DNA from: Alphaproteobacteria bacterium
GTDB taxonomy: Bacteria; Pseudomonadota; Alphaproteobacteria; SP197
Length of the DNA: 50,929 bases
Direction: 5' to 3'
NCBI GenBank assembly: GCA_022823765.1
Contig: JAJEHK010000255.1
Location: 1 to 50,929, forward strand
Shown: positions 1 to 50,929 of the stretch, in pieces
How positions within the stretch are numbered: position 1 is the stretch's first letter
How the letters are laid out: each line of letters begins with the position of its first letter
Program-made: the position numbers and the translations under genes
The notes under the pieces: model-generated
The model's database searches: none
Told to the model about the DNA's origin: nothing
Seen by the model: only the letters and a program-made list of their open reading frames with translations

Positions 1-258
1 ATCCAGGAGGCATTCATCGAGGAGCAGGGGTTCCAGTGCGGGTTCTGCACGCCAGGGTTCATCATGACGGCCAAGGCCTTTCTCGACGAGAACCCGGATC
101 CCACCGAGGAAGAGGCCTCGATGGCCATGAGCGGCAACATCTGCCGTTGCGGGGCCCATCCCTACATCGTCAAGTCTGTTCTGAACGCCGCCGAAAGAAT
201 GCGGGAACGACACGGGTCGAAGCGAACAACGGGTTCGCGCGGACCTGTGGCCGCCTGA
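1..258 (+). CDS. (2Fe-2S)-binding small subunit of a xanthine dehydrogenase/aldehyde oxidase-family molybdoenzyme, 3' part (5' end outside window)
   Basis: Frame 1 is open from base 1: IQEAFIEEQGFQCGFCTPGFIMTAKAFL...SGNICRCGAHPYI. CGFCTPG and CRCG.H are the second-cluster Cys ligands of CoxS/XdhA-type subunits. Stop TGA at 256-258, 30 nt before the large-subunit gene. Confidence 0.9.
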   Translation: MQEAFIEEQGFQCGFCTPGFIMTAKAFLDENPDPTEEEASMAMSGNICRCGAHPYIVKSVLNAAERMRERHGSKRTTGSRGPVAA

Positions 259-288
259 AACCAACCCACTCGAACGGGAGTCGGTGAC

Positions 289-2667
289 ATGAACGTTCAT
301 CACAAGCCCAAGAAGTTCAAGATCGTCGGTCAGGGCATTCCGGTCATTGATGCCCGTGAGAAGGTCACCGGCTCGCTCGAGTACGGGGTCGACTTCGTTC
401 TTCCCCGGATGGTTCACGGCAAGATCAAGCGCAGTACCGTGCCCCATGCCCGGATCAAGCGCATTGACGCCACCAGGGCCATGGCGTTGCCTGGTGTCCT
501 TGGCGTGGTGACCCACGAGGACGCTCCCGGCCTCAACTGGATGGGGGTCTGGGACAACTACCGGGGGCAGATCCTGGACGGCATCTCGCGATTCGTCGGG
601 GACGAGGTCGCCGCGGTTGCCGCAACGTCGGTGGAGATTGCCGACGCCGCCCTTGATCTGATCGACGTCGAATACGAGCCCCTGCCCGCGGTTCTCGATG
701 TGGAGAAGGCGCTTCTCGACGACGCGCCACAGGTTCGCGAAGAGGGCAACGTGCGCGACGAGTATCGCGTAGTCTGGGGCGACCTTGAGGAAGGCGAGAG
801 CGAAGCCGATTACGTCATCGATCAGGAGATGCGCTACAAGGCGCAGAACTACGCGGGCATCGGGCGCAACGCCTGCGTCTGCGACTGGGACGGTGACCAG
901 GTGACCATGTGGACCTCGTCGCAGACGCCGTCGGAGCTGCAGACGGGCATTCATCAGGCCTTCGGGATTCCGATGAGCAACGTGCGGGTGGTGGCGCTTC
1001 CCTCGGGCTGCTCGTTCGGACTGTGGTGGAGCAACAACTTCATGATGGTGACGGCCCTTCTTGCGAAGAAGGTGCGCAAGCCGGTGAAGATCGAGTTGAC
1101 GAGCCAGGAATGCATGGCCGCCGTGAAGCGCCGCCACATCGAGATCACGCGCGGGCGCATGGGGGTGACGAAGGACGGCACGCTGACCATGGCGGACTTT
1201 TCTCACCTGATGGACAACGGCGCTTACGGCTTCAAGACGGACGTCTACTTCTTCTGCTGCGACCTCTGGGGAGGGGCGCGGAACGGCGACTACCGCGTGC
1301 GCGGTGTCAACACGAACCTCGTCACCTCGGGCTGCATGCGTGCTGTCGGCGATATCACGATGGGCCTGGCGGTCGAACGCCTTGCTGACAAGTGTGCTGA
1401 GACAGTCGACATGGATCCCCTCGAGTTCCGCATCAAGAACCAGATCAAGTCCGGTCAGCAGCTGCGGATGCAGGAACCGCGGCAACACATGAAGGGCAAT
1501 CTGACGGATTACATCGACGGTCTGACAGAGGAGCAGACGGGCAATTGGCCGAAGATGTTCCATCTCTCCAGCGGTTCGACACACGAACTCCTGCTCCAGG
1601 GAGCGGAGAAGTTCCGCTGGCGCGAGCGCTGGAAGGGCTGGGGCGTGCCGACCCGGGTGAAGGGTTCGAAGCGCTGGGGTGTCGGTGTCGGCACCGGCGC
1701 CCACTGCTGCGGCGTCGAGTTTGGCGGCAACACCTCATCGGTGGTGCGCGTGAACCATGACGGCAGCGTCAACGTCTTCAGTGCCGCCGGTCGCCAGGGC
1801 CAGGGCAGCGAGACCACACTTGTCCAGGTGGCCGCCGAAGAGATGGGCGTTCCCGTGGAGAAGGTCAGCATTGTCACCGGCGACACGTACGTTGTGCCGT
1901 GGGCCTCGGGATCTTCGGCCAGCACCACGATGTTCCGGACCGGATGGGCCACCAGGGAGGCATGCCGGGACGCAAAGACCCAGCTTCTGAAGATTGCCGC
2001 CAGGGAGTTCTTCGATGGAATCGACCACGAGAAGCTCGACATCGAGGATGGCATCATCCACGTGGCGGACGATCCGGCCGACAACCGCCGGGTGAGCATT
2101 GACGAGATGATGAACGTGCTCTGCTCGGATTCCCTGTCGCAGACCTCCGTGATCACGGGCCGGCCCAACGGGGTCATGCCGCCGACCATCGCCTTCGCGC
2201 GACAGTGGGCTGCCCAGTTCGCCGAGGTCGAGGTCGACGTCGGGACCGGCGAAATCAGGATCACGGACTATCTCGCCGGCCAGGACAGCGGCACCGTCAT
2301 GAATCCGAAGGTGCTGAAGAACCAGGTCATCGGCGGTGCGATCTGCGGTGCCGGTTTCGTGCTCTACGAGGGCATGGAGTTCGACCCCGCCGACGGCCGG
2401 GTCCTGAACGACAGTCTGCTCGACTACAAGCTTCTGCGCACCGGTGACTTTCCGTCCGACGTCGAGGTCTTCTTCGTCGAATCCCAGGATCCGGTCGGGC
2501 CCTTCGGTGCACGCGGTGCCGGTGAATCGCCGGCGGCCGCTGCCGGACCGGCGATCTGCCAGGCGGTGCACAATGCCATCGGCGTCTGGGTGGACGTCCC
2601 CATGACCCCCGAAGCCGTCATGCGGGCGATCAAGGAGAACACGGAGCCCGTGGCCCTGGCGTCCTGA
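289..2667 (+). CDS. molybdopterin-binding large subunit of a xanthine dehydrogenase/aldehyde oxidase-family enzyme (substrate unknown)
   Basis: 792-aa ORF immediately after the Fe-S subunit. N-terminal KIVGQGIPVIDAREKVTG..YGVD region and C-terminal FGARGAGESPAAAAGPAI motif are typical of CoxL/XdhB-type large subunits. I could not see CO-dehydrogenase active-site loop signatures. Confidence 0.85.
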   Translation: MNVHHKPKKFKIVGQGIPVIDAREKVTGSLEYGVDFVLPRMVHGKIKRSTVPHARIKRIDATRAMALPGVLGVVTHEDAPGLNWMGVWDNYRGQILDGISRFVGDEVAAVAATSVEIADAALDLIDVEYEPLPAVLDVEKALLDDAPQVREEGNVRDEYRVVWGDLEEGESEADYVIDQEMRYKAQNYAGIGRNACVCDWDGDQVTMWTSSQTPSELQTGIHQAFGIPMSNVRVVALPSGCSFGLWWSNNFMMVTALLAKKVRKPVKIELTSQECMAAVKRRHIEITRGRMGVTKDGTLTMADFSHLMDNGAYGFKTDVYFFCCDLWGGARNGDYRVRGVNTNLVTSGCMRAVGDITMGLAVERLADKCAETVDMDPLEFRIKNQIKSGQQLRMQEPRQHMKGNLTDYIDGLTEEQTGNWPKMFHLSSGSTHELLLQGAEKFRWRERWKGWGVPTRVKGSKRWGVGVGTGAHCCGVEFGGNTSSVVRVNHDGSVNVFSAAGRQGQGSETTLVQVAAEEMGVPVEKVSIVTGDTYVVPWASGSSASTTMFRTGWATREACRDAKTQLLKIAAREFFDGIDHEKLDIEDGIIHVADDPADNRRVSIDEMMNVLCSDSLSQTSVITGRPNGVMPPTIAFARQWAAQFAEVEVDVGTGEIRITDYLAGQDSGTVMNPKVLKNQVIGGAICGAGFVLYEGMEFDPADGRVLNDSLLDYKLLRTGDFPSDVEVFFVESQDPVGPFGARGAGESPAAAAGPAICQAVHNAIGVWVDVPMTPEAVMRAIKENTEPVALAS

Positions 2668-3042
2668 CGGGCTCCTGTCTGCCGGACGTGTTGCCCGCCT
2701 GCAGGCGTCTCGCCGGGTCATGCTTGCGGCCACTGGCGGCGGCGAGGTCGGGGATTGAAGGGTGCCGTTCCTTCAACCTGCGCAAGACGTGACCCGTCGC
2801 CAATCCGAACCCGGGCGCTCGGCCAGGCGATTTCCCGGTCCTTCGGGCTGCAGCATGTCGACCGCACCTCGTTGATTCGCCGGGTTCGGGGACCCTGACT
2901 GCGGGTGACGATCCCGGAGGCAGGTGCTGTCACCGATTGCGGCACGCGGCTGAACCGGAGTGAGTGGTGTGCGTCGGGCCATGGACGTTGCGTTGGCCCG
3001 GGCGATGGTCAAGTGTTCGAGATGACTGAGGGAGGTGGAGTC

Positions 3043-3315
3043 ATGAGGGTTCGCGCGGCCATCGTTGACAAGTTGAGGCGAGCGCTGGAGCCGGACGAGC
3101 TCGAGGTCTTCGACGAATCACACCTTCATGCCGGCCATGCCGGGGCCCGCGAGGAAGGCGAAAGCCACTTTCGCGTGCGCATTGTCTCGCCGGCTTTCGC
3201 CGGCCTCGGCCGTGTCGCCCGGCAGAGGCTTGTCTACCGTGCACTGGCCGAGGAGATGGCGAGCGACATTCACGCGCTGGCGATCGATGCGCGCGCTCCC
3301 GGCGAAACCCGTTGA
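3043..3315 (+). CDS. bolA: BolA family protein
   Basis: MRVRAAIVDKLRRALEPDELEVFDESHLHAGHAG...HFRVRIVSPAFAGL..V.RQRLVY.AL matches the BolA signature. ATG 3043 follows GGAGGTGGAG. The upstream part of the 2905 ORF looks non-coding. Confidence 0.85.
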   Translation: MRVRAAIVDKLRRALEPDELEVFDESHLHAGHAGAREEGESHFRVRIVSPAFAGLGRVARQRLVYRALAEEMASDIHALAIDARAPGETR

Positions 3316-4043
3316 GCCAGACGGCCAGGGACACATGACGAAATCCCCAGGCGAACGAGCGCGGTGTGCACCATGGCCTGGTTGCTCGTCACGACCGCCC
3401 GGTTCGTGCGCCGTTCGAGTTCGTCGATGATTTCGACGGCACGCATGTCGGTGCAGGAAAGGACGATGGCATCGGCATCGGCATGGCTGGCCCGCAGACC
3501 CAGTTCGAGAACGTCGGCCGGTGTGAGATCGCCCTGGCCGTAGCTCCCGAGGTCGCGGCCGACGTCGGCGGTGTTGACGACCTCGAAGCCGGCGTCATTG
3601 AGGAATGCCGCGCCCTCGAGATTGAGCGTCCTCGTGTATGGTGAGGCAAAGGCGACGCGCCGGGCATCGAGTTCCTCGAGGGCGCTGATGAGCGCACCGG
3701 CAGCCGTCACGGCGGGAACACCTGCCTCGGCCTCGATGGCATGGCGGAAGTCGCGATCCATGGCAGGCCCCGAGGCGAGCGTCGCCGATGTGCAGCCGTA
3801 GAGAAGGATATCGGGCCGCGCCGCCATGATGAGACCGAGCACATCACTCAGCCCGGCGCGGGCGAAACGGCGCATTTCGTCGGAATCGGGGATGCGGTCG
3901 AGATCGTAGCCACCGGCGCGCGTCACGTGAAAGGAGACACCAGGCGGGCGCAGCAGAGCGAGATCGGCCTCGAGATTGGTGTTCGAAAAGGGCGTTATGA
4001 CGCCGATGCGCGCCAGCCCGCGTGTATGAGAGGCCTTCATCAA
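3270..4043 (-). CDS. maleate cis-trans isomerase / arylmalonate decarboxylase family protein (Asp/Glu racemase superfamily)
   Basis: 257 aa with two Cys-Thr catalytic motifs (LYGCTSAT and LSCTDMR) and the RIGVITPFSNTN start typical of maleate isomerase-like enzymes. The 3' end overlaps the convergent bolA by 46 nt. Confidence 0.75.
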   Translation of the reverse strand: MMKASHTRGLARIGVITPFSNTNLEADLALLRPPGVSFHVTRAGGYDLDRIPDSDEMRRFARAGLSDVLGLIMAARPDILLYGCTSATLASGPAMDRDFRHAIEAEAGVPAVTAAGALISALEELDARRVAFASPYTRTLNLEGAAFLNDAGFEVVNTADVGRDLGSYGQGDLTPADVLELGLRASHADADAIVLSCTDMRAVEIIDELERRTNRAVVTSNQAMVHTALVRLGISSCVPGRLAQRVSPGARASIASA

Positions 4044-4621
4044 CCCTTGCCCGTGTACCAGTCAGGGAATTCCCTTTCGACCACCGGTCCGTCGGAGGCC
4101 CAGGCATGACAGCCATCGATGACCCAGGGTTTCCTTGTGCTGTCGACGGGTTTTCCGGAACGCCGGCGGCCATACATCGCCTGCATGGCGACGGTCCCCA
4201 GCCGGCCCAGCATCTCGGCGATGTGCGTGCATCCACGGGTGCCGCCGAAGAGATCGCGCACCTGGCGATTCCAGCCCGGTCCGATCCTCACGCCCACGAG
4301 CCCGGCGTAGTCGGGCTCGATGGCCGGACAGATGGCAAAGGGTGTCTTCTCCATCCTGACGGCAACGTCCCGGATTTCGAACGCGTGATCGACGGTGAGG
4401 CGCAGCCACATGCCGTGGATCGGATCTCCGGGCTCGATCGTTCCGCGGTCCCTGTTGGGTATCGCGTAGGTCTTGGTGTCGCTCAGGCTGGCTTCGAGAT
4501 CCCACAACCCGTCGTCGCGTTCGTAGGCCTCACAGAAAATCTGGCGTCTGTGAATGAGCCTCCGGGTATCAGGTTCCGGTGATGGCATGCCTCGGTCCGC
4601 GTCCATTGTGCATCGCAACAT
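4040..4621 (-). CDS. DUF2889 family protein
   Basis: 193 aa with R..IH.R.I.CEAYERDDGLWDLEA and GGTRGCTHIAEML motifs, recalled from DUF2889. Its stop overlaps the start of the isomerase gene by 4 nt, so they form an operon. Exact start (M1/M6/M12) is uncertain. Confidence 0.6.
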   Translation of the reverse strand: MLRCTMDADRGMPSPEPDTRRLIHRRQIFCEAYERDDGLWDLEASLSDTKTYAIPNRDRGTIEPGDPIHGMWLRLTVDHAFEIRDVAVRMEKTPFAICPAIEPDYAGLVGVRIGPGWNRQVRDLFGGTRGCTHIAEMLGRLGTVAMQAMYGRRRSGKPVDSTRKPWVIDGCHAWASDGPVVEREFPDWYTGKG

Positions 4622-4651
4622 TGACGGTGCCTCGCCCGTATTGCAAGAGAC

Positions 4652-5554
4652 TCACGGGCCCGTCCCTGCCATCCACCAGGCCAGCGGAATGATGGCCGGC
4701 AAGAGGCAGAGGACCGCGACGGTCGACACGACGACATAGCTTGCCACCTCGTCCGGCGAACGGTTGTAGCGCACCGACGCAAGGTAGTTGAAGACCGCTC
4801 CGGGCATCACGCAGCAGATCACCACCACTCCGCGCGCCGTTCCGTCAAGGCCGAGGATGGCGATGAGGGCCCACGCCACGCCCAGCCCGGCGACGACCCG
4901 CAGGATCGCCAGCACCAGGGGACGGGCGATGGTGGACACCCTGAACCGGGCGAGGGACGTACCGAGCAGGATCAGCATCATGGGAATGGTCAGTCCGCCC
5001 ACCAGATCCGTGGTGTTGGTAAGCCAGGTTGGCGGTGCGGTTCCGGAAAGGGTGAAGGCCAGCGCCACGGCGATGGCGTAGACATGGGGCGTCTTGGCGA
5101 TCATGCCAAGCGAGGCCCGTCCGGACATCAGCCAGAAGTGGACGGTGAAGAAGAGCACCGACTGTGTGGCAAACATGATGAGGCCGAGCTCGAGGCCGGC
5201 ATCGCCGAAGGCAAAGAGATTGAGCGGCAGGCCGAGATTGCCGAGATTGCCGAACACGACCGGCGGCAGGAAGACACCCGCCGGCAGGGCCGTCAGCCTG
5301 ATCAGCAGACGACCCGATGCCAGAAACGCGCCGATCATGAGCAGGGCGGCGAGAACCATGATCCCGAGTTCCACGGCCGGCACGACGAGCGTCGAGAGCG
5401 TCGAAAACACGAGGCACGGAGTGCCGACATTGAGGATGACCGGTGTCAACCGGTCGGGTTCAACCGGCCTCCCCCAGCGAGCCCAGGCCACTCCGACGAG
5501 GATCGTTGCCAGGACCGGAACGAGGACCGGTACCAGCGCATCGACAAGGGCCAA
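4652..5554 (-). CDS. AEC (auxin efflux carrier) family transporter
   Basis: 300-aa polytopic membrane protein. Its two halves of hydrophobic helices and length match AEC/MalT-like permeases. Confidence 0.7.
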   Translation of the reverse strand: MALVDALVPVLVPVLATILVGVAWARWGRPVEPDRLTPVILNVGTPCLVFSTLSTLVVPAVELGIMVLAALLMIGAFLASGRLLIRLTALPAGVFLPPVVFGNLGNLGLPLNLFAFGDAGLELGLIMFATQSVLFFTVHFWLMSGRASLGMIAKTPHVYAIAVALAFTLSGTAPPTWLTNTTDLVGGLTIPMMLILLGTSLARFRVSTIARPLVLAILRVVAGLGVAWALIAILGLDGTARGVVVICCVMPGAVFNYLASVRYNRSPDEVASYVVVSTVAVLCLLPAIIPLAWWMAGTGP

Positions 5555-5567
5555 GAGTCCGCTCCGG

Positions 5568-6845
5568 TCAGTCTTCGGACGTCTCTCCGGTGGGGGGTGT
5601 CACGCGCAGCTGGACAATCTGGTTGCGTTGGCGCTCAAGCACCTCGAAGCGAAAGTTGTGGAACTCGAAGACCTGTCCGGCATCCGGAATCTGCTGGGCC
5701 TCCTGAATCACCAGGCCGGCGATGGTGATGGCGCCGTCTTCCGGGAGATTCCAGTCGAACTCCCGGTTGAGGTCGCGGATGGTGGCGGCGCCGTTCAGTA
5801 TCAGGGTTCCGTCCTCGCCGATCTTCGCATCGACCTCCGGGACATCGTGCTCATCCTCGATGTCGCCGACGATCTCCTCGAGGATGTCCTCGAGTGTGAC
5901 GACTCCCATGATGCCGCCGTACTGGTCAACGACGACCGCGAAGTGGAGCTGACGCTCGCGGAACACGGTCAGTTGTTCGCTCAGCGACGTGGTGTCCGGC
6001 GCGAACCATGGTTCAGTGGCAACCTCCTTGATGTCGAACACGCCCTTGTCGCGGTGGCGATAGAGTGCACGCGCGAGACTCTTGGCGTGCAGGATGCCGA
6101 CGATGTTGTCGGGATCGTCGCGCCACAGGGGGATGCGTGTGTGGGAGCTCGCCAACGCCGCCTCGATGATGTTCTCCAGAGGCTCGTCGGCATTGATGGT
6201 CTCCATGGAACGACGGTGGGTCATGACTTCGCCGATGACGACGTCCGAGAGATCGAGGACACCGTCGAGCATGGCATGCTGGTCCTTCACCAGTCCGCCT
6301 TCGTGCCGGTAGAGATCGAGGATGCTCCGCAGTTCCTCGTCCGAGGGAATCGTCTCGTCACGGGAATCCCGGGCTCCGGCAAGGCGGAACATGATCTGGA
6401 CCACTCCCTGGAGCGCCCAGGTGAGTGGCTGGGCCAGCCACACGACGCCTCTCATGAAGGGGGCGACGGTGAGGGCGACGAACTCGGCGTTCCTGATGGC
6501 GTAGGTCTTGGGCATGATCTCGGCAAAGATCACCACCACGACGGTCATGGCGGCGATGGCGTAGGCAACGCCGGCCTCGCCCACCAGCGCCGTGAAGACG
6601 TAGGTGGCCATCGATGCCACGGCGATGTTGAAGAGATTGTTCCCGATCAGAATGGCGCTGATCAGGTGTTCGCGGTCCTCCATCAGTGCGGTCGCCCGCG
6701 CCGCCCTTCGATCCCCGGCAAGCCCGAGGCCGTGAATCCTGGACCGATTGGCTGCGGTCAGCGCCGTTTCGGAGCCCGAAAACACGGCCGAAAAGACAAG
6801 AAGGACCACAATCAGGACGAAGTAGACTTCCAGGAGATCAGTCAT
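5568..6845 (-). CDS. HlyC/CorC family transporter (DUF21-CBS pair-CorC_HlyC)
   Basis: 425 aa. N-terminal SGSETALTA DUF21 membrane region, central CBS pair (V.EVMT.R, AVVVDQYGGIMGVVTLEDILEEIVGDIEDE) and a C-terminal transporter-associated domain. Confidence 0.9.
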   Translation of the reverse strand: MTDLLEVYFVLIVVLLVFSAVFSGSETALTAANRSRIHGLGLAGDRRAARATALMEDREHLISAILIGNNLFNIAVASMATYVFTALVGEAGVAYAIAAMTVVVVIFAEIMPKTYAIRNAEFVALTVAPFMRGVVWLAQPLTWALQGVVQIMFRLAGARDSRDETIPSDEELRSILDLYRHEGGLVKDQHAMLDGVLDLSDVVIGEVMTHRRSMETINADEPLENIIEAALASSHTRIPLWRDDPDNIVGILHAKSLARALYRHRDKGVFDIKEVATEPWFAPDTTSLSEQLTVFRERQLHFAVVVDQYGGIMGVVTLEDILEEIVGDIEDEHDVPEVDAKIGEDGTLILNGAATIRDLNREFDWNLPEDGAITIAGLVIQEAQQIPDAGQVFEFHNFRFEVLERQRNQIVQLRVTPPTGETSED

Positions 6846-6935
6846 CGTGTGCCATCCGCAAGGTGCGTTTTGAGTGTGTCAGGTTCTGTCTTGCGGCGTA
6901 GCTGATCCGCAAGACGGTGGGTTGCCCGCCGGTCG

Positions 6936-7418
6936 ATGACCGGCAACGATGGATCGTCATCAACGCAAGGGAGCATTGTCTTGTCCGTTCTCAGCGACCC
7001 CGAAGACTGGTGGATGTCCCCCGTCGACTATGCCCGGCGGCTCAGCGGATTGACCGTCAATCTTCTTTCGCGTGATGTCGAGGCCGTCGTGCCGTTCCAC
7101 ACCCGTGTGCTGGGAGCGACGGCGGAGTATGTCTGTGTGGACTTCGCGTCCTTTGCCTTTGGCGAGGCCACGTGGATGGTGCATGCCGATCACACCTATG
7201 ACGGACACCCGCTGCTTGCCAGTCTTGGTGCCGGTCACATGCGAGGGGTCGGCGCCGAACTGCGTCTCCATGGCCGTGATCCGGATGCGGCCTGTCAGGC
7301 GGCCGGAGAACTTGGTGCCACCATCATCGAACCGGCGACCACCAAGCCCCACGGCACGCGCGAAGCCTTCATCCTGGACCCCGATGGCTACCTCTGGGTG
7401 CCAGACATCCTTGCCTGA
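6936..7418 (+). CDS. VOC (glyoxalase/bleomycin resistance/dioxygenase) family protein
   Basis: 160-aa ORF ending in HGTREAFILDPDGYLWVP, the typical VOC C-terminal strand. The true start may be an internal Met. Confidence 0.65.
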   Translation: MTGNDGSSSTQGSIVLSVLSDPEDWWMSPVDYARRLSGLTVNLLSRDVEAVVPFHTRVLGATAEYVCVDFASFAFGEATWMVHADHTYDGHPLLASLGAGHMRGVGAELRLHGRDPDAACQAAGELGATIIEPATTKPHGTREAFILDPDGYLWVPDILA

Positions 7419-7453
7419 TTGAGCGGTCTCGCTGGGTGCCAGGTCCTGCACGA

Positions 7454-8575
7454 TCACGTCGTCCGGGCCAGTGTCGATGCCAGGAACTCCTCGACCCTGT
7501 GGAGAGCGACATCGCGGGTCAGGAAGGCCTCGCCGATGCCCCGCACAAGGACGAATGCAACCCTGCCCCCGGCTACCTTCTTGTCCTGGGCCATGTGGTG
7601 CACGAGCTCTCCGGCATCGAGGGTTCCGATCCCGAGTCCGGCAGGGTGGACAGGCAATCCGGTCCGGGCAAGGTGATGGCGCACGCGGACGGCATCTGCG
7701 GCCGGACACAATCCGAGATCGACGGAAAGATCGAACGCCATGACCATGCCGATGGCAACTGCCTCGCCGTGAAGCAGACGACCGTCGTAGCCGCAGGCTG
7801 TTTCCAGGGCATGGGCGAATGTGTGTCCGAGATTGAGGAGGGCTCTCCCCGCGTCTTCCCTTTCGTCCCGGGCGACGATTGCCGCCTTGGCGGCGCAGCT
7901 CTCCTCGACGGCGTGCTGCAGGTGGAAAGCGCTGCCGGACAGCACTGACTCACCGTGATCCTCCAACCATTCGAAGAAGGACCGGTTGCCGAGAAGACCG
8001 TACTTCACCACTTCGGCGTAGCCGGCGCGCCGCTCACGTGGCGGCAGTGTCGCCAGCACTTCCGTGTCGGCGAGAACCAGAAGTGGCTGGTGGAACGTAC
8101 CGACGAGATTCTTGCCGTGACGCGTGTCGATACCGGTCTTTCCGCCGACGGAGCTGTCCACCTGGGCGAGCAGGGTGGTGGGGATCTGGACGAGAGAGAC
8201 GCCGCGGCGCAGCAGGCTCGCCGACAGCCCGGCCAGATCGCCGATGACTCCGCCGCCAAGCGCCACCACGCCGTCGCCACGCTCGATCCCCGCATCGAGG
8301 AGATCGTCAAGCAGGTTCTCGAGATGACGGAATGACTTGGTCTTCTCCCCCGGTGGCAGGATCACGTTGTGACAGCGTATACCGGCCCGCACCAGGGACG
8401 CTTCCAGGGTTGCGAGATGGAGACCGGCGACGGTCTCGTCGGTGACCACCGCAACGCACCCCGGACCCCAGGCGGTGGCGATGCGCTGCCCCGCTTCCTC
8501 GAGAAGGCCCTGGCCGATGACGATGTCATACGTCCGCTCGCCGAGCGGAACACGGATCACTGCCGGGTCTGTCAT
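7454..8575 (-). CDS. aroB: 3-dehydroquinate synthase
   Basis: 373 aa with GGGVIGDLAG, GGKTGID, NLGHTFAHALE and LLHGEAVAIGM motifs. Start overlaps the aroK stop by 4 nt. Confidence 0.95.
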   Translation of the reverse strand: MTDPAVIRVPLGERTYDIVIGQGLLEEAGQRIATAWGPGCVAVVTDETVAGLHLATLEASLVRAGIRCHNVILPPGEKTKSFRHLENLLDDLLDAGIERGDGVVALGGGVIGDLAGLSASLLRRGVSLVQIPTTLLAQVDSSVGGKTGIDTRHGKNLVGTFHQPLLVLADTEVLATLPPRERRAGYAEVVKYGLLGNRSFFEWLEDHGESVLSGSAFHLQHAVEESCAAKAAIVARDEREDAGRALLNLGHTFAHALETACGYDGRLLHGEAVAIGMVMAFDLSVDLGLCPAADAVRVRHHLARTGLPVHPAGLGIGTLDAGELVHHMAQDKKVAGGRVAFVLVRGIGEAFLTRDVALHRVEEFLASTLARTT

Positions 8576-9099
8576 CGTGCCTGGTGCCCCTTCAGGGCCC
8601 GGATGATGTTCCGGGCCACCACATCCTCATCATCAATATCACTGTCGACGACCGTCGTGGCGAGAGCATAGACCGGAGAGCGTTCCTCGATCAGCCTCTC
8701 GAGGATGACAAGGGGATCTCCGCGGGAGAGCAGGGGTCGCGTGCGATCGGTGCCGACGCGGCGCAGGAGGGTGTCGGGACCGGCGCGCAGCCACACCGTG
8801 TGAGCTTCCTTCAGGATGTGATCCCGCGTCGCCTCGTTCATGAGAGCACCGCCACCGGAAGCGATGACACCCGGACCGGATCGCAGCAGGCGCATGATGA
8901 CGCGGTGCTCGGCGCTGCGGAACTCCCTCTCGCCGTACCGCTCGAAGATGTCTGCCACCGAAGCTCCTGCCGCCTTCTCGATCTCCTCGTCCGAATCCCT
9001 GAAGGGAAGGGCGAGCCTCGCTGCCAGGCGCCTGCCCACACTCGTCTTTCCTGCGCCCATCATCCCGACAAGGACGATGGGCCGGTCTGCCTTCACCAC
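8572..9099 (-). CDS. aroK: shikimate kinase
   Basis: 175 aa. Walker A GMMGAGKTSVG, FRDSD, SGGGA motifs. Lies upstream of and coupled to aroB. Confidence 0.95.
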   Translation of the reverse strand: MVKADRPIVLVGMMGAGKTSVGRRLAARLALPFRDSDEEIEKAAGASVADIFERYGEREFRSAEHRVIMRLLRSGPGVIASGGGALMNEATRDHILKEAHTVWLRAGPDTLLRRVGTDRTRPLLSRGDPLVILERLIEERSPVYALATTVVDSDIDDEDVVARNIIRALKGHQAR

Positions 9100-9192
9100 G
9101 CCTTCTCCGGCGGCAACAATTGCCGCATCCCTGCCATAAACGTATAGATTGTACTTCCTGATGTGTTCAACGTTCTACGACTGCGCCCAGCC

Positions 9193-9333
9193 ATGCGATT
9201 GATCAAGCGCTTCCTCATCCTGATGGTTCTCCTCGCCGTTGCGGGCGGAGCCGGTTACCTCGCCGTGTGGGACATCCAGTCCCCGATGCGCACGATTGTC
9301 GAGGATGTTCCCGATGACAGGTTTGACAACTAG
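9193..9333 (+). CDS. small single-pass membrane protein (46 aa), below the ORF-track length cutoff
   Basis: My own translation: MRLIKRFLILMVLLAVAGGAGYLAVWDIQSPMRTIVEDVPDDRFDN*, with TAG at 9331-9333. It has one clear TM helix and sits in the divergent aroK/xerD-side gap. Confidence 0.45.
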   Translation: MRLIKRFLILMVLLAVAGGAGYLAVWDIQSPMRTIVEDVPDDRFDN

Positions 9334-11149
9334 ACGTCTTCTCGGCGCCGGACTCGTTGCCGCCGCCATGCTGGCCACGGCCGGTGTGCGTGGTCAGGAC
9401 GCCGAACCCCTCGTCATCATTCCCCTCGAGCCGGTTGAACTCGACATCACGCCTCTCGAACCGGCTGAACCCGACGTCACGTCCTCCGGAGCGGTCGAAT
9501 CGATCGAAGTGGTTGAGGACATCGTTGATCCGGCGCCGGAGACGGTGCTGCTGCAGCCGGAAGAGCCGGCGGCTGACGGCCTCGAGGTGGATGCCCTTCC
9601 GGCCCTTGATGCCGGTCGTATGGGGACCATCGGCGAGGCGACAGGCGGATTCTCCCGAGACCTTTGGCAGAACAGTGATGGCGCCTTCATCGCCTCCCTC
9701 ATGGGCATGCTCGGATTCGGGACCGAGAGAGTGCCCGACCTGGCGCGGCGCCTGCTGCTGACCACGGCCGATCCCCCGGACGATGCGGTGGACGACTGGC
9801 TGGGGATGAGGATTGAAGCCCTGATTGCACTGGGCCTCACTGACGATGCCGCGGATCTCATGCAGCGTGCCGGGCGCCGGGCTCTGCAGGGAGCGGGCAA
9901 CAAGGGAAAGATCGACGTCCTCCTGCTTGCCGGCGATGGCGAGGAGGCATGCCAGGAGGTCCGCACGCAGCTTGACGAGAACGATGACCCCTATCTGGCC
10001 ACCGCGCTGGTGTTCTGTCAGCGCCTGGAAGGCGCCCATGCTGCCGCGGAACTGAGTCTGTCCGTGCTCCAGGATGCCGGTGTAGCCATCGACCCCCGCT
10101 ATCTGGTGCTGGACCGGGCGCTGGCGACATCCACACCCGTGGATCTCGTCACGCTTGGCAACGTCACGCCTCTCATGTTTGCCATGGCTCTCGCCGGTGC
10201 CGCGGAGGTTTCCCCCGGATTTCTCGATCACGCGTCGTTGCCCGTCCTGCGAGCGATTGCCGATCGCCCCGGACTTCCAGTCGCCCTGCGGCTCGCTGCC
10301 GCGGAGCGGGCCACAGCCCGTGGTTTCATGGCGCCGGCCGACCTTGCCTCCCTTTACCTTGAGGGCGGTCCTTCCACTGACGCGCAAGCGGACACGGTCA
10401 TTCGGGCACAGATATTCCAGGAGCTGAAGGGTGCGGTGCTGGTGGAGGACAGGGCGAGGCTCATCGCCTCGTTCGTCCAACTCGGAGCAAGGGCTCCGGA
10501 GCCCTGGGTGTTCCGGGCCGTGGCCATGGTGGCGGCCACCGAGGTTGCCACACTGGCTCCGGGTGACGGGCTTGGCTGGTTCTCGACCCAGGCGGTCCTC
10601 ACGCTGCTGGCGGCGGGAGCGGCAGAGGACGCTGCCCGTTGGTGGCCCCTCATCGAACAGCGTGCGCTCCTCGATCACGCGGCGGCGGCGGAAGCGGCCG
10701 TCTTCTGGCCGCTGCTCCGGTTGTGGATGGGCGATGACCTCCTCGACGACGGCACCGCGATGCACACCTGGTGGCGGACGGTCGTCGGAGTCGCACCGGA
10801 ACGCGCCCGTCGACTTGGAGAGCTCTACCTGGTCCTCCTCGCCGCCCTGGACGACCGGATCGCCGAGCCGATCCTGCACGATGTTCTCCTTGCCACGTCC
10901 GGCGACAGACAGTTGGTGCCGCGCGAGAGCGCCGGCGACGCCGGGCTTGTCGTGGCACTCGCCGCAGCTTCCAGGGATGGGCGTCTCGGCGAGACGCTGC
11001 TGCTCTCCTCGGTCCTCCTGGCTTCGCAGGATCCCTCCCGCGTGGACGTCCGGAGCGCCGCTGCCGTGATAGGAGCCCTGAAAGCCCTGGGGCTCGAACG
11101 CGAGGCGAGGCTTCTGGCTCTCGAGGTCGCTTTCGCCAACGCGGTCTGA
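9314..11149 (+). CDS. hypothetical exported protein: acidic Pro/Glu-rich linker followed by an Ala/Leu-rich helical region
   Basis: Long ORF (track 9239-11149). The probable start is M at 9305 or 9314, giving MTGLTTRRLLGAGLVAAAMLATAGVRG as a signal peptide. An imperfect tandem peptide PLEPVELDIT/PLEPAEPDVT follows. I recognise no catalytic motifs. Confidence 0.6.
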   Translation: MTGLTTRRLLGAGLVAAAMLATAGVRGQDAEPLVIIPLEPVELDITPLEPAEPDVTSSGAVESIEVVEDIVDPAPETVLLQPEEPAADGLEVDALPALDAGRMGTIGEATGGFSRDLWQNSDGAFIASLMGMLGFGTERVPDLARRLLLTTADPPDDAVDDWLGMRIEALIALGLTDDAADLMQRAGRRALQGAGNKGKIDVLLLAGDGEEACQEVRTQLDENDDPYLATALVFCQRLEGAHAAAELSLSVLQDAGVAIDPRYLVLDRALATSTPVDLVTLGNVTPLMFAMALAGAAEVSPGFLDHASLPVLRAIADRPGLPVALRLAAAERATARGFMAPADLASLYLEGGPSTDAQADTVIRAQIFQELKGAVLVEDRARLIASFVQLGARAPEPWVFRAVAMVAATEVATLAPGDGLGWFSTQAVLTLLAAGAAEDAARWWPLIEQRALLDHAAAAEAAVFWPLLRLWMGDDLLDDGTAMHTWWRTVVGVAPERARRLGELYLVLLAALDDRIAEPILHDVLLATSGDRQLVPRESAGDAGLVVALAAASRDGRLGETLLLSSVLLASQDPSRVDVRSAAAVIGALKALGLEREARLLALEVAFANAV

Positions 11150-11196
11150 CAGAACGGGAAGGGAGTCTCCGCATTCATGGCCCGCACGGTGCAACG

Positions 11197-12087
11197 GTGA
11201 CGAAGGACAGTCAGGGTCCGGCGGATGCCATCGGTCTCTTCCTCGAGATGATGGTGGTCGAGCGTGGCGCATCCCGCAATACGGTCGAGGCCTATCGTCG
11301 GGACCTTGCGGACCTTGCGGGCTACCTGGCGCCTGGTTCCCTTCAGGAGGCCTCGTCCGACGACATCCGCCGCTGGCTCGGCGCACTGCGCCGCCGCGGC
11401 GCCAGCGCCGGAACCGCGGCGCGGCGCATGTCGGCTACCCGCCAGTTCTACCGCTTCCTTGCCAGCGAAGAGCTGCGCGGCGACGACCCGGCTGCAAGGC
11501 TGGAGTCGCCCCGGTCCGGACCGGCCCTGCCAAGGGTGCTGTCCCAGGACCAGGTCAGCCGTTTGCTGGAGACCGCTCACAGCGGTGACCGGCCGGAAGA
11601 CCTGCGCCGGGCGGCCCTGGTGGAACTGCTCTATGCAACCGGCCTGCGTGTCTCCGAACTCGTGTCCCTGCCCGCCAGCGCGATCGAGCGCGATGCGCCC
11701 TTCATCATCGTGCGCGGAAAGGGGGGGCGTGAACGTCTCGTGCCCATTGGCGAGCGGGCCCTTCGAACCGTCAGAGCGTGGCTTGCCGTACGTCCGGGAC
11801 CGTCACCATGGCTGTTTCCCTCCCGCGGCGCTTCCGGTCACCTGACGCGCCAGTCCGCGGGCAGGATTCTGAAGCAGCTGGCCATGGACTCGTGTCTTGA
11901 CCCGGCGGCGGTCTCTCCCCACGTGCTGCGCCATGCTTTCGCCAGCCATCTCCTGGACAACGGCGCAGACCTGCGATCCGTCCAGACCATGCTGGGCCAT
12001 GCCGACATATCCACCACCCAGATCTACACCCATGTTCTCGAGGAACGCCTCAAGTCTGCCCTGGCCAGGCATCACCCTCTTTCTTGA
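11197..12087 (+). CDS. xerD: site-specific tyrosine recombinase XerD
   Basis: LFLEMMVVERGASRNTVEAYRRDL N-terminal SAM-like domain. Catalytic R (ATGLRVSEL), H..R (HVLRHAFASHL) and Y (TTQIYTHV). In-frame GTG 11197 gives about 296 aa. The 10771 start is an artefactual extension. Confidence 0.9.
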   Translation: MTKDSQGPADAIGLFLEMMVVERGASRNTVEAYRRDLADLAGYLAPGSLQEASSDDIRRWLGALRRRGASAGTAARRMSATRQFYRFLASEELRGDDPAARLESPRSGPALPRVLSQDQVSRLLETAHSGDRPEDLRRAALVELLYATGLRVSELVSLPASAIERDAPFIIVRGKGGRERLVPIGERALRTVRAWLAVRPGPSPWLFPSRGASGHLTRQSAGRILKQLAMDSCLDPAAVSPHVLRHAFASHLLDNGADLRSVQTMLGHADISTTQIYTHVLEERLKSALARHHPLS

Positions 12088-12150
12088 CAGCCACCAGTGG
12101 CGCGAGGCATGGACTTGTGCCACTCGTTCACCCCGGGGGAGAACCGGATC

Positions 12151-13131
12151 ATGAGTTTCACCATCATCGACGCCGCTCCGGCTCGGCTCAATCGCAGCGA
12201 GCTCGCTGTCCCGGGAAGCCGCACGGAGCTCTTTGCCAAGGCAGCGGCCGGCGATGCCGACGTCGTCTTTCTCGATCTCGAGGATGCGGTTGCGCCGGAC
12301 GACAAGCCGCAGGCCAGGAAGAACGTGATCGAGGCTGTCAATGACCTCGACTGGGGCTCCAAGACTCTTTCCGTGCGCATCAACGGGCTCGATACCCACT
12401 ACATGTACCGTGATGTCGTGGACGTGATCGAACAGACCGATGGCCGGCTGGATCTCATCATGATCCCCAAGGTCGGAACGCCAGCCGATGTCTATGCAGT
12501 CGACATGCTCGTCACCCAGGTCGAGGACGCGATGGCGCGCACGAAGCGGATCGGCTTCGAGCTCATCATCGAAACGGCACTCGGCATGTCCAACGTCGAG
12601 GCGATTGCCGGTGCCAGCGGACGCAACGAGAGCCTGCATTTTGGTGTGGCTGACTATGCCGCCTCGACGCGTGCCCGCATGACAACCATCGGCGGCCCCA
12701 ATCCCCTCTATGGCGTGCTGACCGACGCCGAGGGCGACGCCCCACGGGACTTTCACTGGGGAGACATGTGGCACTTCGCCATCTCCCGCATGGTCGTGGC
12801 GGCCCGGGCACGGGGTCTGAGGCCCATCGACGGCCCCTTCGGCGACTTCCGGGACGCCGACGGCTATCGCGCCCAGGCCAACCGGGCTGCTGCCCTGGGG
12901 TGCGAGGGCAAGTGGGCCATTCATCCGGGGCAGATTCCCCTTGCCAACGAAGTGAACAGCCCCTCCGAAAAGGAGGTGACCCAGGCGCAGCGAATTCTCG
13001 AAGCCATGGACAAGGCGCAAAGGGAAGGCCAGGGCGCGGTCTCCCTGGACGGCAAGCTGATCGACATCGCGTCGATCAAGCAGGCCGAGGTGATGGTGCG
13101 CAAGGCCGAACAGATCAGGTCGGCCGGATAG
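12151..13131 (+). CDS. mcl: L-malyl-CoA/beta-methylmalyl-CoA lyase (HpcH/HpaI-CitE family)
   Basis: MSFTIIDAAPARLNRSELAVPGS...DLEDAVAPDDKPQAR...LSVRINGLDT...MIPKVG...GKWAIHPGQI...IDIASIKQAEV is colinear with my recollection of Rhodobacter Mcl1. ATG 12151 lies after a GGGGGAG-like RBS. Confidence 0.85.
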   Translation: MSFTIIDAAPARLNRSELAVPGSRTELFAKAAAGDADVVFLDLEDAVAPDDKPQARKNVIEAVNDLDWGSKTLSVRINGLDTHYMYRDVVDVIEQTDGRLDLIMIPKVGTPADVYAVDMLVTQVEDAMARTKRIGFELIIETALGMSNVEAIAGASGRNESLHFGVADYAASTRARMTTIGGPNPLYGVLTDAEGDAPRDFHWGDMWHFAISRMVVAARARGLRPIDGPFGDFRDADGYRAQANRAAALGCEGKWAIHPGQIPLANEVNSPSEKEVTQAQRILEAMDKAQREGQGAVSLDGKLIDIASIKQAEVMVRKAEQIRSAG

Positions 13132-13150
13132 GGACAGCGTCGCCACCGTC

Positions 13151-14107
13151 ATGCGTCTGGCACTGGAATTCGAGCGGCCTATCGTCGAGCTCGAAAGCAA
13201 GATCGAGGAGCTTCGCCGGCTGTCGGTCGACGATGGCGTCAACATTGTGGACGAGGTCAATCGTCTGGAGACGAAGCTCGACCGTCTCCTCGTTCAGACC
13301 TATGGCAAACTCAGCCCGTGGCAGAAGACTCAGGTCGCCAGGCACCCGGCACGCCCCCACACGTCGGTCTTCATCTCGTCGCTCATCGAGGATTTCGTCC
13401 CGTTCGCCGGAGACCGTCTCTATGGCGAGGATCCCGCCATGCTGGCGGGGATCGGTACCTTCAACGGGCGTCCGGTGGTGGTCATGGGCCACGAGAAAGG
13501 CAACGACACGGACAGCAGGGTCCGGCACAACTTCGGCATGGCGCGTCCCGAGGGCTATCGCAAGGCTGCCCGGCTGATGCGCCTGGCGGACCGTTTTGGC
13601 CTGGCGGTGATCACCTTTGTCGATACCGCCGGTGCCTATCCGGGAATCGGTGCCGAAGAGAGGGGGCAGGCGGAAGCCATCGCCCGATGCATCGAGACCT
13701 GCCTCACCATCCAGGTGCCGCTGGTGTCCGTGGTGATCGGTGAGGGTGGCTCTGGAGGGGCCATCGCCATTGCCGTGGCGGATCGTGTGCTCATGCTCGA
13801 ACATGCTGTCTATTCCGTGATCTCTCCGGAAGGATGCGCCTCCATCCTGTGGCGCAGCAGCGATGAGGCCGAGACGGCTGCCAATGCCCTGAAGCTGACC
13901 GCCAGCGATCTGGAGGGACTGAAGATCATCGACCATGTCGTGAAGGAGCCGCTGGGCGGCGCCCACCGCGATCCCGACGCCGCCATACGCACAGCCTCCG
14001 AGGCCATTGCCGCCGCCTTGGAAGAACTCGATCCTCTCGATGGCGATGCCCTCGTCGCCGGACGCCGCGACAAGTTCATGAAGATGGGCCGCCATCTCTC
14101 CGCGTGA
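13151..14107 (+). CDS. accA: acetyl-CoA carboxylase carboxyltransferase subunit alpha
   Basis: 318 aa. LEFERPIVELESKIEELR, ARHPARP, FVDTAGAYPGIGAEERGQAEAIA and VIGEGGSGGALA-type motifs. Confidence 0.95.
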   Translation: MRLALEFERPIVELESKIEELRRLSVDDGVNIVDEVNRLETKLDRLLVQTYGKLSPWQKTQVARHPARPHTSVFISSLIEDFVPFAGDRLYGEDPAMLAGIGTFNGRPVVVMGHEKGNDTDSRVRHNFGMARPEGYRKAARLMRLADRFGLAVITFVDTAGAYPGIGAEERGQAEAIARCIETCLTIQVPLVSVVIGEGGSGGAIAIAVADRVLMLEHAVYSVISPEGCASILWRSSDEAETAANALKLTASDLEGLKIIDHVVKEPLGGAHRDPDAAIRTASEAIAAALEELDPLDGDALVAGRRDKFMKMGRHLSA

Positions 14108-14218
14108 CGCTCGGCACCTCGGAAACCACTGGGCCCCCGGCACCTCACTTGCCGCGCTTCCCGAGGGGACTTGCACCCGACGATGTCGTCGGCTACCTAG
14201 ACGCCTGAAAAGGCTGGT

Positions 14219-14295
14219 GCACCCCTAGCTCAACTGGATAGAGCACCTGACTACGGATCAGGAGGTTGGGGGTTCGAATCCTCCGGGGTGCGCCA
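14219..14295 (+). tRNA. tRNA-Arg (anticodon ACG), CCA encoded
   Basis: Folded by hand: acceptor GCACCCC/GGGGTGC, D arm GCTC-AACTGGATA-GAGC, anticodon arm CCTGA-CTACGGA-TCAGG (ACG), variable AGGTT, T arm GGGGG-TTCGAAT-CCTCC, discriminator G, CCA. Confidence 0.95.
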
Positions 14296-14380
14296 GTCTT
14301 TTTGGGTCTATAAGACTTCGATCTCATGCCAGGCATGATACCGCCCCCGTTGGGGTGCGGAATGTCATGTCGCGGCCTTG

Positions 14381-15109
14381 TCAGCGGACCACCAGGGCGA
14401 GAGCGACGAGGACGAGCAGCACCGTGACGAGCCTGCGGAAGAGCTGCTCCGGCACGCGTCCCGCGATTACCTGACCCAGGAAGGTCCCGGCGACAACGGG
14501 CGCTGCCAGCCACAGGCATTCGTCGACGACCCGGTACGGGACGCCCTCTGTGATGCCCTGCAGGGCCAGGGCTGCCGGATAGCAGACCAGGGCGACGATG
14601 AGCAGGGTGGCGCGTGTCCGCGCCTTCTTCAGTCCGCTGGCCGAGGCCCAGGCGGCAACTGCAGGACCGGGCATGGCGAGTGTCGCCGTCATGGCGCCGC
14701 TCATCAGACCGGTCAGCAGGCGGCCCGCGACGCTGTTTCGACGGACCATGACCCTGCGTTCGTGGACCCCTGTCGAAAGGACCGCCATGGCCAGCACCGC
14801 CACGGCCGCCCCCCACTTGAGATCGTCCACCGTCGCAGCGGCGAAGATGAGGGTGCCCACGACCAGCCCGGCGGCAGCGCCGCCCAGGAGATGCTTGAGC
14901 AGGGCCGCATCGGCCGCGTCGAGAGACCTGCGGACCAGTATCAGCGATGGAATGGTAGAAAGCACGATGGTCACCTGGATGGCCGCCGTATCGCCCATGG
15001 CGATCAGCAGGACCGGTCCGGCGATGATGCCGAACCCCATGCCTGTGGCTGCCTGGAGAAGCGCCGCCAGGAACACCACGGCGATGACGGCAAGCGCAAT
15101 GGCCGTCAT
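14381..15109 (-). CDS. sulfite exporter TauE/SafE family membrane protein
   Basis: 242-aa polytopic protein rich in Gly/Ala/Leu. It has the two-fold repeat and length typical of TauE/SafE (DUF81). Confidence 0.7.
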   Translation of the reverse strand: MTAIALAVIAVVFLAALLQAATGMGFGIIAGPVLLIAMGDTAAIQVTIVLSTIPSLILVRRSLDAADAALLKHLLGGAAAGLVVGTLIFAAATVDDLKWGAAVAVLAMAVLSTGVHERRVMVRRNSVAGRLLTGLMSGAMTATLAMPGPAVAAWASASGLKKARTRATLLIVALVCYPAALALQGITEGVPYRVVDECLWLAAPVVAGTFLGQVIAGRVPEQLFRRLVTVLLVLVALALVVR

Positions 15110-15125
15110 GCGGTACTTCGGCGTG

Positions 15126-16751
15126 TCACAGGGACGCGGCCCGTTCCCTCAGGACAAACTTCTGTATCTTGCCGGTGGAGGTCTTGGGGAGCTCGCCGAA
15201 CACCACGTGCTTCGGGCACTTGAAGTGCGCCAGGTTGTCCCGGCAGAAGGCAATGAGGTCGTCCGCCGCGGCCGTCATGTCGGGCCTGAGCGTGACGAAG
15301 GCGCACGGCGTTTCACCCCACATGTCGTCAGGGCGCGCCACCACCGCAGCCTCGGCCACGGCCGGATGGCGATAGAGGACGCCCTCAACCTCGATGGTCG
15401 AGATGTTCTCTCCTCCGGAGATGATGATGTCCTTGCTGCGATCCCTGATCTCGACATAGCCGTCCGGGTGGGTGACCGCCAGGTCGCCGGTGTGGAACCA
15501 CCCGCCGCGGAATGATTCGGCGCTTGCCCGGGGATTCTTGAGATAGCCGGACATGGTGATGTTGCCGCGCATCATGATCTCGCCCATGGTCTCGCCATCA
15601 GCCGGCACGGGCTCCATGAATTCCGGATCGGCCACCATCATCGCCTCCTGAACGGCATAGGTCACACCCTGGCGGGCCTTCCGGTCGGCCTGCCCGGATG
15701 CAGGCAGGTCATCCCATTCGGGATGCCAGGCACACACGGTCGCCGGTCCATAGGTTTCAGTCAGGCCGTAGACATGGGTGATGTCGATGCCGCGTGCCGC
15801 CATGCGCTCGAGGACCGCAGCCGGGGGCGCGGCGCCCGCGGTCATCATCTTCACCTGATGACGAATGCCCTGCCACAGGGCCTCGGAGCCGGCCAGCATC
15901 ATGTTCATGACGACAGGCGCGCCGCAGAGATGCGTGACTCCGTGCTCGCCGATGGCGCCCAGTATCGACTCGGCGGAGAGCGCGCGCAGGAAGACATGCG
16001 TTCCTGCCATGGCGGTCACCGTCCACGGGAAACACCAGCCGTTGCAGTGGAACATCGGCAGGGTCCACAGATAGACAGGGTGGTGCGGTATCGACCAGGT
16101 GATGGCGTTTCCGAGAGCGTTCAGATAGGCGCCGCGGTGGTGATAGACCACACCCTTGGGATTGCCGGTGGTGCCTGACGTGTAGTTCAGCGCAATCGGC
16201 TGCCATTCGTCGTCAGGTCCCGTCCACTGACCTCGTTCCTCTCCTTCTGCGAGCAATTCCTCGTAGGTGAGTTCACCGAGAAGCTGCCCTGCGCCATGGG
16301 CCTGGGGATCGTCGATATCGATGACGAGCATCCGGCGCTTCAGACCGGCAAGGGCCTCGCTCACCGTTGGTGACAAGGCCCTGTCGGTGATGAGGACGCT
16401 GGCTTCACCGTGTTCGAGAATGAAGCGGATGGCGGCGGCATCGAGGCGGATGTTGAGGGAATTGAGGACGGCGCCCGTCATCGGCACCGCAAGGCTCGCT
16501 TCGACGAATTCAGGCAGATTGGGCGCCATGATGGCCACGGTGTCACCCCTCGCCACGCCACGCCGTTGCAGCGCCGAGGCAAGCCTGCGGCAGCGCCCGG
16601 CCGTGTCGCGCCATGTCCTCTTCAGCGGGCCGTGGATCACCGCAATCCGGTCCGGCCATACCGCCGCCGTCCGGTTGAGGAACGACACGGGAGACAGTGA
16701 CACGTGGTTGGCGTCGTTTCGTCCGAGCCCTTCGGTCCAGATGTCAGCCAT
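15126..16751 (-). CDS. AMP-forming acyl-CoA synthetase (medium-chain / DmdB-like subgroup)
   Basis: YTSGTTGNPKGV AMP-binding motif, TGD and GKI.K C-terminal motifs. The N-terminus MADIWTEGLGRNDANHVSLSPVSFL.R.A.V.PDR resembles the MMPA-CoA ligase/medium-chain subgroup (from memory). Met at 16751 is chosen. The 16943 start adds a non-homologous Arg-rich extension. Confidence 0.85.
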   Translation of the reverse strand: MADIWTEGLGRNDANHVSLSPVSFLNRTAAVWPDRIAVIHGPLKRTWRDTAGRCRRLASALQRRGVARGDTVAIMAPNLPEFVEASLAVPMTGAVLNSLNIRLDAAAIRFILEHGEASVLITDRALSPTVSEALAGLKRRMLVIDIDDPQAHGAGQLLGELTYEELLAEGEERGQWTGPDDEWQPIALNYTSGTTGNPKGVVYHHRGAYLNALGNAITWSIPHHPVYLWTLPMFHCNGWCFPWTVTAMAGTHVFLRALSAESILGAIGEHGVTHLCGAPVVMNMMLAGSEALWQGIRHQVKMMTAGAAPPAAVLERMAARGIDITHVYGLTETYGPATVCAWHPEWDDLPASGQADRKARQGVTYAVQEAMMVADPEFMEPVPADGETMGEIMMRGNITMSGYLKNPRASAESFRGGWFHTGDLAVTHPDGYVEIRDRSKDIIISGGENISTIEVEGVLYRHPAVAEAAVVARPDDMWGETPCAFVTLRPDMTAAADDLIAFCRDNLAHFKCPKHVVFGELPKTSTGKIQKFVLRERAASL

Positions 16752-16828
16752 TGCGCGCCCCTCGCCAAGCCCCGTCCGATTTATCGCCGTCACCGGGATC
16801 ATTGCAAGCGGGTGACAGGCACTGCACC

Positions 16829-18442
16829 ATGACGGCCATGCAGGTGCCACGCACCACAAGACGGCCTCGCCACATCGTCGACACGTGGTATGACGCGGCG
16901 AGTGACGATCCGTCCGTCCTGCAGATCTGGGCCTATACCTCACGCCTTTCTCATCGCGTGGGCGAGATCATCGAACTCCATGTGTCGACGACCGCCGACA
17001 CCTTTGATCTCGACATTGCAAGGGACGGCCTCGAAACCGTCCCGGTTCACCACGAACCGGATCTTGCCGGCCACTGGCATGCGACTCCGCACGACGTCTC
17101 CGCCACCGGCTGTGGCTGGCCGGTTGCCTGGCGCATGACCATTCCCGTCACCTGGCGCCCCGGCGGCTACATCATCACCCTCACGGCACGGCGCGGCGAC
17201 GAGATGGTCACGTGCGACCATGTCGTCCTCGTCGGGGGCCCAGGTCATGGAGCCGGTGCGCCGGTACTCTTGCTGGCGGCGACACCGACCTGGGTTGCCT
17301 ACAACGAGTGGGGTGGCTCGAACGCCTACGAGGGAATCTCCGGCGACTCCGGCGACCGGTTCTCGACACATCTGAGCCTTCAGCGGCCGTGGTCGCGCGG
17401 CTTTGCGAGGTTGCCGCCCGGAGCGCCGCGGGCCCTTCCCGCGACGCCGCTGCCACAAGGCACGGCGGCGCGTTATCCCTACATGGAATGGGCATGGTCA
17501 CACGGCTATTCCAAGAAGTACGCGTCGGCCGGATGGGCAAGCTATGAGCGCCACATGGCGCGCTGGCTCGAGGCGGAGGGCTACGAGGTGGACGTGGCGG
17601 CGCTCCATGACATTCATGACACGCCGTCCCTGCTGCACCGCCATCGCTGCGCCGTCATCGTCGGACATGATGAATACTGGAGTCGTCCCATGCGCGATGC
17701 CATAGACAGGTTTGTCGAGGCGGGTGGCAGGGTGGCCCGGTTTGCCGGGAACTTCTTCTGGCAAGTGAGGCTGGAAGACGAAGGCCGGACCCAGGTCTGC
17801 TACAAGTACGTCGCAGTCGAGGAAGACCCCGTCATGGGCACGGCACAGGAACGTCTGGCCACCACGTCATGGGAATCGCCCGAGGTGAACTGGCCCGGAT
17901 CCCGTACCTTCGGGGTCAACGGTTCGAAGGGTATCTATGCCGGCCTTGGCCACTGTGCCGGCCGCGGCGCCAGTGGATTCACGGTCTATCGCCCGGCCCA
18001 CTGGGCATTTGCCGATTGCTGTCTCGGCTATGGCGACGTTCTCGGCGCCGACAGCAGGATCTTCGGTTACGAGGTCGACGGTCTTGACCACGTGATCCGC
18101 GATGGCCTCCCGTGGCCGGTTCCGGGCAAGGACATACCCGGCGACCTCGAGATCCTGGCCCTGGGTCCTGCTACCACCGTCGAGGCCGATTTCGGGCTGT
18201 GGGGAGAGGATCTCTACATCGCCGACCATGACAGACGTTTCCTCGCCCGCATGTTCCATGGCGCGGAAACGCCCGAGGCGCTGGAGAAGGTGACACGGGG
18301 CAGTGGCATGATCGTCACCTTTTCCAAGGGGGCCGGCGAGGTCTTCACTGCCGCCACCTGCGAGTGGGTCAACGGCCTGCGCCTCGCCGACCCCGCCGTC
18401 TGCCAGGTCACCCGCAACGTCCTCAACCGCTTTCTCGCCTGA
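16829..18442 (+). CDS. hypothetical protein, N,N-dimethylformamidase large-subunit-like (DUF6605-type); family assignment tentative
   Basis: About 537 aa from ATG 16829. The segment LLLAATPTWVAYNEWGGSNAYEG and the later HDEYWS motif resemble the DMFase beta-subunit-like family as I recall it. No small-subunit gene is adjacent. Confidence 0.55.
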   Translation: MTAMQVPRTTRRPRHIVDTWYDAASDDPSVLQIWAYTSRLSHRVGEIIELHVSTTADTFDLDIARDGLETVPVHHEPDLAGHWHATPHDVSATGCGWPVAWRMTIPVTWRPGGYIITLTARRGDEMVTCDHVVLVGGPGHGAGAPVLLLAATPTWVAYNEWGGSNAYEGISGDSGDRFSTHLSLQRPWSRGFARLPPGAPRALPATPLPQGTAARYPYMEWAWSHGYSKKYASAGWASYERHMARWLEAEGYEVDVAALHDIHDTPSLLHRHRCAVIVGHDEYWSRPMRDAIDRFVEAGGRVARFAGNFFWQVRLEDEGRTQVCYKYVAVEEDPVMGTAQERLATTSWESPEVNWPGSRTFGVNGSKGIYAGLGHCAGRGASGFTVYRPAHWAFADCCLGYGDVLGADSRIFGYEVDGLDHVIRDGLPWPVPGKDIPGDLEILALGPATTVEADFGLWGEDLYIADHDRRFLARMFHGAETPEALEKVTRGSGMIVTFSKGAGEVFTAATCEWVNGLRLADPAVCQVTRNVLNRFLA

Positions 18443-18477
18443 CAGGGAGGTTCACTGTCCCGGCGTCGGTGTGGAAC

Positions 18478-18738
18478 ATGGGCGCACCGGAAACCGACCG
18501 GGTGGAGGTCCCGAAGCCACTGACTGCGGCGGCGGTCGAGCATGACGGCAGCAGGCTGCTCGGGTTCGATCTCCGCAACCGGCGGTTTGCGGCGTTCAAG
18601 GTCGGGACGCACGAGGTCACCAATGCCCCGCAGGCAGACGCGAGTTCGTGCGGCCCTTTCCATTGTCGCCCCGGCAGGCGCAGGAACCAGTTACAGCCGG
18701 GAGCGCTCAAGCTCGATGTCGGCGTTGCGCCAAAGTGA
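18478..18738 (+). CDS. possible small ORF (86 aa) of unknown function
   Basis: Otherwise empty 250-nt convergent gap. A hand count gives about 80 percent G/C at codon position 3 in this frame, similar to real genes here. I recognise no homolog and no good RBS, and it overlaps the TPR gene 3' end by 48 nt. Confidence 0.25.
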   Translation: MGAPETDRVEVPKPLTAAAVEHDGSRLLGFDLRNRRFAAFKVGTHEVTNAPQADASSCGPFHCRPGRRRNQLQPGALKLDVGVAPK

Positions 18739-20358
18739 ATCGAATTGCCGCTTCACGATGATGGCGTCCTGCACCATGCCCTGCGCCTCGAGAGCCTGTG
18801 CCAGACCGAGAGTGGACCAGCCACTCTGCTGGTTCCATTCAAGGTCCTTGCGATAGACGGCTTCCGCTTCTTCCGCGCGCCCGGCGTCGAGTAGTGCCGC
18901 GCCCAGATAGAGGCGCATGGACTGGGACCAGTCGGGCGGCTCGGTGTAGTTGTTGGCGTCCTGCAATGCCACCGCCGCCTGAAAATGGGTGATGGCTGCA
19001 TCGAGGTTGCCCCGGGCTTCGGCGATTTCGCCATGCAGTGCATGGGCAGCCAGCTTCAGCATGTGCGAAGCAGGCGTCGGCCCGACTCCGGTATCGTCGA
19101 CGCCGTCGGCCTCGGCCTGCGCCTGAATGTTGGCCAGTTCGGCCTCCGCCATATGGAGCTGACCGTCAGTCACGTAAGCACTGCCGAGCACGTAGCTCCA
19201 CATGCCGTCGAGATACGGTGTGCCGGAGTGGCTCTGTTCGCCTTCCAGGATGCGGTCCCACTTGCCGAAGACCTTGTCCAACAGCCAGGAATGCGCCACC
19301 CGTTTTTCGCCTCCCCTGACCGCTTCGGCAACCCGGCCAACACTCTCCACACTGCGCTTGGCGGCTTCGAATGATGCGGCATAGTTGCCTTGCAGCATGT
19401 TGGCGTAACGCACGAAATCCAGCGCATGCGGCGCGTGAGACTTGTGCGACAGCGAATAGGTGCCAATCTTCGGAAAGTTGTTGTCACCCCAGATTTCGGC
19501 GAACTGCCGATCGACGATCTGGGAACGCACGTTGGCGTCGATGGCCTTTTCGTATTCACCGACACGCAGATAGATGTGGCCGGGCATATGCACCATGTGA
19601 CCCGAAATCGGAACGGTGCCTTCCAGCTTCTGGGCCGAAGGCAGGGCCAGTTCCGGTTCGCCGGAAGCCTCCATCAGATGGATGTAGAGATGATTCGCTC
19701 CGGGATGGTCGTGTTCGACTGCCATGGCGGCTTCGAACGCAGCACGCGCCTCAGCGGTGCCGTCTCTGGGTGAACCGTCAGGCTTCCAGTAATCCCAGCT
19801 TCTGGTGTTCATGTAGGCTTCGCCGAACATGGAAGCGATATCCGCATCGTCCGGATACTTGTGGTGCAGTTCGCGCATGGCGTTGAGATAGGCCTGATCC
19901 CGATCCCGGTCGTCCGCGATGGTCTCCTGGTCGTAGAGCACGAACAGCGCGTTGATCATGTCCCGTTCCCGCTCGGTACCATTGTCGATGCGCTCAAGCG
20001 CATTGCGGATGGCCTCGAGGCCTGCACCCTGGGGATCGTCCGGCAGACCGGCATAGCGGCTGTTGGGATTTGGTCCTGCGGCATGGGCCAGGCCGAAGTA
20101 TGGCATGGGATGGTCCGGGTCGTGGCGGGAAGCCTCCTGGTATGAGGCGATTGACTCCGGAAAGTAGAAACTCCAGGCCATGCGCAGACCCTGGTCGAAA
20201 AAGGCCTGGGCTTGCGCCGAATCGGTTGAAATCGGGCTGCTGTACGTGCCGCCTCCAGGGATCAGAATCGCCAGGGCTTCGCCGTCCTGGGCCTCGACCG
20301 TCTGCCAGCTCATCGCGGCTGCGAGCCAGCAGGAGGCCACAATCAAGAAACACTTCAC
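18691..20358 (-). CDS. secreted TPR-like repeat protein of unknown function (paralog of 30510-32240)
   Basis: Track ORF 18691-20406. GTG at 20358 is preceded by GAGGTG and gives VKCFLIVASCWLAAAMSWQTVEA as a signal peptide. Shares the HLYIHLMEAS, GHMVHMPGHIYLRVGEY and EEAEAVYRKDL blocks with the second copy. Confidence 0.7.
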   Translation of the reverse strand: MKCFLIVASCWLAAAMSWQTVEAQDGEALAILIPGGGTYSSPISTDSAQAQAFFDQGLRMAWSFYFPESIASYQEASRHDPDHPMPYFGLAHAAGPNPNSRYAGLPDDPQGAGLEAIRNALERIDNGTERERDMINALFVLYDQETIADDRDRDQAYLNAMRELHHKYPDDADIASMFGEAYMNTRSWDYWKPDGSPRDGTAEARAAFEAAMAVEHDHPGANHLYIHLMEASGEPELALPSAQKLEGTVPISGHMVHMPGHIYLRVGEYEKAIDANVRSQIVDRQFAEIWGDNNFPKIGTYSLSHKSHAPHALDFVRYANMLQGNYAASFEAAKRSVESVGRVAEAVRGGEKRVAHSWLLDKVFGKWDRILEGEQSHSGTPYLDGMWSYVLGSAYVTDGQLHMAEAELANIQAQAEADGVDDTGVGPTPASHMLKLAAHALHGEIAEARGNLDAAITHFQAAVALQDANNYTEPPDWSQSMRLYLGAALLDAGRAEEAEAVYRKDLEWNQQSGWSTLGLAQALEAQGMVQDAIIVKRQFDSLWRNADIELERSRL

Positions 20359-20523
20359 TGCTGGCACCTCACAAAATGGATTCTTCAAGGCTCTTCGACC
20401 CAACACCGGTCGGCGTCAAAGACATCACGCCCCCGATAGTTCTGCCAGTTCGAGGAATCCGGGAGCCAGGCACAACCGGCTCTCCGGGACGGCGATCCCG
20501 GCTCAGGGTCCCGCCCTGACCGC

Positions 20524-20973
20524 TCAAGGATCCAGGCGTTCGAAACGGCACCGGGAATGGATCTCGATCCAACCCTCGTTGGTGTCACTTGCCGATGCGT
20601 CGTAGTTGCACTCCGCTTCGAGACCCGCGTAGGCGCCGTCGGCACCGATCATGCCGTGAGCCCCGGAGGTTCCGCTCCTTTGTGACAGCACGTACAGCTT
20701 GCCGTTCGGCAGGTTCAACTCGGACACGGCAACGATGTCGCCATCCGCGATCCAGGCAAGCCCTAGTGCCGTGCCCTTGTGGCCAGCTTCGAAAGGCCTG
20801 TCAGCAGGGTCCACGATCTCCACGTCACAGCGGGACTGGCCGGCAGTCGTATCGCCTACCTCGACGTAAGCGGGCTGGCACAGGCTGATGGCGGTGAACT
20901 CGCCGGAATCCTCGGCGGCCACCGCTGCGGACGCCGCGATGAGAACGGCGCATGCCAGATTGATTCGCTTCAT
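20524..20973 (-). CDS. small secreted protein, four Cys, unknown function
   Basis: MKRINLACAVLIAASAAVAAED is a signal peptide. The mature part is about 127 aa with 4 Cys. Codons upstream of the 20973 Met have only about 60 percent GC3 by hand count, so the extension to 21180 is rejected. Confidence 0.6.
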   Translation of the reverse strand: MKRINLACAVLIAASAAVAAEDSGEFTAISLCQPAYVEVGDTTAGQSRCDVEIVDPADRPFEAGHKGTALGLAWIADGDIVAVSELNLPNGKLYVLSQRSGTSGAHGMIGADGAYAGLEAECNYDASASDTNEGWIEIHSRCRFERLDP

Positions 20974-21005
20974 GCAGGGCTCCCGTCTGTTGCAATCGGC
21001 ACACA

Positions 21006-21227
21006 CTAGGAGCCGAGCGTCCCGACCGCAACGGATCGGGTTTGGTCCCGTGCGGCCAGCCTGAGCAACGGCTTCGGCGACTCGAACGACAGGGGCTTCG
21101 ACGCGGTGTCCGATGATGAGTTCAGGGCCAGCAGCCTGTTCGGGAACCCGGAGGACCTGCTCTCCACCGGAGTCCCCCAAACCGGATCATGTTCGAGGAA
21201 GTGAAGGCCGGTCTTGGAAGGTTCCAT
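21006..21227 (-). CDS. possible small ORF (73 aa) in a long intergenic gap
   Basis: The only frame in the 449-nt gap with coding-like GC3 (about 80 percent by hand count). No recognisable motif, so it could also be a gene remnant. Confidence 0.2.
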   Translation of the reverse strand: MEPSKTGLHFLEHDPVWGTPVESRSSGFPNRLLALNSSSDTASKPLSFESPKPLLRLAARDQTRSVAVGTLGS

Positions 21228-21422
21228 CGCGGCGTCCGGAGGTGGGAGTTTCCGACAAATGCCAAGGCCGGGCCGACACGTCGGTCATCCCCGTTCCCGT
21301 CCCGTCAGGACCGGGAGAGACGGCCTCACACTGTCGCCAATTGACATGCTCCACCAATGCTTTATGTGGTCGCGTTCGCCGTGCGGCAGTACCTGCCATT
21401 CCAGGAGAGAAAGAGTACGACC

Positions 21423-21890
21423 ATGAAGACGATCCGCCACTTTCTGATCCTTGCCGTTGCGCCGTTCCTGGCGTTCGCGGCGCCCGTCGCGGCAAGCGAC
21501 GATCGGGGCACCCCCGAGGAGGCGCAGGACATGGTGGCGCGCGCCATCGCCTACTACGACGAGATGGGGGCCGAGGCGGCGCTGGCGAGGTTCAATGCCG
21601 ATCCGGCGCCGGAGTTCCTGGACCGCGACCTCTACATCTTCATCTATGGGCCTGATGGCTGGCTGGTGGCCCACGGCGTCGACCCCTCGCTTCTGGGAAG
21701 GACGTATTCGAGTTTCACGGATGTCGACGGCAAGCAATTCGGCCTGGAGATGCAGCAAACGGCCTCGGCGGACGGAACCTGGGTGGATTACAAGTGGATG
21801 AACCCGGCCACAGGAGAGGTCGAGCAAAAGTCGAGCTGGATGGTGTTGCATGACGGCCATCACTTCGGCGTGGGCATCTACAAGCCCTGA
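21423..21890 (+). CDS. stand-alone periplasmic single-Cache (sCache_2-like) domain protein
   Basis: MKTIRHFLILAVAPFLAFAAPVAA signal peptide. Then A.DMV.RAIAYYDE.G.EAAL.RFN....F.DRDLYIFIYG.DG..VAHG..P.L.G......D.DG...........G.WVDYKW.NP.TG....K.S......G..FGVG.YKP, the Cache_2 pattern. No transmitter domain. Confidence 0.75.
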   Translation: MKTIRHFLILAVAPFLAFAAPVAASDDRGTPEEAQDMVARAIAYYDEMGAEAALARFNADPAPEFLDRDLYIFIYGPDGWLVAHGVDPSLLGRTYSSFTDVDGKQFGLEMQQTASADGTWVDYKWMNPATGEVEQKSSWMVLHDGHHFGVGIYKP

Positions 21891-21918
21891 CCCATAAGTC
21901 GTGCGAACAGCCTCGGGT

Positions 21919-21947
21919 TTGAATGACACATATTATGGCGTTATAAT
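21919..21947 (+). promoter_or_regulatory. near-consensus sigma-70-type promoter for the RES-Xre operon
   Basis: TTGAAT (21919-21924), 17-nt spacer, TATAAT (21942-21947). It sits in a locally AT-rich patch immediately upstream of the antitoxin gene. Confidence 0.55.
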
Positions 21948-21972
21948 GCGTCAAGAAATGTGGAGTACAGCC

Positions 21973-22323
21973 ATGCGCTTTGAGGAGTTCGTAGAAGACC
22001 AGGTGTTTTCACCGACTCTCGTCGCAGAAGTGCTGCGCACTACAAAGTCGGAGGTTGCTGCCACGCTGGGTCTCGGGAGAGACGCATTCGCTCGTGCATC
22101 GCGGATCCGGGCGCGGAAGACCCAAAGTCGCATTCGCCAGATGCTGGAGATTCTCAACCGTGTCGAAGCCATAACCGGTTCGCCGCTTGCCGCCTACGCC
22201 TGGTTCCGTGCCGAGCCGTTGCCCGGGTTTGGCGGTGTCACGCCTGATCAGCTGCTTCGCCAGGGCCGTGCCGATCATGTGCATGCCTATCTCGACCGGA
22301 TCATGGCGGGTGGCTACGCTTGA
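21973..22323 (+). CDS. type II antitoxin, Xre/MbcA/ParS family (DUF2384 toxin-binding domain)
   Basis: The C-terminal AAYAWFRAEPLPGFGGVTPDQLLRQGRADHVHAYLDRIMAGGYA matches the DUF2384 signature. ATG 21973 is preceded by GGAG at -11 to -8. Earlier in-frame ATGs (21946, 21958) are possible. Confidence 0.8.
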   Translation: MRFEEFVEDQVFSPTLVAEVLRTTKSEVAATLGLGRDAFARASRIRARKTQSRIRQMLEILNRVEAITGSPLAAYAWFRAEPLPGFGGVTPDQLLRQGRADHVHAYLDRIMAGGYA

Positions 22324-22338
22324 GTTCGTGGGCAACTG

Positions 22339-22851
22339 ATGCGCTTTCAGGGAGTGGTGTACCGGGCACACAATCCACTGTGGTCCTGGGAGCCCCTGTC
22401 GGGTGAGGGCGCGCGCCGCCATGGCGGACGTTTCAACCGACGTGGCGTTGCGGCGCTCTACACATCTCTCTCTCCTCTCACCGCAGTCCGCGAAGCACAG
22501 CCGCTTGGTCGTCCCATGCAACCGCTCACGCTTTGCGCCTACAAGGTCGATGCCGAACCTGTCTTCGATGCGCTCAGCGAAGAGATGCGTCAGACCCTGA
22601 ACATTGGCTGGCATGACCTTGCATGCTCTGGTTGGGAAGCTGACATGCTCGCTGGCGCCGTCCCTGCATCGCAGTCTCTGGCTGATCGTCTGGTCGCTGC
22701 CGGCTATGTGGGCATGAGGGTTCGGAGCTTTGCCGCCGGCGCGGATGTCGATGATGCCAATCTTGTGATGTGGAGGTGGGGCGCCGAACGACCCGCCAGT
22801 GTTGTCCTCATCGACGATGAAGGCAGGCTTGCCGGCGGCCCGGCCCATTGA
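22339..22851 (+). CDS. RES domain toxin (MbcT/ParT-like NAD-targeting enzyme family)
   Basis: VYRAHNP....PLSGEGARRHGGRFN..G..ALYTS.SP.TA..E ... GMRVRSFA contains the conserved R, E and S positions of RES domains. It starts 16 nt after the antitoxin stop. Confidence 0.85.
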   Translation: MRFQGVVYRAHNPLWSWEPLSGEGARRHGGRFNRRGVAALYTSLSPLTAVREAQPLGRPMQPLTLCAYKVDAEPVFDALSEEMRQTLNIGWHDLACSGWEADMLAGAVPASQSLADRLVAAGYVGMRVRSFAAGADVDDANLVMWRWGAERPASVVLIDDEGRLAGGPAH

Positions 22852-22859
22852 TCGCTCCT

Positions 22860-22882
22860 GGCCAGGTGCACTCTCACTGGCC
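22860..22882. terminator. hairpin between convergent genes (possible bidirectional terminator)
   Basis: GGCCAG (22860-22865), 11-nt loop, CTGGCC (22877-22882), in the 51-nt gap between the RES toxin and the acyl-CoA ligase 3' ends. No U-tract. Confidence 0.3.
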
Positions 22883-22902
22883 TCTTGCCGGCATGACGGT
22901 CG

Positions 22903-24411
22903 TCACAGCATCCCGGCGAGCCTGATGCGCTGAACCTTGCCGGACGGGCCCCTGGGCAGGTCGGCGAGGACATGGATGCGGTCGGGAGCCCGGAAGGCGC
23001 CGAGCCTGGCGCGGCAGTGGGCGATGAGTTCATCGGGAGTGACCGTTGCGTCCTTCGCCAGGCAGACGGCGGCCTCGACGCGCTGGCCGTAGTCCGGGCA
23101 GTGTCTGGCGAATGCCGCCGCCTCGATGACATCGGGATGGGCGTGAAGTGCGTCATCGACTTCCCGGGGCGCGATGTTCTCGCCTCCCTTGATGATGAGT
23201 TCCTTCAGCCTTCCGGTGACATGAACGTAGCCATCGTTGTCCATGGAGCCGATATCGCCGGTCTTCAGCCAGCCATCCTTCGTGAAGGTGTCGCGGGTTG
23301 CGTCACCGTCATTGAGATAGCCCAGCATGACATTGGGACCCTTCACGGCGATTTCGCCCGTCTGGCCGGGTCCCAGCACGTGCCCGGCACCATCGATGAT
23401 GGCCGCCTCGTTGCCGATGGCCTTGCCCGACGAGCCGACCTTGCGCTTTCCGGGAGGCAGGGGATTGGCGAGAATCTGTGCTGCTGTTTCGGTGAGCCCC
23501 ATGGTCTCGATGAGCACGATCGCAAAACGCTTTTCGAAGGCTCTGTGAACATCGGGAGGAAGCGCCGATGAGGCGGACCGGGCGAACCGGAGACGGCGCA
23601 ACACCTCTCCGTTCGGTTCGCTGTCGTGATGGAGCAGGCGCGAGACGATGGTCGGGACACAGGAAAACCAGGTAGCGCCATACATGTGGCAGTCATCCCA
23701 GAAACGGCTCACGGAAAACCGCCGGCAGACGATCACGGAGCCGCCGGAAACGAGTGGTCCCATCAGCGTCACGCAGAGCCCGTTGATGTGGTAGTGGGGG
23801 AGAACGCACAACCCCCGGTCGTCCGGTCCGAGCTGGTGGGCGCATGCCGTGGTCCATCCACCCGCAAGCAGGCTTCGATGGCTGTGCAGCACACCCTTGG
23901 GCCGGCCCGTGGTTCCGGAGGTGTACATCAGCAGGGCCTCGTCATCGGCGGAGAACGGCTCCTGGCAGGGGAGCGGTGCACCGGCAAGCTCATCGGCGTC
24001 GATGACCGTGAACCCGTCCGCGTCTGCCTCATCGAAGTACGGCCGTGTCTCATGGTCGACAATGGCAATGCGCGCGCCGCTGTGGCGCAGTGTATGGCGG
24101 TGGGCGTCGGCACCGGCCGCAAGGTTCAACGGCGTGGCGCGAAAGCCGCCAAGGAACAGTCCGAACAGGACGAGGATGGCCGCCCGCCCGTTGTGAAGGA
24201 ACGTGACGACACTCTCGCCCCTGGTGGCGCCCGCAGCCGTCAGGGACCCGGCCACCGCTTCCGCTCCCTGGAGCAGACCGCTCCATGTGAGATCGGGTGA
24301 CCCATCCGCAAAGAGATGGCTGACCTTGTCGGGAGTCTGATGGGCGTACCGCTCGACCCAGTCTCGGATCGTGCCGGAGGGAGGATCGCCCCCCACGGTC
24401 ATCGGCCGCAT
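22903..24411 (-). CDS. AMP-dependent synthetase/ligase (acyl-CoA ligase, substrate unknown)
   Basis: 502 aa. YTSGTTGRPKGV, GLTE, TGD..S.D.DGY and PSGKV.R motifs. The start overlaps the upstream aldehyde dehydrogenase stop by 13 nt. Confidence 0.9.
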   Translation of the reverse strand: MRPMTVGGDPPSGTIRDWVERYAHQTPDKVSHLFADGSPDLTWSGLLQGAEAVAGSLTAAGATRGESVVTFLHNGRAAILVLFGLFLGGFRATPLNLAAGADAHRHTLRHSGARIAIVDHETRPYFDEADADGFTVIDADELAGAPLPCQEPFSADDEALLMYTSGTTGRPKGVLHSHRSLLAGGWTTACAHQLGPDDRGLCVLPHYHINGLCVTLMGPLVSGGSVIVCRRFSVSRFWDDCHMYGATWFSCVPTIVSRLLHHDSEPNGEVLRRLRFARSASSALPPDVHRAFEKRFAIVLIETMGLTETAAQILANPLPPGKRKVGSSGKAIGNEAAIIDGAGHVLGPGQTGEIAVKGPNVMLGYLNDGDATRDTFTKDGWLKTGDIGSMDNDGYVHVTGRLKELIIKGGENIAPREVDDALHAHPDVIEAAAFARHCPDYGQRVEAAVCLAKDATVTPDELIAHCRARLGAFRAPDRIHVLADLPRGPSGKVQRIRLAGML

Positions 24412-25808
24412 CCGGCCCAGTAGTCCTCGAACACGTCCTCGAGCGAGGGCTCGTTCGGAGGAATGGTCCGGACCACCCTGGTGATGTTGAGGAAGTGCTT
24501 CCAGTGGAGGTTTTCGTCGATGGAGTTGCCGCCCCAGCTGCCGCAGCCCATGGAGAGCGAGAAGGGAAGGCCGTTGTCGAAGGAACCGCCGGTGGCGATG
24601 GCGTGGGCCTGGTTGACGATGATGCGGCAGACCGGAAGCACACGTCCCAGTTCGACAGCGCGCTCGTCGCGCGAGGTATGGAGTCCCACCGAGTGCCCGG
24701 CGCCTGCATGGTCCAGAATTCGCGTGACGATGGCCCTGGCGTCGGCGAAGTCCCGGGCCCTGTAGAGTGCCGTGACGAGGGAGATCTTCTCGCCCGATAT
24801 CCGGTGCCGAGGCCCGGCATTCGCTGTCTCGACGGCGATGAAGCGCGTGTCGCCGGGAACCTCTTCTGCGAGTTCGAGTTCGTCGATCAGTACACGGGCG
24901 TCCCTTGCGATCGCCCGGGGATTCAATCGGCCGTCAGGCCACAGACGCTCGACGACGTGACGCTCCTTCGTGGAATCCAGGATGGCGCATCCCTCGTTCC
25001 GGAGTGCGGCCGAAAAGGAGTCATAGAGTTCGTCGACCACCACCAGGGCATTCTCCGAGGAACAGGAGGTCGCGTTGTCGAAGGCCTTGGAACGCGCGAT
25101 CAGCCTTGCCGCCGCTTCGGCGTTGGCGGTCTCGTCGACGATGACCGGAACGTTGCCCGTGCCAACGCCAATGGCCGGTGTTCCGCACGTGTAGGCCCGT
25201 CTCACGTTGTCTTGCGAACCCGTAGCCAGGGCCAGGTCCACGGTCTCGAGGAGTCTTCCGGTCCGTGTCTTGTTGGCAGGCGCTGGGATCATCTGGACGA
25301 GATCGGGATCGACGCAGGCCTTCGAGAACTCGTTGTGGATGTAGTCCAGCAGGCGCTGGCACGCTTCGGCCCCTTTCGGCGATGGCGACAACACGATCGC
25401 ATTGCCGCACTTGAGGGCATTGATGATGTTGTTGGCCGGGGTCGCGACCGGGTTGGTTGATGGGACGACGGCGCCGATCACGCCGACCGGTCGTGCGATC
25501 TCGGTGATTCCCCTCGCTGGATCTTCGGCAATCACGCCGCATGTCGCGACATGCGCGATGTCGCGCATCAGACCGAGTGTCTTGCGATGATTCTTGGTGA
25601 TCTTGTCGGTGACGTTGCCGAGTCCAGTCGACCTGACCGCAAGTTCCGACAGGGTCCGGTTGCGGCCCGGTTCCAGAAGCGCCCAGGCAGCCGCCTGGGA
25701 GGCCCTGTCGTAGCGCACTTGGGTGGCGCCCGATGCATAGCGGGCCTGGGCCGTCCGGGCCCGGGCCAGGAGATCCTCGACAAGCGCGATGTCGTCCTCA
25801 CAGGTCAT
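24399..25808 (-). CDS. CoA-acylating aldehyde dehydrogenase (EutE/PduP/SucD-like)
   Basis: 469 aa. VVPSTNPVATP, GTGNVPVIVDETAN and the catalytic-Cys context NATSCSSEN are typical of the acylating ALDH subgroup. Confidence 0.85.
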   Translation of the reverse strand: MTCEDDIALVEDLLARARTAQARYASGATQVRYDRASQAAAWALLEPGRNRTLSELAVRSTGLGNVTDKITKNHRKTLGLMRDIAHVATCGVIAEDPARGITEIARPVGVIGAVVPSTNPVATPANNIINALKCGNAIVLSPSPKGAEACQRLLDYIHNEFSKACVDPDLVQMIPAPANKTRTGRLLETVDLALATGSQDNVRRAYTCGTPAIGVGTGNVPVIVDETANAEAAARLIARSKAFDNATSCSSENALVVVDELYDSFSAALRNEGCAILDSTKERHVVERLWPDGRLNPRAIARDARVLIDELELAEEVPGDTRFIAVETANAGPRHRISGEKISLVTALYRARDFADARAIVTRILDHAGAGHSVGLHTSRDERAVELGRVLPVCRIIVNQAHAIATGGSFDNGLPFSLSMGCGSWGGNSIDENLHWKHFLNITRVVRTIPPNEPSLEDVFEDYWAGCGR

Positions 25809-25880
25809 GGTCTTTGCCCGCCCGTATTGCTGTCCGGGAGGGAGCGGGGCGGAGTATCCGCCCCGGTCCGCCCCGACAAT

Positions 25881-26843
25881 TCAAAGGTCCTTGAGAAGTT
25901 CGCGAAGATAGGCGTCGCGCTCCTCCCACATGGCGAGGACTTCCTCGCGGTTCATGACGTGAACCGGGGATCCTCCTGCCGCCATCTTACCGAGCACGCG
26001 GGAGTTCATGAACATCCCGGGCACGATCGCGGCGAGTTTCTCGATGATGGCATCGGGGGTTCCCTTGGGGACCATGATGCCGCGGAAGTTGACGGAACTG
26101 TTGTCGACGTCGAGGCCCTCTTCCATCATGGTCGGCACATCGGGGAGGAACTCCTCGTTCCTCTGGATGTCCGCTACCGCCAGGATCTTGACGTTGCCCG
26201 CCTCGCGGGCGCGGTAGGCGTCCGAGAGATTGTTGATGCCGGCCATCACGTCTCCCGCGATCACCGCCTTCATGGCCGCGGCGCCGCCGCCCTTGGTGGG
26301 AACGTACTGCATGGTCACGCCGGCGGCCTTCTCGATCTGCAGTGCGGCGATATGGTGGCCGACAAAGAGACCCGCGCCCGAGAAGGTGAGCTTGCCCGGG
26401 TTGGCTTCGGCCCAGGCGATGACATCCGCCATGGAATTGAAGGGGCTTTCCGTGCCGACGATGAATACCGCCGGGTCGGCGCCCCAGTTGGCGATGGGCT
26501 CGAAGCTGTCCTTCGAGTACTCGACCCCGCCCTTGATGCTCTGCGCGATGAAGTGCGGGATGTTGTAGGCGGCGAGCGTGTAGCCGTCGGCATCCGCCTC
26601 GGTGGCGAACCAGTTCCAGCCGACCCGGCCGCCCGCGCCGGGCTTGTTGATGATCGCGATCGGCACGCCGAGAGCGTCTTCGTTGCCGGCGGTCATCGTG
26701 ACGATGCGCGCCTGGAAATCCGTGGCGCCTCCCGCGCCGTAGGACACCATGAGCATGATCGGACGCTCGGGGTATTCGTCGGCCTGGACCGTTCCGACGA
26801 GTGCGGCCATCGCAATCACGAGGCCTGCGAGAATGTGTTTCAT
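25881..26843 (-). CDS. tctC: tripartite tricarboxylate transporter substrate-binding protein (Bug/TctC family)
   Basis: MKHILAGLVIAMAALVGTVQADEYPERPI..MVSYGAGGATD is the classic Bug-family N-terminus. ATG 26843 is preceded by AAGGAGAA. Confidence 0.9.
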   Translation of the reverse strand: MKHILAGLVIAMAALVGTVQADEYPERPIMLMVSYGAGGATDFQARIVTMTAGNEDALGVPIAIINKPGAGGRVGWNWFATEADADGYTLAAYNIPHFIAQSIKGGVEYSKDSFEPIANWGADPAVFIVGTESPFNSMADVIAWAEANPGKLTFSGAGLFVGHHIAALQIEKAAGVTMQYVPTKGGGAAAMKAVIAGDVMAGINNLSDAYRAREAGNVKILAVADIQRNEEFLPDVPTMMEEGLDVDNSSVNFRGIMVPKGTPDAIIEKLAAIVPGMFMNSRVLGKMAAGGSPVHVMNREEVLAMWEERDAYLRELLKDL

Positions 26844-26880
26844 GGGGGTTCTCCTTTCTTGTGGACAGGCTCGCGCCCGT

Positions 26881-27336
26881 CTAGATGAACAGTCCTCGTG
26901 GTGTGAACACCTTGAGAACAACGGAAAAAAGCAAGTACATGACGGCGAGATACGCGGCCGTGATGGCAAGGCGCCTCGCCCAGGTCCGGACCTGGTCGTG
27001 AGGCGCAGGATCGTGGAGCGAGAGAATGACGAGGAAGGCGATCGTGGAGGAGGTGTAGAAACCCAGCCACTTTGCCGCGAAGAAGATGTAGAGGCCGGCG
27101 ACGAGGACGCCCGGCAGGATCGACTTCACCAGATCCAGGGTGACCCCGCCCTCGGCAATGCGGCGCTCAAGGAGTGAGCGCAGGAACGTCCAGCCGGCTA
27201 GGGCGACGAAGGCCACGGAGATCAGCCTGGGAAAGAGGAAGGCTTCGGCGGGGGACTGGCTGAAGCTGATCCAGCAGACCCAGACCGCGACCAGCAGGAT
27301 GATGCCGGAGGCCAGGCGCGGCTGCAGGGCGGTCAT
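26881..27336 (-). CDS. tctB: tripartite tricarboxylate transporter TctB family small membrane subunit
   Basis: About 151-aa four-helix membrane protein. The ATG overlaps the tctA stop (ATGA at 27333-27336). Only this distal part of the 704-aa track ORF is credible. Confidence 0.8.
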   Translation of the reverse strand: MTALQPRLASGIILLVAVWVCWISFSQSPAEAFLFPRLISVAFVALAGWTFLRSLLERRIAEGGVTLDLVKSILPGVLVAGLYIFFAAKWLGFYTSSTIAFLVILSLHDPAPHDQVRTWARRLAITAAYLAVMYLLFSVVLKVFTPRGLFI

Positions 27337-28835
27337 GACGCGTCCCTTGCGGCGCGCCGGGAGCGCAGTTCCGCGTAGAGCGAGTATCCGACCGACGTCA
27401 CGACGATTGCGACGAGAAGAATGTTCAGCGCTCCTCCGAAGAAGTAGGCGAACGGGCCCACGGTGGCTTCGGCGATCAGCGAGCCCTGAATGAAACTCGA
27501 TTCCGCGATGGGTCCAAGAATGAGGCCGAGGACGAGAGGCGCGGCGGAGAATCCGAACCGTTCCAGGAAGTACATCATGGTGCCCAGGGCCGCCATGACA
27601 TAGACATCGCCCATGGAGTGCTGGACCGAGTAGGATCCGAACACCGCCAGGCCGAGGACGATGGGCGCCATGACCGATTTCGGGACCAGCGCCACGCGCG
27701 CCGCCAGCGAGGCGACGTAGAGGCCGAACACGCACATCAGGATCTGGCCAATCAGCATCGAATTGATGAACGGCCAGGCGACGTCGGGATGGTTGTCGAA
27801 GAGGTCGGTGCCGGGAAAGATCCCGTGGATCAACAGACCGCCGAGCAGCACGGCAGCGGTCGGGCTGCCGGGAATGGAGAGTGTCAGAAGCGGGACGAGG
27901 GAGGGGCCGACCATCGCGTTGTTGGCGGATTCGGCCGCAATGATGCCTTCCGAATGGCCGGTTCCGAACTTCTCGCGATCCGGCGAGACCTTGCGCGCCT
28001 GGTCGTAGGCGACCAGCCCGGCGATCTGCCCGCCGATGCCCGGGATCAGTCCGATGATGGAACCCGAAACGGTGCCGATCGCCACGGCGCGCAGTTTCGA
28101 CAGGAGTTCCCGGACCGCCCGGGAGAGCGGATGTTTCTCCACCGAGATGGCCTCGATCGACGACCGCCGACGGCCCTCCGCGAACATGGCGATGACCTGG
28201 GGGATGGCGAACAGTCCGATAAGGGCGGGAACGATGCTGATGCCGCCGCTCAGGGATGAATGGAAGACGAAGCGCTGGACGCCGAGGATGTCGTCGAACC
28301 CCACCGTTGCGAGCCACAGCCCGATGGATCCCGACAGCAGGCCCTTGACGACGCTGGACGTGCCGAGGGATCCGATGATCGTGACGCCGAGTATGGCGAG
28401 CCAGAAGAGTTGCGAGGGTCCGAAGGCAAGCGCCCATTCGGCCAGCACGGGCGTCAGGAAGATCAGGAGCGCGACACCGATCAGTCCTCCGACAAGGGAA
28501 GCGAGGAAGGCGAGCTGGAGAGCCCTGGCACCCTGGCCCCTGCGGGCCATCTCGTGACCGTCGAGGGTCGTGGCGATGTTGGCGGGCGCCCCCGGTATCT
28601 TCAGCAGGATGGCGCTGACAGCGCCGCCGGCGACCGTGGAGGTGTAGGCCGCACCCAGCAGGATCAGCCCGTGCACGGCCTCGAGCTGGAAGGTGAAGGG
28701 AATCAGCAGGGCGACCGCCATCGTCGGGGAGAGTCCCGGCGTGGCGCCGAGGATCAGGCCACCGACCGTCCCGCCAACGAGCAGGAGCATGGCCGGGACC
28801 GTGAACACGTCTGCGAAGTAGGTCAGAAACTCCAT
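27333..28835 (-). CDS. tctA: tripartite tricarboxylate transporter permease TctA
   Basis: About 500 aa from MEFLTYFADVFT... with GATPGLSPT and PGIGG motifs of TctA. The Met at 28835 follows GAGAGG. Confidence 0.9.
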   Translation of the reverse strand: MEFLTYFADVFTVPAMLLLVGGTVGGLILGATPGLSPTMAVALLIPFTFQLEAVHGLILLGAAYTSTVAGGAVSAILLKIPGAPANIATTLDGHEMARRGQGARALQLAFLASLVGGLIGVALLIFLTPVLAEWALAFGPSQLFWLAILGVTIIGSLGTSSVVKGLLSGSIGLWLATVGFDDILGVQRFVFHSSLSGGISIVPALIGLFAIPQVIAMFAEGRRRSSIEAISVEKHPLSRAVRELLSKLRAVAIGTVSGSIIGLIPGIGGQIAGLVAYDQARKVSPDREKFGTGHSEGIIAAESANNAMVGPSLVPLLTLSIPGSPTAAVLLGGLLIHGIFPGTDLFDNHPDVAWPFINSMLIGQILMCVFGLYVASLAARVALVPKSVMAPIVLGLAVFGSYSVQHSMGDVYVMAALGTMMYFLERFGFSAAPLVLGLILGPIAESSFIQGSLIAEATVGPFAYFFGGALNILLVAIVVTSVGYSLYAELRSRRAARDAS

Positions 28836-28911
28836 TCCGCCTCTCGCCGCATCCTCCGACAGCGCGGGCTGTTCGCCCGCACTTGGAAACGGTAGGGAAT
28901 GAAAACAACGA

Positions 28912-28925
28912 TGCAAACGTTTTCA
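28912..28925. promoter_or_regulatory. LacI-family operator palindrome in the tctA/lacI divergent region
   Basis: TGCAAACGTTTTCA fits the LacI/GalR consensus TGnAAnCGnTTnCA. The 16-bp version ATGCAAACGTTTTCAT is palindromic with one mismatched pair. An extra TGAAAAC half-site lies at 28900-28906. Confidence 0.6.
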
Positions 28926-28958
28926 TCGAGGGAATTTCGGTGTATTCCTGGCGGCGTG

Positions 28959-29984
28959 ATGGCCGGGCGGCATGTTGACATCGTTCACGTTGCAAGGCGG
29001 GCAGGAGTCTCGCCGGCCACCGTGTCGCGCACCTTCAACCATCCCTCGCTCGTGAGAGCCGACACCCGGGCGAGAATCTCGGCGGCGGTCGACGAACTCG
29101 GCTACATCCGCAACCGGGCGGCGCGGTCCATCCACGGCAAGAGAAGCGGAACCATCGGTCTTGTCGTTCCGACCGTTGACAACGCCATCTTCTCGCGGTT
29201 GATCCAGTCGTTTTCCGATGCCCTGAACCGCGGGGGTTTCACGCTCCTGCTCGCATCCCACGGCTACGACCTCGAACGGGAGAAGGACCTGCTGCGCTCC
29301 TTTCTGGAGCACCGGGTCGACGGTATCGCCGTGATCGGCCTCGACCATGAGGACGCCACGTTCGCCCTGATCGAGACCCGCCAGGTGCCCGCGGTTGCGT
29401 TATGGAACCATGACGGCGAATCGCGGATGTCCTGCGTGGGGCCGGAGAATCGCCACGCGGGCTATCTTGCTGCGCAGCACCTCGCGGATCTCGGCCACCG
29501 TCGGATCGGCCTGCTGTTTCCGCCGGTCCGGGGCAACGACCGCGCGGCGGCGAGGCTCGAAGGAGCCGAGGCGCTGCTGGGCGAACGCGGGATCGCCGTA
29601 CCCGGTCGCTGGCGCATCGAGGCGGTCTACAGCGTGGCGGCGGCCAAGCGCGTGTGTGTCGACCTCATCGGCGGCGGCGACCTCCCGACAGGGCTCGTGG
29701 CCGGCAATGATGTTCTTGCCCAGGGCGCGGTGTTCGCTGCCACCGAGCGCGCGGTCGGGGTCCCCGACCGGATGTCCGTGGTCGGGATCGGAGACTTCAG
29801 CGGTTCCGCCGAGATGACTCCGTCCCTCACGACCGTGCGGTTGCCGGCGGCCGAGATCGGAGAGGCAGGGGCGGAAGTCCTGCTCGAACTCGTGCGTTCA
29901 GAACAGCACCGTCCGCTGGTTCGGCGCAATCTCCCGCTCGAACTCGTGGCGCGCGTCTCCACGGCTCCGCCGCCCGCTCCATAG
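28959..29984 (+). CDS. LacI family transcriptional regulator
   Basis: HVARRAGVSPATVSRTFNHP..V...TR.RI..AV.ELGY..N.AAR is the LacI HTH. The rest matches a periplasmic-binding-protein-like fold. ATG 28959 is chosen because ATG 28899 would sit within the operator region. Confidence 0.9.
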   Translation: MAGRHVDIVHVARRAGVSPATVSRTFNHPSLVRADTRARISAAVDELGYIRNRAARSIHGKRSGTIGLVVPTVDNAIFSRLIQSFSDALNRGGFTLLLASHGYDLEREKDLLRSFLEHRVDGIAVIGLDHEDATFALIETRQVPAVALWNHDGESRMSCVGPENRHAGYLAAQHLADLGHRRIGLLFPPVRGNDRAAARLEGAEALLGERGIAVPGRWRIEAVYSVAAAKRVCVDLIGGGDLPTGLVAGNDVLAQGAVFAATERAVGVPDRMSVVGIGDFSGSAEMTPSLTTVRLPAAEIGEAGAEVLLELVRSEQHRPLVRRNLPLELVARVSTAPPPAP

Positions 29985-30265
29985 AAGGCGCCTGACGGCG
30001 CGCGATGCGACGATGCGGTGGTTCTTCACGTAGTCCTCGTGGTTGCGCTCGATCGACCGGGGATCGTAGACATGGTTGACGAGAAAGCCCGCCGACTGGC
30101 GCAGGCGCTCGGCGGAGCGATCGCCGAGCCAATTGATCTGCTCAAGCCGCGCGCCGTTTCGCAGGTGGAAGCGCGCCACGGCATCCAGGGGATCGTTGCC
30201 GCGTTTGGCCTTCATGAGATAGTGCGCGATCATTCGTTCCGGCACGGGTCTGAGTTCGCCCACTC
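29985..30265 (-). pseudogene. malonyl-CoA decarboxylase, C-terminal remnant only
   Basis: Within track ORF 29898-30383: ...MIAHYLMKAKRGNDPLDAVARFHLRNGARLEQINWLGDRSAERLRQSAGFLVNHVYDP..IE.NHEDYV....IVASRAVRRLL matches the conserved MCD C-terminus (DPVARFHL.NGA, NW..D.S, NHE.Y). The preceding about 40 codons are Arg-rich junk. The large N-terminal and catalytic part is absent. Confidence 0.65.
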
Positions 30266-30288
30266 CGAATTCGAAGACGCGACGGCGA

Positions 30289-30423
30289 CCAGGCCGCCGC
30301 CTTGGCCGCCCTGTCGTAGCGTTCCTGGGAGCCTTCCGCTTCGAAACGCTGCTGCGCCTTCCTCGCCCGTGAAACCAGGTCATCGACGATCGCGGTGTCG
30401 TGCGCGGCCGAAGGGGGTGACAT
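30289..30423 (-). pseudogene. acylating aldehyde dehydrogenase, N-terminal remnant (about 45 codons)
   Basis: In track ORF 30142-30555: MSPPSAAHDTAIVDDLVSRARKAQQRFEAEGSQERYDRAAKAAAW aligns with the N-terminus of the intact ALDH at 24399-25808 (EDDIALVEDLLARARTAQARYASGATQVRYDRASQAAAW). Similarity then stops. Confidence 0.6.
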
Positions 30424-30509
30424 CGCCCTGTTCACGGGCGCATGGGTCATGGCGACCGCCAGGAGAGCGGCAACGCGGCACCGGGCTGGAAGGAACATGT
30501 CATCATCGC

Positions 30510-32240
30510 TCAGTCCCCGGTATGAGGTTGCAACACCTGCTTGCGGCAATGGCATGACGACTCGATTGCCGTGTCACTCCGGGCAAGGGCGCTCGCCAGG
30601 AGCGGCGCCCATTCGGCCGCCTCCGTGTCCCGGCCAAGGCGCTTCAGGCACTCGTGATAGCCGTGCAGTCCCCACACGTTGCCGCGGTTCTGCAGGCAGC
30701 GCCTGCCTTCATCGTCGAGTCCGAGATCGCGCCGGTAAACCGCTTCGGCTTCCTCCACGCATCCACTTTCCAGCAACAGTGCGCCCAGGGCATGGCGTGG
30801 CGGATGCATCCAGGGCCAGGGTTCGCTGTAGGCCAGAAGGTCGTTGCGACGCACGGCGTCCCGAAGGTGGGCGAAGCCCGTCCCGTGGTCTCCCCGGTGA
30901 TACGCCAGTTCGCCGCAGACCATGTCCCGGGCGATCGCCATGATGTTGACCGCCGTGTCGTTGAAGAAGAGACGGCTGTCGGAGAGGTCGTTGCACCCCT
31001 CAATCAGATTGTCCAGTTCCCGCTCTGCCGCGTCGAAGTTGCCGAGAGCCGCGTGAGCCACTCCCTTCGCGTAGTGGTGCATCAGGGTTGTCACCACGTA
31101 GAGTTCCGGATGGGCGGGCATGGGAAGGTCCACGATGTCGCGCCACAGCCCGAAACGCACCGGCACATGGACCGTCGAGGAACAGTAGTCATCGAGGGTT
31201 TCAACCAGGTGAGGGCTGTCCTGGCGGAGCAGGTCCGGCGTGACCGTACGGGAAACCTCCCGCGCTGCATCCATGGCGCTGCCGCGGTCCCCCATCATCA
31301 TCGCTGCGCTCATCATGGCGTGGAGGTCATGGCAGCGGGCGGTCGTGTAGAAGTTGTAGGGTCCCACCCGGCGCGCGTACTTGGCGCCTGCCCGCACTGC
31401 CTTGCGGCTTACCGCGACGGCGTCTGCGTAGCGACCGCTCTGCAGGAAGATGTGGCACGGCATGTGATTGAGATGGCCGTTGTCGGGTGACAGGTGGTGC
31501 AGACTGTCGGCCGCGGTTTCGCCAAGCTCGGGAGTGCGCGACATCTCCACCACGTGGATGTACATGTGCAACAACCCGGGATGTGGCGCCGCACCGTCCT
31601 CGCTGCATTTCCGCATGGCGGCTTCCAGCACGGCCTGAGCTTCGAGGGTGTCGGCGCCGCTGGCCGGTTCTCCGGTGTCGAGATCCCAGAGCTTCCAGGG
31701 CGTGCGGGTGATCAGGGCCTCCGCGAAGAGGGCGGCGACGTCCGCGTCATCAGGATGGCGGCGATGGACGTCGCGCATTCGGTCTGCGAAGGCGTCATCC
31801 CAGCGAGAGAATTCCTCGATCGGCACGACGTGGCTCTTCTGGTAGCGCGCGGGGAGGGCCTCGATGAGAGCCCGCTCGACCGGTGTCGTGCCATCTCGTC
31901 TTGCCATCGCCGCCGCGGTGGCGGCAAGGCACGTGTCGAGCGAGTCCTTCGCTTCGGCCTCGCTCTTCCAGCACCATGGCAGATTGATGAAGGGACCGGC
32001 GGCGTAGGCCTCTCCCCAGAACGCCATCGCGCAGTCCGGATCGGCCTGCTGTGCCTCGCGAAAGCAGACGATGGCTTCCTCATGATTGAAGCCGTAGAGC
32101 CACGCAAGGCCGCGGTCGAACCAGATCTGCCCCTGATGATTGCGCACGGTGACCGGCCGGGAGTACGGGCCAAGATCGAAGTCGTAGTCCATCGCATCCA
32201 CCTCGTGCCGCCAACTCGAAGGATGATGCGGAGCCGACAT
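30510..32240 (-). CDS. cytoplasmic TPR-like repeat protein of unknown function (paralog of 18691-20358)
   Basis: 576 aa with no signal peptide. Shares the HMYIHVVEMSRTPE, GHLNHMPCHIFLQSGRY and EEAEAVYRRDL blocks with the secreted copy. An alternative start is MDYDFDL at 32192. Confidence 0.7.
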   Translation of the reverse strand: MSAPHHPSSWRHEVDAMDYDFDLGPYSRPVTVRNHQGQIWFDRGLAWLYGFNHEEAIVCFREAQQADPDCAMAFWGEAYAAGPFINLPWCWKSEAEAKDSLDTCLAATAAAMARRDGTTPVERALIEALPARYQKSHVVPIEEFSRWDDAFADRMRDVHRRHPDDADVAALFAEALITRTPWKLWDLDTGEPASGADTLEAQAVLEAAMRKCSEDGAAPHPGLLHMYIHVVEMSRTPELGETAADSLHHLSPDNGHLNHMPCHIFLQSGRYADAVAVSRKAVRAGAKYARRVGPYNFYTTARCHDLHAMMSAAMMMGDRGSAMDAAREVSRTVTPDLLRQDSPHLVETLDDYCSSTVHVPVRFGLWRDIVDLPMPAHPELYVVTTLMHHYAKGVAHAALGNFDAAERELDNLIEGCNDLSDSRLFFNDTAVNIMAIARDMVCGELAYHRGDHGTGFAHLRDAVRRNDLLAYSEPWPWMHPPRHALGALLLESGCVEEAEAVYRRDLGLDDEGRRCLQNRGNVWGLHGYHECLKRLGRDTEAAEWAPLLASALARSDTAIESSCHCRKQVLQPHTGD

Positions 32241-32530
32241 TCCCCACAGCAGCCCGGATGACCTTCAAAGAAGATTGCTCCGCCGCGGACTTCTCCACGA
32301 CACATGTCCACGCCGGTCCATTCGTGACGAGAGTGTAATGCTTTGGATTTCGGCCTTGAAGAGGCCGACGCGACACGATGCGGGGAGAGGCCGTGAACGC
32401 GTTCTCTCCCGGAGACGTTCGCTCCGGAATGGGAGCACATCACCCGAGCCTGCGTGGTCACGGGCCAGGCGTCCCATCACAAGAAGCGGCGAGACCGGGA
32501 TGTGGACGTGTTCGGGAACAGCGGTGGTTG

Positions 32531-33841
32531 CTATCCGGCGCCACCGAAGGGATTGGGCATGCCGTCTGCGAAGCGGCGAAAACGGAAGGGGGTGAGATCC
32601 ACGGAAGGGGTCTGGCCTGTCACGAGCTCGGCCGTCACGCGGCCCGCTCCCGGACCGATGCCGAATCCGTGGCCGCTGTAGCCAGTCGAGAGATGGAACC
32701 CGGGAACCCCGTCCACTGCAGAAATCACGGGAATGGCGTCGGGGGTGACGTCGATCAGGCCGGCCCAGGTCTCCTCGATCCCGACGTCGGAAAGGGCGGG
32801 AAATGTTTGCAAGAGGTTTGAAAAGGTCTCGATGATCACGTTCCGGTAGGGCTTCGGGTTCATCACGCGGGTGGCCTCGAAGGGGCTCGTGTCGTCGAGG
32901 GTCCATCGCCTGCGGGTCACCATGTCACGCAGGCTTTGCCGCGACAGGCGAAATTTGAGGGCGTTCTTCTCGTGGCGCCATGCGGGCATGAAGTCGCTCA
33001 TCCAGCGCAGGGCATCGGGTCCAAGATGGAAGTCGGCCTGGTAGCCATGAGCCACCGTGTAACCGCCGTCCTCGCGTCGTCTCAATGCAAGGTCGTCAGC
33101 CCAGATCGCCCCCTCGAACACGGACGGAGCCGGTGTGGTCCTCATCACGTTGTTCTGGATGCGCAGCTGGGGAAGGGAGACGTCGTGATTGCCACAGAAG
33201 AGCGATGACCAGATGCCTCCGGCGAGCACCACGGTCGAGGTGGCCGTGATGCCGTGCTCCGTCACCACGCCGGCCACCCTGCCACGCTTGAGATCGAGGC
33301 CCCGGACAGCGCATCCGGTGATGATGCGTCCGCCAAGGCGTTCCGTTGCCCGCGCCAGCGCGGGGACCGCGAGGCGCGGTTCCGCGCGGCCGTCCGTCGG
33401 CGTGTGAAGGGCGCCCCGGAACGTCCCTTTCATGTCGGGAACAAGCGCGCTCAGTTCCCCCGCCGACAGCAGCTTCGAGCCCACCTGGAACTCCTTGGCA
33501 TGATCGACAAAGGCCTCGAAGGCAGCGATGTCGCCATCATCCCTGGCGGTGTAGAGAACGCCGTTCTGGTGAAACCCGACGTGATCGCCGATTTCGGCTT
33601 CGATTCCCCGCCAGATTCTCAGGGACTCGACAATGAGCGGCAGTTCCTCGGGCGCCCGTCCCTGCTGGCGCACGAAACCCCAGTTGCGGCTCGACTGTTC
33701 GCCGGCAATCCGGCCCTTCTCGAAGAGGACGACCGGGATGTTCCGCCTGGCCAGGAAATAGGCCGTCGAAACGCCGATGATTCCGCCACCGATGACAACG
33801 ACCTCAGCCGACTCCGGTATCCGGTCGGCCCGATCGATCAT
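32531..33841 (-). CDS. FAD-dependent oxidoreductase (DAO family; sarcosine/opine oxidase beta-like)
   Basis: VVVIGGGIIGVSTAYFLARR..PV.LFEKG.IAGEQSSRNWGFVRQQGR dinucleotide-binding N-terminus. 436 aa. Confidence 0.85.
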   Translation of the reverse strand: MIDRADRIPESAEVVVIGGGIIGVSTAYFLARRNIPVVLFEKGRIAGEQSSRNWGFVRQQGRAPEELPLIVESLRIWRGIEAEIGDHVGFHQNGVLYTARDDGDIAAFEAFVDHAKEFQVGSKLLSAGELSALVPDMKGTFRGALHTPTDGRAEPRLAVPALARATERLGGRIITGCAVRGLDLKRGRVAGVVTEHGITATSTVVLAGGIWSSLFCGNHDVSLPQLRIQNNVMRTTPAPSVFEGAIWADDLALRRREDGGYTVAHGYQADFHLGPDALRWMSDFMPAWRHEKNALKFRLSRQSLRDMVTRRRWTLDDTSPFEATRVMNPKPYRNVIIETFSNLLQTFPALSDVGIEETWAGLIDVTPDAIPVISAVDGVPGFHLSTGYSGHGFGIGPGAGRVTAELVTGQTPSVDLTPFRFRRFADGMPNPFGGAG

Positions 33842-33880
33842 GAAGCGGGAAGTCCCGGCAACCCTGCTCTCGTGGCCACT

Positions 33881-34102
33881 TCAGGCCACGAGAGCAGGAA
33901 TCTCGTCATCTTCGGGGAAACGGCCGAGGTCAAGTTTCGAGAACAGGACCTCATCTCCCCTGGTGATCTCGAAGGATCCGGTTCGTCCTCCAAAGATCTC
34001 GACGTCGCCTGCACCTGCACTGATGAGCTGATCCCTCGCACGGAGCGCCCGTGGCTCATAGTTTCAGGAGCGGCAGTATTCAATTCTGATCGCTTCGCTC
34101 AT
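33881..34102 (-). CDS. SelW-like (Rdx family) thioredoxin-fold selenoprotein with in-frame UGA (Sec) at 34064-34066
   Basis: My own translation: MSEAIRIEYCRS-U-NYEPRALRARDQLISAGAGDVEIFGGRTGSFEITRGDEVLFSKLDLGRFPEDDEIPALVA*. It fits the Rdx pattern I.YC..(C/U)....RA...L....V.L..G..G.FE....lfSK...GRFP. The CxxU motif sits where homologs have CxxC. Not on the ORF track because of the UGA. Confidence 0.7.
34023..34059 (-). other. candidate bacterial SECIS hairpin downstream of the UGA
   Basis: On the mRNA: UGA-AACU-AUGAGC-CACGG-GCGCU-CCGUG-(10 nt)-GCUCAU. Outer stem of 6 bp (34054-34059 with 34023-34028), inner stem of 5 bp, 5-nt apical loop starting with G about 16 nt after the UGA. Confidence 0.45.
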
Positions 34103-34160
34103 GGGTCATTCCCGTTTCGACGGCGTCATCCTAGATCACTGTCTCCCGATGATCCAAGGG

Positions 34161-36578
34161 TCAGCCGAGAAGACGCTCATTGTCGGGGTCGAACGGCGCC
34201 TCCGGTGCAATGCGCGCCCGTCTCGGTTCCCCGAGAATCTCGACGTGGAGCGAGGAGGACGCAAGGTCGATTCCAGGGTCGAGGTAGGCCAGCGCAATCG
34301 AGTGCCCCACATGGTGACCGAAGCCGCCCGAGGACACTATGCCCACCACCTCGCCGTTCATCAGGACCGGTTCGTTTCCCCAGGCGTCGGCATCATCCGC
34401 ATCGACGAGGAGGGTGCAAAGCCGGTAGCGGGGCCCCTGGTTGTGGGCCTTGAGAAGCGCATCACGGCCGATGAAGCCACCCTTGTCCATGGCGACGAAG
34501 CGTCCCAGTCCCGCTTCGAAGGGCGTCGTGTCTGCGGTGAACTCCGCTCCCCAACGCCCGTAGCCCTTCTCGAGCCGCAGGGAATCGAGGGCCCTTGCTC
34601 CGCAAGCGACGAGGTCGAGATCCGCGCCTGCCGCCGTCACGGCGCGGTAGAGGGCCTTCAGATCGTCCCGCCCCACATGGATCTCGTACCCGAGGTCACC
34701 CGTGAAGGCGATGCGCATGACGAAGGCCGGCAGGCCGGCGATCTCCGTGTGGCGCGCTGACAGGAACGGGAATGCGGCGTTCGAGACGTCGTCATGGGTC
34801 AGTCGCCCGAGGAGTGTCCGGGCGTTGGGCCCGGCAACGGCGAAGCCGCCATAGTCCCCGGTGATGCTGCGCAGCGTGACGTCGTGATGGGGCAGGAACT
34901 GCGCGAAGTGACGCAGGTGGAAGGCCTCTGCAGCGCCGGAGCCGACCAGCCAGAACGCCGTATCGGAGAGTCGTGTCACGGTGAAATCGCCGATGATCCC
35001 GCCGGCGGCATTGAGCATGGGCGCCAGGACCGTGCGTCCGTGTCTTCGGGGAAGCCGGCAGGCCAGCAGATGATCGAGGAAGGCGATTGCGTCAGGACCC
35101 TCGACCTCGTAGCGGGCAAAGCCGGTGATCTCGATCATGCCGACGGCCCGGCGCAGGGCACGGCATTCGCGGCCCACGGCGGTGAACCAGTTGGGTCGGC
35201 GGAAGGAAGGAATGTCGCGCGCCTCCTCTCCGGGACCGGCAAACCACAAGGGGCGCTCGAGACCGAAGGCGGCGCCAAAGACCGCGCCGTTTCCTGCCAT
35301 CAGGTCATGCACCGGAGATGTCCTGACCGGTCTTCCCGATTCGCGTTCCTCTTCCGGCCAGCCGATGGCGAATCGCTTCGAATAGGTCTCCGCGGAACGC
35401 GCCAGGACAAAGGTCCGGTCCGCCCAGTCGCCGAAGCGGGTGACATCGAGCGGCATCATGTCAAGCGGCGGCACGCCCTCGAGAATCCAGTCGGCCAGTG
35501 CCCAGCCCACGCCGGCACTCTGGGAGAATCCGGGAATCATGCCGGCGGCGACAAAATGGCCCTGTTTGCCCGGAACGGGACCGACGAGAGCCGCGCCGTC
35601 GGGTGACCACATCATCGGGCCATTGACGACCCGCTTCACCCCGGCGGACCCGAGACAGGGCACGACGGAGATGGCGGCCTCCATGTTGGCGGAGATGCGG
35701 TCGATGTCGTCGGGCAGGAGTTCCATGCCGAAGTCTTCAGGCGTGCCGTCAACGGCCCAGTGGACACCTTCGCGCTCGTAGCATCCAAGCAGCATGCCCT
35801 TGCCTTCCTGGCGCAGGTAGAATTCGCTGTCCTGGTCGCGGGTCAGCGGGATTTCGCCCTCCAGCGCGGCAACCTCGGCGATGTCGTCGGTGACGACGTA
35901 CTGGTGCTCCATGGGGACGAGCGGCAGCGTGTAGCCGGCCATGGCCGCCACTTCCCTGGCCCAGAGCCCCGCGGCATTGACGACCGTTTCGGCGACAACC
36001 GTGCCCGCGGGCGTGGCGACATCCCAGTCGCCGTCGCAGCGGCGCGTGAAGCCGGTCACCGGCGTGTTTCTCGCGATGACGCCGCCCGCCTGGCGCACAC
36101 CCCTGGCGAAGGCATGGGTCACCCCGGAAGGATCGACGTGGCCGTCCGTAGCTCCCCACATGCCACCCAGAATCCGGCTGGTGTCGACAAGCGGATTGAG
36201 CTTCCGGATGTCGTCCGGGCCGATGATCTCGAACTCCTGGCCGAGATAGCGCGCCCGAGCCCGCTGGACCTTCAGTTCGTCAAGGCGGTCCGTGCTGGTG
36301 GCGAGGTAGAGCCCGCCACAGCGATGCAGGCCGCAGGACTGCCCGGTTTCCTCCTCGAGGCTGTCATAGAGCCTCAGGGAATAGTCCTGCAGGCGCGCAA
36401 GACTGGTGTTGGTGTGCATGGCATGAACGTTGGCGGCGGCATGCCATGTGGATCCCGACGTCAGGTCGGCACGCTCGAGCAACAACACATCCGAACAGCC
36501 GGCGCGGACCAGGTGCCAGGCGGCCGCGCAACCAACGACACCGCCACCCACAATGACGACACGGGCATGGGACTTCAT
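34161..36578 (-). CDS. dimethylglycine/sarcosine dehydrogenase-like enzyme (FAD DAO domain fused to GcvT folate-binding aminomethyltransferase domain)
   Basis: 805 aa. VVIVGGGVVGCAAAWHL, SGSTWHAAANV (covalent-flavin His context). The C-terminal half carries GcvT-type motifs (GYE.H, GRWGAEF, EPV...G..VG.V.SGG.G). Confidence 0.9.
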   Translation of the reverse strand: MKSHARVVIVGGGVVGCAAAWHLVRAGCSDVLLLERADLTSGSTWHAAANVHAMHTNTSLARLQDYSLRLYDSLEEETGQSCGLHRCGGLYLATSTDRLDELKVQRARARYLGQEFEIIGPDDIRKLNPLVDTSRILGGMWGATDGHVDPSGVTHAFARGVRQAGGVIARNTPVTGFTRRCDGDWDVATPAGTVVAETVVNAAGLWAREVAAMAGYTLPLVPMEHQYVVTDDIAEVAALEGEIPLTRDQDSEFYLRQEGKGMLLGCYEREGVHWAVDGTPEDFGMELLPDDIDRISANMEAAISVVPCLGSAGVKRVVNGPMMWSPDGAALVGPVPGKQGHFVAAGMIPGFSQSAGVGWALADWILEGVPPLDMMPLDVTRFGDWADRTFVLARSAETYSKRFAIGWPEEERESGRPVRTSPVHDLMAGNGAVFGAAFGLERPLWFAGPGEEARDIPSFRRPNWFTAVGRECRALRRAVGMIEITGFARYEVEGPDAIAFLDHLLACRLPRRHGRTVLAPMLNAAGGIIGDFTVTRLSDTAFWLVGSGAAEAFHLRHFAQFLPHHDVTLRSITGDYGGFAVAGPNARTLLGRLTHDDVSNAAFPFLSARHTEIAGLPAFVMRIAFTGDLGYEIHVGRDDLKALYRAVTAAGADLDLVACGARALDSLRLEKGYGRWGAEFTADTTPFEAGLGRFVAMDKGGFIGRDALLKAHNQGPRYRLCTLLVDADDADAWGNEPVLMNGEVVGIVSSGGFGHHVGHSIALAYLDPGIDLASSSLHVEILGEPRRARIAPEAPFDPDNERLLG

Positions 36579-36981
36579 CAGGACACTTCCTCAGCGATAG
36601 GGATTTCAGGGAAAGGGCAGGGGCGGCGGCGGTACGCATCGTCCTCTCGGGACCCGGCTTGCCGGCATCGACCCGCGTCCTGATCACACGACTCCAGGGG
36701 CGCACAGTACAGATCGTCCGCCCGCTGACAATTCCCGCATCCCCTTGCCCGAAACCGCGATGGCGACTTCTGGTCCGCAATGCTTCTCCGGACTCGCATT
36801 GAGCGCGACAACATTACGGAAACCGGTACCGGATATCGTCCGCAGCGTTTGGAGTGCGCCCGACCGCAAGCCGGACGTTTCCACGGCGGGCAGCACATGC
36901 TTCTGGCGACACCTCGCAGGCCCGTGCATAGTGGACGAGCATCGTGACGTTTGCGGCCGGAACCGGCACAAGGAGCAGCAG

Positions 36982-37974
36982 ATGACGGATTACAGCAGCT
37001 TGAAGGCGAGATTGCGCGACAGGGAGATCATCATTCTCGATGGGGCGGTCGGCACCCAGCTCCAGGCGACAGGCGTGCCTATGGACCCCTATTGCTGGGC
37101 AGCAATCGGCAACCACACCCACCCCTCCACGGTGCAGAAGATGCACGAGGACTACATACGAGCCGGCGCCGACGTGATCACCACGAACACCTATTCCGCC
37201 GCCCGCCACAACTATGAATTGGCAGGCCTGAGCGATCTCGTGATCGAACTCAACATCCGCGCCGTGCAGTTGGCGCAGCAGGCGCGGGAACGCGTCGCCG
37301 ACCGGCCGGTCTACATCGCCGGTTCGGTTTCGAACTTCGGCGCCTGGATCGAGTCCGAGTACCAGTGGTTCAGAAAGTCAGCCCGGGTGACCGCGGCATC
37401 GGGGCTGCGGGACCGCAGCCTCATTACCGAGGCGCAGGCGCGGCGCAACCTGGCCGAGCAGGTGGCCATACTTGTCGATGCCGGCGTCGACCTCCTGATC
37501 GCGGAGGCGACGGGCAACACGATTCAGCGCGAGTGGGTCCTGGAGGCGGTCGCCGGTGCCGGCATTCCCTACTGGGCCGGTTTCAAGTGTCACGTCAACG
37601 AGGGAGAAGAGGCGCCCCGCTCCGGTTACATGTCCGACGATTTGCTTTCCGACGAACTGGATGCGCGCCTTCCCCTCGATGCCGACGTCTTGTGCATCTT
37701 CCATTCGACCATCGAGGACACGAACCAGGCCATACCGGTGGTGCGCTCGAAGTGGAAGGGCGCACTCGGCGCCTATCCCGAGGCGGGGCGCAAGGATTAC
37801 ACGCAGGCGTTGGCGGATCCGAACACCGAGAATCCGCACACGATGGAGGAGTGGGTGACGACCGCCAGGCGATGGACCGATAACGGCGTGCAAGTGATCG
37901 GTGGTTGCTGCGGCATGGGCCTCGATCACATCCGTGCCCTCGACGGGCAGCTCCCTCATCGACTGGCTGCCTGA
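36982..37974 (+). CDS. homocysteine S-methyltransferase family protein (betaine- or S-methylmethionine-dependent)
   Basis: ILDGAVGTQL, ADVITTNTY and the C-terminal IGGCCGMGLDHIRAL (Zn-binding Cys pair) define the Pfam S-methyl_trans fold. ATG 36982 follows AAGGAG. The 36745 start is rejected. Confidence 0.85.
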   Translation: MTDYSSLKARLRDREIIILDGAVGTQLQATGVPMDPYCWAAIGNHTHPSTVQKMHEDYIRAGADVITTNTYSAARHNYELAGLSDLVIELNIRAVQLAQQARERVADRPVYIAGSVSNFGAWIESEYQWFRKSARVTAASGLRDRSLITEAQARRNLAEQVAILVDAGVDLLIAEATGNTIQREWVLEAVAGAGIPYWAGFKCHVNEGEEAPRSGYMSDDLLSDELDARLPLDADVLCIFHSTIEDTNQAIPVVRSKWKGALGAYPEAGRKDYTQALADPNTENPHTMEEWVTTARRWTDNGVQVIGGCCGMGLDHIRALDGQLPHRLAA

Positions 37975-38010
37975 ACGACCGCAGCCCGGACCGCCGGCCC
38001 CGGGGAGTCG

Positions 38011-38395
38011 GCCGCGATTCGCCGGGCACGCCTGTGCTATGACCATGTTGCCGGCAGCCTCGGCGTTGGCATTGCCGATGGCTGCTTGCCGAAGGCCGGC
38101 TCGAATCGTCAGGCCGTGACCATCGACTGACAGAATCGGGTGATGCATTCCTGCGGAATCTCGGTGTCGATGTCGATGGCGCCCGGACGAAGCGGCGTCT
38201 CTTCGCCCGCGCATGTCTCGACTGGAGCGAACGCCGTGCGCACCTGGCAGGGGCTCTCGGCGCCGCTCTCGCCACCCGGATGTTCGAACTGGACTGGCTG
38301 GAACGTACCGGGCGCGCGAGGTTCGTGTGACCGCCAGGGGTGAAGCCGAGTACGCCCGCCTGTTCGGCATGACGCTCGCGAACAGGATTGCGTGA
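38011..38395 (+). pseudogene. ArsR/winged-helix-type regulator remnant: N-terminal HTH missing, two frame disruptions
   Basis: Three frames together read ARLCYDHVAGSLGVGIADGCL...NRQAVT|LTESGDAFLRNLGVDV..RTKRRLFARACLDWSERRAHLAGALGAALATRMFELDWLERTGRAR|EVRVTARGEAEYARLFGMTL. This matches a regulator family with CYDHLAG.LG and CLDWSERR.HLAG.LGAAL blocks (from memory). In-frame stops at 38128-38130 and 38328-38330. The reading frame begins directly after the upstream gene's stop. Confidence 0.55.
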
Positions 38396-38500
38396 CGGCT
38401 GGCGCCTCAAACGGATGTTCGAAAGCGGTTGGGTCTGTGCCATGGTATGAGAAGCGTCACGGCGAAACTCTCCCACGGGAAACAGGAAACGGATTGAACG

Positions 38501-39688
38501 ATGCGCCAGCCTCCTGTGCGCAGGCCGTCCCTGCTTGTCCTGGTCATGATCTCGTCGATCGGTCCCCTGGCGCTGCAGGTCCTGGTCCCGGCGATGCCCG
38601 GTCTGGCCAGCGACTTCCACACGGACTTCTCCGTCACGCAGATGTCTCTTTCGGTCTACCTCGTCGGCATGGTGGCGGGACAGCTCGTCTATGGTCCGCT
38701 CTCCGACCGGTTCGGCCGCCGTCCGGTCCTCATGGCGGGTCTCGTGGTCTATGTCGGCGGCAGTCTCTTCTGCCTGGTGGCGTGGGACATCGTGCCGCTC
38801 ATCATCGGCCGGGCGTTCCAGGCGTTGGGTGGCAGCGCCGGGATCGTGCTGGCGCGCGCCATCATCAGGGACATTCACGATCGCGAGGGATCGGCGCAGA
38901 TGCTCGCCTATGTCACGGCGGGCATGATTCTCGCTCCGATGATCGGCGCCATCGCCGGCGGTTACCTCTACGAGTGGTATGGCTGGCAGTCGGTCATGCT
39001 GCTGGTGCTGGTCATCGGCGTTCTCGTCACCGGGGCCTGCATCGTTGCCCTGAGCGAAACCAACACAAGGCGCGCGTCCCGAACCTCGTTTCCGGACATG
39101 GTGAGAGATTGCGCGCGCCTCCTGCGCAAGCGTCGTTTCCAGGGCTACGCCCTTCAGGTCGCTTTCACCACGGCAACGTTCTTCACGTTCCTGGGAGGGG
39201 CATCGGCTGTGGCGGTGGTGATCTACGGCCGCAGTCCGTCGGAGTACGCCCTGTGGTTCGTGCTGGTTTCGGGCAGCTACATGACCGGCAATTTCATCTC
39301 CGGACGCATCAGCCGCCGCGTCGGCATCGACCGGATGATCACCATCGGGACCGTGGCCTCGTCCACGGCCGCTCTCGTCATGATGGCGCTCTTCGTGTCC
39401 GGCTGGTTCGGGCTGGTCCACTTCTTCGTGCTGGCCGGCATGATGTCCCTGGGCAACGGTTTCAGCATGCCCAACGGCTTCGCAGGGATCGTCAGCGTCG
39501 ATCCCGGCCGCGCCGGCACGGCATCCGGCCTCTCCGGCGCCCTGCAGATGGGCCTGGGCGCCATTGCCATGACCGTCGTCGGGCACACCATGGCGGAAAG
39601 CCCGATGCCGGTGATTGTCATCATGCTCGTTCTTGCGCTGCTGGCTCTGATCGCCCATTTGCATGGCACAAGAGGGGACGTACCTTAG
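38501..39688 (+). CDS. MFS transporter, Bcr/CflA drug-resistance subfamily
   Basis: 395 aa, 12 predicted helices. L.VYL.G...GQL.YGPLSDRFGRRPVL and GRAFQALGGSAG motifs. Confidence 0.85.
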   Translation: MRQPPVRRPSLLVLVMISSIGPLALQVLVPAMPGLASDFHTDFSVTQMSLSVYLVGMVAGQLVYGPLSDRFGRRPVLMAGLVVYVGGSLFCLVAWDIVPLIIGRAFQALGGSAGIVLARAIIRDIHDREGSAQMLAYVTAGMILAPMIGAIAGGYLYEWYGWQSVMLLVLVIGVLVTGACIVALSETNTRRASRTSFPDMVRDCARLLRKRRFQGYALQVAFTTATFFTFLGGASAVAVVIYGRSPSEYALWFVLVSGSYMTGNFISGRISRRVGIDRMITIGTVASSTAALVMMALFVSGWFGLVHFFVLAGMMSLGNGFSMPNGFAGIVSVDPGRAGTASGLSGALQMGLGAIAMTVVGHTMAESPMPVIVIMLVLALLALIAHLHGTRGDVP

Positions 39689-39714
39689 ACGATGACGAAC
39701 CGGGAGATTCGACG

Positions 39715-40686
39715 TTGAAAGCCTTGCAGTGTCACGCGTGGGGGGGACCTGACGACCTCGTCGTGGGGGATGTGCCCGAACCCGAGCCCGGTCCCGGAGA
39801 GATCGTCGTTCGTGTCGAAGGCTGTGGAGTCAATTTCGCCGATACCCTCATCATCCAGGGCACCTACCAGGTGAGGCCCGAACATCCCTTCACGCCGGGC
39901 ATGGAAGTGGCCGGCACGGTCCTGAAGACGGGGTCCGGGGTGGAGGACTTCGGTCCCGGCGATGCGGTCATCGGCATGCCCGGTGTCGGTGGCTTTGCCG
40001 AGCAGGTGGTATGCAAGGCCTCCCAGGTAATGCGGCGTCCCGCCGGCATCGATGCCGTGACAGCCGCCGCCATTCCCATCGTTTACGGCACGGCGCACAT
40101 CGGCCTCGAGCACAGGGGCATGCTTCAGCCGGGCGAGAGCCTCCTCGTGCACGGAGCGTCAGGCGGCGTTGGCCTCGCGGCAGTCGAGGTGGGAAAGGCC
40201 ATGGGCGCCTTGGTCATCGCCACGGCAAGCAGTGCCGACAAGCTGGAGACGGCACGCCGTCACGGCGCGGACCATGTCATCGACTACCAGGCGGGTGAAT
40301 TCCGGAACGAAGTCAAGGAGATCACGAAGGGCGGCGCAGACGTGATCTTCGATCCCGTGGGGGGTGACGTCTTTGACCAGTCATTGCGCTGCATTGCCTG
40401 GGAAGGACGGCTGCTCACAATCGGATTTGCCTCAGGCCGGATTCCCCAGGCGCCTGCCAACATCCTGCTCGTCAAGAACATCTCCGTCATCGGCGTTCAC
40501 TGGTCCAACTACCGCGAAAGCCAACCAGAACTCCTCGCTCGCTCCTTCGACCGGATCTTCACGTGGATATCCGACGGGAAGTTGCGCCCGCTGGTCTCGA
40601 AGACCTGCGCGCTCGAGGAGGCGCCGCAAGCGCTCGCCGACCTTGCCGGCCGGCGCGCCCGTGGCAAGATCGTGGTCACTCCCTGA
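39715..40686 (+). CDS. NADPH:quinone oxidoreductase (zeta-crystallin-like MDR family)
   Basis: TTG 39715 (after GGGAG) gives MKALQCHAWGGPDDLVVGDVPEPEPGPGEIVVRVEGCGVNFADTL...GASGGVGLAAV.. It is embedded in a longer artefactual ORF (38392-40686). Confidence 0.85.
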   Translation: MKALQCHAWGGPDDLVVGDVPEPEPGPGEIVVRVEGCGVNFADTLIIQGTYQVRPEHPFTPGMEVAGTVLKTGSGVEDFGPGDAVIGMPGVGGFAEQVVCKASQVMRRPAGIDAVTAAAIPIVYGTAHIGLEHRGMLQPGESLLVHGASGGVGLAAVEVGKAMGALVIATASSADKLETARRHGADHVIDYQAGEFRNEVKEITKGGADVIFDPVGGDVFDQSLRCIAWEGRLLTIGFASGRIPQAPANILLVKNISVIGVHWSNYRESQPELLARSFDRIFTWISDGKLRPLVSKTCALEEAPQALADLAGRRARGKIVVTP

Positions 40687-40701
40687 CATGGCGGGGGTTA
40701 C

Positions 40702-41484
40702 GTGATGAAACATGAAGGCAAGGTTGCGGTGGTGACCGGGGCGGCCCAGGGAATCGGGCTCGCCTGCGCGAGGCGACTCGCCGAAGAAGGCGCTCTGGTC
40801 GTCATGGGAGACATCCAGGGGGAAAAGGTTGCCGGGGAGGCGACGGCGCTGGGCGCCGTCGCCATGACCATGGACGTGTCGCGTCGCGACGACGTCGACG
40901 CCCTCATCGGGTGCGCCGTCGACACGCACGGCAGGCTCGACATCATGGTCAACAACGCGGGGGTCGGTTTCAGTGCCGGCGTGCTGGAGGTTGGGGAGGA
41001 GGATTTTGATCGCATCCTTGGCGTCAACCTCAAGGGTGCGCTGTTCGGCTCCCAGGGAGCGGCTCGTGTCATGGTGGAGCAGGCTTCCGGTGGCGCCATC
41101 GTCAACATGACTTCGGTCCAGGCCGAGCTCGCGATACCCAACAGCGTTGCCTACGGCGTCTCGAAGGCGGGGATCAATCAGTTGACAAGGATCTTTTCCG
41201 TCGCCCTGGCAAGCCACAATGTCAGGTGCAATGCCGTAGGTCCCGGCACCATCCTCACGGACATGGCGCGAGGCGCCGTGCTTTCCAGTGACGAGGCCTA
41301 CCGGATGATCCTTTCGCGCACGCCTCTGGGTCGCCTGGGCGGGGCGGACGAAGTCGCCTCCGTCGTCTCGTTCCTGGCAAGCGACGATGCATCATATGTG
41401 ACGGGCCAGGTCATCTATCCTGACGGCGGACGCATGCCGGTGAACTACACCGTGCCAGTGGACGCGTTGCCGGCGATAGACTGA
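40702..41484 (+). CDS. SDR family oxidoreductase
   Basis: KVAVVTGAAQGIG, NNAG, S...Y..SK catalytic pattern (SVQAE...AYGVSKAG). 260 aa. Confidence 0.9.
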   Translation: MMKHEGKVAVVTGAAQGIGLACARRLAEEGALVVMGDIQGEKVAGEATALGAVAMTMDVSRRDDVDALIGCAVDTHGRLDIMVNNAGVGFSAGVLEVGEEDFDRILGVNLKGALFGSQGAARVMVEQASGGAIVNMTSVQAELAIPNSVAYGVSKAGINQLTRIFSVALASHNVRCNAVGPGTILTDMARGAVLSSDEAYRMILSRTPLGRLGGADEVASVVSFLASDDASYVTGQVIYPDGGRMPVNYTVPVDALPAID

Positions 41485-41487
41485 GGC

Positions 41488-42438
41488 ATGATCCCGGCGC
41501 TCCTCGACTGCGACACCGGCCATGACGACGCCATGGCCATCCTCATGGCCGGAAGACGGCTCGACCTGCGGGGAGTGACCACCGTCTTCGGCAACGCGAC
41601 CGTCGCCGACACCACCGCCAACACCTGCCGCATCCTGGAACTCGCCGGACTCGCCCACGTTCCCGTCGCCGCCGGCGCGGCCGCACCACTGGAAGGCGCC
41701 TTTGTGCATGAAGACGGAGTCCACGGCATGACGGGAATGGATGGCCATGACCTGCCGCCTCCGGCCGGCGGGCCCGTCGATGAACCGGCCGTGGACTTCA
41801 TTGCCCGCAACGCTGCCGCCACCAGGGGCCTCCATCTCGTGGCCACCGGTCCGCTCACCAACATCGCCCGGGTCCTGACGTCATTTCCGGGAACGCGTGC
41901 AGCACTGGCGGGTATCAGCATCATGGGGGGATCGACCGGACAGGGCAACGCCACCCCGGTCGCCGAATACAACATCCAGGCCGATCCGGAAGCCGCCGAC
42001 ATCGTCTTCACCAGCGGTGTTCCGATCCGCATGGTGGGACTCAATGTCACCCGCCAGGTGGCGGCAACGCCGGAGCGGCGATGCTGCCTGAGGTCCCTGG
42101 GAAACCGCACCGGCCACGTCGTGGCCGATCTGCTTGATTTCTTCAGCGACCGGCTCGAGGAGCACTATGGCCTCGCCGGTGCATCGATGCATGATCCCCT
42201 TGCCGTGGCTGCGTTCAGTGATCCCGACATCCTGCGATTCGAGGCCATGGAGGTGAGAATCGAGCGGGAAGGGGCCCATACCAGGGGCATGACTGTGTGC
42301 GATCTTCGCCATCTCTGTCCTCTCACCCTGCGTCGACAGCGCGAACCCCTGGGCTGCCCCAATGCCGAGGTTGCGGTGGCAGTGGACGCCGGTCTCTTCT
42401 GGGAGCGCTTCATCGACGTGGTGGCTGCCTTTCCATGA
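41488..42438 (+). CDS. nucleoside hydrolase (IU-preferring family)
   Basis: The N-terminal LLDCDTGHDDAMAI is the DxDxxxDD fingerprint. 316 aa. Starts 3 nt after the SDR stop. Confidence 0.9.
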   Translation: MIPALLDCDTGHDDAMAILMAGRRLDLRGVTTVFGNATVADTTANTCRILELAGLAHVPVAAGAAAPLEGAFVHEDGVHGMTGMDGHDLPPPAGGPVDEPAVDFIARNAAATRGLHLVATGPLTNIARVLTSFPGTRAALAGISIMGGSTGQGNATPVAEYNIQADPEAADIVFTSGVPIRMVGLNVTRQVAATPERRCCLRSLGNRTGHVVADLLDFFSDRLEEHYGLAGASMHDPLAVAAFSDPDILRFEAMEVRIEREGAHTRGMTVCDLRHLCPLTLRRQREPLGCPNAEVAVAVDAGLFWERFIDVVAAFP

Positions 42439-43586
42439 GAAACCTTCCGGAATTCGACACGGACGAGATGCTGGATGGCCTCGGCGCCTGGGTGCTCGTC
42501 GAGAGCCCCACCAATGTGCCCGAGGGCGTCAATGCCATGATGGATCTCGCCGAAGCCGAGATGGTGTCTCTGGGAGCGGCTATCACCCGGGAACCGGGAG
42601 GCGACGGATACGGGGACGTGCTCGTCGCCCGCGTGGAGGGCGCTGTCGAGGACAAGGGCATCCTGGTTCTGGGCCACCTCGATACCGTGCATGGCGTCGG
42701 CACCCTGGCGGGCCCACTCCCGTTCCGTCGCGACGGAGACCGGCTCTACGGTCCGGGCGTCTACGACATGAAGGGCGGCATGTATGCCGCCTGTTACGCC
42801 ATGAAGCAGCTGTTGCGCGCCGGCCGTACCCCGGGTCTGCCGGTGACCTTCATGTTCATCCCCAACGAGGAGGTCGGCAGCCCGACGACCCGGCAGCGCA
42901 TCGAGGACGAAGCGCGGCGACATCGCTTCGTCCTCGTTCCGGAACCCGCCAAGCAGGGCCGGCTTGTGACCGGACGTCACGGCATCGCGCGCTACATCGT
43001 GACGACCCGCGGGAGACCCTCCCATGCCGGTGCGACCCTCGCCCGGGGTGCCAGCGCCATCCGTGAAATGGCCCATCAGATCCACGCCATCGAGGCGACG
43101 TCGGATCCCGGTTCCGGGACCACGATGAGCGTCGGCATCGTCAACGGCGGCACCTTCGTCAACGTCGTTCCCATCGAGTGCCGTGCCGAGGTTCTGGCGG
43201 TCTTTCCCACCCGCGAGGCCTTCGATTCAATTGCCGCGTTCATGTCCTCCCTGAAGCCGGTCAACACGGATGTCACGATCACCGTGGAGCCCGGACCGGT
43301 GCGGCCCCTCTTCGAGCCGGGAGCGGGGACGCTCGCTCTCTATTCCCGCGCCGAGGAGATCGCGAAATCCATCGGCTTCGTACCGGGCCACGGCAGCTTT
43401 GGCGGAGGGAGTGACGGCAATTTCACCGGTGCACTTGGCATCTCCACACTCGACGGCCTCGGGCTCTGCGGTGACGGCGCCCACACGCACGAAGAACACA
43501 TCCTCGTCTCCTCCCTGGTTCCCAGGGCGCGCCTTCTGGCCGGTCTTCTTGAGAGTCTCGGGGATGCGGAATTCAACGCCCCGTGA
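42435..43586 (+). CDS. M20 family metallopeptidase (carboxypeptidase G2-like)
   Basis: GHLDTV, YGPGVYDMKGG, NEEVGSP and GGSDGN motifs. ATG 42435 overlaps the hydrolase stop (ATGA). Confidence 0.85.
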   Translation: MRNLPEFDTDEMLDGLGAWVLVESPTNVPEGVNAMMDLAEAEMVSLGAAITREPGGDGYGDVLVARVEGAVEDKGILVLGHLDTVHGVGTLAGPLPFRRDGDRLYGPGVYDMKGGMYAACYAMKQLLRAGRTPGLPVTFMFIPNEEVGSPTTRQRIEDEARRHRFVLVPEPAKQGRLVTGRHGIARYIVTTRGRPSHAGATLARGASAIREMAHQIHAIEATSDPGSGTTMSVGIVNGGTFVNVVPIECRAEVLAVFPTREAFDSIAAFMSSLKPVNTDVTITVEPGPVRPLFEPGAGTLALYSRAEEIAKSIGFVPGHGSFGGGSDGNFTGALGISTLDGLGLCGDGAHTHEEHILVSSLVPRARLLAGLLESLGDAEFNAP

Positions 43587-44691
43587 AAGGCAGACCGGTG
43601 ACCTCTCCGTCGCGTGTGCCGTCGGGGGTGGTGACCGCCACCGGCGTTCCCGGATCCCAGGCGCTGCGTTCCATCATGGCAAGGGCGATGTTGGTGGCGA
43701 GGTCGGGCGAGAAGGCCGCCGATGTCACCTGACCGGCCGGTTCGCCGGACCGCAGCACGGGCCACGGTTCGACACAGGCCGGCGCCGCTCTTCCATCGAA
43801 CCTGATGCCGCGGATGATCCTCGCCGGACCGCCCGAGTCGCGGATGCGTTCGAGGGCGTCGCGGCTGATGAACTCCACGGGTGATTCGAGATTCACAAAG
43901 CGGTCGAGACCGCACTCGAAGGGATTGTTCGCGATCGTCATGTCATTGCCGTGCGAGAGCAGGGCCCCCTCGATGCGCTCGATGAGATTCGGGCAGCCCG
44001 GTCCCACACTGAGGTCCCCGCCGGCGGCAAACAGAGCGTCCCACAAGGCCTGCCCGCTGGCCGCATCGTCGATGTAGATCTCGAATCCGCCCTGTTTGGA
44101 CCATCCCGACCGCGCCACCACGAACGAATGGCCGGCAAAGGGCACCACCGCAAAACCGAAGAAGCGGATGTCGCGCACCTGATCGCCGAGCACCCTCGAG
44201 AGGAGGTCGTCGGCCTTGGGCCCCTGTACGGCGATGGGTCCGATGCCCGGCTCGAAGACACGTGCGTCAAGGCCAAGGCCAAGGACAAGGCCCTTGGCCC
44301 ACAGCGCAACGTCGGAGTCGGCGAGGGAGATCCAGAAACGGTCTCCCGCCAGGCGCAGAATGACCGGGTCGTTGATCATGCCCCCCGTCTCGTCCACCAG
44401 GGGCGCATAGGCACACCGGCCCGGCGCCAGGCGGGAGATGTCGCGCGGTGTCATCAACTGCACGAGGCGGGCCGCGTCCGGGCCCACCACCTCGACCTGC
44501 TGTTCGCAGGTGACATCCCAGACCTGAACATGCCGCTTGAGGTGGTGGTAGTCCTCCTCGAGCCCACGGAAGAACGTCGGCAGGAGCATGTGGTTGTAGA
44601 CGGTGAAGCCGCCGACACCCTGTGCCTCGATCCGTGACGAGAATGGTGTACGGCGGGTGCGGCGCGATATCGAGATCACGGGTTCATGCAT
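43573..44691 (-). CDS. aminomethyltransferase (GcvT) family protein, DMSP demethylase DmdA-like
   Basis: RRTRRTPF, TVYNHMLLPT, HVQVWDV, DETGGMINDPV, ARSGWSKQGGFEIY and PNLIERIEGALLSHGNDM resemble DmdA as I recall it more than canonical GcvT. The 3' end overlaps the M20 gene by 14 nt. Confidence 0.65.
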   Translation of the reverse strand: MHEPVISISRRTRRTPFSSRIEAQGVGGFTVYNHMLLPTFFRGLEEDYHHLKRHVQVWDVTCEQQVEVVGPDAARLVQLMTPRDISRLAPGRCAYAPLVDETGGMINDPVILRLAGDRFWISLADSDVALWAKGLVLGLGLDARVFEPGIGPIAVQGPKADDLLSRVLGDQVRDIRFFGFAVVPFAGHSFVVARSGWSKQGGFEIYIDDAASGQALWDALFAAGGDLSVGPGCPNLIERIEGALLSHGNDMTIANNPFECGLDRFVNLESPVEFISRDALERIRDSGGPARIIRGIRFDGRAAPACVEPWPVLRSGEPAGQVTSAAFSPDLATNIALAMMERSAWDPGTPVAVTTPDGTRDGEVTGLPFTGR

Positions 44692-44776
44692 GGTCAGGTT
44701 CCTGGAGACGGAGAAAGCGGGACAATCGTGCTACGCTCGTTGCTCCGTGTATAGTGCCCGGCGAGAGGGACGGCAC

Positions 44777-45418
44777 ATGGTGAAGCTCGACATTCTCCAG
44801 AAGGTCTATGAGTGCAGGGACCTCGACGAACTGCGCGGAATCTATGATTCCTGGGCCGAGACCTACGATTCGACGATCTCCGGGACGATGAGTTACCGCG
44901 GTCACGAGTACATTGTCGATGCCGTGCGTCCCCATCTTGGCGACGATGCGAAAATCCTTGATGCCGGAGCCGGCAGCGGCATGGTCGGGCTGGCGGCGTC
45001 GCTGGCGGGATTCACCCACGTGGACGCCATGGATTTCTCGGCGGGCATGCTGAAGGTTGCGAGGGACCGCGGCGTCTACCGCGAGATCCGTCGCGGCGTT
45101 CTCGGCGAAGCGCTGGACTATCCGGACAACACCTACGATGCCGTTCTCAGTTCGGGTGTCTTCACGCCCGGCCATGCGCCACCGACATCGTTCGACGAGA
45201 TCATCCGCATCGTGAAGCCCGGAGGGCTGGTCTGTTTCACGCTGCGCCACGACCAGACGCCACCGGGATTCATCGAGAAGTTCGATGAACTCGCAAGGGC
45301 CGGATTGTGGCAGCAGGTGCGAGTGAGCGAGCCATTTCAGTCCATGCCGGGGGGCGAACCGGAGATCCGGCACAGGACCTGGCTCTTCCGGGTGACGCCG
45401 GAGCGCCCATCGGCGTGA
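44777..45418 (+). CDS. class I SAM-dependent methyltransferase
   Basis: Motif I ILDAGAGSGMVG, post-I D.S..ML, motif II YDAVLSSGVF. ATG 44777 follows GAGAGGGA. Confidence 0.8.
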   Translation: MVKLDILQKVYECRDLDELRGIYDSWAETYDSTISGTMSYRGHEYIVDAVRPHLGDDAKILDAGAGSGMVGLAASLAGFTHVDAMDFSAGMLKVARDRGVYREIRRGVLGEALDYPDNTYDAVLSSGVFTPGHAPPTSFDEIIRIVKPGGLVCFTLRHDQTPPGFIEKFDELARAGLWQQVRVSEPFQSMPGGEPEIRHRTWLFRVTPERPSA

Positions 45419-46089
45419 CGAACCCGGCGCCCGGACGCCCGGTTCGCATCTGGGATCGCCCGACGCGGGTGTTCCACTGGGTCCTCGTCGTCCTCTTCGT
45501 CGTTTGCTATGTCAGCGGCGACCGCGGCAGGTTCGATATCCACATCTTGGCCGGCCAGGCTCTGCTGATCCTCGTCGTGTCGCGGATCATCTGGGGGTTC
45601 GTGGGCAGCGATACCGCCCGGTTTCGCCGCTTCCTGCGGCCCCCGGGCGAGATCATGGCCCATATCCGGTCCCTTGGTGAGCGCCGGCCTGGCCATGACA
45701 GCGGTCACAATCCCCTTGGCGGCCTCTCCGTTGTCCTGATGCTGTTCGTTCTCGTCGTCCACACGGGATCCGGGCTCTTTGCGGTGGATGTCGATGGATG
45801 GAACGAGGGACCACTTTCGCATGTCGTGAGCTACGAAGCGGCTCGCAACGCCTCAGGCGTTCACGCTGTCACGGTCGACATCCTGCTCGTGCTTGTCGCA
45901 CTCCACGTTGCCGCTGTCGGATTCCACTGGCTCTACAAGCGCGACAACCTCGTCCTTCCCATGGTGACCGGTCGCAAGCACCTTCCTCCGGAGCACGATG
46001 TCCCGCGTCTCGCCCCGGATCTCCTGGCTCTTGTCACGCTCGCCGTTGCCGCTTCGGTCGTGCTCGGGCTACTGGAGATCGCCGGATAG
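45415..46089 (+). CDS. cytochrome b561-type membrane cytochrome (Ni/Fe-hydrogenase b-type cytochrome family)
   Basis: VRIWDRPTRVFHWVLVVLFVVCYVSG... four helices with conserved His. GTG 45415 overlaps the methyltransferase stop (GTGA). Confidence 0.75.
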   Translation: MTNPAPGRPVRIWDRPTRVFHWVLVVLFVVCYVSGDRGRFDIHILAGQALLILVVSRIIWGFVGSDTARFRRFLRPPGEIMAHIRSLGERRPGHDSGHNPLGGLSVVLMLFVLVVHTGSGLFAVDVDGWNEGPLSHVVSYEAARNASGVHAVTVDILLVLVALHVAAVGFHWLYKRDNLVLPMVTGRKHLPPEHDVPRLAPDLLALVTLAVAASVVLGLLEIAG

Positions 46090-46093
46090 AGGT

Positions 46094-46567
46094 TCAGTGG
46101 TCCTCGGCGCGGAAGACCGAGTGACACCCGCCACACCCGTCGCGTCCAAGAGCCTGGAAGGCCGCAGCCTGCGAGTCGCCATCTCCCGAAGCCAGCGCCG
46201 TCTCGAGCATGGCCGCCCGCTCTCCCAGGAGCTGTGCGGCCATCTCGAACTCAGTCCAGTTTTCCCAGATGGCATCGAGAGCGCCGGTTCGGGGCAGGGC
46301 ATCCACGCCGGTCCCCGGAGGAAAGAGCCGTGGAATGGCAGATGCGGCGTCCTTCAGGACACCGGTTGCCGCCAGCGCCTCCTCCGCATCGTTGCGCCCG
46401 GAGAGGAAGCCCTTGATGGTCCGCATGGAGATCCCAAGTTCCTTCATGAACACCTGGCGCTCGTCGCTCAGCCTCTCGGCCTCCTCGAGACTGACGACGT
46501 CGTCTCCTGACCAGGCCACGGATCCCAGCATGAAAGAGACAACCACCGTCACGATGGCGGTACGCAT
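46094..46567 (-). CDS. cytochrome c' (class II c-type cytochrome)
   Basis: Signal peptide MRTAIVTVVVSFMLGSVAWS, helical body, and a single C-terminal haem site CGGCH close to the end. ATG 46567 follows GGAGGAA. Confidence 0.8.
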   Translation of the reverse strand: MRTAIVTVVVSFMLGSVAWSGDDVVSLEEAERLSDERQVFMKELGISMRTIKGFLSGRNDAEEALAATGVLKDAASAIPRLFPPGTGVDALPRTGALDAIWENWTEFEMAAQLLGERAAMLETALASGDGDSQAAAFQALGRDGCGGCHSVFRAEDH

Positions 46568-46843
46568 GGCCGGTTCCTCCCTTCTTGGATGTCCAAGAGA
46601 CTGGAACAGGTTGCCCGGAGCCTGCAAGTCCCGGACTGCAGTCGGGACGGAATTCGGCCGCTGGCGGTCCACCACGGAGGTCTTGCACGCGGGCCCGGGA
46701 CGAAGGCGAGACTTGACCCGGCGTCCCGATTGCGTGAATCGTGGGGTCTACCAGGGCCACGGCGAAATGAACAAGGCGGCCGACACGATCCCGGGTCATG
46801 GGTCAAGACCACCGGCAAATCGGCGAGGCAGGGAGGTGCAGCA

Positions 46844-48301
46844 ATGAGCAGGGGCACCACTGTCTTCGCCCTGATCGTTTCCGTGCTGCTCATCGCTGCA
46901 GCCGGCGTGCTCAACATGCTGGCAAGGCAGGGCGGCGAAGCGGTGCTCGCCGATGCTGCCGTGATGGCAACGGAGATTCGCGGTGGCGTGGCGGAGTCAG
47001 GGGCGTCGGCCGTCGACGGGTCTCTGGAGACGGCATCTCGACTGGTGGCAACCCTCGAGTCCATTCCCGACCTTGCGGACGACATCGCGGGCACTGCGGT
47101 CGCGTTGAGAGAGGGGCTGCAACAGAGAAGGCTCGCGATCGATGCCATCCTTGATGCGGATGCGGCGCTCACGCAAGCGATCGATGCCTGGAGGTCGGCG
47201 GCTGAATCGGTGGCTGGAGAAGCCGGAACGAGGGCACAGGAACTGACCGGGCTCGTGGAGGACATGGACCGATACCTTGCCGGGACCGGGTCCGCTCCGA
47301 CCCTTGATGCCGTGCGGGCCCACAACGACGTGACCCTTGTTGCGGCAGCAGACAGGCTGCTGACCGACAAGCGCACCCTTGACGAGCTGCATCAGGAGCT
47401 GGCTGTCGACAGGGTGGCCGGCGTTGCCGAGCAGCTTGTCATGTCCCTGGAGAACGAGCGCGCCCGGCGGGCGCTTGTCGTGCGCAACTATGACGACGGT
47501 ACGGTTGCCGCCCTCGGCGCCCTGGCGCTTTTCTGGGTTCTGCTTGGCATCCGTGGGCGTCGCCGCAGCGAGCCGGTTCAACAGACTGCGGACCCGGGGC
47601 GGGGAAGGCTGTTCATCCGCGGTACGGCGGCGGCAGTGACGGTGCGGGCCCAACGTCTCGCTTCGCACACCAATGCTCTCAGACAGTCCCGCCAGAGACT
47701 TGGAAACGCCATCATGGAGGCCGGGCTCGACCGGTCGCTCAATGACGATGCGCCCCTTCACCGGGAGGTCAAGGCGATGGACGTTCATCTCGCCACCCTG
47801 CGCGACGAAACCGGTGAGCTGTCGGCGCTGGGCAAGCGTCTGTGGACTCTCGCCGGGGAGGCGGCGCCGTCGCCGTCGGTCAGCATCAACGCGTGCATCA
47901 GGGAAGCCCTCGAGGCGATCAGGGCAGGCCACCGTATGCCCGTCATGACGGAACTTGCCGATGTCGGCCATGTCAGGGGCGTGGCATCCGACATTGTCCT
48001 GGCCCTGACAGCCCTGATCGAGAGAATTCTCACCGCCTCCCGGGAATCGGGATTGGGGCACAGCGCCGTTCGCGTCTTCACCACGGCCGGTGATGACCAG
48101 GTGCATGTCACCATCACCGGAGGGGCTCCCCTTCCGCGGTTCACGGAACACACGTTCAGGCCGTCCGGCGCCTCCCACGAACTGGCGCTGGCCGTCGCTC
48201 TTCTCAGGCGCCATGGCGGCAGTGTGACCCTGGGTTCATCCACTGCCGGGGAAGCCTCGGCACGCATATCCCTTGCTGCCGCATCGGGAGACCAGACATG
48301 A
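46844..48301 (+). CDS. two-TM membrane protein with Ala-rich helical periplasmic region and a degenerate C-terminal histidine-kinase-like ATPase domain
   Basis: MSRGTTVFALIVSVLLIAAAGVLNML (TM1), VAALGALALFWVLLGI (TM2). The C-terminal about 130 aa has HATPase_c-like layout (..VLALTALIERIL.., VHVTITGGAP.., LALAVALLRRHGGSVTL). I see no H-box and no DxGxG G1 box. ATG 46844 follows GGGAGG. Confidence 0.6.
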   Translation: MSRGTTVFALIVSVLLIAAAGVLNMLARQGGEAVLADAAVMATEIRGGVAESGASAVDGSLETASRLVATLESIPDLADDIAGTAVALREGLQQRRLAIDAILDADAALTQAIDAWRSAAESVAGEAGTRAQELTGLVEDMDRYLAGTGSAPTLDAVRAHNDVTLVAAADRLLTDKRTLDELHQELAVDRVAGVAEQLVMSLENERARRALVVRNYDDGTVAALGALALFWVLLGIRGRRRSEPVQQTADPGRGRLFIRGTAAAVTVRAQRLASHTNALRQSRQRLGNAIMEAGLDRSLNDDAPLHREVKAMDVHLATLRDETGELSALGKRLWTLAGEAAPSPSVSINACIREALEAIRAGHRMPVMTELADVGHVRGVASDIVLALTALIERILTASRESGLGHSAVRVFTTAGDDQVHVTITGGAPLPRFTEHTFRPSGASHELALAVALLRRHGGSVTLGSSTAGEASARISLAAASGDQT

Positions 48302-50289
48302 AGGCGTTGCGTTTTCGGGTTCGCAACTATCGCAACATCGAGGACAGCGGCTGGGTAGCACTCGATCCGGTCACGGTCCTTGTCGGGCGCAACGAGTCGG
48401 GCAAGACCTCCCTTCTGAAGGCACTCAACAAGTTCAATCCGGGCACGGCGGAAACCTATGATGCCCAGCGCGAGTTTCCACGTGACCGCTACACGCGCGA
48501 CTACATCCTTGCCGGTTCAACGGGGGCTGAGTGGCCTGTCTGTTCCATCGAGTTCGAGATTCCGGAACAGCAGAAGAGCGATATCGCGACCCTGCTGGGC
48601 CCGGCCCGGGCAGTGCCCGAGACGGTTACCGTCACGCGTCACTACGACGGCTCCCTCGGTTTTTCCTACATGCCGCAGATCGGAGCCAAACCGGCACAGC
48701 CAGCCCCTCTCATGGAGATCCTCGAGGGTCTGGCACTTGGAGACGACTCGCCGCGCCTGGCAGCATGGTCCAGCGAGTGGTACGACCGGTTCGCCGGGCT
48801 TGATGACGTCGCGAGCGCCACCGGCCGAACCCTGCTCACCGAAATCGACGAAGAGATTGCGGGACTTGATGATGAACGGCTCAGTGCTCTTGGCGCTGTC
48901 GTCACCGCCATGCTGCGGATGCCCTTCGGGAGCAGGGTGGTCGATCATGTCAATGCCCTGGTGGAACGTGAACTGCCGCGTCTCGTCTACTTCGAAAACT
49001 ACGGCGTGCTCGACAGCGCCATCTGGTTGCCGGAGATGTTCAGGGGCCTTGAACGCGAGGAACCGGAACCGCGTTTCAGAACGGCGCTTGCGCTTTTCCG
49101 TCATGCGGGCCTCGATCCCCGGGACATCGCGGAACTGGGTGCCACGGACAACAGGGCATCGGGTGAGGCGATGCAGCGCCAGATGGAGGAGCGGGCCATC
49201 CGGCTCAATGCAGCGTCGGTCGACATCAGCCGTCGCTGTGCCGAGCTGTGGTCACAACGGCGCCATCGCATCCGCTATCATGTTGACGGAGATTACTTCC
49301 GCATCAGGGTCGCTGACGATTCGCTGGAGGATGTGGAGATAGAGCTGGAATCCCGCGGCAAGGGCTTCCAGTGGTTCCTCTCCTTCTTCCTCGTCTTTGC
49401 CGCGGAGTCCGAGGGCGGCATGGGCGATGCCATCATATTGCTGGACGAGCCCGGTCTCAGCCTTCACCCGACGGCACAACGCGAACTGCTGGTGTTCTTC
49501 GAGCGTCTGTCCGAACAGAACCAGGTCATCTACACGACTCATTCGCCGTTCCTTATCGACGGCGATCACCTTGACCGGGTGCGTCCGGTGTTCGAGGACG
49601 ATACGGGGCATGCCCGCATCCTCAAGGGTTCATGGCCGGCCCATCCGGAAACGGTCTTCGCACTCAAGGCGGCAGCCGGGTATGCGATGTTCGATTCCCT
49701 GTCGGAGCAGGGTCGGTCTCTGCTTGTCGAACATGTCAGCGATGCCTGCTATCTGGAGGCGCTGTCGCGGCACTGCGCCCGGACCGGCAGGAGTGCGCTT
49801 GACGGATCCGTCGAAGTGGTGCCCTGTGGCGGTGCGGCGGTGTGCGGTTACCTGGCATCGCTTCTCATGGCCGAGAACCGTCGTCCTCTCATTCTCTTCG
49901 ACGGCACCGACACCGCGCGGCTTCGACGGCATGGACTGGTGAGGGAACTCCTTGATGAGGGAGACAGCTCGATGGTTCTCCTCGACGAGGCCCTTGGCTG
50001 GTCCGGACATGACGTGTGCCTCGAGGATCTGTTCGGAGAGAGCCTCATCCTCGAAGGTCTCGCAAGCGCGACCGGAATCCGCCTTTCGCTGGGTGAAGAT
50101 GGACATCAGGCCAGCCTCGTCGGCCGCATCGAGAGCGCGGCGGAGGCGGCGAACATCACGCTCCCCCGTTCCTGGCGGCTGTCGACGGCCCTGGCGGTGA
50201 CGTCGTCACAGGACTCCCCGCCGGATGACGTCCTCGATTCGGCATCGCTTCTCTTCACGCAACTTGCCGGCGACGGCAAGGGACGGTGA
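48298..50289 (+). CDS. OLD-family / PARIS-like nuclease: ABC-type ATPase fused to a Toprim (DUF4435-like) domain
   Basis: Walker A LVGRNESGKTS (aa 28-38), signature-like ESRGKGFQWFLSF, Walker B AIILLDEPGLSLHP, H-loop YTTHSP. C-terminal LLVEHVSD (Toprim Glu), VVPCGG, ILFDGTD (DxD) and CLEDLF. The ATG overlaps the upstream stop (ATGA at 48298-48301). Confidence 0.75.
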   Translation: MKALRFRVRNYRNIEDSGWVALDPVTVLVGRNESGKTSLLKALNKFNPGTAETYDAQREFPRDRYTRDYILAGSTGAEWPVCSIEFEIPEQQKSDIATLLGPARAVPETVTVTRHYDGSLGFSYMPQIGAKPAQPAPLMEILEGLALGDDSPRLAAWSSEWYDRFAGLDDVASATGRTLLTEIDEEIAGLDDERLSALGAVVTAMLRMPFGSRVVDHVNALVERELPRLVYFENYGVLDSAIWLPEMFRGLEREEPEPRFRTALALFRHAGLDPRDIAELGATDNRASGEAMQRQMEERAIRLNAASVDISRRCAELWSQRRHRIRYHVDGDYFRIRVADDSLEDVEIELESRGKGFQWFLSFFLVFAAESEGGMGDAIILLDEPGLSLHPTAQRELLVFFERLSEQNQVIYTTHSPFLIDGDHLDRVRPVFEDDTGHARILKGSWPAHPETVFALKAAAGYAMFDSLSEQGRSLLVEHVSDACYLEALSRHCARTGRSALDGSVEVVPCGGAAVCGYLASLLMAENRRPLILFDGTDTARLRRHGLVRELLDEGDSSMVLLDEALGWSGHDVCLEDLFGESLILEGLASATGIRLSLGEDGHQASLVGRIESAAEAANITLPRSWRLSTALAVTSSQDSPPDDVLDSASLLFTQLAGDGKGR

Positions 50290-50929
50290 ACGGCAGATTT
50301 GCCGTCTACTACACGCCCGAGGCCGCCTCGGAACTGGCGCGATTCGCCGCCAGCTGGCTGGGAGAGGAGGCCGGCTGTGTTCCCGGCATCCCGGAAGACC
50401 TCCGCCGTGACGTCGTCCGCATCCCCCGAGCCTATGGATTCCATGCGACGCTGAAGGCCCCGTTCATCCTTGCCCCGGGCACCACCGCGGATGCTCTCGC
50501 CTCGGCCACCGCCGCCCTCGCGGCGAGCTTCACCGCATTCCGGGCGCCGCCTCTGGACCTCGCCAGTGTCGACGGTTTTCTCGCTCTGGTGCTTCGTGAT
50601 CCCTGCCCGGACATGATGGACCTGTCGGAGGCGTGCGTGACGGCACTCGACCACTTTCGTGCGCCGCTGACTGACAGGGAAAGGGAACGCCGTCGATCGC
50701 AATGCCTCACGGCACGCCAGGAAGTGTTGCTCGACCGCTGGGGCTATCCCTTTGTTCTCGATGAATTCCGCTTTCACATGACGCTGACCCGGCGTCTCGA
50801 TGAGGGCCTGCGTGCACGTATCGCCGCCCTCCTGGAACGCAGGATAGAAAGCTTCATCGGGCGGGAGTGGCGCGTCGACTCCATCTCCCTCGTCCACCAG
50901 GCGTCACATGACGAGCGCTTCGTCGTGAA
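50286..50929 (+). CDS. 2H phosphoesterase superfamily protein (DUF1045 / phosphonate-metabolism-associated type), 3' end outside window
   Basis: My own translation from GTG 50286 (overlaps the upstream TGA as GTGA): VNGRFAVYYTPEAASELARFAASWLG...YGFHATLKAPF...FRFHMTLTRRL.... Two H-x-T-L motifs define 2H enzymes. The frame stays open to the window end, so it is absent from the ORF track. Confidence 0.7.
   Translation, partial: MNGRFAVYYTPEAASELARFAASWLGEEAGCVPGIPEDLRRDVVRIPRAYGFHATLKAPFILAPGTTADALASATAALAASFTAFRAPPLDLASVDGFLALVLRDPCPDMMDLSEACVTALDHFRAPLTDRERERRRSQCLTARQEVLLDRWGYPFVLDEFRFHMTLTRRLDEGLRARIAALLERRIESFIGREWRVDSISLVHQASHDERFVV

Follow-up and report, generated by a model that had tools for sequence, protein, structure and literature searches.

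In both of the marine metagenome surveys considered here, SelW-like proteins ranked first in abundance among the prokaryotic selenoprotein families, with 48 Sec genes against 7 Cys homologs in the Sargasso Sea (PMC1088965) and 427 Sec genes against 56 Cys homologs in the GOS dataset (PMC2398784). SelW-like CxxU proteins with SECIS elements of the kind described below are established bacterial selenoproteins (PMC1088965, PMC2398784). The gene analysed here lies on the minus strand of the window (the whole stretch of DNA that was analysed, 50,929 nt). It shares with the bacterial SelW-like selenoproteins (PF10262, formerly PF05169; TIGR02174) a length of about 70-80 aa, an N-terminal beta-strand followed by CxxU, the common blocks G.F.(V/I), FSK and RFP, and an in-ORF SECIS just past the UGA whose small apical loop contains G. 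The excess of Sec over Cys known from the bacterial SelW-like catalogues, such as the GOS counts given above, is found here as well (45 TGA, one Cys and one Ser). Nothing categorical separates the new gene from these proteins; its clade differs by the signature CRSU-NYEPRALRARDQL and by a degenerate apical stem. To judge from its sequence, the gene is an unannotated SelW-like selenoprotein of an already known family, scoring above the Rdx and TIGR02174 thresholds. The biological novelty is small, because SelW-like proteins already rank first among the prokaryotic selenoproteins of ocean metagenomes, and it is the covariation-defined apical loop and the clade-specific link to two amine-oxidising flavoenzymes that may go slightly beyond the catalogues. 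The gene order DMGDH-like/SelW-like/DAO-type is not mentioned in PMC1088965 or PMC2398784, and the words 'sarcosine' and 'dimethylglycine' do not occur in PMC2398784.

Two further systems serve for comparison. The mammalian selenoprotein W (2NPB) and MIEN1/C17orf37 (2LJK) contain a homologous domain (E = 4e-6 to 4e-3), in which CxxU or CxxC occupies the same place. Eukaryotic SelW relies on a SECIS in the 3'-UTR together with SBP2 and eEFSec, whereas the SECIS of the present gene is located inside the ORF, in the bacterial style, and the sequence identity to eukaryotic Rdx proteins is low. The reference SelB-binding hairpin is the SECIS of E. coli fdhF, an imperfect stem with a small G-U loop that is situated within the ORF, directly 3' of the UGA. 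The window hairpin likewise follows the UGA within the ORF and combines an imperfect stem with a G-U loop, but it has no sequence similarity to the fdhF element, the apical stem of the clade is shorter and contains two 1x1 mismatches, and SelB binding is here a prediction.

A gap of 319 nt separates the start of the DAO-type gene at 33841 from the end of the DMGDH-like gene at 34161. The sole conventional ORF within it lies at 33838-34083 on the minus strand; it is the out-of-frame ORF of 81 aa mentioned in an earlier interpretation made without database searches (hereafter the sequence-only reading). The positions which that reading gave for the ATG, the in-frame TGA and the 73-residue product were all found to be correct on the minus strand (Table 1). 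Minus-strand translation gives the product MSEAIRIEYCRS-U-NYEPRALRARDQLISAGAGDVEIFGGRTGSFEITRGDEVLFSKLDLGRFPEDDEIPALVA, 73 residues long, in which IEY-C-R-S-U places the CxxU motif at residues 10-13, directly after the first beta-strand near the N-terminus. The Cys10 codon is TGC in the window and in all 15 alphaproteobacterial loci compared. In the alphaproteobacterial loci, the ATG is preceded at a constant distance by a purine-rich block (GGGAA, AGGAA or GAGGAG), and the GGGAA of the window is a probable Shine-Dalgarno sequence.

Table 1. Positions of the features of the SelW-like locus and of its neighbourhood in the window.
Feature	Position	Strand	Basis or remark
DAO-type FAD oxidoreductase	32531-33841	minus	Pfam
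15-bp perfect hairpin, terminal UGA in 6-nt loop	33863..33898	minus	-34.8 kcal/mol, z = -7.19
SelW-like (Rdx family) selenoprotein gene	33881..34102	minus	73 codons + stop, predicted Sec = codon 13
Terminal stop TGA	33883-33881	minus	translation
SECIS element, whole	34023..34059	minus	lower stem encloses apical hairpin
SECIS lower stem AUGAGC/GCUCAU	34059-34054 with 34028-34023	minus	94% paired in close clade
Apical hairpin, family-conserved	34031..34049	minus	stem 34049-34043 with 34037-34031; RNAalifold consensus + covariation
Apical loop CGUGC	34038..34042	minus	invariant G 34041, then U 34040
In-frame TGA, codon 13, predicted to be read as selenocysteine	34066-34064	minus	TGA retention across loci
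Cys10 codon TGC, first redox residue of CxxU	34075-34073	minus	Cys conserved in every homolog
Start ATG	34102-34100	minus	translation
Shine-Dalgarno candidate GGGAA	34109..34113	minus	6 nt 5' of ATG
DMGDH-like protein, 805 aa, DAO/FAO_M/GCV_T, dimethylglycine-dehydrogenase architecture	34161-36578	minus	Pfam
Homocysteine S-methyltransferase-family protein	36745-37974		domain match
DMSP demethylase DmdA	43573-44691	minus	NF009133, 543 bits vs cut-off 410

The HMM searches were performed with U replaced by C in the 73-residue protein. The Pfam Rdx model PF10262 gave a score of 55.5 bits against a curated cut-off of 22.6, and since the alignment covers residues 5-72 of 73, the match extends across the UGA. 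The match to TIGR02174 (CXXU_selWTH), with 49.7 bits against a curated cut-off of 34.2, also crosses the UGA. The top NCBIfam model was NF041051 (SelTWH_Campy), which was matched over the full length with 74.8 bits; this score is below the equivalog cut-off of 88 bits, and the gene is therefore outside the SelTWH_Campy subfamily. The PDB sequence search returned only Rdx-fold proteins: MIEN1/C17orf37 (2LJK, E = 4e-6), SAV_2001 (3DEX), Atu0228 (2FA8) and mouse selenoprotein W (2NPB). The CxxC of the solved Rdx proteins aligns on the C-R-S-U of the window, as CEPC in 2LJK and CTQC in 3DEX. By these profile and PDB matches, the locus is an Rdx/SelW-family gene, which agrees with the assignment made in the sequence-only reading. 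The UGA had also been placed there at the second position of the CxxC/CxxU motif, and it indeed aligns with the Cys of 2LJK and with that of the metagenome homolog L037 (CAPC).

The protein search retrieved mostly C-terminal fragments of 44-54 aa; the few full-length proteins among the hits had W or S in place of Sec, and the codon was therefore read from the DNA. The genome scans found TGA in 14 of 14 loci from Alphaproteobacteria MAGs (72-99% aa identity) and in 5 of 5 loci from Anaerolineales MAGs (about 34% identity). Near-identical orthologs are located on complete chromosomes, among them OZ244844.1 (L004) and CBDCRU010000002.1, each with 99% aa identity, and OZ219918.1. Among the 23 full-length metagenome loci, TGA is present in 22 and a Cys codon in L037, while in one additional metagenome locus (L045) the codon is lost to the contig end. 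The three homologs deposited with 'W' (P0003, P0005 and P0017; loci L046, L048 and L049) all have TGA in their DNA, and a homolog on a 1,968-nt contig (P0001, locus L047) has TCA (Ser), one base from TGA. The tally, with the window included, is TGA in 45 loci, Cys in one and Ser in one. The TGA-bearing relatives come from genomes as well as metagenomes and belong to two phyla. Whether orthologs carry a sense codon or TGA had been raised as a check in the sequence-only reading, and 44 relatives turned out to keep TGA.

Within the clade, the codons of Ile7, Tyr9 and Arg11 vary at the wobble position only, and the ATG, Glu8 and Cys10 are invariant. Such wobble-only variation 5' of the UGA indicates that the N-terminal segment is under protein-level selection, which excludes an untranslated leader or a pseudogene. 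In the window itself, TGA is the stop codon of 22 of the 28 Pfam-supported ORFs. The retention of TGA in 44 relatives, together with its use as an ordinary stop, argues for recoding rather than for a pseudogene or a changed genetic code. The locus is very probably a genuine and functional Sec-encoding SelW-like gene, whose predicted 73-residue product has a Cys10-x-x-Sec13 redox centre.

Two other residues were considered as ancestral at the Sec position and rejected. The W of the deposited homologs is TGA in the DNA, which removes Trp, and a true Ser codon (TCA) is found only in L047, one base from TGA, which removes Ser. The L047 gene (54-281), a close homolog with TCA at the Sec codon, retains the sequence of the SECIS region; its TCA either arose by recent mutation from Sec to Ser or reflects a sequencing error.

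The window matches a metagenome scaffold (ENA ERZ23491513 scaffold_1182; Logan SRR16351692), and the gap is uncalled there (L001/L002). Elsewhere, gene callers have produced fragments of about 47 aa (P0002, and P0004, which is named 'Rdx family protein'), so the expectation that standard gene callers would miss or truncate the gene was borne out in both respects. The deposited orthologs from public MAGs take two forms, fragments of 44-54 aa and full-length proteins in which 'W' stands for Sec. Trp at this position is seen in the protein records P0003, P0005 and P0017 and their relatives (L046 3064, L048 696, L049 515), where the calling pipeline evidently applied a Mycoplasma-type code to the TGA. 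This replacement of Sec by W is an annotation artefact that affects short selenoprotein genes systematically, and the locus provides a clean example of a selenoprotein gene dropped or truncated by pipelines.

The minimum free energy fold of the window sequence is a two-tier stem-loop, which spans 34023-34059 and is capped by the loop GCGCU (34048-34044). Compared with shuffled sequences, its stability is ordinary (z = -1.49; 16 of 200 shuffles fold equally well or better), so the hairpin is uninformative when taken from one sequence and it is comparative evidence that carries the case beyond chance. Among 12 distinct close relatives, 8 have A.C in place of the G-C pair that closes the upper stem of this fold, and the A-U pair of the same stem is disrupted in 3; the breaks fall at the wobble positions of Pro and Arg codons. 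The RNAalifold consensus is a longer imperfect stem capped by CGUGC, in which one wobble-wobble pair varies between AU, GU and GC. The apical stem is imperfect in the clade of the window (G-U, G.A, C-G, G.G, C-G, U-A, C-G), and the CGUGC loop starts 21 nt past the UGA. The 13 alphaproteobacterial sequences contain too little variation to separate three alternative upper stems. As the close clade was too uniform to decide, 40 distinct segments from all loci, the diverse metagenome loci included, were aligned without gaps over the UGA and the following 57 nt.

The covariation analysis of this alignment showed that nearly all 40 sequences form a stem of about 7 bp (columns 18-24/30-36) with a 5-nt loop at columns 25-29, which reads GGUCU, AGUUU, AGGUU, AGUAU or CGUGC. 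In this family apical helix, 81% of the cells are paired and the covariation score is 0.488, against 0.06-0.11 in slid controls (at most 0.108); the score of 0.488 is reached by 0 of 500 shuffles. Compensatory changes occur in 5 of its 7 pairs, with 59 double-sided changes compared with 3-12 in the slid controls. The lower stem alone is paired in 62.5% of the cells with a covariation of 0.158 (slid controls 0.05-0.18); its covariation is modest family-wide, with pair 9-43 formed by UA in 15 sequences and by CG in 9. All 40 sequences have G in column 26, and as the residue encoded by its codon changes among Arg, Gly and Ser, this invariance points to a constraint at the RNA level. The apical loop of the family SECIS can be fixed by covariation, and it differs from the fold that is thermodynamically favoured in this clade.

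The bounds and the lower stem of the SECIS proposed in the sequence-only reading stand, the lower stem being well paired in the close clade, whereas its upper stem and its G-initiated GCGCU apical loop are not supported, as covariation places the loop 6 nt further 3', at 34042-34038. The conservation of the hairpin in orthologous loci, which had been suggested there as a check, was found in the form of this overlapping hairpin, which covaries over the 40 sequences. It is conceivable that the element folds in the earlier manner after all (CACGG/CCGUG, 34053-34049 with 34043-34039, closing a GCGCU loop above the same lower stem), in which case the gene would still encode a selenoprotein. This fold has the lower energy in the window (-12.0 vs -10.9 kcal/mol), its pairs have an ensemble probability of about 0.75, its loop begins with G, and its hairpin starts 10 nt past the UGA, close to the 11-nt spacing between the UGA and the hairpin in the minimal E. 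coli fdhF element. Against it stand the broken closing pair described above and the family-wide data, in which the earlier helix is paired in 51.5% of the cells and the whole structure has a covariation of 0.088, no higher than the slid controls (0.03-0.15), while the competing family hairpin has both strong covariation and an invariant loop G. Because the family stem is degenerate in this clade and is energetically second in the window, we keep the earlier fold as a minority rival, unlikely but with an appreciable chance of being right, and the hairpin with the CGUGC loop is the preferred SECIS.

The Rfam search at gathering and permissive thresholds yielded no match to a SECIS family, only chance hits. 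Four of the Anaerolineales loci (L018-L021, UGA at 3025, 3025, 2789 and 3025) have the apical loop CGUGA, 4 nt nearer to the UGA, and a further one, L017, keeps the family loop position with AGUUU.

The remaining explanations concern the coding status of the gene. The automated annotation in many genomes (P0002, P0004, P0006-P0016) is compatible with the production of only a 47-aa C-terminal fragment from an internal ATG (Met26, MSAGAGD...), the upstream part being an untranslated leader. We consider this very improbable, as the internal start is not conserved, the deposited fragments begin at differing positions, the 12 codons before the UGA, which include IEYC, show protein-level conservation across phyla, and the 47-aa piece would be devoid of the redox motif and of the first strand and helix of the Rdx domain. 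A pseudogene, with the TGA as a nonsense mutation in a former Cys-encoding Rdx gene, might be suspected because the Sec machinery is not seen in the window and because in L047 the Sec codon is replaced by a sense codon, TCA. The same codon is TGA in 44 other loci from two phyla with the frame intact and both sides conserved, the substitutions 5' of the UGA are wobble-only and the RNA hairpin is kept; these comparative data effectively refute the pseudogene, and its probability appears negligible. Just as negligible is an alternative genetic code with UGA as a sense codon for Trp or Gly, for which the W at the UGA position in three deposited records (P0003, P0005, P0017) could be cited, since the TGA-stopped ORFs of the window, the SelW-like gene itself among them, cover the full length of their Pfam models when translated with table 11, and Trp at the catalytic CxxC/CxxU residue would be non-functional.

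The Sec decoding machinery was searched for in the window and its relatives. The window scan compared 30 ORFs with Pfam, of which 28 had family matches, and 8 ORFs with NCBIfam, where two more were matched; the window and 31 loci were also scanned for tRNAs. These Pfam, NCBIfam and tRNA scans of the window and flanks revealed nothing related to selenium, and selA, selB, selD and tRNA-Sec were found neither in the 51-kb window nor in any fetched flank. A crude screen of the window for further in-frame TGA candidates gave none with a redox motif; its sensitivity was low, as it missed the UGA of the SelW-like gene itself.

The reading of the locus as a Sec-encoding gene has direct support in its family membership, in the strict retention of TGA between stretches of conserved coding sequence, in the covariation of the hairpin and in the use of TGA as a stop. 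According to this reading, the in-frame UGA would be recoded as selenocysteine during translation. The in-ORF SECIS would display the small apical loop CGUGC with its conserved G-U, to which SelB-GTP carrying Sec-tRNA(Sec) would bind by analogy with the characterised bacterial systems. SelB would thereby bring Sec to the ribosome paused at the UGA, and after the insertion of Sec13, translation would run on to the second UGA. The product would be a small thioredoxin-like thiol/selenol oxidoreductase that forms a transient Cys-Sec selenenylsulfide, and oxidoreductase activity of this type is its most likely function. The SelB-dependent decoding, the incorporation of selenium and the redox role are all predicted steps.

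The flavoprotein, S-methyltransferase-family and DmdA genes listed in Table 1 place the SelW-like gene in a setting of methylated-amine and one-carbon catabolism. The presence of a DmdA gene in the window suggests a marine origin, and the host is probably a marine alphaproteobacterium that degrades methylated compounds. A marine host would fit the report that SelW-like selenoproteins predominate in marine samples (PMC2398784). The order DMGDH-like, SelW-like, DAO-type is kept across the alphaproteobacterial clade, down to 79-80% identity of the DMGDH-like protein (L013, L014). In L015, L016 and L047, a DAO homolog (64-71% identity) still follows downstream in the same orientation, and it is absent from those fetched loci that are more distant.

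The perfect hairpin at the end of the SelW-like gene includes coding sequence (PALVA) in its 5' arm. Hairpins of unrelated sequence that likewise enclose the stop codon in their loop are situated at the same place in L013, L015 and L016. A U-tract does not follow the hairpin of the window and the terminator scan of the locus found nothing; lacking a U-tract, it is not a canonical intrinsic terminator. It may act as a terminator, an attenuator or a stabiliser of the transcript or its 3' end between the SelW-like and DAO-type genes.

The hexamers TTGGAT (34157-34152) and TAGGAT (34133-34128) are present on the minus strand just past the DMGDH-like stop. They are conserved in the alphaproteobacterial loci, with a spacer that varies from 16 to 18 nt, and they look like the promoter of the SelW-like gene. 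The consensus promoter scan of the locus did not call this pair, so it is the conservation of the hexamers that argues for a promoter.

Downstream of the SelW-like gene, the DAO-type ORF lies in the frame of the terminal TGA, from which it is separated by 13 sense codons (33841-33883, minus strand). The spacer measures 39 or 30 nt, a multiple of 3, in the close clade, and 46 nt in L013 and 104 nt in L014. A read-through fusion of the SelW-like and DAO-type proteins was rejected because the frame relation is lost in L013 and L014, and the in-frame arrangement is probably a coincidence.

In another part of the window, a 663-aa ORF (48298-50289, plus strand) shows sub-threshold similarity to anti-phage AAA ATPases. 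It resembles PtuA, MADS3 and the effector of retron Eco8 (E = 1e-7 to 1e-11) and may be a defence gene.

The predicted selenoprotein gene implies that an uncultured alphaproteobacterial lineage uses selenocysteine, and its conserved linkage to flavoenzymes of methylated-amine catabolism is a testable hint on the function of the protein. One speculative interpretation, to which we assign only a small chance, is that in this clade the SelW-like selenoprotein serves the flanking DMGDH-like and DAO/sarcosine-oxidase-like flavoproteins as their dedicated redox partner. If this were true, the stop-codon hairpin might tune the ratio of expression between the selenoprotein and the downstream flavoenzyme, and the locus would provide the first physiological context for bacterial SelW-like proteins.

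What the first reader, a model, noticed from the sequence alone, without database searches (positions are those of the whole stretch)
46844..50929. Translationally coupled trio: membrane HK-like pseudo-sensor, fused ABC-ATPase/Toprim (OLD/PARIS-like) nuclease and 2H phosphoesterase
Three same-strand genes are joined by overlapping stop/start codons (ATGA at 48298-48301, GTGA at 50286-50289), which implies co-expression.
- **Middle gene:** it has every ABC-ATPase motif plus a C-terminal Toprim set (E in LLVEHVSD, DxD in ILFDGTD, LEDLF). This is the architecture of P2 Old, Gabija GajA and single-chain PARIS (AriA-AriB) immunity proteins.
- **Missing partners:** the known partners of those systems (UvrD-like helicase, reverse transcriptase, separate DUF4435 protein) are absent.
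- **First gene:** a two-TM protein whose cytoplasmic end looks like a histidine-kinase ATPase fold, but without an H-box or G1 box.
- **Third gene:** a 2H phosphoesterase (two HxTL motifs), a fold that acts on cyclic or 2',3'-phosphate nucleotide and RNA ends.

I do not recognise a membrane sensor plus OLD nuclease plus 2H enzyme combination as a named defence system. It could be a new envelope-triggered abortive-infection or RNA-repair-coupled module. Caveat: DUF1045 proteins usually accompany C-P lyase (phn) genes, and the window ends inside this gene.
Basis: partly seen in the sequence, partly recalled or inferred. Interest (0 to 1): 0.75.

Follow-up and report, generated by a model that had tools for sequence, protein, structure and literature searches.

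The report
Lineage-fixed OLD nuclease operon with pseudo-kinase
Three overlapping genes are real, but only the middle one (an OLD-family ATPase-nuclease normally found in anti-phage islands) is a known defence gene. Its two neighbours travel with it only in one group of uncultured, apparently sponge-associated bacteria, so a new three-gene immune system is not supported.

Summary
Three same-strand genes are joined by ATGA (48298-48301) and GTGA (50286-50289) overlaps.

- **Gene 2** is an OLD-family ABC-ATPase/Toprim protein. Its best solved-structure match, by sequence and by fold, is the Class 1 OLD of Thermus scotoductus.
- **Gene 1** is a two-TM histidine-kinase-like protein with degenerate N, G1 and G2 boxes and no conserved His.
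- **Gene 3** is an intact DUF1045 2H phosphoesterase.

- The trio occurs only in one clade of uncultured Alphaproteobacteria, always at the same housekeeping locus.
- About 68 loci with 36-51%-identical gene 2 homologs, from more than ten phyla, never carry gene 1 or DUF1045. They sit next to hsdS, methylases, DarT and SIR2.
- One clade genome keeps genes 1 and 2 but has lost DUF1045.
- Outside the clade, DUF1045 ends C-P lyase (phn) operons.
- Four-base overlaps are the norm in this genome.

One new point: every clade member replaces two predicted Toprim metal ligands. E574 becomes C/R/S. The ATPase motifs stay intact and both domains are under purifying selection.

Best reading: a defence-derived OLD gene fixed in the chromosome, probably working with the pseudo-kinase, with DUF1045 as a passenger.

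The parts
46844..48301 (+). Gene 1 (485 aa): lineage-specific membrane pseudo-histidine-kinase
   Evidence: No Pfam, PADLOC or NCBIfam hit on its own sequence. Only 24 protein clusters in the 5.8-billion set and 56 hits among 1.84 billion representatives. A profile matches the FixL, ZraS, DivL and VanS catalytic domains. Foldseek on the model hits DHp+CA structures at E about 3e-4, although the model's mean pLDDT is only 60. omega is 0.22-0.29 against close relatives.
46859..46924 (+). Gene 1 TM helix 1 (residues about 6-27)
   Evidence: Hydrophobic stretch TVFALIVSVLLIAAAGVLNMLA, conserved across the clade. Helical in the model.
46925..47494 (+). Gene 1 periplasmic all-helical domain (residues about 28-217), probably a diverged DAHL-type sensor domain
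   Evidence: The best-modelled part of gene 1, with pLDDT 72-90. The gene 1 profile matches the N-terminal regions of proteins that carry Pfam DAHL PF19443. A direct Pfam hit is only marginal (E = 0.42). The domain is variable and is partly deleted in L004.
47495..47551 (+). Gene 1 TM helix 2 (residues about 218-236)
   Evidence: GTVAALGALALFWVLLGIR. W231 is invariant even in distant DAHL-HATPase relatives.
47594..47851 (+). Gene 1 cytoplasmic helical hairpin (DHp-like, residues about 251-336) without a conserved His
   Evidence: Helices 251-292 and 304-336 in the model. H275 in LASHTNALR becomes Q, R or L in orthologs. No His column is conserved in relatives.
47876..48283 (+). Gene 1 degenerate HATPase_c domain (residues about 345-480)
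   Evidence: Aligned with FixL and with the DAHL kinases, the N-box Asn is R392, the G1 Asp is absent and the G2 box is deleted. The 41%-identical ortholog in L003 keeps DNAIDA and TDNGN and passes Pfam HATPase_c.
48298..50289 (+). Gene 2 (663 aa): OLD-family ABC-ATPase/Toprim protein
   Evidence: AAA_15 at 6e-26 and AAA_21 at 3e-20. PADLOC gives partial AriA, Old and GajA hits. The best PDB sequence hit is 6P74, Ts OLD, at 3e-13. The Foldseek top hit is 6p74 at 9e-13, followed by GajA. Many homologs carry a (weak) PF20469 OLD-like_TOPRIM hit. omega is 0.12-0.15 against close relatives.
48385..48408 (+). Gene 2 Walker A (GRNESGKT, K36)
   Evidence: Invariant in 184 family members.
49432..49449 (+). 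Gene 2 Walker B (IILLDE, D383-E384); the H-loop H415 lies at 49540-49542
   Evidence: Conserved in all 15 clade members, and in all but one (a single D383N) of the 169 other family members. Aligns with the P2 Old Walker B and H-loop region.
49729..49743 (+). Gene 2 Toprim Glu motif (E478-H-V-S-D482)
   Evidence: Aligns with Ts OLD E377 and D381 and with P2 Old E398 and E402. These are metal A and metal B ligands according to PMC7049728.
49900..49911 (+). Gene 2 altered DxD site: D535-G-T537-D538
   Evidence: hhalign to P2 Old places D535 on D453 and T537 on D455. Position 537 is Asp in 163 of 169 non-clade homologs and T, S or A in all 15 clade members.
50017..50028 (+). Gene 2 second acidic motif: C574-L-E576-D577 (family consensus E-I-E-D)
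   Evidence: The motif matches P2 Old D541-I-E543. Position 574 is Glu in 158 of 169 non-clade homologs and C, R or S in all 15 clade members. E576 is conserved in all but one of the 184 family members. The mapping to the metal B ligands rests on motif similarity and is an inference.
50286..50929 (+). Gene 3: DUF1045 2H phosphoesterase, cut by the window end (225 aa in L001)
   Evidence: PF06299 at 2.7e-54. TIGR03223 scores 234.6 bits, just under its cutoff, because the query is truncated. The HxT motifs at 50442-50450 and 50775-50783 are invariant in clade and phn-linked homologs. omega is 0.28-0.41.

Best explanation
**What gene 2 is.** Gene 2 is an OLD-family protein. [quoted passage not shown]

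**Where it came from.** It descends from a family that moves horizontally between phyla and normally sits in restriction-modification and defence islands. In one lineage of uncultured Alphaproteobacteria, apparently sponge-associated (inferred from MAG isolate names), it became fixed at a housekeeping chromosomal locus and has since been inherited vertically under purifying selection.

**How it probably works there (inferred).**
- It is co-transcribed with, and probably works together with, a lineage-specific two-TM pseudo-histidine-kinase (gene 1).
- Gene 1 can no longer bind ATP or autophosphorylate in the canonical way. It most plausibly acts as a membrane-anchored scaffold or signal input that gates the ATPase-nuclease.
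- The Toprim site is remodelled in this lineage. The second Asp of DxD and one metal B-type acidic residue are replaced. The likely activity is therefore attenuated or altered, for example nicking rather than processive degradation.

**Gene 3.** The DUF1045 2H phosphoesterase is an intact enzyme displaced from its usual C-P lyase context. It is an operon passenger, not a component.

**Shown versus inferred.**
- Shown: domain identities, distribution, synteny, the substitutions and the selection pattern.
- Inferred: partnership of genes 1 and 2, a defence role and reduced nuclease activity.
For: **Identity of gene 2.**

**Mobile, defence-island origin.**
- Homologs at 36-51% identity occur in Latescibacterota, Acidobacteriota, Gemmatimonadota, Planctomycetota, Nitrospirota, Chloroflexota, Bacillota and Pseudomonadota.
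- Of 31 upstream neighbours, 9 are HsdS. Others are DUF499, Eco57I, XhoI and methyltransferases.
- Downstream neighbours are heterogeneous: SLFN_AlbA_2, DarT, SIR2_2, DUF1156, and a UvrD helicase only once.

**Fixation in the lineage.**
- The same flanking genes surround the trio in genomes whose gene 2 is 62-96% identical: cytochrome b561 and cytochrome c' upstream; Cupin_7 (preceded in some genomes by acyl-CoA dehydrogenase) and, where the contig extends far enough, glutamate synthase downstream.
- The rest of the window is housekeeping metabolism with no mobile-element or phn genes.
- GC content is roughly uniform, about 0.60-0.68.

**Selection.** omega is about 0.12-0.15 for gene 2 in both domains and 0.22-0.29 for gene 1 against close relatives. 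Both rise in the two deepest comparisons, where dS exceeds 1.

**Link between genes 1 and 2.**
- Gene 1 exists only beside gene 2. Just 4 representatives score E < 1e-30 among 1.84 billion, and the three I could place (P0143, P0265, P0267) are clade orthologs.
- The stop/start junction stays within one nucleotide even at 40% gene 1 identity.
- L013 keeps the pair after losing DUF1045.

**Remodelled Toprim site.**: none of 15 clade members has Asp at position 537, against 163 of 169 other family members. None of 15 has Glu at 574, against 158 of 169. P2 Old D455A abolishes killing (PMC7049728).

**DUF1045 as passenger.**, plus PMC3266647 (78 of 223 C-P lyase operons carry DUF1045).
Against: - No independent occurrence of the gene 1-gene 2 pair exists outside the syntenic clade, so their linkage cannot be separated from simple vertical co-inheritance.
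- No 'empty site' outgroup was found. One search returned only another trio-bearing contig.
- No interaction, expression or phenotype data exist.
- Thr and Cys can still take part in metal or water coordination. Metal B ligands also vary among active OLDs (Ser in Ts, Asn in Vc; PMC12392090). Nuclease attenuation is therefore uncertain.
- DUF1045 is retained with a conserved overlap in most clade genomes and is under purifying selection, which is also compatible with a real role in the operon.
Confidence: 0.4

Rival explanations
1. Gene 2 is a self-sufficient single-gene Class 1 OLD nuclease. Both neighbours (pseudo-kinase and DUF1045) are functionally unrelated genes that share a compact operon with it.
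For: - The wider family has no conserved partner.
- Class 1 OLDs are defined as single genes (PMC10568477).
- Four-base overlaps join genes of apparently unrelated function elsewhere on the same contig.
- Co-occurrence is confined to a syntenic clade.
Against: - Gene 1 is a pseudo-enzyme found nowhere without gene 2.
- Its junction with gene 2 is preserved across dS > 1.
- The clade-specific Toprim changes coincide with the appearance of the partner.
Confidence: 0.3
2. All three genes form one new defence or abortive-infection module: a membrane sensor triggers the OLD nuclease, and the 2H enzyme processes cyclic-phosphate nucleic-acid or nucleotide products.
For: - Overlapping genes are conserved in about 15 clade genomes.
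- All three genes are under purifying selection.
- DUF1045 lies outside its normal phn context here (versus 35, 74).
- The literature search found no described OLD+2H system.
Against: - L013 retains genes 1 and 2 but lacks DUF1045.
- L017 may carry a frameshifted DUF1045.
- The trio is never seen in a second genomic context or in another lineage.
- The locus is housekeeping, not a defence island.
- Two-metal Toprim cleavage would be expected to give 3'-OH and 5'-phosphate ends, not the cyclic phosphates a 2H enzyme acts on (general knowledge of the fold).
- The DUF1045 active site and sequence are indistinguishable from phn-linked homologs.
Confidence: 0.1
3. Gene 2 has been domesticated for a non-defence housekeeping role, such as ATP-driven DNA binding, repair or chromosome maintenance. 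Its nuclease chemistry is weakened or lost.
For: - It has a stable vertical position in the core genome among metabolic genes.
- Two predicted metal ligands are lost in every clade member, and P0007 also lacks D535, while the ATPase motifs are intact.
- Purifying selection is strong.
Against: - Four of the six predicted ligands are fully retained in the clade (E478, D482 and E576 in all 15 members; D535 in 14).
- The Toprim domain is as constrained as the ATPase domain (omega 0.14-0.16).
- No repair or replication genes are adjacent.
Confidence: 0.15

Closest known systems
Class 1 OLD family nucleases (P2 Old; Thermus scotoductus OLD, PDB 6P74; Vibrio cholerae Vc OLD)
   Same: [quoted passage not shown]
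- No helicase, RT or AriB partner.
- 6P74 is the best solved-structure hit by both sequence and fold.
- The Toprim Glu/Asp pair and the first Asp of DxD align with the catalytic residues.
   Different: - Longer: 663 aa against 528 (Ts) and 586 (P2), with about 85 helical residues after the last acidic motif.
- No full-length PADLOC Old match.
- The second DxD Asp is Thr and the D541-equivalent is Cys.
- It is translationally coupled to two other genes and fixed in a core-genome locus.
Gabija GajA (Class 2 OLD)
   Same: ATPase-Toprim architecture, and the second-best fold match. The gene 2 model shows helices after the Toprim core, and Class 2 OLDs carry an extra helical domain (PMC6755086).
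   Different: No UvrD-like GajB is adjacent in the window or in clade loci. Only 1 of 32 distant homologs has a UvrD neighbour.
PARIS (AriA/AriB, Class 4 OLD) including fused AriAB
   Same: The ABC ATPase region gives the best PADLOC scores (AriA, 2.4e-26).
   Different: Those hits cover only ATPase parts of the protein (best stretches within residues 251-435). There is no DUF4435 (AriB-type Toprim) hit. Homologs carry PF20469 OLD-like Toprim instead.
DAHL-domain / HATPase_c membrane sensor proteins (remote relatives of gene 1)
   Same: The same order of parts: TM, periplasmic all-helical domain, TM, helical hairpin, GHKL ATPase domain. The gene 1 profile detects them at E = 1e-24 to 1e-10.
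   Different: Those proteins keep the N, G1, F and G2 boxes. Gene 1 has lost them. The one whose neighbourhood I examined (P0268, locus L092) is not next to an OLD gene.
DUF1045 / TIGR03223 accessory protein of C-P lyase (phn) operons
   Same: Gene 3 is a typical member, with both HxT motifs invariant.
   Different: The locus holds no phn genes. Homologs at 46-50% identity follow phnM or an HD gene, next to phnN and phnCDE.

Membership tests
OLD family nuclease (general) | N-terminal ABC-type ATPase with Walker A Lys, Walker B Asp-Glu and H-loop His | tested here: met
   K36, D383-E384 and H415 are conserved in all but one of 184 family members. Pfam AAA_15 and AAA_21 hits. Alignment to the P2 Old and Ts OLD motifs.
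OLD family nuclease (general) | C-terminal Toprim domain with the catalytic Glu | tested here: met
   E478 and D482 align with Ts E377 and D381 and with P2 E398 and E402. The Toprim region is modelled at pLDDT 80-93. Full-length Foldseek top hits are 6p74 and GajA. The C-terminal region alone finds no PDB hit by sequence.
OLD family nuclease (general) | Toprim DxD motif (both Asp residues, metal A ligands) | tested here: not met
   The window has D535-G-T537. T537 aligns with P2 D455. 163 of 169 non-clade homologs have Asp there, against none of 15 clade members.
OLD family nuclease (general) | Metal-dependent nuclease and ATPase activity | not testable with these tools
   Needs purified protein.
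Class 1 OLD | Single gene without a dedicated partner | tested here: inconclusive
   The wider family has no conserved neighbour. In the window's clade, two genes are always translationally coupled to gene 2.
Class 2 OLD (Gabija) | [quoted passage not shown] | tested here: not met
   The downstream gene is DUF1045, then Cupin_7 or acyl-CoA dehydrogenase.
Class 3 OLD (retron) | Adjacent reverse transcriptase and msr/msd non-coding RNA | tested here: not met
   No RT among the called neighbours. No Rfam hit in 45500-50929 at E <= 0.1.
Class 4 OLD (PARIS) | AriA ATPase plus AriB (DUF4435 Toprim), separate or fused | tested here: not met
   The PADLOC AriA and AriAB hits cover only ATPase parts of the protein. 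No DUF4435 Pfam hit at E <= 0.1.
Sensor histidine kinase (gene 1) | DHp helix with a conserved phospho-acceptor His (H-box) | tested here: not met
   No HisKA hit. H275 is replaced by Q, R or L in orthologs. No His column is conserved.
Sensor histidine kinase (gene 1) | HATPase_c fold | tested here: met
   Profile hit to the FixL CA domain at 2.3e-5. Orthologs pass PF02518 at 4e-11. Foldseek hits DHp+CA structures, on a low-confidence model.
Sensor histidine kinase (gene 1) | ATP-binding N, G1 and G2 boxes | tested here: not met
   The N-box Asn is R392, the G1 Asp is absent and the G2 box is deleted, relative to FixL and the DAHL-HATPase relatives.
2H phosphoesterase / DUF1045 (gene 3) | Two HxT/S motifs and a match to PF06299 | tested here: met
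   PF06299 at 2.7e-54. H53-A-T55 and H164-M-T166 are invariant.
C-P lyase (phn) accessory DUF1045 | Location in or beside a phn operon | tested here: not met
   No phn genes in the window or in clade loci. Whether a phn cluster lies elsewhere in these genomes was not testable.

The most novel reading that the evidence does not exclude
Genes 1 and 2, possibly with DUF1045, form a previously undescribed, vertically inherited immune or surveillance module. A membrane-embedded pseudo-histidine-kinase with a DAHL-like periplasmic domain senses an envelope or periplasmic cue, such as phage adsorption or DNA entry. It then licenses an OLD-type ATPase whose Toprim site has been retuned to depend on that partner. 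This would be an OLD 'class' defined by a membrane sensor.
Probability: 0.12. Interest if true: 0.7.

Novelty: new variant of a known kind. Interest (0 to 1): 0.35.

Why it matters
- Class 1 OLD nucleases are the least understood OLD class, and how they are activated is unknown.
- A lineage in which an OLD protein is permanently paired with a membrane pseudo-kinase and carries a retuned metal site would give a natural handle on OLD regulation. It would also be an example of a mobile defence gene becoming a fixed chromosomal gene in symbionts.
- As the evidence stands, this is a narrow, untested lineage-specific operon rather than a new widespread system.
- The DUF1045 part mainly shows that this phn accessory gene can persist outside phn clusters.

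Tried and rejected
- **Gene 1 with distant OLD homologs?** The 489-aa gene that overlaps a 49%-identical OLD homolog in L005 is an HsdS subunit, not a gene 1 relative.
- **DUF1045 or gene 1 near any of about 68 distant homologs?** None found. The only hit is a weak HATPase_c match about 5 kb away in L040, judged unrelated.
- **PDB hit for the Toprim region alone:** none by sequence. I mapped the catalytic residues through the full-length profile and hhalign to P2 Old.
- **Outgroup with an empty site:** the metagenome scan with the flanking cytochrome c' returned only one more trio-bearing contig.
- **Internal promoters, terminators or ncRNA:** nothing above chance, and no Rfam hit.
- **Foreign-DNA signature:** GC content is roughly uniform and gene 2 is only slightly lower.
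- **Literature on OLD+2H or on DAHL:** nothing relevant.
- **Technical failures:** a first MAFFT --auto run timed out and was repeated with faster settings. One paper reading failed on a term that was too short.

Full report
**1. Observation**

The ORF list and the raw sequence confirm three co-directional genes.
- Gene 1 runs 46844-48301. Its ATG is preceded by GGGAGG.
- Gene 2 runs 48298-50289.
- Gene 3 starts at GTG 50286 and runs off the window.
- The ATGA (48298-48301) and GTGA (50286-50289) overlaps are exactly as reported.

A second contig of the same organism (L001, with 100%-identical gene 1 and gene 2 proteins) extends 815 bp further.
- It shows that gene 3 is 225 aa.
- Two tiny ORFs and a Cupin_7 gene follow it, not phn genes.

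On that contig, 5 of 10 same-strand junctions are 4-bp overlaps.
- These include nucleoside hydrolase/M20 peptidase and methyltransferase/cytochrome b561.
- The overlaps therefore argue for co-transcription, not for shared function.

No promoter, terminator or Rfam hit above chance lies inside the trio.

**2. Gene 2**

Family and structure evidence:
- Pfam gives AAA_15 and AAA_21.
- PADLOC gives partial hits to AriA, Old, GajA and PtuA, almost all confined to the ATPase domain.
- A profile of 19 homologs finds Thermus scotoductus OLD (6P74) as the best solved relative, at E = 3e-13. That alignment places E478 and D482 on the Ts OLD metal ligands E377 and D381 (ligand roles from PMC7049728).
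- The AlphaFold model has mean pLDDT 71, with the Toprim region at 80-93. Its top Foldseek hits are 6p74 and then GajA.
- Many homologs carry a (weak) hit to Pfam PF20469, OLD-like_TOPRIM.

The OLD-type ATPase-Toprim call is therefore correct. The 'single-chain PARIS' idea is not: there is no DUF4435 hit, and the AriA and AriAB matches cover only ATPase parts of the protein.

**3. A correction and a new point: the Toprim site**

- hhalign against P2 Old (probability 94.7%) aligns D535 with D453 and T537 with D455.
- The next acidic motif is C574-L-E576-D. It matches P2 D541-I-E543 by pattern.

I tabulated these positions in 184 non-identical family members:

| Position | 169 non-clade members | 15 clade members |
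|---|---|---|
| 537 | Asp in 163 | T, S or A in all 15 |
| 574 | Glu in 158 | C, R or S in all 15 |

- One clade member (P0007) also lacks D535.
- Walker A, Walker B and the H-loop are conserved in both groups (a single D383N in a non-clade member).
- In P2 Old, D455A abolishes host killing (PMC7049728).
- In Vc OLD, a non-canonical metal B ligand has been proposed to limit the enzyme to nicking (PMC12392090).

Attenuated or altered nuclease chemistry is thus a reasonable inference, but it is not shown.

**4. Gene 1**

- It has no hit in Pfam, PADLOC or NCBIfam.
- It has only 24 clusters in the 5.8-billion-protein set.
- It has only 56 hits among 1.84 billion representatives. Four score below 1e-30; three of these (P0143, P0265, P0267) are recognisably clade orthologs and the fourth (P0266, a 315-aa fragment) was not placed.
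- An ortholog profile matches histidine-kinase catalytic domains (FixL at 2.3e-5, plus ZraS, DivL and VanS).
- The 41%-identical ortholog passes PF02518.
- The low-confidence model shows TM, periplasmic helical bundle, TM, helical hairpin and an alpha/beta domain. It hits DHp+CA structures.
- Relative to FixL and to the remote relatives, the window protein has Arg for the N-box Asn, no G1 Asp and a deleted G2 box. No His is conserved in the hairpin.
- The remote relatives carry a Pfam DAHL periplasmic domain plus an intact HATPase_c. The one whose neighbourhood I examined is not next to an OLD gene.

**5. Gene 3**

- It is a DUF1045 member (2.7e-54). The TIGR03223 score is just under its cutoff only because the query is truncated.
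- Both HxT motifs are invariant in clade and non-clade homologs.
- Outside the clade, a 50%-identical homolog ends a phnF-phnGHIJKLM-HD operon next to phnN and phnCDE.
- A 46%-identical homolog follows a PhnM-like amidohydrolase beside a phosphonate transporter.
- This agrees with the literature: 78 of 223 C-P lyase operons carry DUF1045 (PMC3266647).

**6. Distribution**

Inside the clade:
- The trio is found in L001-L004, L009-L012, L014-L018, L088-L089 and L095 (some of these loci are the same genome reached by two routes). L008 is cut inside gene 2, and L013 lacks gene 3.
- All are uncultured Alphaproteobacteria MAGs. Several isolate names suggest sponge hosts, but I did not verify this.
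- Gene 2 identity across them is 62-96%.
- The genomic slot is always the same: after cytochrome b561 and cytochrome c', and before Cupin_7 (with or without acyl-CoA dehydrogenase) and, where the contig extends far enough, glutamate synthase.
- The remaining 38 kb of the window encodes ordinary metabolism (accA, aroK/aroB, TctA/TctC and others). It holds no phn, mobile-element or defence genes.
- GC content is roughly uniform.

Outside the clade:
- Gene 2 homologs at 36-51% identity occur in more than ten phyla.
- None of about 68 such loci carries a gene 1 or DUF1045 relative next to the ATPase gene.
- Upstream neighbours are HsdS in 9 of 31 cases, often with the same ATGA overlap. Others are DUF499, Eco57I, XhoI and methyltransferases.
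- Downstream neighbours are heterogeneous defence-island genes.

Exceptions within the clade:
- L013 keeps genes 1 and 2 but has lost DUF1045, together with acyl-CoA dehydrogenase and Cupin_7.
- L017 shows a frameshifted DUF1045 and L016 a frameshifted gene 2. Either could be an assembly error.

**7. Selection**

I computed Nei-Gojobori estimates against eight clade relatives.

| Gene or region | omega, six closer relatives | omega, two deepest (dS > 1) |
|---|---|---|
| Gene 2, whole | 0.12-0.15 | 0.19-0.24 |
| Gene 2, ATPase part | 0.10-0.15 | 0.16-0.22 |
| Gene 2, Toprim part | 0.14-0.16 | 0.24-0.27 |
| Gene 1 | 0.22-0.29 | 0.44-0.46 |
| Gene 3 | 0.28-0.41 | 0.31-0.42 |

dS reaches above 1 in the deepest comparisons, so those estimates are less reliable. 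All three genes are maintained and none looks like a decaying pseudogene.

**8. Interpretation**

- Gene 2 is a member of a mobile, defence-island OLD family of stand-alone, Class 1-type context. In one lineage it has become a fixed chromosomal gene with a remodelled Toprim site.
- Gene 1 is a lineage-specific pseudo-kinase that exists only beside gene 2. A functional pair is plausible, but it rests on one evolutionary event.
- DUF1045 is most economically an operon passenger displaced from phn.
- I could not find an empty-site outgroup. I also could not test for a phn cluster elsewhere in these genomes.

**9. Verdict**

- Novelty: a new variant of a known kind, namely a Class 1-like OLD with a clade-specific pseudo-kinase partner and an altered DxD.
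- Interest is moderate to low. The unit is restricted to one lineage and no evidence yet separates functional coupling from co-inheritance.

Noticed in passing
L016 6001-7993; L017 7989-8640; L013 7992-8238: Within the clade, one genome has a frameshift in the OLD gene near residue 100 and another has a frameshift in DUF1045 near residue 70-76. L013 has deleted DUF1045, acyl-CoA dehydrogenase and Cupin_7, so that the GATase gene follows the OLD gene directly. I could not distinguish real decay from long-read assembly error.
   Followed up: partly
P0268-P0288 (e.g. L092 6001-7728): The remote relatives of gene 1 form a family of membrane proteins with a DAHL periplasmic domain and an intact HATPase_c domain. 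They have no Pfam HisKA hit and no conserved His in the intervening helical hairpin. They may be a His-less kinase-like family.
   Followed up: partly
L005, L020, L026, L028, L031, L081 (upstream ORF ends at 6004 in most; at 8004 in L005): OLD homologs at 40-50% identity often lie immediately downstream of a type I R-M specificity gene (hsdS), with the same ATGA overlap. HsdS is the upstream neighbour in 9 of 31 loci.
   Followed up: partly
L075 249-5037; L084 6001-9604: In two loci the match to the 2-kb OLD gene spans 4.8 kb and 3.6 kb. This suggests that an inserted element interrupts the gene.
   Followed up: no
L038, L040, L046; P0018, P0092: Some family members carry C-terminal extensions of about 60-130 aa beyond the family's usual C-terminus. 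In P0018 and P0092 the extension contains a shared 'EDDPDLL(R/G)LLL' motif of unknown role.
   Followed up: no
window 41488-43586 and 44603-46089 (L001 2022-4120 and 5311-6623): Gene pairs of apparently unrelated function also overlap by 4 bp: nucleoside hydrolase with M20 peptidase, and methyltransferase with cytochrome b561. Such overlaps are the default packing in this genome.
   Followed up: yes
window 1-38000: The rest of the window is ordinary core metabolism: xanthine-dehydrogenase-type molybdoenzyme, accA, shikimate kinase/DHQ synthase, TctA/TctC, AMP-binding ligases and a DMF-amidase-like gene. It holds no mobile elements or defence genes.
   Followed up: partly
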